This document shows positions 1 through 64,000 of a stretch of 64,000 nucleotides of DNA, piece by piece. A program made the position numbers and the translations under genes. The stretch spans positions 24,552,001-24,616,000 of the forward strand of contig OZ024763.1 of NCBI GenBank assembly GCA_964016885.1. The letters run 5' to 3'. Numbering within the stretch: position 1 is the first letter of the stretch; each line of letters begins with the position of its first letter. Below the pieces are notes generated by a model. That model worked only from the letters and a program-made list of their open reading frames with translations, did not search any database and was not told the DNA's origin. This DNA comes from Eledone cirrhosa. Taxonomy: Eukaryota.

Positions 1-26
1 GGTATTCGAAATATAATATAATATTC

Positions 27-99
<73 letters not shown>

Positions 100-344
100 A
101 AAATCAAACATGTATACACGTTATAACATATCGAGGAGCTTCCGATTCCAGAGTCAGGTTCGATCATTAATAAATCGTTCCTCGAGCTGATCGACAGTGA
201 AACATATGTAATACGTAATGAAATATGTATATGATGCAACACTGATTTGTTGTTCTCTTATATATTAATACGATGCATACTCTGATACACAAGAGCATGG
301 ATTGCTCACTGGGTATACCGCTAATGGACGGAACTGAGTTGCTC

Positions 345-1100
345 CTATATATATATATATATATAATACCTATATATATATATATAATACCTATATATAT
401 ATATATATAATACCTATATATATATATATAATACCTATATATATATATATATAATACCTATATATATATATATAATACCTATATATATATATAATACCTA
501 TATATATTATAATACCTATATATATATATATAATACCTATATATATATATAATACCTATATATATATATATATATATAATACCTATATATATATATAATA
601 CCTATATATATATATAATACCTATATATATATATAATACCTATATATATATATATATATATAATACCTATATATATATATAATACCTATATATATATATA
701 TATATATAATACCTATATATATATAATACCTATATATATATATATAATACCTATATATATATATAATACCTATATATATATATAATACTATATATATATA
801 ATATAATACCTATAGATATATATATAATACCTATAGATATATATAATACCTATAGATATATATATATATATATAATACCTATATATATATATATAATACC
901 TATAGATATATATATAATACCTATAGATATTATATATATATATAATACCTATATATATATATATAATACCTATATATATATATAATACCTATATATATAT
1001 ATAATACCTATATATATATATATAATACCTATATATATATATAATACCTATATATATATATAATACCTATAGATATATTTAATACTTATATATGTATAAT
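345..1100. repeat. Compound minisatellite aatacct(at)n
   Basis: Many aatacct spacers separated by variable-length (TA)n. Confidence 0.9.
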
Positions 1101-1124
1101 ACCATTATATATATATAATATATA

Positions 1125-1236
<112 letters not shown>

Positions 1237-1514
1237 CGTGTGTATTACCTATACATATATATATATGATAATACCTATATATATATAGGTATTATATACA
1301 TATATATGTATACGTAATACACATATATATATATATATATATATATAAATATATATAACATATATATATATATATATGATATATTATATATATATATATA
1401 TAATATATATATAGAAATATATATATATATATATAATATATATATATATATATTATATATATATATATAATATATATATAATATATATATATATATATTA
1501 TATATATAATATAT

Positions 1515-1638
<124 letters not shown>

Positions 1639-1683
1639 AAAAATATAATATATATATATATATATTATATATATATATATAAT

Positions 1684-1729
<46 letters not shown>

Positions 1730-1818
1730 ATATATATATAATATATATATATAATATATATATATATAATATATATATATATATAATATATATATATATA
1801 TAATATATATATATATAA

Positions 1819-1875
<57 letters not shown>

Positions 1876-1902
1876 TATAATATATATATATATATAATAA
1901 AT

Positions 1903-1945
<43 letters not shown>

Positions 1946-2149
1946 TATATAATATATATATATATAATATATATATTATAATATATATATATATATATAA
2001 TATATAGATTTTGAGTTTATGTTGGTTGTATACCAACACCTCAGTATGCAGGCTGGAGCACTCGACGAGTGCGCAGGTTGGTTTGGTTACTCCGGAGTAG
2101 TGTAAAATAAAGTTTAAATAAAAAGTCAAATGATTAAAATTTAACTTCG

Positions 2150-2189
<40 letters not shown>

Positions 2190-2270
2190 TATATATATAT
2201 AACATATATATATATATATAATATATATATATATATAATATATATATATATACATAATATATATATATAT

Positions 2271-2850
2271 TAGTAATAATAATAAAATTGAAGACTAAAA
2301 TCCAAAGAGGGCTCGATAAGGAAAATATATATCAAATATATAAGAACCATTTGTTTCTATTACTTCTGTATTGTATTTATTTACTTTGTTCTTAACTCTG
2401 TGGCGGAGATTCATTTGGTCTCCTAGTTAGAATTTTAGTCTACAATTTCTGCTATACGATTTACGTGGTTTTGTCTTTGCGTGCTATTGTTCTCCCCCGC
2501 TCAACATATGACTTATTATCTTCGTTTTTTTCGTTCATTGCCAGAGAACGTCTCTATGCACCACCTAAGAGAACATTAGTTTACGACCTCTTTTATACCA
2601 TAAACGTGGTTCTGTCCTTGCAAGTAATTGTTTTTCACCGCTCCTATTAATGACGTATTATTCGTTTTTTCCCGTTCTTAGCCGTCGAACGTTTCCACGA
2701 ACCAAAGTATCGTCTTCCTGTCTTCCTCCGGTTGCAACGTTTTTTGAAATATCCAGTTCTGCGTTACAGATTGACTTTGTTAGTTTCAGAAGATCCCGTT
2801 AAGGGTGAAAGCAGCGATTCTTTGCTTAAACTTTAATCTGTTATTTTAAT
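2271..2850 (+). mobile_element. Non-coding HHR-bearing insertion in (TA)n, family B
   Basis: Shares termini and HHR with 30804-30965 (minus) and 33571-33787, and a fragment at 26206-26260. Confidence 0.65.
2767..2840 (+). ncRNA. Type I hammerhead ribozyme, A4 core variant (family B)
   Basis: cagattga..agttt-CAGAAGA-tccc gttaa gggt-GAAA-gca gcgattctt tgc-TT-aaact ttaatctg. Stem I is extended, with an internal loop. Confidence 0.65.
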
Positions 2851-2926
2851 AAATATATATATATATATTATATATATATACATTATATATATATATATAA
2901 TATATATATATATACATAATATATAT

Positions 2927-3005
<79 letters not shown>

Positions 3006-3052
3006 TATATAATATATATATATATAATATATATATATATAATATATATATA

Positions 3053-3126
<74 letters not shown>

Positions 3127-3157
3127 TATAAACATATATATATATATATAAACATAT

Positions 3158-3189
<32 letters not shown>

Positions 3190-3259
3190 ATATATATATA
3201 AATATATAATATATATATATATAATATATATATATATATAGGTTATATATATATATAGG

Positions 3260-3309
<50 letters not shown>

Positions 3310-4121
3310 ATATATATATACTTAGGGTAGTCCTGTGGGTAGTAGCAAAAGAGTCAGGACACCGACGGCTGATCTCCGGGCCGCTTCGGCTGCTAGTTCT
3401 GAACTAGCTGTCGAAACGATCGTGATGGCGGTGATGGTCGTGGTGGTGGTGTTAGAGACGGTGCAGGTGGGGGTGGTGGTGTGGTAGAGATGGTGGTGGT
3501 GGTGTTCTGATGCTTCTGGTGGTGTAGTGTGTGTTTTTGTTTGTGTGTGTACATGTGTACATTTATTTCTAGGTATAATTATATTTGAATATTTGCTTGC
3601 GTTATATGTATGGTTTGTGTGGACGAGTGTGTGTGTGCATGCGAGTGTGTGTGTGTTTTTGTGAGCGTGAAAGAGAGAGAGAGTGTGTTAGTGTGTATGA
3701 GTGTGTCCCTTTGGCTTCATGTGTACGTTTATTTCTAAGTATAACAAGCACTATGGGAATATGCGACTACGCAGCTTGTGGACAAGCGTGTTGAGAGGTC
3801 CTGTGTCTATGTGTGTGTAACTGTGAGTGTAAAAGACGATCAGCTGTGTATAAGTGTGAAGGTGTGTATGTTATGTATGAGGGATATTGAAAATCTATAT
3901 ATCCATATATACTTATTTGAAAATTTTAACATATGTTCAATATGGATGCGTTCAGAACATAAAGTATAAAGTGTGTGTATATATAATCATGCATATACAA
4001 ATAAATATAGATACATACAATAATACATATATATATACATCAAACACACATATAATTATATATCTACACACATATATATGCATATATACACATACATATA
4101 TACACATACATACACATACAT

Positions 4122-4170
<49 letters not shown>

Positions 4171-4388
4171 CACGCTCACATATATGTATGTATACATTAA
4201 ATAAGTATAGATAATTGCATTCATAACGCCATGTTTCATTTTAGGGGGAATAATTATACATATATATACATATTTTGTATATTCATGTCTATATACATCC
4301 TATATATACATACATATATTTATGCATGTATATACATATATATATTTATATATATATATATATGTATGCATGTGTATATATATATATA

Positions 4389-4518
<130 letters not shown>

Positions 4519-4640
4519 ATATAAAAGTAGCGTGTATACATGCCATTTTCATATGACTACATGAGTAGACCAGTAACCTGCAGCTAACATAATAAAGCTG
4601 ACTTCAAATTTCGCTTACACATACATATCATACAGACAGC

Positions 4641-4695
<55 letters not shown>

Positions 4696-4768
4696 CGTAT
4701 ATATATAAACACACACACACACGCATATATATATATATATATATATGTATGTTTATATATATATATAT

Positions 4769-4814
<46 letters not shown>

Positions 4815-4906
4815 GTATATATATATATATTTATGTATATTTATGTATATAATATTTATGTATATTTATGTATATATATATTTATGTATATATATGTATA
4901 TATATT

Positions 4907-4968
<62 letters not shown>

Positions 4969-5071
4969 TATATATATATGATATATATGTTTATATATAT
5001 AATAATTATATATATATAATTTATATAATATATAATATATATATATATATATGTTTTTATATATATATGTT

Positions 5072-5190
<119 letters not shown>

Positions 5191-5593
5191 TTATATATAT
5201 GTTTGTATTTATATATATATGTTTATATATATATGTATGTTTATATATATGTTTATATATATATGTATGTTTATATATATGTTTTTATATATATATATAT
5301 ATGTTTATATATATATATATATGTGTTTATATATGTTTATATATATATATGTTTATATATATATGTGTTTTATCTATGTTTATATATTTATATATGTTTA
5401 TATATATATGTTTATATATATATGTTTATATATATATATATGTTTATATATATATTTATGTTTATATATGTTTATATATATATGTTTATATACATATATA
5501 TATATATATATGTTTATATATGTTTATATATATATATATATAAATAGATACATATATATAAACATATACATATATATGTTTTATATATATATA

Positions 5594-5637
<44 letters not shown>

Positions 5638-5822
5638 GTCATATATATATATATTTATATATATATATAATATGTTTATATATATATGTATATATATATA
5701 TACATGTTTATATATATATATATATATATAACGAAGGAAATGTGGTAAGGAACCAGGTGGACCATAACGCACCAAAGTACTCAATACTTGAGGTAGTAGA
5801 GTGGGTAATAGGAACCAGTAAG

Positions 5823-5915
5823 ACCCCGACAGCTGAGCTCAAGCCGTTTCGACGGCTAATTCTGGACTAAATGAACATTTATCCTGGTATTTAAATAGCC
5901 GATCTTCTCAAGGGT
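5823..5915 (-). ncRNA. Hammerhead ribozyme, inverted copy of 9461-9554
   Basis: Reverse complement of the same motif, with one C fewer in stem I. Confidence 0.72.
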
Positions 5916-7014
5916 AATTCCATATATGGTCAAAGTGATTGTCAAAAATCAGTAGTAATTCTGTGGTTGCAGATTAGTAGGGGAGATGGTGGCTAAACCT
6001 GCCAGTAGGAGAAAGAGGGGAGGGGGTGGAGTAGACCCAATCAAGCGTTGGTAGTGCCAGCTACAGCTGGGCATGAGGTCAAAGAAGATACAGGGGAGGG
6101 GGAGGGGGAGGAAGTCGGAACGGTAGGTAGAACAATGGGGGGTAAAAATAGGAAAGAAAAAATACTGAGAGTGAAGAAAAGCAAATAAGTGTAAAGAAAA
6201 AAATTAAATTCTACGACCTAGGTGTCAGGCTATTGTTAGGCGAGAATAAAATAAAGAAAGAAAGAAAGAAGTAAATAAATAAATAAATAAATAAATAAGG
6301 AAATAAGTAAAAGAACTAGGTGGGACGAATTAGGCAAGGACCCTTTTAAGAGGTATAAGTACGTAAATGATACGGTGACTGGTCAACAAAAGGGGCCAAA
6401 ATACTAAAGAGACTACCACGAAATAAACAATAAAGGTTTCCATCCCGGGCCAGCAACGACCCAGTGCAGCAAAGTGAACTTGTACGACATAATAATTCTG
6501 AGTCCCGGGAAAAATATATACTAATGCTAACTCTAAAAGATCTAAAACAAGCTACAAGAAAGTTCGTACGAAATAAAGGTAGAATACGGAGAAATAAGTT
6601 CAGAATCCACCCCGCCCAAAAGAAAAGCGAAGCAAGAAATACTGAAACGAAAAAATAAGGCATAAGTGCCACTAAGAAATATAGAGGGCACAGAGAATAG
6701 TGGGAGCGGTCGGAAAAAGGGGGGCAAGTATCCGGGGTCTAAGCCAACTGCTATAAAGGGCGGAGTCCGCCAAATCTATCAAAGACTAGGGGAGGGGGGA
6801 GTGGGGGTACTAAGGCTACATGGGGCCAAAGGGCATCCTCGGGTGGGCGAGAAAGACGCCGACAAAGGAGAAGAGCTGGGGTAGAAGGACAAAGGAGAGA
6901 GGGGGGAAGGAAATAAAGGATGCGATAAAAGAATACAGAGAAGATCTTACGTCTTCCTTGGCAAGCAGGGGTTACCCATTGCAAAATCGGCAACTGGGGT
7001 GTTATAGCCCTAGT

Positions 7015-8005
7015 CTACCCCCCCGGGTCATTATGGGGTTTGAGGGCGAGGTAAGTCCTACGCAATCTATGTTTACATGCAGTAACCAGTTCATCTTTCT
7101 TGTTTAGGAGTTGGTCCGTCGAAAACAGCATTTGTAAAGTTTTCCTCCGAGCATAAATTGCACGGACGGCGTCCTCCCGTGTAAGAATTGGCTCTGGACA
7201 GTAATCTCCAAGTGAGATCATAGGTAATGTTGTTGTCCTTGAGGTCCCATATGTGGCCCGAAAGTGTAGTGGCGTGACGCCGGGGCCGGGTTTCGGAAGG
7301 TATGTCTATGTTGGTATAGCCGGGTCTTGAAGTCACATGCGGTAAGTCCTATATAGGCTTTGTGGAGGTATCCGTCCTCACGTTGCACTGGTAGATCACA
7401 TTACGGTCTCTGCATCTATTGTCGAGTGGGCAAATAGATCTATCCGGGCAGTTACACTCCTGGTCGGTTCTCCACTGCTATTTAGGTTATTTTCTGCCAT
7501 CGGGGTGAGTTTTTTGTTGTTAGAGGAGACGATGTTTTGTGCGAAGTTTGGTGTAGTGCTGTAAGAGAGTTTGATGGTATTTTTGTTAATTATGTTGTGG
7601 TAGCGGTGTTGTAATGGGAAGTGTTTTTCAATGAGCCTAAAGAATAGTTTCCCGATGGGAGTAGTCACCTCTGCGTTGTGGGGAGGATTGAACCATGTTA
7701 CATTGCGTGAGCGGCGGTGTCTCCTGCTGGTTCCGCTAATGGGATCTGGACAGTAGGATATTTCCTCCCGGAAACCACTCCGCTTGAGGGCCTGGTTGTA
7801 ATAAGGCGCATGTTCATCGAATATCCGCTCATTAGCTGACAAACGGGATATGCGGAGGGAGATGTTTTTGACCAGGTTGTTTGTGATGTTCCTAGGATGG
7901 TTTGATCGGCGGTGGATGTAGTGCAGATTGTCATTAGGTTTCCTGTATGGGTAGTACAGGTCGTTTTCGAGGTCGAGGGTTACGTCCAGGAAGTTTACTC
8001 GGGTC
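7015..8005 (-). pseudogene. PLE polyprotein C-terminal half: RT palm/thumb, Cys-rich linker and GIY-YIG endonuclease (frameshifted); C-terminal EN with WFNPP motif, possibly Nematis-like
   Basis: Manual translation gives VNFLDVTLDLENDLYYPYRKPND..YIHRRSNHP, then ALKRSGF, RNVTWFNPP, then CNCPDRSICPLDNRC..VIYQC..AYIGLTACDFKTRLYQH..TTLSGHIW..CNLCSEE..LLNKKDELVTACKH. Several single-base frameshifts interrupt it. Confidence 0.9.
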
Positions 8006-8008
8006 AGG

Positions 8009-8340
8009 GACTTACCGCATGTGACTTCAAGACCCGGCTATACCAACATAGACATACCTTCCGAAACCCGGCCCGGCGTCACGCCACTACACTTTCGGGC
8101 CACATATGGGACCTCAAGGACAACAACATTACCTATGATCTCACTTGGAGATTACTGTCCAGAGCCAATTCTTACACGGGAGGACGCCGTCCGTGCAATT
8201 TATGCTCGGAGGAAACTTTACAAATGCTGTTTTCGACGGACCAACTCCTAAACAAGAAAGATGAACTGGTTACTGCATGTAAACATAGATTGCGTAGGAC
8301 TTACCTCGCCCTCAAACCCCATAATGACCCGGGGGGGTAG
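8009..8340 (+). pseudogene. Inverted duplicate of the GIY-YIG C-terminal coding region (part of the inverted pLTR)
   Basis: ORF 7912-8340 is chimeric: antisense RT sequence followed by GLTACDFKTRLYQHRHTF...LLNKKDELVTACKH. Confidence 0.85.
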
Positions 8341-9460
8341 ACTAGGGCTATAACACCCCAGTTGCCGATTTTGCAATGGGTAACCCCTGCTTGCCAAGGA
8401 AGACGTAAGATCTTCTCTGTATTCTTTTATCGCATCCTTTATTTCCTTCCCCCCTCTCTCCTTTGTCCTTCTACCCCAGCTCTTCTCCTTTGTCGGCGTC
8501 TTTTCTCGCCCACCCGAGGATGCCCTTTGGCCCCATGTAGCCTTAGTACCCCCACTCCCCCCTCCCCTAGTCTTTGATAGATTTGGCGGACTCCGCCCTT
8601 TATAGCAGTTGGCTTAGACCCCGGATACTTGCCCCCCTTTTTCCGACCGCTCCCACTATTCTCTGTGCCCTCTATATTTCTTAGTGGCACTTATGCCTTA
8701 TTTTTTCGTTTCAGTATTTCTTGCTTCGCTTTTCTTTTGGGCGGGGTGGATTCTGAACTTATTTCTCCGTATTCTACCTTTATTTCGTACGAACTTTCTT
8801 GTAGCTTGTTTTAGATCTTTTAGAGTTAGCATTAGTATATATTTTTCCCGGGACTCAGAATTATTATGTCGTACAAGTTCACTTTGCTGCACTGGGTCGT
8901 TGCTGGCCCGGGATGGAAACCTTTATTGTTTATTTCGTGGTAGTCTCTTTAGTATTTTGGCCCCTTTTGTTGACCAGTCACCGTATCATTTACGTACTTA
9001 TACCTCTTAAAAGGGTCCTTGCCTAATTCGTCCCACCTAGTTCTTTTACTTATTTCCTTATTTATTTATTTATTTATTTATTTACTTCTTTCTTTCTTTC
9101 TTTATTTTATTCTCGCCTAACAATAGCCTGACACCTAGGTCGTAGAATTTAATTTTTTTTTTTTTTTTTTTTTTTTTTTCTTTACACTTATTTGCTTTTC
9201 TTCACTCTCAGTATTTTTTCTTTCCTATTTTTACCCCCCATTGTTCTACCTACCGTTCCGACTTCCTCCCCCTCCCCCTCCCCTGTATCTTCTTTGACCT
9301 CATGCCCAGCTGTAGCTGGCACTACCAACGCTTGATTGGGTCTACTCCACCCCCTCCCCTCTTTCTCCTACTGGCAGGTTTAGCCACCATCTCCCCTACT
9401 AATCTGCAACCACAGAATTACTACTGATTTTTGACAATCACTTTGACCATATATGGAATT

Positions 9461-9554
9461 ACCCCTTGAGAAGATCGGCTATTTAAATACCAGGATAAAT
9501 GTTCATTTAGTCCAGAATTAGCCGTCGAAACGGCTTGAGCTCAGCTGTCGGGGT
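9461..9554 (+). ncRNA. Type I hammerhead ribozyme in the PLE pLTR, U3-A8 core variant
   Basis: acccc-TTGAGAA-ga(t)cggcta...tagccgtc-GAAA-cggc ttgagctca gctg-TC-ggggt. All three stems pair and the cleavage triplet is GUC. Confidence 0.75.
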
Positions 9555-9564
9555 CTTACTGGTT

Positions 9565-9655
<91 letters not shown>

Positions 9656-9688
9656 AAATATGTATATATATATATATGTATAAATATG

Positions 9689-9743
<55 letters not shown>

Positions 9744-9764
9744 GTATATATATATATATTTATG

Positions 9765-9824
<60 letters not shown>

Positions 9825-9825
9825 C

Positions 9826-9923
<98 letters not shown>

Positions 9924-9924
9924 G

Positions 9925-10005
<81 letters not shown>

Positions 10006-10051
10006 GTATATATATATACATATATATATATGTATATATATATATATATGT

Positions 10052-10189
<138 letters not shown>

Positions 10190-10274
10190 GTATATATATA
10201 CGTATGGATATACATATATAAGCATACAGAAACTCACACATATATTTACATACATATATGTATCTCAATGGCTT

Positions 10275-10339
<65 letters not shown>

Positions 10340-10753
10340 AGCAATATCTGTCGATATTGCTGGGAGATAGAAAACGAAAGCAATTACGCGTTATTCTATG
10401 TTAGTCCATATACTGACGTGGTCTATAATACAAACTTATCTTTTGTAACGATACGTGGTGTAGAAGCTTTCTATGGAAGGCGGCGGTGTGGTGGGGTGTG
10501 TAGGTCTGATATGGTGTGGTGTTCTCTAGTGTGGTGTGTGGTACTGTGTTGGGATGTGAAGTAAGTGTCGTTGTAATGTTGCAATCTAGTAGAAGCGCCT
10601 CACAGGAAGATGAAATGTTGTGGTGGGGTGGTCTGATGTTGTGTGGCGTGATGTATATAAAATATATATATATATATATATATTTTTTTTTTTCATTTGT
10701 GTGTGTGGATGTGACTGTGTTTACACGCGTACACATACTAACACACACAGACG

Positions 10754-10840
<87 letters not shown>

Positions 10841-10947
10841 GAGCACGTAAACATGGTTTTTACATTCAAATTTGTAAGCATTTATAATTCATACGTATAT
10901 GTATAATATTCTGTATACATATATTTATGTATGTATACACACATGCG

Positions 10948-11048
<101 letters not shown>

Positions 11049-11199
11049 GCTTCATAGTATCTAGACGTATCCGAGAACCGCGCGATTTCAGAGTCAGTTT
11101 TGATCACCATATCGATCGTGCCTTGAGACGGTCGCCCGAGAATCAATTGTAATATGTCGAATAAATTCCTTTCGTCGCAACACTGATTCTCTTTTTTCT

Positions 11200-11268
<69 letters not shown>

Positions 11269-11404
11269 ATATATATATATATAAGTATGTACACGTACAT
11301 ACATATATGCATACAGACGTACTGTAGTATGTGTATATATATATACATACATGCACACATATATACATATGTACGTATGGATTCACCGAATATTTATTAT
11401 TTCC

Positions 11405-12602
<1,198 letters not shown>

Positions 12603-12820
12603 ATGATGATTTCTAAAGAATCAAACAGTTCTAGTCCTGTAGAATCTCATCTATAATTAAACTTTTATACTCTGCTATGTATTGAGTGACTTACTTGCTG
12701 TGTTTACCTCCGATTCAACCCGGAATAATGTATATATATATATATGACTATATATATGTATGTATATATATATGTATATATATATATGCATATATATATA
12801 TATATGTATATATATATATG

Positions 12821-12854
<34 letters not shown>

Positions 12855-12857
<3 letters not shown>

Positions 12858-13135
12858 TTGCGAGGTTTTTATATGAAATCGTGTGTTGAAACAGATATTG
12901 TTATATTTGGGGAGGGTCATATTTGTGTAATATTGCCAGAATTAATAACAGAACACACTCACTGTTTGGTTGGTCTTCGCTTCTCGCTGTCTTTTATATA
13001 TATATATCTGCGATCTAACTTATATCGCAGATATATATATATAAAAGACAGCGAGAAGCGAAAACCAACCAAACAGTGAGTGTGTTCTGTTATTAATTCT
13101 GGCAATATTACACAAATATGACCCTCCCCAAATAT

Positions 13136-13141
<6 letters not shown>
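12855..13141. mobile_element. Palindromic insertion in (TA)n; 3' end shared with 32700-32835 and related to 44117-44690
   Basis: Arms of ~120 bp are inverted about 13020, with an extra ~40-nt tail on the left. The motif atgaccctccc(c/a)aa.tataacaatat is shared among these loci. Confidence 0.7.
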
Positions 13142-13209
<68 letters not shown>

Positions 13210-13214
13210 GTATG

Positions 13215-13247
<33 letters not shown>

Positions 13248-13326
13248 GTATGTATATATATATATATATGTATATATATATACGTATGTGTATATATATA
13301 TATGTATATATATATATATACGTATG

Positions 13327-13381
<55 letters not shown>

Positions 13382-13446
13382 GTTTGTATATATATATATG
13401 TTTATATATATATATATATATATACGTTTGTATATATATATATGTT

Positions 13447-13507
<61 letters not shown>

Positions 13508-13539
13508 GTTTATATATATATATATGTATATATATATAT

Positions 13540-13591
<52 letters not shown>

Positions 13592-13596
13592 GTATG

Positions 13597-13647
<51 letters not shown>

Positions 13648-13678
13648 ATATATGTATATATATATATATATACGTATG

Positions 13679-13712
<34 letters not shown>

Positions 13713-13724
13713 TATATACGTATG

Positions 13725-13812
<88 letters not shown>

Positions 13813-13853
13813 TGTATGTATGTATATATATATGTATATATATATATATATGC

Positions 13854-13918
<65 letters not shown>

Positions 13919-13965
13919 TATACATATATATATATATATATGTATATACATATATATATATATAT

Positions 13966-15177
13966 ATTAAGATAAGCAGAACAAGTAAAATTCAATCAAT
14001 TTTTCAAAATACATTAAAAAATATAATATAAATATTTACCTCTTCTAGTGGCCCTTACTGATCAGTTTCGCTTTGTAAAACCTCATAAATCCGATGGATT
14101 CATGATGGAAAACCAAAGCTCATCAGAGAAGCATTTTCCCATCCTAGGGCTAAACGTCCCAGGAACGACAAAATATACAACCTCCTGCCAGCTAATAAAG
14201 GTCTGAAAGGTCGTAAAAGTGACCCGTATGTAAACTGGACCGAAGTAAAAGCGGGAAAATCAAAGACTTGCTGTCTACAATTACTACTAAAGAAATAGCA
14301 GCCTAGTAAAGCAACAGATTTGTTCTCAACGGACGGAGAAAAAGGTATAAGTTAATATGTCCAGGGATACTAGGTACCCCTAGAAATACATAGGTTGTCT
14401 ATGATTCAGGGTTGTTCAATGGTGTTAATTTGATACACCAGAACTTTAATATTAAGATAAGCAGAACAAGTAAAATTCAATCAATTTTTCAAAATACATT
14501 AAAAAATATAATATAAATATTTACCTCTTCTAGTGGCCCTTACTGATCAGTTTCGCTTTGTAAAACCTCATAAATCCGATGGATTCATGATGGAAAACCA
14601 AAGCTCATCAGAGAAGCATTTTCCCATCCTAGGGCTAAACGTCCCAGGAACGACAAAATATACAACCTCCTGCCAGCTAATAAAGGTCTGAAAGGTCGTA
14701 AAAGTGACCCGTATGTAAACTGGACCGAAGTAAAAGCGGGAAAATCAAAGACTTGCTGTCTACAATTACTACTAAAGAAATAGCAGCCTAGTAAAGCAAC
14801 AGATTTGTTCTCAACGGACGGAGAAAAAGGTATAAGTTAATATGTCCAGGGATACTAGGTACCCCTAGAAATACATAGGTTGTCTATGATTCAGGGTTGT
14901 TCAATGGTGTTAATTTGATACACCAGAACTTTAATATTAAGATAAGCAGAACAAGTAAAATTCAATCAATTTTTCAAAATACATTAAAAAATATAATATA
15001 AATATTTACCTCTTCTAGTGGCCCTTACTGATCAGTTTCGCTTTGTAAAACCTCATAAATCCGATGGATTCATGATGGAAAACCAAAGCTCATCAGAGAA
15101 GCATTTTCCCATCCTAGGGCTAAACGTCCCAGGAACGACAAAATATACAACCTCCTGCCAGCTAATAAAGGTCTGAA
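13966..15177 (-). mobile_element. Tandem array of 2.5 apparently identical 485-bp units, each with an HHR (retrozyme-like or tandem pLTR)
   Basis: Units start at 13966, 14451 and 14936. No ORF of note. Flanked by (TA)n. Confidence 0.88.
14051..14132 (-). ncRNA. Type I hammerhead ribozyme (further copies at 14536-14617 and 15021-15102)
   Basis: Minus strand: gcttct-CTGATGA-gctttg...caaagc-GAAA-ctgatcag-TA-agggc. Stem III is palindromic. Confidence 0.82.
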
Positions 15178-15182
15178 TATGC

Positions 15183-15213
<31 letters not shown>

Positions 15214-15451
15214 TGCATATACATATATATATATATATGCATATACATATATATATGTATGTATATATATATGCATATACATATATATATTTATATATGC
15301 ATATATATATATATATATATAAGGGAGAGAATCGGGAGTGTGTAACACTCCACTTATCAAATAGGCAGTATATGGTTAGCTCAATGTCAGAGGACAGAGC
15401 CGTAATACAATTAACAACAAAGAGCGCTTAGAACATAGGTATATCTTTAAT

Positions 15452-15497
15452 TGCTAACAGTGTTTCGTCCACACTAGAAGTGGGACTCTTCAGAGCA
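15452..15497 (-). ncRNA. Minimal type I hammerhead ribozyme (family E)
   Basis: Minus strand: tgct-CTGAAGA-gtcc cac ttcta gtg t ggac-GAAA-cactg-TT-agca. Confidence 0.8.
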
Positions 15498-30965: not shown

Positions 30966-31075
30966 TATATATATATATATGTTATATATATATATATATT
31001 ATATATGTATATATAATATATAAATATAATATATATATAATATATATATATATAATATACATATATAATATATAT

Positions 31076-31136
<61 letters not shown>

Positions 31137-31139
<3 letters not shown>

Positions 31140-31560
31140 AGGTGAGTTTTATTGTAGTACAATAAAGCAATGCAGATATCGGATAAGAAGCACTCTACAG
31201 TTTGTAGGACTGGAGTATACATAATATATAAGATCAAAAGATGGTTAAAAGAGTTCCATGTATTTTATTATGTGCATTTCAAAAACAAATATCATCATGC
31301 AATAATATTTGTGTTTTCATCAGATAAAACAGGAAGACATGATATGAAGGTTAAAAAACACTTGTGGATAGTGCAGTTTTAAATCAACATATCGATTAAA
31401 ATATCGATTTAAAACTGCACTATCCACAAGTGTTTTTTAACCTTCATATCATGTCTTCCTGTTTTATCTGATGAAAACACAAATATTATTGCATGATGAT
31501 ATTTGTTTTTGAAATGCGCATAATAAAATACATGGAACTCTTTTAACCATCTTTTGTTCT

Positions 31561-31568
<8 letters not shown>
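31137..31568. mobile_element. Palindromic HHR-bearing insertion in (TA)n (family H)
   Basis: Arms are inverted about 31400, with an ~85-nt tail on the left only. Same family as 37801-37965 and 58060-58897. Confidence 0.85.
31462..31528 (+). ncRNA. Type I hammerhead ribozyme (copies at 31263-31329 minus, 37837-37903 minus, 58101-58166 minus, 58706-58771 plus)
   Basis: ttttat-CTGATGA-aaacacaaatatt...gatatttgttttt-GAAA-tgcgca-TA-ataaaa. Confidence 0.85.
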
Positions 31569-31650
<82 letters not shown>

Positions 31651-31659
31651 ATATATACA

Positions 31660-31757
31660 GGGGTTAGACGAAACATTTCGGCTGTTTTCGTTACGCTAGC
31701 GCCTGCCATACGAGCACCAACAATTTGACCTCTTTGAAAGTCCGATAGATCTGTCAT
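31660..31757 (-). pseudogene. Tc1/mariner transposase N-terminal (HTH) fragment
   Basis: MTDLSDFQRGQIVGARMAGASVTKTAEMF resembles Tc1-type transposase N-termini. It is truncated by (TA)n. Confidence 0.75.
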
Positions 31758-31889
31758 TTTAATGAATTTTAATTACCTTTTTCTGATGATATCTGAAAAG
31801 AAACAGCAATTTTAACAAAACATATTAAGTAACACCAATAATAAATAAAAAACATAAAAATAAAGAAGCTTTTGACGGTTCTATAGATA

Positions 31890-32835
31890 TTGGTGGTAGA
31901 AAAGCCAGGAACCACCATAAAATCCCTGATCAGCAAAACCTACCCTTTTAAGAAAACCCACTGTACCAATAGGAAATGTAACATATGTAAGGTAAACGTA
32001 GTCTATAGCATAAGATGTACAGAGGGTACTTGCAGAAACATGACAACATACATAGGTGAAAGGATAGACCAACACTGGGGGAACTAAAGGGACGAAAAAT
32101 CGGGTCAGTACTATACGAACATGCTAGACAACAACATGACGGTAACATAGACAACATAGAAATTAGAATAATATCTAAACATAGAAATGACCCAGCAGAT
32201 AAGCAAATCAGAGAGGCCAGTGAAATAGAAATTAGAAGACCAAGATTAAACAGAAAGAATGAATGGACTAACAACAACACCCAAACAAACAACACTGACC
32301 TAAGAGAAGTATAAATAAGTAAATAAAATAAAATAAATAAATGAATAAATAAATACATACACAAGCACAATAACAACAAGCACATAAACACACACTAGTC
32401 ACCTATCACACAGCAAACAAAACACTATACACACACGCAAACGCATGCGCAAAGAAGACAAAATGAAATAAACAAACAAGCAAATAAATAAATATATAGA
32501 CAGACTGAATAAAAATGGCGTAGACATACAATACAACAGGAGGAAACGATAGCACCACTCACGGTATTGCAGATGTGCAACGAAAGATTTATGATAAACT
32601 ATATATATCTGTTTGTGTCTATATTGTATCAGTATTATTTTTGACCGTCGGTCAGTCAATGGCAACATTGAGGACCGAGTAAGTTAGATTACCGATATAA
32701 AAGACACAGAAGCGTGAAGCGAAAACCAACCAAACAGTGAGTGTGTTCTGTTATTAATTCTGGCAATATTACACAAATATGACCCTCCCCAAGTATAACA
32801 ATATTTGTTTCGACACACACACGCAAAACTAATTC
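31890..32835 (+). mobile_element. Degenerate PLE 3' fragment (Neptune-like GIY-YIG plus 3' UTR)
   Basis: VVEKPGTTIKSLI..PF...C..C..C.VNVVYSIRC..C..YIGE, then in another frame SVLYEHARQQH..IRIISKHRNDPADKQIREASEI..RPRLNRKNEW. The 3' end matches the arm of 12855-13141. Confidence 0.8.
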
Positions 32836-32867
<32 letters not shown>

Positions 32868-32887
32868 ATGTATTTATATATATATAA

Positions 32888-32948
<61 letters not shown>

Positions 32949-33225
32949 TCTTTAAGTCGTTTGGAAGCCTCGACAATGCAAATGGGTAAATCTCCGGGTA
33001 ACAAGATCCGGTGGTGGAGAGAGAGATGTAAGTGGGTGTACGTTGAGATGCGTGGTGTGTAAAGATGTGTAAATGTGTAGAAGAAAGAAGGGAAGAGTAT
33101 AAAGGATAAAATAAAAATAACAACACAAGAGAGAGTTACCTTGGGAGAGATTTAATAGTCGAGGCTTCCAAACGACTTAAAGATATTTATTTATTATTCC
33201 ACAATGCTTCAAATAAACTTCAATA

Positions 33226-33369
<144 letters not shown>

Positions 33370-33454
33370 TGTATATATATGTATATATAAATCTATTTAT
33401 ATATATATATCAATATATATATAAATGTATATATATATATATATCAATATATAA

Positions 33455-33532
<78 letters not shown>

Positions 33533-33570
33533 ATATATATATATATATATATCAATATATATATATATAT

Positions 33571-33916
<346 letters not shown>

Positions 33917-34002
33917 ATATATATATATATATATATCAATGTATATATATATATCAATATATATATATATATATATATATATCAATATATATATATATAT
34001 AT

Positions 34003-34054
<52 letters not shown>

Positions 34055-34056
<2 letters not shown>

Positions 34057-34151
34057 GTGGGAAAGTAAGAAATCGGAGAATAGACCGTTAAAACATGTTC
34101 TAAATAAACATGTTTTAACGGTTTATTCTCCGATTTCTTACTTTGCCACGT
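34055..34151. repeat. Imperfect hairpin with ~45-bp arms next to (TA)n
   Basis: acgtgggaaagtaagaaatcggagaa...aacatgtt ctaaata aacatgtt...ttctccgatttcttactttgccacgt. Confidence 0.8.
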
Positions 34152-34855
34152 GCTTACGCTCTGCTAAGTCTCTAGCCCACTAAATATTAACACTTCGAAT
34201 ATTTAATACTGCCGGCACTAGTATCGAGCACCTTTGGCATACGCTACTTGGCAAATAACTATATGTATCACCTATCCTCCCCTTTTTTTTCTCTCTCTCG
34301 ATACGTAAATACTGTATATATATATATATATCTCAATATATATATATATATAAATGTATATAAATGTACATATATATATATACATAAATGTATATATTTA
34401 TATAAATAAATACATATATAATATATAAATAAATATATATATATAAATAAATATATATATAATATTTAAATAAATATATATATATATAAATATATATATA
34501 AATGTATATATATATATATATATGCATAAATGTATATATATATATAAATGTATATATATACATAAATGTTTATATATATATATATATATATATGTACATA
34601 TGAATGTATATATATATATATATATATATATAAATGTTTATATATATATATGAATGTATATATATATATAAATATGACTGTATATATGTATATATATATA
34701 TGAATGTATATATATATATATATGTATATATGAATGTATATATATGTATACATGAATGTATATATATATGTATATATGAATGTATATATATATATGAATG
34801 TATATATATATATATATATATATGAATGTATATATATATATATATATATATATGA

Positions 34856-34898
<43 letters not shown>

Positions 34899-34975
34899 TG
34901 TATATATATATATATGAATGTATATATATATATATATGAATGTATATATGTATATGAATGTATATATATATATGA

Positions 34976-35011
<36 letters not shown>

Positions 35012-35067
35012 GTATATATATATATATATGAATGTATATATACATATATATATAAATGTATATATGA

Positions 35068-35112
<45 letters not shown>

Positions 35113-35396
35113 CATATTTATGTGCGCTTTTGCGTGAGTGTTCGTAATATAAGTCGAAAATTGGTAAGTTCAATATGGCAGCGTTAAATTCCGTCCTCGC
35201 TGGAATATTTCGAGGACAATTCTCCTGCGATAATATTTCATAGGTTGTTGTGTCAGAGGTCACACCAGAAATATGGTGGAAATTTGTTAATCATATTTTA
35301 TTTCTAATTCAGAAAGACGACGCCATTTTGGCCCCTCACCCCTCATTCTCCTTGAAATGCATGTGTGTGTATGAGTGTGTGATTGTGTGTGTGTAG

Positions 35397-35507
<111 letters not shown>

Positions 35508-36524
35508 CACATATATATAAACATAAATTAGTAAATATATATATATACATACATACATATATACATATAAATATATATATATATATTTATATATTTATAT
35601 ATACATATATATATATATGTGCATGAATATATCAGTATATATATATGTGTGTGTGTGTGTGCATATATATATTTTGACACAAACACATATCTATCTATAT
35701 ATATGTATATGTATGTGTGTGTGCACATATATATTTTGACACAAACACACACACACACACACACACATATCTATCTCTATATATACATATGTATGTGTAT
35801 GTGACCGTATGTGTTTATTTGCGTTCGTGCCTCTGGGTATGTATATGTAATTATGTAATTATATACACACCAAATATACACCATTCACTCATATAGAAAA
35901 ATGGCTAATTATCCAGGCCGAATCAATGACACTTAAATATTCAAAGACACGAACAGTCCCCCCCCCCTACAAACACAAACACATACATATATACATACAC
36001 ACACACATACATACATTCATACATATATACATGCATACATACATATATTCATACATATACGTACATACGCATATACATAAGTTGGCATATACGCGTATAC
36101 ATATATATATATATATTTATATATTTATATATGTATATATATATATATATAAAATATTTTTTTATATATATATATATACATATATATATATTTAAATATT
36201 CTTACTTTATATATATATATGTTTATATATACGAGTGTATGTGTGTGTGCATATATATATGTGTGTGTGTATGTGTGTGTGTGTGTGTATGTATATAGAT
36301 ATGTGTGTTTGTGTGTGTGTGTGTATGTGTACCTATGTATATATATATATATATATTTATGGTCCTGGTAAACTGTTCCATTCTGCTCTCTCGGCAATAT
36401 CGTCAATATTGGCTGACCTAAATTTTAAACTACAACAGTAATCCCTACGTGCAATATGAGTCGATAAACGGTTCAGATTGTATATGTTGGTGAACCAATA
36501 TTATATACACCCTATATATATATA

Positions 36525-37117
36525 TTAGCCGAATTACCCGCTCCTTGCTGCGTTTCACACATTATGATTGATTTTAAATCAGTGATATAATTTATGGAAA
36601 AAAACTCTGCATTTCAATATTACTCAATGTAAAATGTAATGCATGAAAAATTGAAAAAACATTATCGTTTGTAATATATCAAATCAAAATAACATTATTA
36701 AATCTTATTCTAATTTTGGCTCTTGTAAATAATCTTTCATCAAAATATCAATTCAAAACTTTGGGAATTGGCCACATATCTTGTCATTTACCTATGGTTT
36801 AAATTGCATATAAATCGAAGGGAAAACATTTTGTCAGCCGGGTGTGTGCCCCCGCGGAACCCCAATAGGGGTTTAACCCCTTTTAGGGTGTTTTAATATT
36901 ATTGAAATTTGCTGATATGTTGTGAAAAGGCATCATATCTTGTCATTTACCTATGGTTTAAAATTCATATAAATCGAAGGGTTTGTGCTCACAGGGAACC
37001 CTTTGATTAAAATGAAATATACTTATCCAAGTACTCTGGGCAATGTTGTTTCAGAATAGATATGGAGGAGTTCGTGAACAAACAAACAGACAGGAACTAC
37101 AACTTTATATATATAGA
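36525..37117 (-). mobile_element. Non-autonomous Helitron-like element
   Basis: The minus strand starts TCtatatatataaag..ctgtctgtttgtttg and ends with a weak subterminal hairpin followed by CTAA|T. There is an internal ~45-bp duplication (about 36774 and 36934). Confidence 0.6.
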
Positions 37118-37238
37118 TTATATATATATGCATGTACAGTCTGTTTGTGTGTACATCTATATATGCATATATGTATATATATATATACACACACATATAT
37201 ATATATATGGGGGAGGGGGTAAAGAACAACAACCCAGG

Positions 37239-37292
<54 letters not shown>

Positions 37293-37385
37293 CATATATA
37301 TATACATATATATATATATATATTTATATACATATATATACATATATACACATTTATACATATATATATATATATACATATATAC

Positions 37386-37416
<31 letters not shown>

Positions 37417-37469
37417 CATATATACATATATATATATATGTATATGTATATATATATATACATATATAC

Positions 37470-37551
<82 letters not shown>

Positions 37552-37589
37552 GTATATATGCATATATACATACATATATATATATATAT

Positions 37590-37669
<80 letters not shown>

Positions 37670-37721
37670 TTACACACAAACATATATATATATATTTACA
37701 CATAAACACATCCATCCCATG

Positions 37722-37812
<91 letters not shown>

Positions 37813-38019
37813 AGATCAAAAGATGTGTTCCATGTATTTTATTATGCGCATTTCAAAAACAAATATCATCATGCAATAACATTTGTGTTTTCATCAGATA
37901 AAATAGGAAGACATGATATGAAGGTTAAAATACACTTGTGAATAGTGCAGTTTTAAATCAACATATATATATATATATGGATGGCGATATATATATATAT
38001 AAATCAACATATATATATA

Positions 38020-38197
38020 TATATGGATGACGGTAGAGCACCGGAGAACATGATTTGCAGCATATAGTTATTGCCATTTACGCTCTTAGTTCAAATCCGG
38101 CTCAGGTTAACTTTGACTTTCATTCGTACGGGGTCGATAAATAAAGTACCAGTAATGCACTGGGGTAATTGCTGGCCTTGTGCCAAAAGTAGAAACA
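38020..38197 (+). mobile_element. tRNA-derived SINE copy (diverged)
   Basis: Matches the body and tail of 25828-26017. Confidence 0.75.
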
Positions 38198-38218
38198 TTA
38201 TATATATATAATATAAAA

Positions 38219-38344
<126 letters not shown>

Positions 38345-38587
38345 ATGTGTGTGCGTTTATCCATTTATAAATGCGAGGACAGAGTAGACAAAAATAAACC
38401 TATTTTTTACTCACAGTCACGACCGCAGTTTCGCCGACACATTTGCTATAACTATGCACCGGATAAGTGCGCCAGTCCTATTAGGCTGTCGGCTCTTCTA
38501 GAGAAACACTCAAGGTAGTGGACTACTTTCTGATGATTTCATACCAACGCATTAGCTCAAGTCCTGTAGACGTCATTTCTATATTAA

Positions 38588-38766
38588 ATAATTGTTTCTA
38601 CATTGGGCACAAGGCCAGCGATAACGCAGTACATTACTGGTACTTTATTTTATTGACCCCGTAAGGATGAAAGGCAAAGTTAATCTCGGCGAGATTTGAA
38701 CTCAGATCATAAAGGGACGTAACTATGCTGGAAACATGGCGTCTGGCCCTCTACCGATACTGCCAA
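38588..38766 (-). mobile_element. tRNA-derived SINE copy
   Basis: Reverse-complement match to the SINE at 25828-26017. Confidence 0.8.
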
Positions 38767-38844
38767 ATAATGATGTTTACCCACTACTAATGTATTGACT
38801 GGAGTTACCCCCGATTTAACTCGGGGTCTACTCACACACACACG

Positions 38845-38904
<60 letters not shown>

Positions 38905-38935
38905 TATTACAACAACTATATATATATATATATAT

Positions 38936-39144
38936 AACGACAAAAACGAACGAGGTGTGGTAAGGAACCAGATGGACCATAACGCACCAAAGTACTCAAT
39001 ACTTAGAGTAGTAGAGTGGGTAATAGGAACAATTAAGACCCCGATGGCAGAGCTCAAGCCGTTTCGACGGCAATTCTGGAGCTAATTCGGTCCAGAATTA
39101 ACCGTCGAAACGGCTTGAGCTCTGCCGTCGGGGTCTTACTTGTT

Positions 39145-39150
<6 letters not shown>
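38936..39150. mobile_element. Fold-back pLTR-end derivative of the 5731-9567 PLE family
   Basis: Tail plus the 3' half of the HHR, followed by an inverted copy ending in gttcctata(TA)n. Confidence 0.85.
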
Positions 39151-39177
<27 letters not shown>

Positions 39178-39179
39178 CT

Positions 39180-39330
39180 TTGATCCAGTGTATTACTGGT
39201 ACTTTATTTCATCGACCCCGCAAGGATGAAAGGCAAAGTTAAACTCGGCGGGATTTGAACTCAGACCATAAAGAGTGGTAACTCCATGCGTCAAAGCATG
39301 GCGTCCGACCCTCTACCGATACCACCAATG
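39180..39330 (-). mobile_element. tRNA-derived SINE copy
   Basis: Reverse-complement match to the SINE at 25828-26017. Confidence 0.78.
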
Positions 39331-39540
39331 CCACCTGGTTATATTTTTTCTGCTCTCCATAAAAGGAATGAACAGGAAATAGAAATAGTTGTTCTTTCCT
39401 TTTCTTTTATTTCTTTTTAATATATTTTCCACTGAGGTATTGTTAGCACCAAAACGAACTATCAGTGATAGAAAATCATTGAATAAATTTCTACAAAAAT
39501 AAATAAATATATATATATATATATATATATGCATGTATAT

Positions 39541-39607
<67 letters not shown>

Positions 39608-39614
39608 TGTATAT

Positions 39615-39701
<87 letters not shown>

Positions 39702-39711
39702 GCATGTATAT

Positions 39712-39763
<52 letters not shown>

Positions 39764-39770
39764 ATATACC

Positions 39771-39819
<49 letters not shown>

Positions 39820-39912
39820 TTATATATATATATATATCCGGGAGCTTCCAACAGTAATGGTTGCATTCTTTAAGGGTATGTCAATATTTATTTATAAAAC
39901 TGCTCTATATTA

Positions 39913-39977
39913 TATTTTATCTGATGAAAGCACACCATAATTTAACTTGGTGTCCTTGAAATATGTATAATGAAATA
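39913..39977 (+). ncRNA. Type I hammerhead ribozyme (family I; relatives at 56806-56872 minus, 57057-57122 plus, 57831-57897 minus)
   Basis: tattttat-CTGATGA-aagcacacca..tggtgtcctt-GAAA-tatgta-TA-atgaaata. Confidence 0.72.
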
Positions 39978-40016
39978 AATATGGTTTTATAAATATAGTT
40001 TCCATTTGTTAATATC

Positions 40017-40091
<75 letters not shown>

Positions 40092-41228
40092 GAAAGATAG
40101 GCATATAAATAGATACATCGATAGTTTAATATATAGATAGGTAGATAGATACAAAGATTGATTGAGAGATATGTAATGGATAGATAGATGGATATATGGA
40201 TATGCAGACACGCTGGTAGATTGATAGAAATAGACAGACAGATATATAGATTAATAGATAGACAGACAGACAGACAGACAGATAGATAGACAGTCAGACA
40301 GAAAGATATAGATGGATAGATAGATAGATAGATAAGTATGTATGTAGAGAAATAAATAGATAGATAGTTAGATAGATATATGAGTAGATGAATACTTAAA
40401 TAAATAAATAAATAAAAAGATATCTGGAAGATAAATAAAGTTGAATTTTTAGTGAAAACTGTAGAGATGCTTTAGCTGGAGATGAATGGCGGATGTTCTT
40501 TTGTGTGCAATAAATTCTTGTGCAGAACGGTTTTTCCTCTCCTTGAAATAACGTTCTGAAGAACTCTCGTTATATAACCTGAAGCTTAGACCGAGAATTG
40601 CTTTTATACATATATAGAAATAGACATATACATACAGTGAAACAGACATATAAATATATAGTGGAATAGACAGATACATAGAGATACAGACATATACACA
40701 CATATATAGAAATATATATATACATACAGTGAAACAGACATATACATATATAGTGGAATAGACAGATACATAGAGATACAGACATATACACACAGAGAAA
40801 TAGACACATACACATATAGAGAAATGGACATATACATACAGTGAAACAGACGTATACACACATAGAGAAATAGACACATACATGGAGATACAGACATATA
40901 CACACATAGAGAAATAGACACATACACATATAGAGAAATAGACACATACATACAGAGAAACAAGGCACATACACATATAGAGGAATAGACACACACATAG
41001 AGGAAGGTACATAGACACATATAGCGGTAGAGTCATACATACATAGAGAAATAGACGCATACACACGTAGAGAAATAGACTCATACTCACACATAGACAG
41101 ACACATATACACACAGAGAAATACACATACACACACACACACAGAAAGACACATTCACACACAGAGAAACGCACAAACACACACATTGACAGACACATAC
41201 ATACACAGAGAAATAGACTCCTACACAA

Positions 41229-41259
<31 letters not shown>

Positions 41260-41755
41260 CACACATACATACACATGAGCACACAGGCACATACCAACAC
41301 ACAACACGCAGAAACATACACACATAAACAGACACACATACACACAGAAACACATACAGACACATACACACAGAAACACATACACACAGAAACACATACA
41401 CATACACACAGAAACACATACACATACGGAAAACATACTCAATAAAAACCAAAGAATAAAAGCGAAACCACAATATCAACAGCAACAACAACAGACACAA
41501 CAAACACAACAACAATAACAACATCAACAACAACAGCAACAACAACAACAACATACACAACATACACAACAGCAACAACAACAGCAACAATAACAGCAAC
41601 AACAGCAACAACAACAACATCAGACACAACATAACAACAGCAACAATAACAGCAACAACAACAGCAACAACCATAAGCTAACGTCTTTGTTGAATGATGG
41701 ATAGCAAAACTCCTTAAAAATGGGGGCACCTGCACTCTAAGGAAAACGCGATATC

Positions 41756-41798
<43 letters not shown>

Positions 41799-41854
41799 TT
41801 TCTACTTTGAGCACAAGGCCAGCAAATTTGGGTGAGGTAGAAAATTGATTAAAT

Positions 41855-42210
41855 CGATTGTATCCGAGTGTAAACACCTAGCCCAGACTCACTATAAAGG
41901 CCGGAGACATGATGTGATGGGCAGGGTGATCCACTGGCAACTATGCAAACTAAACAATTTACCACATTCTGAGAAGTGGTATGAGAATAATCTAGAGTCG
42001 GTGATAGAAAACGATCGAGTGAAGGTGCTATGGGATTTCAGGATACAGACGGACAAGAAATTAGAACACAATAGGCTCGACCTTGTGGTTTTGGACAAGG
42101 AAAAAAGATCGTGACTGATTGTAGATGTAGCCTGCCCATTTGACACGAGAGAGCAAGAAAAGGAGGAGAAATTAACCGATACCAGGAGTTAAAGTGGGAG
42201 TTAAAAAGAA
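41855..42210 (+). pseudogene. R4/Dong-clade-like non-LTR retrotransposon C-terminal fragment (Zn knuckle remnant and restriction-like endonuclease)
   Basis: IVSECKHLAQTHYK.RRHDVMGRVIHWQLCK..KWYE..VIENDRVKVLWDFRIQTDKKLEHNRLDLVVLDK..*LIVDVACPFD..KEEEK..YQELKWELK. Confidence 0.78.
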
Positions 42211-42239
42211 GAAGAGGAAGTGAGAAAGAAATATAGAGG

Positions 42240-42360
42240 ATTAATCGACCCCAGTACCAGACTGGTACTCTTTTTGCATCGACTTCAAAAATATGAAAAG
42301 ATGACCTTGGCAAGATTTGAATTTAGAACGAAAAGTGGAAAGAAAACCAAGAGAGAGAGA

Positions 42361-42440
<80 letters not shown>

Positions 42441-42730
42441 GTAAGAAAGAAATATAGAGGACGAATCGACTCCAATACTAGACTGGTACTTTTTGTTGAT
42501 CGTCCTCGCAATCCAGAAAAGCGACGTTGGCCTGGACGGGATTTGAGGGCAAAGTCAGTAGAAGTACCGTAAAGCCTCCTATGAAAAGTCGAAACAAAGC
42601 CAAGACAAAGTGATAGAGAGGAAGTAAGAAAAAAATATATAGAGGAAGAATCTAGACTGGTTCTTTTTGTTGATTGTCCTCGCAATCCAGAAAAGCGAAG
42701 TTGACCTCGACGGGATTTGAACTCAGAAGA
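42240..42730 (-). mobile_element. Degenerate SINE-derived fragments, repeated about three times and interleaved with (GA)n
   Basis: Repeated actggtactt...cgggatttgaactcag-like segments at about 42260, 42480 and 42655. Confidence 0.55.
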
Positions 42731-42961
42731 AATACGGTAAAGTCGAGAGAGATCCTGTAAAGCCTTTTATCGAATGTTCTAACGAGTCTGGCAATTAATC
42801 GCCTATATTTGTTTAATACATACAGGAGAAGAGATGACAGAAAACTAATAGTTGACAACAGTACAATATGGATTTCATTTAATATAAATATCAACTTGAT
42901 ATGTACACCTGCCGGTGAAATGGCTTTCTATCTCCAACATAATTAATATATGTTTCTAGAC

Positions 42962-43119
<158 letters not shown>

Positions 43120-43268
43120 ATGTATACACACATATAAATATGTATATATATATATTATATATATATATATAGGTATATATATATATGAATGTATATATGT
43201 TTGTATGTATGTATATATGTATGTATATATGTATGTATGTATATATATATATATGTATATATATATGC

Positions 43269-43299
<31 letters not shown>

Positions 43300-43344
43300 T
43301 ACATATATATACATATATATATATATATATACATATGTATATAT

Positions 43345-43380
<36 letters not shown>

Positions 43381-44019
43381 CGTAAATATTTTCTGTTGAT
43401 CAGCATAATTAAAGAATAAAATGGATGAATAACCCCCACCCCCCAAAGAAAATAACAACAGAAAGCAAATACATATATAATTACAAACCTAATTCTATAT
43501 AAGTTACAGAGTTACAGCTGTACATCCTCCATCTAACTTGTAAAACTCTTCCTACAACTTCTCCAACAACATGAAACGACAAGGAAATAATCTTTATAAC
43601 TCACAACAAACAAATACGTATACATACTGGAAATATTGCAAATGAATACATCTAGCTACTTTAGACTTCCTGGAGCAGCTGTTTAAAAAAAAACAGCTGA
43701 CAAGTACATGAGATTTACATACTCACGGCACCACTCTATTTCAGGGTAGTCCGTTGTTTTTGCCATCTAGACATGTTTATGGTCGAGTAAATACGGTAGT
43801 TTTCTATAAGATTTGAACGAACACTTAATAAATGTTATAACAACTGTATCGATGTAGATTTAGATATATCAGAAAGCTCCGCCATCTTAAAAATACCTCA
43901 AACACGTTCATTATATATTATTTCAGACACACACACACACATACACACACACGCACTCAAACACACACGCATATATATATGTGTATATATCTATCTATAT
44001 ATATATATATACATGTATG

Positions 44020-44058
<39 letters not shown>

Positions 44059-44116
44059 ATACATATATACATATATATATGTAAAGCTATGTGTATATGT
44101 ATTTATATATATATAT

Positions 44117-44689
44117 ATTGTTATACTTTGGGAGGGTCATGTTGCCAATAAGAAACACACGCACCAGTTGCTTTCACTTCAATTTAATTTAATATATATT
44201 TATAAATTTACAAATTTATAAATTTCTGGTTGGTTGGTTGGTTCCACAACCAGATAGTTGTTTATGTATATATAGTCATAGTTCTTTCGTCACACACTCT
44301 GTGACCTCTTCAGTGACTGGGGATTTCTTTCTTCGTTTCTGTGCCTTTCCTTTCTTCTATCCTACGCCACAAACAAAATGGCGTAGGATAGAAGAAAGGA
44401 AAGGCACAGAAACGAAGAAAGAAATCCCCAGTCACTGAAGAGGTCACAGAGTGTGTGACGAAAGAACTATGACTATATATATATAAACAACTATCTGGTT
44501 GTGGAACCAACCAACCAACCAGAAATTTATAAATTTGTAAATTTATAAATATATATTAAATTAAATTGAAGTGATAGCAACTGGTGCGTGTGTTTCTTAT
44601 TGGCAACATGACCCTCCCAAAGTATAACAATATCGGTTTCAACACACGATTTCAGATAAAGAATCTTGCTAAACAAATTCAGAAACGAA

Positions 44690-44690
<1 letters not shown>
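44117..44690. mobile_element. Palindromic HHR-bearing insertion in (TA)n (family J)
   Basis: Arms of ~255 bp are inverted about 44373, with an extra ~58-nt tail on the right. Confidence 0.87.
44430..44474 (+). ncRNA. Minimal type I hammerhead ribozyme (inverted copy at 44274-44318)
   Basis: agtca-CTGAAGA-g gtcac agagtgt gtgac-GAAA-gaac-TA-tgact. Confidence 0.8.
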
Positions 44691-44733
<43 letters not shown>

Positions 44734-45090
44734 ATCTAATTATGTATCTATATATGGATGGATATACTTAGTCTGTATATGTATAGTTGGGTTAGTATGG
44801 TAGACAATAAAAACAGCCATATGAAAATCTTATATGGTTTTTTATATGTTAAATTGTTTAGAAGTTGGTAAATGTCTTTTTTCTGCAGTTCTCAACTTAG
44901 GTCTCTCATCGGAAAAGTAATGTGAGGAAAGAGGAAGAAAATCTTTCACAAAAATTACTTTAAAAGGTTATAGCTACCTTTAACTTGTATATAGCAAGTT
45001 TAAATGTATATATATATATATGACAGGATATGTGTACAGAATATATATATATATACAGATGCAAGAAAAAACCACAAACCCTCCATCTCA

Positions 45091-45136
45091 TTTCTACTTT
45101 TGAAAAGCATAAGCACTGTGAAACCGGTAAAGAAAA
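45091..45136 (+). ncRNA. Candidate minimal hammerhead with U3-A8 core
   Basis: ctt-TTGAAAA-gca taagcac tgt-GAAA-ccgg-TA-aag. The stems are short. Confidence 0.4.
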
Positions 45137-45254
45137 CAAATAAATATTCTTAAAATGACTCCAGTTGCATTTTCAATTTCTTGTTTTATCCTTATACTTT
45201 CACTCGTGTAGGACATCTCGTTTTTTTTTTCATTTTGGAACAAAAACTCATTTT

Positions 45255-45315
<61 letters not shown>

Positions 45316-45647
45316 ATATTGAGAAAATATTATTTTTTTTTATACACAGAACCGATGTAAGGAAATATATTTACTTCACAATAGTAATATATCCTATAGT
45401 GCCTGGAAATCCAAGAAAAGACACAAACTATCGATCTTAGTAATTAGTATCAATCACCAATTATCGATCTCGGTAATAAACATCTTAAGACAAAGATTTC
45501 TTTCATCAGTGAGGTTATATCTTCTCCCACACTGCGCAGAATTGTGAGTGAACTGCCCAGGGAAGGATTTAGAGATGTTCTTAATATGACGTATGGAGCT
45601 TTTTTTTTTCATAATCGATATATATTTATATGTATCGATTAAACCTA

Positions 45648-45723
<76 letters not shown>

Positions 45724-45879
45724 AAATATATGTATATATATATGTATGTATGTATAAATATATGTATATAAATATATATAATGAGTGTATATGTATGCAT
45801 AAATATATATGTATAGAAACAGCACCAGGGGATGTAGAAATGTTTATAGCATGGAAGACAACAAGCACCATGATGTCAA

Positions 45880-46022
45880 TAACATCGTTTAAAACATCAA
45901 CAATAAGTTATGACGGAAAATAAACAACTGGGAATAAATGCGATAGAAATTTGAAATGTTAAAAAGAAAATTTCGCGAAGAAAATGAAATCTAAAATCGG
46001 TCTGTACAGAGATGACGGGTTG
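45880..46022 (+). pseudogene. Highly decayed PLE reverse-transcriptase fragment
   Basis: IGLYRDDGL at 45996-46022 is the catalytic motif, with an SYDG-like motif about 90 nt upstream. Confidence 0.45.
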
Positions 46023-46174
46023 TAGAAGACGGCGGCGTTAAATGACATCTTTACTACATAATGTTGTTTTATCGTAAACTGATGGACTCATATATGTATG
46101 GTTGGATGTATGTATTTATTTGTGTATGTGTGTGTATGCTGATGAAAGTGGATCTATATCTTCCTCTCTCTCTG

Positions 46175-46228
<54 letters not shown>

Positions 46229-46276
46229 CAGAGAGAGTGAGAGTGTGGCATATATGTACGTTTTATAGATACGTAC

Positions 46277-46345
<69 letters not shown>

Positions 46346-46485
46346 TATATACATATACATACATACACACACACACATACATATCTAAACACACACAAAA
46401 ATATATATGTATATATATATATATTTATAATAAGAACAGATTAAAGTTTAAGCACAGGCGCACATAAGTCATATAGATAAACCCG

Positions 46486-46539
<54 letters not shown>

Positions 46540-60924: not shown

Positions 60925-61879
60925 ATCATTATATATATATATGTAATGTTCTGCATTTTATGATAAACGGAAGTAGGAGCTTTATAAACGTTACTTTTTG
61001 AAGAAGAGAGTTCCATAAAGGAATATAAATGAACGCTAAATTATCTCTCCTTACCCCGCCCATTGCTCACCTAGTTCACCTATGCCACCCTATAAAGCTG
61101 GTCCAGTCATCACTGTTTGATGTTTACGAAAGGGTTAACTAAACATTAAAAATGGCGTTAACGGCCATAATGAATTCAAAATGGCCGATTTGCTGTTAAG
61201 CATGTTTGTGTGTATGTGAGGTGGTTTTTTTTTTGGGGGGGGGGGTTATATTGTGGTTGTTTTTGTATATTTTCTGTTGCTATTTTATTATGATTTGGTG
61301 ATTATTGTGATGGTGGTGGTTGTGGTGGTGGTGATGCTGGTGCTGGTGATGATTGTGATGTTGGTGGGGTGATGGTGGTCATGGTGGTGGGCATAGGGCT
61401 GGTGGTGGTGATGATTGTGGTTGTGGTGGTGGTGGTGGTGGTGGTGTTGGTGCTGGTGTTTGTGGTTGTGGTTGTGGTGACGGTCATGGTGCTGGTGGTG
61501 GTAGTGTTAGTGGTAGTTGTTGATCTGGTCGTGGTAGTGGCCGTTGTGGTGATGGTCATGGTGGTGATGTTTGTAGTGTCTGTGGTGGTGGTGGTGGTGG
61601 TGGTGGTGGTAGTGGTCCTGGTGGTGATGGTGGTTGTGATGATTTTGATGGTGGCAGTGGTTATGGTAGTGACGGTGTGGTGTGTGTTTTTAAAGGTTGC
61701 ACAGATTAATGTGTTTATATAACTGGAAGGTGGAAATAGATTAATAGAATCAGTAGAGCACGAAAGACACACAAAAATAATATACAATGTCGTAATAATG
61801 TTCAATTTTCGCCTCGTTATGTTCTGTTCAAGAACGTTCTGTTTAATCCCACCATTTTTTATATAAAAATAAAATATGT

Positions 61880-62712
61880 AGCATGTGGTTAGAATGTCTG
61901 AGGAAAGAATCACTGGACAGATTTGTAGCTCGGAGATCAGAGAGTCACTCCAGGTGGAGCCGCTACTTCTGTAATACAACTCCGATACTACGGAGATGTG
62001 GTTAGAATGTCTCAGGAAAGTATTAGTGGACAGGTTTGTAGCTCGGAGGTCAGAGTGTCACTCTATGTAGAGCTACTACTTCTCTTCATTGAGAGCTCAC
62101 AGCTCCGATACTACGGTCATGGGGTTAGAATGTCTTAGGAAAGTATTAGTGGACAGGTTTGTAGCTCGGAGGTCAGAGTGTCACTCTATGTAGAGCTACT
62201 ACTTCTCTTCATTGAGAGCTCACAGCTCCGATACTACGGTCATGGGGTTAGAATGTCTTAGGAAAGAATTAGTGGACAGGTTTGTAGCTCGGGGGTCAGA
62301 GTGTCACTCTATATAGAACCACTACTTCTCTTCATTGAGAGCTCACAGCTCCGATACTACGGTCATGGGGTTAGAATGTCTTAGGAAAGAATCGCTGGAC
62401 CGATTTGTAGCTCGGAGATCAGAGACTCACTCCAGGTAGAGCTGCTACTTCTCTGAATTGTGAGATCACAGCTGGACAGATTTTACGGTCAAAACCAACT
62501 GGCAGGAGACCCATGGGTTAGACACCCAGCAAGATGGTTGGATAACATCCATGAGTTTGGCTGGTCTCGCTTGGGGATCCAGCCGGATCAGTGGGAGACG
62601 GTTGCTTCTGACATGACCCGCTGGAAGGAGTGTTTGAGGACTCTACTCCCACAACTTTCTCGGGAATAAGTGGGCGAACAAGAAGAAGACGAAGAAGAAG
62701 GAGAAGAAGAAG
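61880..62712 (+). mobile_element. RTE-clade-like LINE 3' end with an internal 123-bp tandem amplification and a (GAA)n tail
   Basis: The QLRYYGH.VRMS..R motif repeats at 62101, 62224 and 62347. It is followed by RHPARWLDNI..LGIQPDQWETVASDMTRWKECL* and then gaagaagacgaagaagaa. Confidence 0.7.
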
Positions 62713-63236
62713 TTAGAAAGTCTGATAGACTGCTGTATGGTATTCCTTCCGGCTCGCTGCTCTCTGAGTTGAAATTACACCAATTCTCCCTCAACATCTC
62801 TTCCACACTTCTCTCCCATCCTCTCGTATGCCTTCTTTCCCTGGTAGAAACCTTCGGCTGTGTTGAAACCAGCTTTAAACATTACAGAAACAAACGCTGT
62901 ATGACGTTAAAGGGGACCTAAATCTTCATGTGGATTTAGGGGTAAAAGGAAAGTATATACCAGTTATGAACCGAGGTTAATGCCCGGGAGAGATTCTATG
63001 GCGTTGTGTTCATTGTATGTTGCTTGTGAACAAAAATATTTCCAAAATAGTTCGCCATTAATAATATATGATATATACTTAAACAATACCTCCGGCTGAA
63101 TAGACTAGACGAACAGACATCAACTCCTTTACACCCACCTACAGATATGCTAATATCAAACTTCAGTCACACTCACATATGTATATGTAAACACACACAC
63201 ACACACACACACAAACATATACACACACACATAAAC

Positions 63237-63298
<62 letters not shown>

Positions 63299-63320
63299 AC
63301 ACACACAGAAACATATATAC

Positions 63321-63373
<53 letters not shown>

Positions 63374-63780
63374 ATATATGTATATATATGTATATGTATA
63401 TATATATATATTTATATAAATATATATGTGTTCATATATATATATATAAACATATCTATATTTATATATAAATACATACACACACACACACACACACACC
63501 TACACTCACACACACACACATTCACACAGACACACACACAAACACACATATATATTTATATACACAGTGTTTATGGTGTTACAGCTAACGAAAGTTGATC
63601 CTATAAACATAGGCTGTCGTAACGCCATTGTGATAACGATAGCAGTAGGAATATATCGTGATGTATTCAGCTCTAATTCAATTTATGTCATATTTTATTT
63701 TGATGCCGCCATCTTGAACTGCTAGCTAAGTTGTAGAGCCAACATTTTCAATTATCGATGAAGCTATTAAGGTGTCTCCC

Positions 63781-63847
<67 letters not shown>

Positions 63848-64000
63848 GCTCTTTCTTTCTATATATGGATATATATATATGTATACATATATATATATAT
63901 ATATGTATATATATGTGTGTGTCTATATGTGTGTGTGTGTGTGTGTGTGTATATATCTGTATGTGTATATATATATATATGTATGTATATATATTTATAT

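What the first reader, a model, noticed from the sequence alone, without database searches (positions are those of the whole stretch)
9461..9554. PLE pseudo-LTR hammerhead with a compensatory U3-A8 catalytic core
Seen: the core reads UUGAGAA instead of CUGANGA, with intact stems I, II and III and a GUC triplet. Both pLTR arms share it. Stem III ends in the palindromic loop tgagctca. Established: C3-G8 is a Watson-Crick tertiary pair, and a U3-A8 double change can preserve activity. Inference: this is a functional variant that a strict CUGANGA search would miss, so this PLE lineage could be wrongly scored as HHR-less.
Basis: partly seen in the sequence, partly recalled or inferred. Interest (0 to 1): 0.78.

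Follow-up and report, generated by a model that had tools for sequence, protein, structure and literature searches.

The report
Jumping-gene ribozyme leaves genomic cut marks
A young Penelope-like jumping gene carries a hammerhead RNA with an already published U-A core pair; many of its genomic copies stop exactly at the predicted cut site, so the RNA likely does cut itself in the animal, while sister lineages spread with that pair mismatched, so the pair likely tunes cutting rather than being essential.

Summary
The motif is real: a type I hammerhead (9461-9554, core UUGAGAA, GUC 9547-9549) in the pseudo-LTR of a young, likely Hydra-clade Penelope-like element. The U3-A8 core is not new: it is published for Penelope-like elements (PMC4209133), and this scan noted it on other DNA (e1-7786987). 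The pair is not strictly compensatory here. What I did not find in print is a genomic footprint of cutting. 528 arms begin exactly at the cut site against 47-98 at neighbouring bases; in about 240 matches both arms of an insertion stop there, joined by 1-4 extra bases. This footprint is about three times more frequent in U-A than in C.A-rich subfamilies. Most short insertions stop 34-45 bases upstream, likely a transcription start inside helix II. Verdict: known kind of ribozyme, likely weakly active in vivo, pair not essential; a natural allelic series ready for testing. No RNA data or cleavage assay.

The parts
9461..9554 (+). Type I hammerhead in the 3' pseudo-LTR, sense to the element's ORF
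9466..9472 (+). Core strand U3 U4 G5 A6 G7 A8 A9; position 7 varies freely (G, T, A) between subfamilies, which fixes the register
9473..9526 (+). Helix II: G10.1-C11.1, bulge, 6-bp CGGCUA/UAGCCG, internal loop and distal hairpin
9507..9513 (+). Initiator-like TTAGTCC (consensus recalled); its A (9509) is 41 bases before the cut site, inside the zone where most short insertions stop; likely transcription start (inferred)
9520..9535 (+). Competing hairpin AGCCGT-CGAA-ACGGCT that would hide GAAA; predicted to form in an RNA that starts at 9509
9527..9549 (+). G12 A13 A14 A15.1, stem III with palindrome 9536-9543 (can also pair as a dimer: -27.7 against 2 x -5.6 kcal/mol for the isolated piece), GUC; predicted cut between 9549 and 9550
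8008..9569 (+). Right arm: 5'-truncated copy (unit positions +2012 to +20 of the next unit): end of GIY-YIG, 3' UTR, hammerhead, ends 20 bases after the cut site in (TA)n
5725..8011 (-). Left arm: 5'-truncated inverted copy (unit +1348 to +103): RT C-terminus, linker, GIY-YIG in broken frames, 3' UTR, hammerhead, and the extra tail to +103
5823..5915 (-). Second hammerhead copy, same U3-A8 core, one C missing from stem I

Best explanation
This is a hammerhead motif with a U3-A8 core in a young Penelope-like retroelement, and it likely cuts a small share of the element's RNA in vivo, with the 3-8 pair likely tuning the cut rather than being required for spread. Shown: the motif; a 3531-bp unit with an intact 717-aa RT/GIY-YIG frame elsewhere in the genome; insertion into (TA)n with 3' ends at about +20 and +103 after the cut site; three classes of 5' ends (most at -34 to -45, a sharp minority at +1, the rest scattered upstream); a subfamily series with U.G, U-A, C.A and U-A cores. 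Inferred: the protein nicks (TA)n and starts reverse transcription at the two internal sites, as shown in vitro for another element (PMC11167929), and copies until the RNA ends. RNA that starts inside helix II (likely the transcription start) gives the stubs; RNA cut by the hammerhead gives arms that begin at +1 with untemplated bases; RNA whose hammerhead junction is whole (uncut multimer or re-joined circle) gives long and tandem copies. The window's own copy is a 5'-truncated, non-coding insertion.
For: Footprint: 528 arms with three mismatched bases directly before +1 (about 92 of the first 100 are true ends, hand count) against 47 at -2, 86 at -1 without the extra filter base and about 98 at +2 (410 matches, 24 of the first 100 true ends, hand count). 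Both arms stop at +1 with 1-4 bases between: 73 and 223 matches, about 54 and 185 after removing the microhomology class; the like-for-like +2/+2 control (2-4 bases bounded by A/T) gives 2 matches, one locus, against 27 of 73 and 15 of the first 100 of 223. Four rearranged copies picked join exactly at +1, one of them twice (L275-L278). Rate by subfamily: 185 of 20,018 (0.92%) in U3-A8 tail types against 54 of 16,759 (0.32%) in a tail type that was C3.A8 in 13 of 16 sampled full copies (odds ratio 0.35), while the -2 background is equal (23 against 22). Five of 20 fetched double-end loci of that type carry an older tail allele seen only with C3.A8 cores in my sample, so C.A masters also left the mark. 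Ladder: DNA tree with core masked, main nodes 100; within-subfamily divergence 0.125, 0.072, 0.036 (n=3), 0.054, 0.045-0.084, 0.002. All 26 Hydra hammerhead rows in File S2 of PMC8557442 are C3-G8. The 25% C at position 3 is also in contigs of public run X1. A 299-bp tandem with seven units, each holding a whole shortened U3-A8 hammerhead (L273), fits a small circular template. Hammerhead mutants did not block insertion in vitro (PMC11167929).
Against: No cleavage assay and no RNA reads. The cut site borders a run of four G, so microhomology inflates single-arm +1 counts; several counts are by hand on the first 100 rows; matches are arms, most loci counted twice. The C.A-rich type is not pure, is older than the youngest U-A family, and its protein differs, so the threefold gap may partly reflect age or protein (the T7 U-A subfamily of similar age shows 24-26 clean matches in the first 100 rows, but I have no separate denominator for it). 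Single-arm +1 ends in the oldest C.A types are not clearly rarer than the average (about 34 true of 52 matches against 3591). Single changes at 3 or 8 gave low or no activity in vitro in other hammerheads, which sits badly with any C.A cutting. No loop 1-loop 2 contact was identified. The root of the ladder is uncertain: the protein tree puts U.G and the old U-A subfamily in one clade beside the rest. RNA reads ending at the hammerhead site were not found for the Anolis element.
Confidence: 0.65

Rival explanations
1. The hammerhead is catalytically dead or irrelevant; the fold is kept as a protein-binding or promoter element, and +1 ends come from an RT stop at the three-way junction or from repair at the G run.
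For: Mismatched C3.A8 cores reached 1352 full copies over several successive subfamilies; over 95% of arms read through the cut site; a competing hairpin is predicted, strongest in C3 copies; hammerhead mutants insert normally in vitro.
Against: Ends fall on one base with untemplated additions on both arms; the rate follows the 3-8 pair while the -2 background does not; U4, G5, A6, A9 were unchanged in 26 of 26 sampled sister copies, GAAA in 24 and GUC in 25 (copies selected on flanks); RT does not stop at the second hammerhead it meets in 24 of 30 copies.
Confidence: 0.2
2. One reading: U3-A8 is a strict compensatory change and an active, paired core is needed for the element.
For: The lineage returned to a Watson-Crick pair, the youngest and most numerous full copies are U3-A8 (3736), and the footprint is about three times stronger with U-A.
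Against: C3.A8 (1352) and U3.G8 (a subfamily of its own) spread as such, in both arms of single insertions; C3-G8 occurs only as 6 scattered copies.
Confidence: 0.08
3. The cut is made by a two-piece hammerhead: the 3' half at the RNA's 5' end (start at -41) pairs with the core strand from the RNA's other end or from another transcript, or two copies dimerise through the palindromic loop; the core of the cutting strand need not belong to the copy that is cut.
For: Most templates seem to begin at about -41 and lack U3-A9; the palindromic stem III piece folds far better as a dimer; dimer cleavage is reported for these elements (review PMC6765202).
Against: Stem III is long enough to form in a monomer; the rate still follows the subfamily's own core. 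Compatible with the best explanation in part.
Confidence: 0.15
4. The -34 to -45 ends mark an RT boundary at a protein-bound helix II (like a template boundary), not a transcription start.
For: The zone lies at the foot of the distal hairpin and is 12 bases wide; full-length copies do not end there as a common start would predict (1 of 30).
Against: A structural stop should also act at the next hammerhead (1 of 28 copies that reach it); the zone holds an initiator-like motif kept in 22 of 26 sampled copies; the D. virilis element has an internal promoter with an initiator (PMC2377424).
Confidence: 0.3

Closest known systems
Hammerheads of Penelope-like elements, including the U3-A8 variant of Schistosoma mansoni Cercyon (Cervera and De la Pena 2014, PMC4209133)
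   Same: Type I, in the pseudo-LTR, short helix I, long helix II with a bulge near its base, G10.1-C11.1, palindromic loop 3, U3-A8 core.
   Different: Not minimal: 5-bp stem III, 54-base helix II with a distal hairpin, a competing hairpin over GAAA; amplified C3.A8 and U3.G8 sister subfamilies; genomic ends at the cut site.
Hydra clade of Penelope-like elements (Craig et al. 2021, PMC8557442)
   Same: C-terminal GIY-YIG, DKT, CxCx5C linker, CxxC and CxH, no GxKF/Y, (TA)n target, tails, head-to-head and tandem copies.
   Different: RWR instead of RWK; 3.5-kb unit with a 1.2-kb 3' UTR; non-canonical core (26 of 26 listed Hydra rows are C3-G8).
Poseidon element of Anolis (Frangieh et al. 2024, PMC11167929)
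   Same: Two internal RT start sites downstream of the hammerhead; uncut RNA is the main template.
   Different: There no RNA ends at the cut site were found and the core is C3-G8; here genomic arms stop at the cut site and the ORF starts 190 bases after it.
Non-LTR retrozymes (bioRxiv 10.64898/2026.07.22.740005)
   Same: L273 is a short tandem with one type I hammerhead per unit, derived from the pseudo-LTR.
   Different: One locus only; the finding itself is the autonomous element's motif.

Membership tests
Type I hammerhead ribozyme | Three helices around the core, open stem I | tested here: met
   all three stems in the minimum-energy fold of the right arm
Type I hammerhead ribozyme | U4 G5 A6 A9, G12 A13 A14, A15.1-U16.1, NUH triplet, G10.1-C11.1 | tested here: met
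Type I hammerhead ribozyme | Watson-Crick pair between 3 and 8 | tested here: met
   U3-A8 in the window copy (published variant); not met in the C3.A8 and U3.G8 sister subfamilies
Type I hammerhead ribozyme | Loop 1-loop 2 tertiary contact | tested here: inconclusive
   A possible pairing of the stem I bulge with helix II is not kept in older subfamilies (by eye)
Type I hammerhead ribozyme | Self-cleavage after H17 | not testable with these tools
   Indirect only: genomic ends at +1
Rfam hammerhead families (score-based) | Match to an Rfam hammerhead model | tested here: not met
   no hammerhead match at 9400-9570 up to E 10
Minimal hammerhead (min-HHR) of metazoan Penelope-like elements | Helix III absent or 1-2 bp | tested here: not met
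   5-bp stem III; not filed as min-HHR
Penelope-like elements, EN+ | One ORF with RT and C-terminal GIY-YIG; pseudo-LTRs from tandem copies; inverted 5'-truncated copy; tail | tested here: met
   (YRDD, YIGLT motifs; 3531-bp tandem); Pfam gave no match for the protein; its top relative has a weak GIY-YIG match
Hydra clade | DKT, CxCx5C linker, CxxC and CxH, no GxKF/Y | tested here: met
   against the list
Hydra clade | RWK motif | tested here: inconclusive
   RWR at residue 37, a conservative change
Hydra clade | Insertion into (TA)n | tested here: met
Hydra clade | CCHH motif absent; placement in a tree with named Hydra elements | not tested
   No named Hydra proteins were aligned; filing is 'likely Hydra'

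The most novel reading that the evidence does not exclude
The genome is a fossil record of a retroelement ribozyme at work: insertion junctions map an in vivo cut to one base and give a cleavage read-out per subfamily, across a natural walk U.G to U-A to C.A to U-A of the catalytic pair. Transcription starts inside helix II, so the hammerhead is split between the two ends of the RNA and cutting and re-joining make the circles behind the tandem copies.
Probability: 0.3. Interest if true: 0.78.

Novelty: new variant of a known kind. Interest (0 to 1): 0.55.

Why it matters
Whether hammerheads of Penelope-like elements cut in vivo and what for is called unclear in PMC8557442, and PMC11167929 found no RNA ends at the site. 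Here insertion junctions give a DNA-only read-out that can be repeated in any genome with young families. The four natural 3-8 states in one scaffold, with known order and copy numbers, are a ready allelic series for asking how much catalysis an element needs. The U3-A8 core alone is ordinary.

Tried and rejected
Rfam: no hammerhead match at the motif. Pfam: no family for the 717-aa protein. No RNA holder listed; contigs cannot show RNA ends; one contig of organism B matches 127 bases without a difference, too little to use. One search had N at core positions 3 and 9, not 8, so it was not used for covariation. at first suggested a C3-G8 sister subfamily; the pattern selected for it, and flank-anchored counts and the tree show scattered single changes. 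A shifted register (deleted N7) was rejected because position 7 is the one that varies and published Hydra motifs share the G10.1-C11.1 frame. An early hand estimate that the +1 footprint is equal across subfamilies used the first 100 rows, which are biased to young copies; exact denominators replaced it. An LTR-like strand jump from -41 to the cut 3' end was considered and dropped: full-length copies seldom end at -41 (1 of 30). The ungapped walk was replaced; the walk overshoots to -45, so only the zone, not the peak, is used. The tree step timed out and was redone. Przybilski and Hammann 2007 and Lunse et al. 2017 could not be read; either may already describe mismatched 3-8 cores.

Full report
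Observation. The window holds a type I hammerhead at 9461-9554 on the plus strand: stem I ACCCC/GGGGT, core TTGAGAA (U3 9466, A8 9471), helix II 9473-9526, GAAA 9527-9530, a 5-bp stem III with the palindrome 9536-9543, and GTC 9547-9549. The minimum-energy fold has all three stems; the active fold is 1.3 kcal/mol above it; a hairpin 9520-9535 that hides GAAA has probability 0.24. Energy is not above shuffles (z -0.24). Rfam finds no hammerhead here up to E 10. The second arm has the same core but one C fewer in stem I; the arms are one insertion.

The element. The motif ends a head-to-head insertion in (TA)n: left arm 5725-8011 (minus), right arm 8008-9569, both 5'-truncated. All 40 scored places of 413 candidates for the 127 bases were 100% identical. 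Tandem copies have a 3531-bp unit with an open 717-aa frame; two neighbouring units differ at 1 base. The protein has YRDD, YIGLT, DKT, CxCx5C, CxxC, CxH, RWR and no GxKF/Y, matching the Hydra clade list (PMC8557442 section 11). Its relatives are 38-54% identical and nearly all unnamed. The host was not identified; an octopus element is listed in that clade.

What is in print. PMC4209133 (parts 1-2 of 4 read) reports U3-A8 in Schistosoma Penelope-like hammerheads, about 1,300 hits, low in vitro activity of such motifs, and proposes circles as templates. PMC3088659 (passages and section 8) reports natural U3-A8. PMC9901934 (passages) found that only the G-C swap rescued this pair in its construct. 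PMC11167929 (parts 1-2 of 4) shows two internal RT starts, protein-assisted cleavage, no effect of hammerhead mutants on insertion, and no RNA reads ending at the site. PMC8557442 (passages, section 11, a supplement search and part 2 of 59 of its supplement) lists 26 Hydra hammerhead rows, all C3-G8. I also saw passages of PMC3884650, PMC2377424 and PMC6765202 and part 1 of 5 of bioRxiv 10.64898/2026.07.22.740005. Two key papers were not held. Searches for C3-A8, for G8A with C3U, and for Penelope junctions at the cut site gave nothing relevant in their listings; this is no proof of absence. The scan noted a U-A core on other DNA (e1-7786987) and nothing in this genome.

Is the pair compensatory? 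With the same exact flanks the genome has 3736 U3-A8, 1352 C3.A8, and 40 with G8: 34 U3.G8 and 6 C3-G8 (all listed). These are arms with intact flanks, not insertions. C3.A8 occurs in both arms of single insertions, so it moved as such. Contigs of run X1, which may be the assembly's own sample, show C at position 3 in 25% of depth and no listed variant at position 8 (42 weaker rows not shown). A DNA tree of 59 rows with the core masked nests the U3-A8 clade (100/100) inside the C3.A8 grade, with C3-G8 copies scattered (71 of 140 copies were too short and 10 further young rows were dropped). A tree of 46 rows over 190 upstream bases plus the motif gives the ladder U3.G8(A7), U3-A8(A7), C3.A8 old, C3.A8 mid, U3-A8(G7 or T7), with main nodes at 100 and the youngest family at 0.002 divergence (rooted on the most diverged group for drawing). 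A protein tree with six outside relatives also nests young U3-A8 in C3.A8 (97) but groups the two oldest states together (91). So the window's U-A pair arose from a mismatch that had spread widely. All states are pyrimidine 3, purine 8; that C.A can mimic a U.G wobble is recalled.

Does it cut? A pattern showing 59 bases before the cut site matched 33,869 arms. In 40 loci fetched from the first rows of that list (short insertions only), 53 of 75 arms end at -34 to -45; depth in X1 contigs rises about twentyfold across this zone. Copies that have crossed the ORF start behave otherwise: of 30, 24 pass the upstream hammerhead, 1 ends in that zone and 2 end at -1/-2 (several rows are units of one array). 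A sharper class begins at +1: 528 matches (about 92 of the first 100 true ends) against 47 at -2, 86 at -1 and about 98 at +2 (hand counts; the filters pass unequal shares). In 73 and 223 matches both arms stop at +1 with 1-4 bases between; the +2/+2 control gives one locus. Four rearranged copies chosen join at +1, L277 twice. This is what RT run-off at a cut 5' end would leave; I put the share at 1-3% of arms (estimate).

Does the pair matter? After removing the microhomology class (19 of 73; 17 of the first 100 of 223), clean double ends are about 185 of 20,018 in U3-A8 tail types and 54 of 16,759 in the C3.A8-rich type, a threefold gap, with equal background at -2. Tail type tracked the core in samples: 13 of 16 C3.A8 for the one, 18 of 18 U3-A8 for the others. 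Five of 20 fetched double-end loci of the C type carry an older allele seen only with C3.A8. In the oldest C3.A8 types strict double ends are 1 of 52 matches, but single +1 ends are about 34 against 3591 intact arms, near the average. Age, protein differences and loss of small palindromes are not excluded.

Mechanism. Shown: motif, element, end classes, subfamily order. Inferred: nicking at (TA)n, internal RT starts at about +20 and +103, run-off at a likely transcription start near -41 (initiator consensus recalled; 22 of 26 sampled copies keep it) or at the hammerhead cut, and long or tandem copies from uncut or re-joined RNA. L273, seven 299-bp units each with a whole shortened U3-A8 hammerhead, fits a small circle but is one locus. 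Cutting is likely slow and partial, and U-A likely improves it over C.A without being needed. Confidence 0.65.

Verdict. Observation confirmed; interpretation partly supported. The core variant is known; the variant scaffold, the amplified mismatch states and the junction footprint are what I could not find in print. Interest 0.55.

Noticed in passing
window 13964-15177: 485-bp tandem, 2.5 identical copies, each with a canonical CTGATGA type I hammerhead on the minus strand (14126, 14611, 15096): retrozyme-like.
   Followed up: partly
window 11759-11830 (-) and 12210-12281 (+): Head-to-head pair of canonical hammerheads, weak HH9 match (34.9 bits, below the gathering score 52); likely another Penelope-like family.
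   Followed up: partly
window 31323, 31468, 37897, 39921, 57888, 58160, 58712, 59258, 59302: Further CTGATGA or CTGAAGA type I motifs, some in head-to-head pairs, two of them minimal.
   Followed up: no
window about 29741-29934, 30081-30245, 38950-39150, 56420-56640: Short stubs of the same element family holding only the 3' half of the hammerhead and the tail, mostly head to head in (TA)n.
   Followed up: yes
L273 (G000:C2:356029500-356032600): 299-bp tandem, seven units, each with a whole U3-A8 hammerhead lacking the distal part of helix II: a retrozyme-like derivative of this family.
   Followed up: partly
L274 (G000:C3:139310600-139311900): Tandem of 227-bp units running from -30 to +197, without the core strand.
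   Followed up: no
L064, L067, L072, L074: Other, older families with a canonical CTGAAGA core and a long helix II ending in a similar GAAAC context; possible outgroups.
   Followed up: no
window 53037-54881: 51-bp tandem, 36 copies, 96% alike, under a 634-codon open frame.
   Followed up: no
window about 30250-30440 and 39180-39300: Copies of a tRNA-like short interspersed repeat beside the stubs; it resembles an octopus SINE (recalled, not tested).
   Followed up: no

What the first reader, a model, noticed from the sequence alone, without database searches (positions are those of the whole stretch)
13966..15177. 485-bp HHR tandem array that looks like a retrozyme (possible circular RNA intermediate)
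Seen: 2.5 apparently identical non-coding units with one HHR each (three in total), inserted in (TA)n. Established: metazoan non-LTR retrozymes are HHR-punctuated tandem repeats whose transcripts are cleaved to monomers and circularise. Inference: the partial-tandem form fits rolling reverse transcription of a 485-nt circle, and unit identity implies a recent event.
Basis: partly seen in the sequence, partly recalled or inferred. Interest (0 to 1): 0.75.

Follow-up and report, generated by a model that had tools for sequence, protein, structure and literature searches.

The report
Hammerhead retrozyme array in TA microsatellite
A 485-base non-coding repeat with a hammerhead-ribozyme motif lies here as 2.5 identical copies inside a TA microsatellite and recurs in many other TA microsatellites of this genome; it is a young member of the known 'retrozyme' kind of mobile element, likely copied by Penelope-like retrotransposon enzymes and probably from a small circular RNA.

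Summary
Window 13964-15177 is a 485-bp tandem repeat of 2.5 copies at 100% identity, flanked by (TA)n. Each unit has a complete hammerhead core on the minus strand. Rfam does not call the motif, because helix II is 50 nt long, but a descriptor matches it (3 of 5000 shuffles do). Two diverged sister families of 459-467 and 516 nt keep the core, with compensatory changes in all three helices.

The unit is not single-locus: a 22-mer across the cleavage site occurs 608 times genome-wide. I examined 35 loci (49 arms). The arrays hold no ORF, 47 of 49 3' flanks are (TA)n, and the 3' ends fall at two fixed sites (h=92 or h=195). The 5' ends vary, and 14 loci are head-to-head twin arms, 12 of them pairing one end of each type. 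This is the insertion anatomy of Penelope-like elements, which are abundant in this genome.

Array-private variants are all-or-none, which fits rolling copying of a monomer-length template. RNA circles, self-cleavage and the autonomous partner remain untested or unfound.

Verdict: a new, young member of the animal non-LTR retrozymes in a mollusc-type genome. It is useful for working out how retrozymes are primed, but it is not a new kind of element.

The parts
13140..13963 (.). (TA)n-rich microsatellite abutting the 3' end of the element (minus-strand sense)
   Evidence: TRF 13140-13967, period 2/4; sequence
13964..15177 (-). Retrozyme array of family F1: 2.5 units of 485 nt, read on the minus strand. 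The 5'-truncated end is at 15177 (h=334) and the 3' end is at 13964 (h=92, site A)
   Evidence: locus L007 is this place
14050..14132 (-). Hammerhead motif 1. Helix I 14127-14132 with 14050-14055; CUGAUGA 14120-14126; helix II 14070-14119; GAAA 14066-14069; palindromic helix III 14058-14065; U16.1-A17 14057-14056; predicted cut 14056|14055
14535..14617 (-). Hammerhead motif 2 (identical; predicted cut 14541|14540)
15020..15102 (-). Hammerhead motif 3 (identical; predicted cut 15026|15025)
14056..14540 (-). One full monomer between two predicted cleavage sites (h=1 at 14540, h=485 at 14056). This is the RNA that would circularise
   Evidence: Fold -138.2 kcal/mol against -106.4 +/- 5.1 for shuffles, z -6.26, 0 of 100 shuffles as low
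13964..13979 (-). Site A 3' terminus ...CUGCUUAUCUUAAUAU joined to (AU)n. This is the priming site used by this array
   Evidence: 30 of 49 arms end at h=92/94. The homologous ends are h'=86 in F2 and h3=125 in F3
14346..14356 (-). Internal site B (...AUUAACUUAUA, h=185-195). It is the alternative 3' end at other loci and is not used here. The second copy lies at 14831-14841
   Evidence: 17 of 49 arms end at h=195/198
14414..14444 (-). Hairpin GUUCUGGUGU-AUCAAAUUA-ACACCAUUGAAC, the best conserved block outside the ribozyme in all three families. The second copy lies at 14899-14929
   Evidence: (pair 138/150 changes G-C to A-U)
15178..15321 (.). TA-rich microsatellite at the 5' junction. It carries the same GCATATAC variant motif as the left flank

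Best explanation
The array is one young insertion of a 485-nt non-coding retroelement of the animal non-LTR retrozyme kind, which is likely mobilised by the reverse transcriptase-endonuclease of a Penelope-like element (PLE). Shown: each unit carries a full hammerhead core on the minus strand. The unit occurs as ORF-less tandem arrays inside (TA)n at many loci, with two fixed 3' ends, variable 5' ends and frequent head-to-head twin arms. Inferred: transcripts of an array would be cut by the hammerhead (probably acting as a dimer through its palindromic helix III) into 485-nt monomers, which a host ligase would circularise. A PLE endonuclease nicks a (TA)n tract. The TA 3' end anneals to one of two UUAUA(U) stretches of the RNA (site A at h=92, site B at h=195) and primes reverse transcription. 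Copying goes round the monomer more than once and gives multi-unit cDNA. The second DNA end often primes on the other site of the same template, giving the inverted arm. The 5' ends are joined by microhomology. In this window only site A was used and the copy stopped after 2.5 rounds.
For: Hammerhead: the core is complete and the descriptor hits 3 of 5000 shuffles. F1 against F2 (61% identical overall) keeps the core, and 5 of 14 helix pairs change on both sides, against 0-1 in slid controls. F3 changes CUGAUCAG to CUGUACAG, which is still a palindrome.
Structured RNA: z -6.26. The three-family consensus has 102 pairs, 26 with compensatory changes.
Mobility: there are 608 exact 22-mers against 0 in the control. 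The 100 listed matches fall in 63 places on C1 (my hand count).
Insertion anatomy in 35 loci (49 arms): 47 of 49 3' flanks are (TA)n, 3' ends lie at h=92/94 (30) or h=195/198 (17) with 2 others, and 5' ends lie anywhere. All 14 two-arm loci are head-to-head, and 12 pair site A with site B, with 0 homotypic. Over the three families 22 pairs are heterotypic against 1 homotypic (p about 3e-6).
Site use follows sequence: copies with A193C in site B use it in 2 of 17 arms, against 15 of 30 otherwise (p=0.012).
Monomer-length template: array-private variants are in every unit (245insT in 14 of 14 intact full units of L046, a 15th rearranged unit lost in a bad alignment; 5C>T in 4 of 4; 381G>C in 2 of 2). 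Both arms share rare subfamilies at L052 and L049, and no examined array mixes subfamilies.
Machinery: all 150 scored GIY-YIG candidates (of 10,597) pass the cut-off. ORFs have RT plus a C-terminal GIY-YIG with a C-x5-C-x2-C linker, the linker proposed to favour (TA)n (PMC8557442, passages). That paper describes the same partial tandems, inverted 5'-truncated copy, one-sided 'tail' and microsatellite bias.
Against: No Rfam hammerhead model reaches threshold. Helix I in F1 and F3 has two G-U pairs and a C-C mismatch. Helix II is 50 nt, and I identified no loop-loop contacts. The MFE of the isolated 115-nt region pairs the CUGAU box with the helix III palindrome instead of forming the active fold. 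There is no evidence on RNA: no holder is on record as RNA, and the runs are contigs of unknown kind. No autonomous partner was found: 30 PLE loci share no homology with F1-F3. 5' ends do not fall exactly at the cleavage site. An apparent peak at h=1 was a query-boundary artefact, and the true ends there are h=472-485. Two arrays carry partial variants in period-4 and period-3 patterns (L047 and the C4:2683 array), which need DNA-level duplication or a multimeric template. The loci were picked from the best matches to this window's unit, so they over-represent the youngest subfamily.
Confidence: 0.7

Rival explanations
1. Same element and same PLE-type integration, but the template is a linear multimeric read-through transcript of a source array, not a circle. 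The hammerhead would be dispensable or would only trim transcripts.
For: 3' ends are fixed internal sites, not cleavage-site ends, and arms read through the cleavage site without scars. Autonomous PLEs also form partial tandems, and PLE clades that lack canonical hammerheads proliferate well (PMC8557442, passages). The period-4 and period-3 variant patterns in L047 and the C4 array fit multimeric templates.
Against: Array-private variants sit in all units of young arrays (L046, L050, L054). L046 has star-like singletons and no higher-order pattern, so a monomer bottleneck is needed. Linear copying can only shorten arrays from one generation to the next, yet arrays of 9.8 and 15.7 units exist. 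The hammerhead core is kept across families that are 61% identical.
Confidence: 0.2
2. The unit is just the terminal repeat (pLTR tail) of an ordinary 5'-truncated PLE insertion in its usual tandem-plus-inverted form, not a separate element.
For: The twin-arm, one-sided 'tail' and (TA)n features are those of PLEs. PLE endonuclease fragments lie within about 0.5-1.5 kb of three arrays (L004/L005, L062, L072). An earlier scan note on another genome reached this verdict for a 302-nt unit.
Against: The repeat period equals the 485-nt unit in every one of the 49 arms, up to 15.7 units, and no arm runs into coding sequence. The nearby endonuclease fragments are separate insertions with their own junctions and share no homology. 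No frame exceeds 83 aa.
Confidence: 0.04
3. The array is a plain satellite spread by DNA-level processes (unequal crossing-over, segmental duplication, eccDNA), and the hammerhead-like motif is chance or a relic.
For: Some copies are clearly DNA-level duplications: L112 is a 2780-bp higher-order repeat of an insertion plus its microsatellite, and three loci lie about 100 kb apart on C1. Rfam is negative.
Against: Precise 3' ends, variable 5' truncation, the heterotypic twin arms and the strict (TA)n context at loci on many chromosomes are signatures of reverse transcription. The motif hits 3 of 5000 shuffles and is conserved with compensatory changes.
Confidence: 0.03

Closest known systems
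Animal non-LTR retrozymes (Cervera & de la Pena 2020, PMC7229834; review PMC7761336; Li, Clavereau & Pollet 2026 preprint, 10.64898/2026.07.22.740005)
   Same: Tandem units of a few hundred bp, each with a type I hammerhead. No ORF, LTR, PBS or PPT. GC is low (36%). Copies are dispersed and the predicted RNA is highly self-paired. A derivation from PLEs is proposed. The preprint reports unit lengths of 51-972 bp and mostly up to 7 repeats.
   Different: Helix II is 50 nt, so standard models miss the motif. Insertion is confined to (TA)n. Two fixed 3' ends are paired in inverted twin arms. The 2020 review states that no conserved motif pointed to the mobilising element (section 7). Expression and circles are shown for coral, mussel and axolotl but not here.
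Endonuclease-positive Penelope-like elements with a CX2-5CxxC linker (Neptune/Nematis type; Craig et al. 2021, PMC8557442)
   Same: Partial tandems, an adjacent inverted 5'-truncated copy, an extension ('tail') at only one end, a (TA)n or microsatellite bias, and a hammerhead near the 3' end (passages). Such PLEs are abundant in this genome.
   Different: The 485-nt unit encodes nothing. Its one-sided extension is 103 nt, not 30-40 bp. I found no sequence homology to 30 sampled PLE copies.
Dimer-dependent type I hammerheads: newt/axolotl satellite hammerheads and minimal PLE hammerheads (PMC7229834 passages; Lunse et al. 2017 and Cervera & de la Pena 2014, known to me only through the review's text)
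   Same: Helix III is weak as a monomer (3 bp) and palindromic (CUGAUCAG in F1, CUGUACAG in F3), so two copies can form a long shared helix III. F2 and F3 have a U-U at the base of helix II, as described for axolotl HHR_Amex2.
   Different: Helix II is far longer. Dimer cleavage is only predicted here.

Membership tests
Hammerhead ribozyme, type I | Conserved core: C3 U4 G5 A6 N7 G8 A9, G12 A13 A14, A15.1-U16.1, H17 (not G) | tested here: met
   CUGAUGA...GAAA...UA^ on the minus strand of every unit. The core is kept in F2 (CUGAAGA) and F3
Hammerhead ribozyme, type I | Three helices around the core, with helix I open (type I topology) | tested here: met
   Helix II has a 6-7 bp base plus a long hairpin. 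Helix III has 3 bp or a palindromic dimer. Helix I has 4 bp, a C-C mismatch and 2 more bp in F1, and 5 perfect bp in F2. 5 of 14 pairs are compensatory between F1 and F2
Hammerhead ribozyme, type I | Score at or above the Rfam gathering threshold (RF00163 and clan CL00010) | tested here: not met
   No hit. The best is a truncated RF00008 match of 11.3 bits, E=9.2. The neighbouring canonical motif also fails, at 18.4 against 34 bits
Hammerhead ribozyme, type I | Loop-loop tertiary contacts between helices I and II | tested here: inconclusive
   No obvious loop 1. An internal loop of helix II could stand in for loop 2. Judged by eye only
Hammerhead ribozyme, type I | Self-cleavage at the predicted site | not testable with these tools
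   Needs in vitro transcription of monomer and dimer constructs
Animal non-LTR retrozyme | Head-to-tail repeats of a few hundred bp, one hammerhead per unit, non-coding | tested here: met
Animal non-LTR retrozyme | Dispersed at many loci as monomers to multimers (mobile, not a single local duplication) | tested here: met
   Arm lengths run from 0.05 to 15.7 units
Animal non-LTR retrozyme | Monomer RNA predicted to be highly self-paired | tested here: met
   z -6.26. Conserved structure across three families
Animal non-LTR retrozyme | Expressed as linear and circular monomer RNA | not testable with these tools
   No RNA holder was listed. The four runs are contigs of unknown kind
Animal non-LTR retrozyme | Sequence relationship to the pLTR of a resident PLE (criterion of the 2026 preprint) | tested here: inconclusive
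   0 of 30 sampled PLE loci are homologous. The sample is tiny against 10,597 GIY-YIG candidates
PLE-type insertion | Partial tandem, inverted 5'-truncated copy, one-sided terminal extension and microsatellite target | tested here: met

The most novel reading that the evidence does not exclude
The heterotypic twin arms and the all-or-none array variants are the genomic footprint of one monomeric circular RNA that is captured by both DNA ends of a break in (TA)n and copied by rolling-circle reverse transcription from two fixed UUAUA priming sites. That would be the first sequence-level read-out of how animal retrozyme circles are primed and integrated. It would also explain the long-noted one-sided 'tail' of Penelope-like insertions as the distance between two priming sites.
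Probability: 0.35. Interest if true: 0.65.

Novelty: new member of a known kind. Interest (0 to 1): 0.5.

Why it matters
Retrozymes are accepted as a class, but how the animal ones are primed, and whether the circle is really the template, is still open. The 2020 review found no motif that points to the mobilising element. This genome offers an unusually clean natural data set: three related families of different ages, hundreds of near-identical insertions, two defined 3' ends, a point mutation that shifts end choice, and twin arms that obey a pairing rule. That turns the priming question into something a genome-wide census and a simple retrotransposition assay could answer. It also shows that hammerheads with a long helix II are invisible to Rfam-based annotation. 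In my library searches the one paper that pairs 'retrozyme' with octopus or cephalopod terms among the listed rows does not link them.

Tried and rejected
1. Rfam at gathering and at E<=10 gave no usable hammerhead call. I kept this as a failed membership feature.
2. RNA evidence: no RNA holder was listed. Laying the four coded runs gave only short contigs of unknown kind with high word depth. This says nothing about expression, but it exposed related families.
3. A peak of 5' ends exactly at the cleavage site was an artefact of where my query began. The true ends there are h=472-485, so there is no genomic proof of cleavage.
4. Per-position conservation in 13 full F2 copies had too little variation to test selection on the ribozyme.
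5. Autonomous partner: BLAST of F1-F3 against 30 PLE loci, conserved-motif greps and Smith-Waterman against one PLE 3' UTR whose terminus resembles site A (score 23 against a null of 22.5 +/- 2.7) found nothing.
6. Two 22-mer hits 2780 bp apart looked like an ORF-bearing copy. They are a duplicated insertion plus its microsatellite.
7. Pfam on 11 window ORFs gave no families.
8. The protein atlas on a PLE ORF confirmed PLE-type domains but gave no host taxon.
9. Host placement: PF00379 (arthropod cuticle) and PF07654 (Ig C1-set) gave no match, and the tool warns that this does not prove absence. PF14830 gave 37 matches.
10. Earlier-findings look-ups by place and by sequence found nothing.

Full report
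OBSERVATION. Tandem Repeats Finder reports window 13964-15177 as a repeat of period 485, 2.5 copies, 100% matches, no indels and score 2428. It lies between TA-rich microsatellites at 13140-13967 and 15183-15321. No stop-to-stop frame inside a unit exceeds 83 aa. On the minus strand every unit reads GCUUCU-CUGAUGA-(50 nt)-GAAA-CUGAUCAG-UA^AGGGCC. That is every conserved hammerhead position: C3-A9, G12-A14, A15.1-U16.1 and H17=A. The predicted cuts are at 14056|14055, 14541|14540 and 15026|15025. I number the unit from the cut, so h=1 is window 14055 or 14540 and h=485 is A17.

IS THE HAMMERHEAD REAL? Rfam does not support it. There was no hit at gathering score in the whole window and none at E<=10 over 13900-15250. 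On 14030-14160 there was only a truncated Hammerhead_3 match of 11.3 bits, E=9.2. As a control, a more canonical hammerhead 280 bp away (15450-15498, minus strand) also reaches only 18.4 bits against a threshold of 34. The models are therefore weak for this genome's variants.

A descriptor of my own (core, at least 3 bp closing helix II, A15.1-U16.1 plus at least 1 bp in helix III, at least 4 consecutive or 6 of 7 pairs in helix I) hits the real unit on the minus strand only. It hits 3 of 5000 dinucleotide shuffles.

The stronger evidence is comparative. By chance, a locus fetched for another reason held a 459-nt tandem unit in (TA)n (L043:6510-7419). This unit aligns with the 485-nt unit over its whole length at 61% identity. 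It has the same motif at the same place: GCUGU-CUGAAGA-(50 nt)-GAAA-CCGUCGG-UA^ACAGC. On an alignment of the window's motif with 15 distinct copies of this second family (F2), 5 of 14 helix pairs differ on both sides while staying paired (one in helix I, three in helix II, one in helix III). Slid controls give 0-1. These are in effect two lineages, so each pair counts as one event.

A third family (F3, 516 nt, 85% identical to F1) came from a loose end in the laid contigs and has 179 exact 18-mer matches in the genome. It keeps the core and changes helix III from CUGAUCAG to CUGUACAG, which is again a perfect palindrome.

The whole monomer is predicted to be strongly structured: -138.2 kcal/mol against -106.4 +/- 5.1 for shuffles, z -6.26. 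The RNAalifold consensus of the three families has 102 pairs, 26 with compensatory changes, and includes helices II and III.

Weak points remain. Helix I of F1 and F3 has two G-U pairs and a C-C mismatch. I could assign no loop-loop contacts. The isolated 115-nt region prefers a fold in which the CUGAU box pairs with the helix III palindrome.

IS IT MOBILE? The unit is not single-locus. A search of the window's own genome (2.996 Gb; the window is C24:24552001-24616000) gave 185 matches from the 40 scored of 1889 candidates, most at 97-100% identity, on many contigs. A 22-mer across helix III and the cut occurs 608 times, against 0 for the reversed control. The first 100 listed matches, all on C1, fall in 63 separate places by my hand count.

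I examined 35 loci holding 49 arms. They were chosen from the best matches, so they are biased towards the youngest copies.
- Every arm longer than one unit continues as the same 485-nt unit, up to 15.7 units, and none runs into coding sequence.
- 47 of 49 3' flanks are alternating TA.
- The 3' ends lie at h=92/94 (30 arms, ...CUGCUUAUCUUAAUAU|) or h=195/198 (17 arms, ...AUUAACUUAUA|), with 2 elsewhere.
- The 5' ends are scattered. 17 of 49 lie within h=472-485 or h=1-26 (p about 2e-7 against uniform).

An apparent pile-up exactly at h=1 was caused by where my query started. The real ends there are h=472-485. The DNA junctions therefore do not prove cleavage. TA-rich microhomology (h=13-45), or stalling of the polymerase at the base of helix II, may explain the cluster, but I did not test this.

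Fourteen loci have two arms, always head-to-head. Twelve of them pair a site A end with a site B end, none is homotypic, and two have an odd end. F2 ends at the homologous sites h'=86 and h'=191 (2 of 2 two-arm loci heterotypic; the table shows the same by eye). F3 ends at h3=125 and 227/235 (8 of 10 heterotypic, 1 homotypic, 1 odd). Pooled, there are 22 heterotypic pairs against 1 homotypic (p about 3e-6).

Copies with A193C inside site B use that site in 2 of 17 arms, against 15 of 30 for the others (Fisher p=0.012). Arms of one locus are not independent, so this is only a hint that base pairing with the TA primer sets the start.

WHAT COPIES IT? Partial tandems, an inverted 5'-truncated copy, an extension at only one end and insertion into microsatellites, (TA)n above all, are how Craig et al. 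describe Penelope-like elements (PMC8557442, passages). The 103 nt between sites A and B would correspond to their one-sided 'tail'.

PLEs are abundant here. All 150 scored GIY-YIG candidates, of 10,597 in the first look, pass Pfam's cut-off. Five long ORFs (604-1096 aa) match RVT_1, although only one is above the curated cut-off. Three match a C-terminal GIY-YIG by hmmscan. All five carry a C-x5-C-x2-C linker before the endonuclease, which is the linker that paper links to (TA)n preference. An atlas look-up gave HTH_animal/DUF8422/GIY-YIG clusters.

I could not name the partner. None of 30 PLE loci shares homology with F1-F3. One PLE family ends ...GGCTTACTTAATATTT|(TA)n, much like site A, but the local alignment score equals the null. 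PLE endonuclease fragments near three arrays are separate insertions.

CIRCLE OR LINEAR? There is no RNA evidence. Indirect evidence favours a monomer-length template that is copied round and round.
- Variants private to an array sit in all of its units: 245insT in 14 of 14 intact full units of L046 (a 15th unit is rearranged and its alignment failed), 5C>T in 4 of 4 in L050, 381G>C in 2 of 2 in L054 and 140T>C in 3 of 3 in L051.
- L046 otherwise shows only five singletons and no higher-order pattern.
- Unit junctions are seamless.
- No array mixes the co-existing subfamilies.
- Both arms of L052 and L049 share rare variants.

Against this, L047 (period 4) and the C4:2683 array (period 3) have partial variants in higher-order patterns. 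Those need later DNA duplication or multimeric templates. L112 is an outright DNA-level duplication. I put rolling copying of a circular monomer at roughly 0.5-0.6, conditional on the element being a retrozyme.

COMPARISON WITH WHAT IS KNOWN. The element meets the genomic definition of the animal non-LTR retrozymes (PMC7229834, passages; PMC7761336, section 7 and passages). It also fits the PLE derivation argued in the 2026 preprint (abstract and Results part 1), which reports units of 51-972 bp.

It differs in four ways: a 50-nt helix II, strict (TA)n targeting, two fixed ends paired in twin arms, and the host. The genome has 37 matches to the molluscan haemocyanin beta-sandwich domain, 35 of them in five clusters of seven and 2 on C27. 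From recall, that is the octopod/nautilus form, and I take it no further. The arthropod-cuticle and Ig C1-set families gave nothing, with the tool's caveat that this does not prove absence.

Among the listed rows of my library searches, 'retrozyme' stands together with octopus or cephalopod terms only in Craig et al., where I saw no link between them. A 2026 octopus repeat annotation mentions active Penelope families but no ribozymes (passages).

Earlier scan notes (unchecked AI notes) describe a tRNA-bearing tandem unit inserted PLE-style into TA microsatellites in another genome. They also describe a case where a similar-looking array was only a PLE tail. I tested that rival here and rejected it, because the repeat period equals the unit.

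VERDICT. The retrozyme reading is supported by genomic criteria, but RNA and catalysis remain untested. The element is a new, very young member of a known kind. Its clean insertion anatomy is its main value.

Noticed in passing
window 15450-15498 (-): A separate, more canonical type I hammerhead (CUGAAGAG-UCCCAC...GUGGGAC-GAAAC) lies 130-175 bp from the right-hand (TA)n. It scores 18.4 bits, E=0.07, against Rfam Hammerhead_1. Its terminus ...CUCUCCCUU|(AU)n resembles the 3' ends of a PLE family seen in L031-L038.
   Followed up: partly
window 12228-12258(+), 31269-31323(-), 31468-31522(+), 37843-37897(-), 39921-39969(+), 57840-57888(-), 58712-58766(+), 59292-59330(+): Eight more hits of my hammerhead descriptor. 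Several have an 8-bp A/U helix I, a 30-36 nt helix II and palindromic helix III loops (UGCGCA). The hits at 31269 and 31468 form a head-to-head pair. Rfam called none of them at gathering score.
   Followed up: no
L043:6510-7419; L066-L077: Sister family F2 (459-467 nt) is older (85-100% identity to the query) and dispersed: 134 matches from 40 scored of 2281 candidates. It has the same two 3' ends and the same twin arms, and a U-U at the base of helix II.
   Followed up: yes
L078-L096 (e.g. L090:1100-1615, minus strand): Sister family F3 (516 nt, 85% identical to F1) has a roughly 33-nt AT-rich insertion after h=41 and a palindromic helix III, CUGUACAG. Its 18-mer has 179 exact matches.
   Followed up: yes
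L064:1013-1043: The 5' end of an F1 arm (h=95) is joined 5 nt downstream of the predicted cleavage site of a different hammerhead element (...GAAAUAUAUAUA^GCAGU|). This may be a template switch or a nested insertion.
   Followed up: no
L111:4783-4797 and L005:3440-3455: A PLE family with a C-terminal GIY-YIG ends ...GGCTTACTTAATATTT|(TA)n and has an internal CTTATCTTAATAG. Both resemble site A of F1, but there is no extended homology (score equal to the null).
   Followed up: partly
L112 (G000:C1:58191500-58199500): A twin-arm F1 insertion, together with its long microsatellite, is duplicated with a 2780-bp period. This is DNA-level amplification on top of retrotransposition.
   Followed up: yes
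L047:521-5259 and G000:C4:268312421-268317514: Partial variants recur with periods of 4 units (394C>A; 59G>A with 227T>C) and 3 units (123T>C) inside otherwise uniform arrays. A single rolling copy of a monomer does not explain them.
   Followed up: partly
G000:C1:173745629-173909524 and C26:21933048-22016816: Five haemocyanin gene copies, each with seven beta-sandwich domain matches in long open frames. Three lie in tandem on C1 and two are inverted on C26.
   Followed up: no
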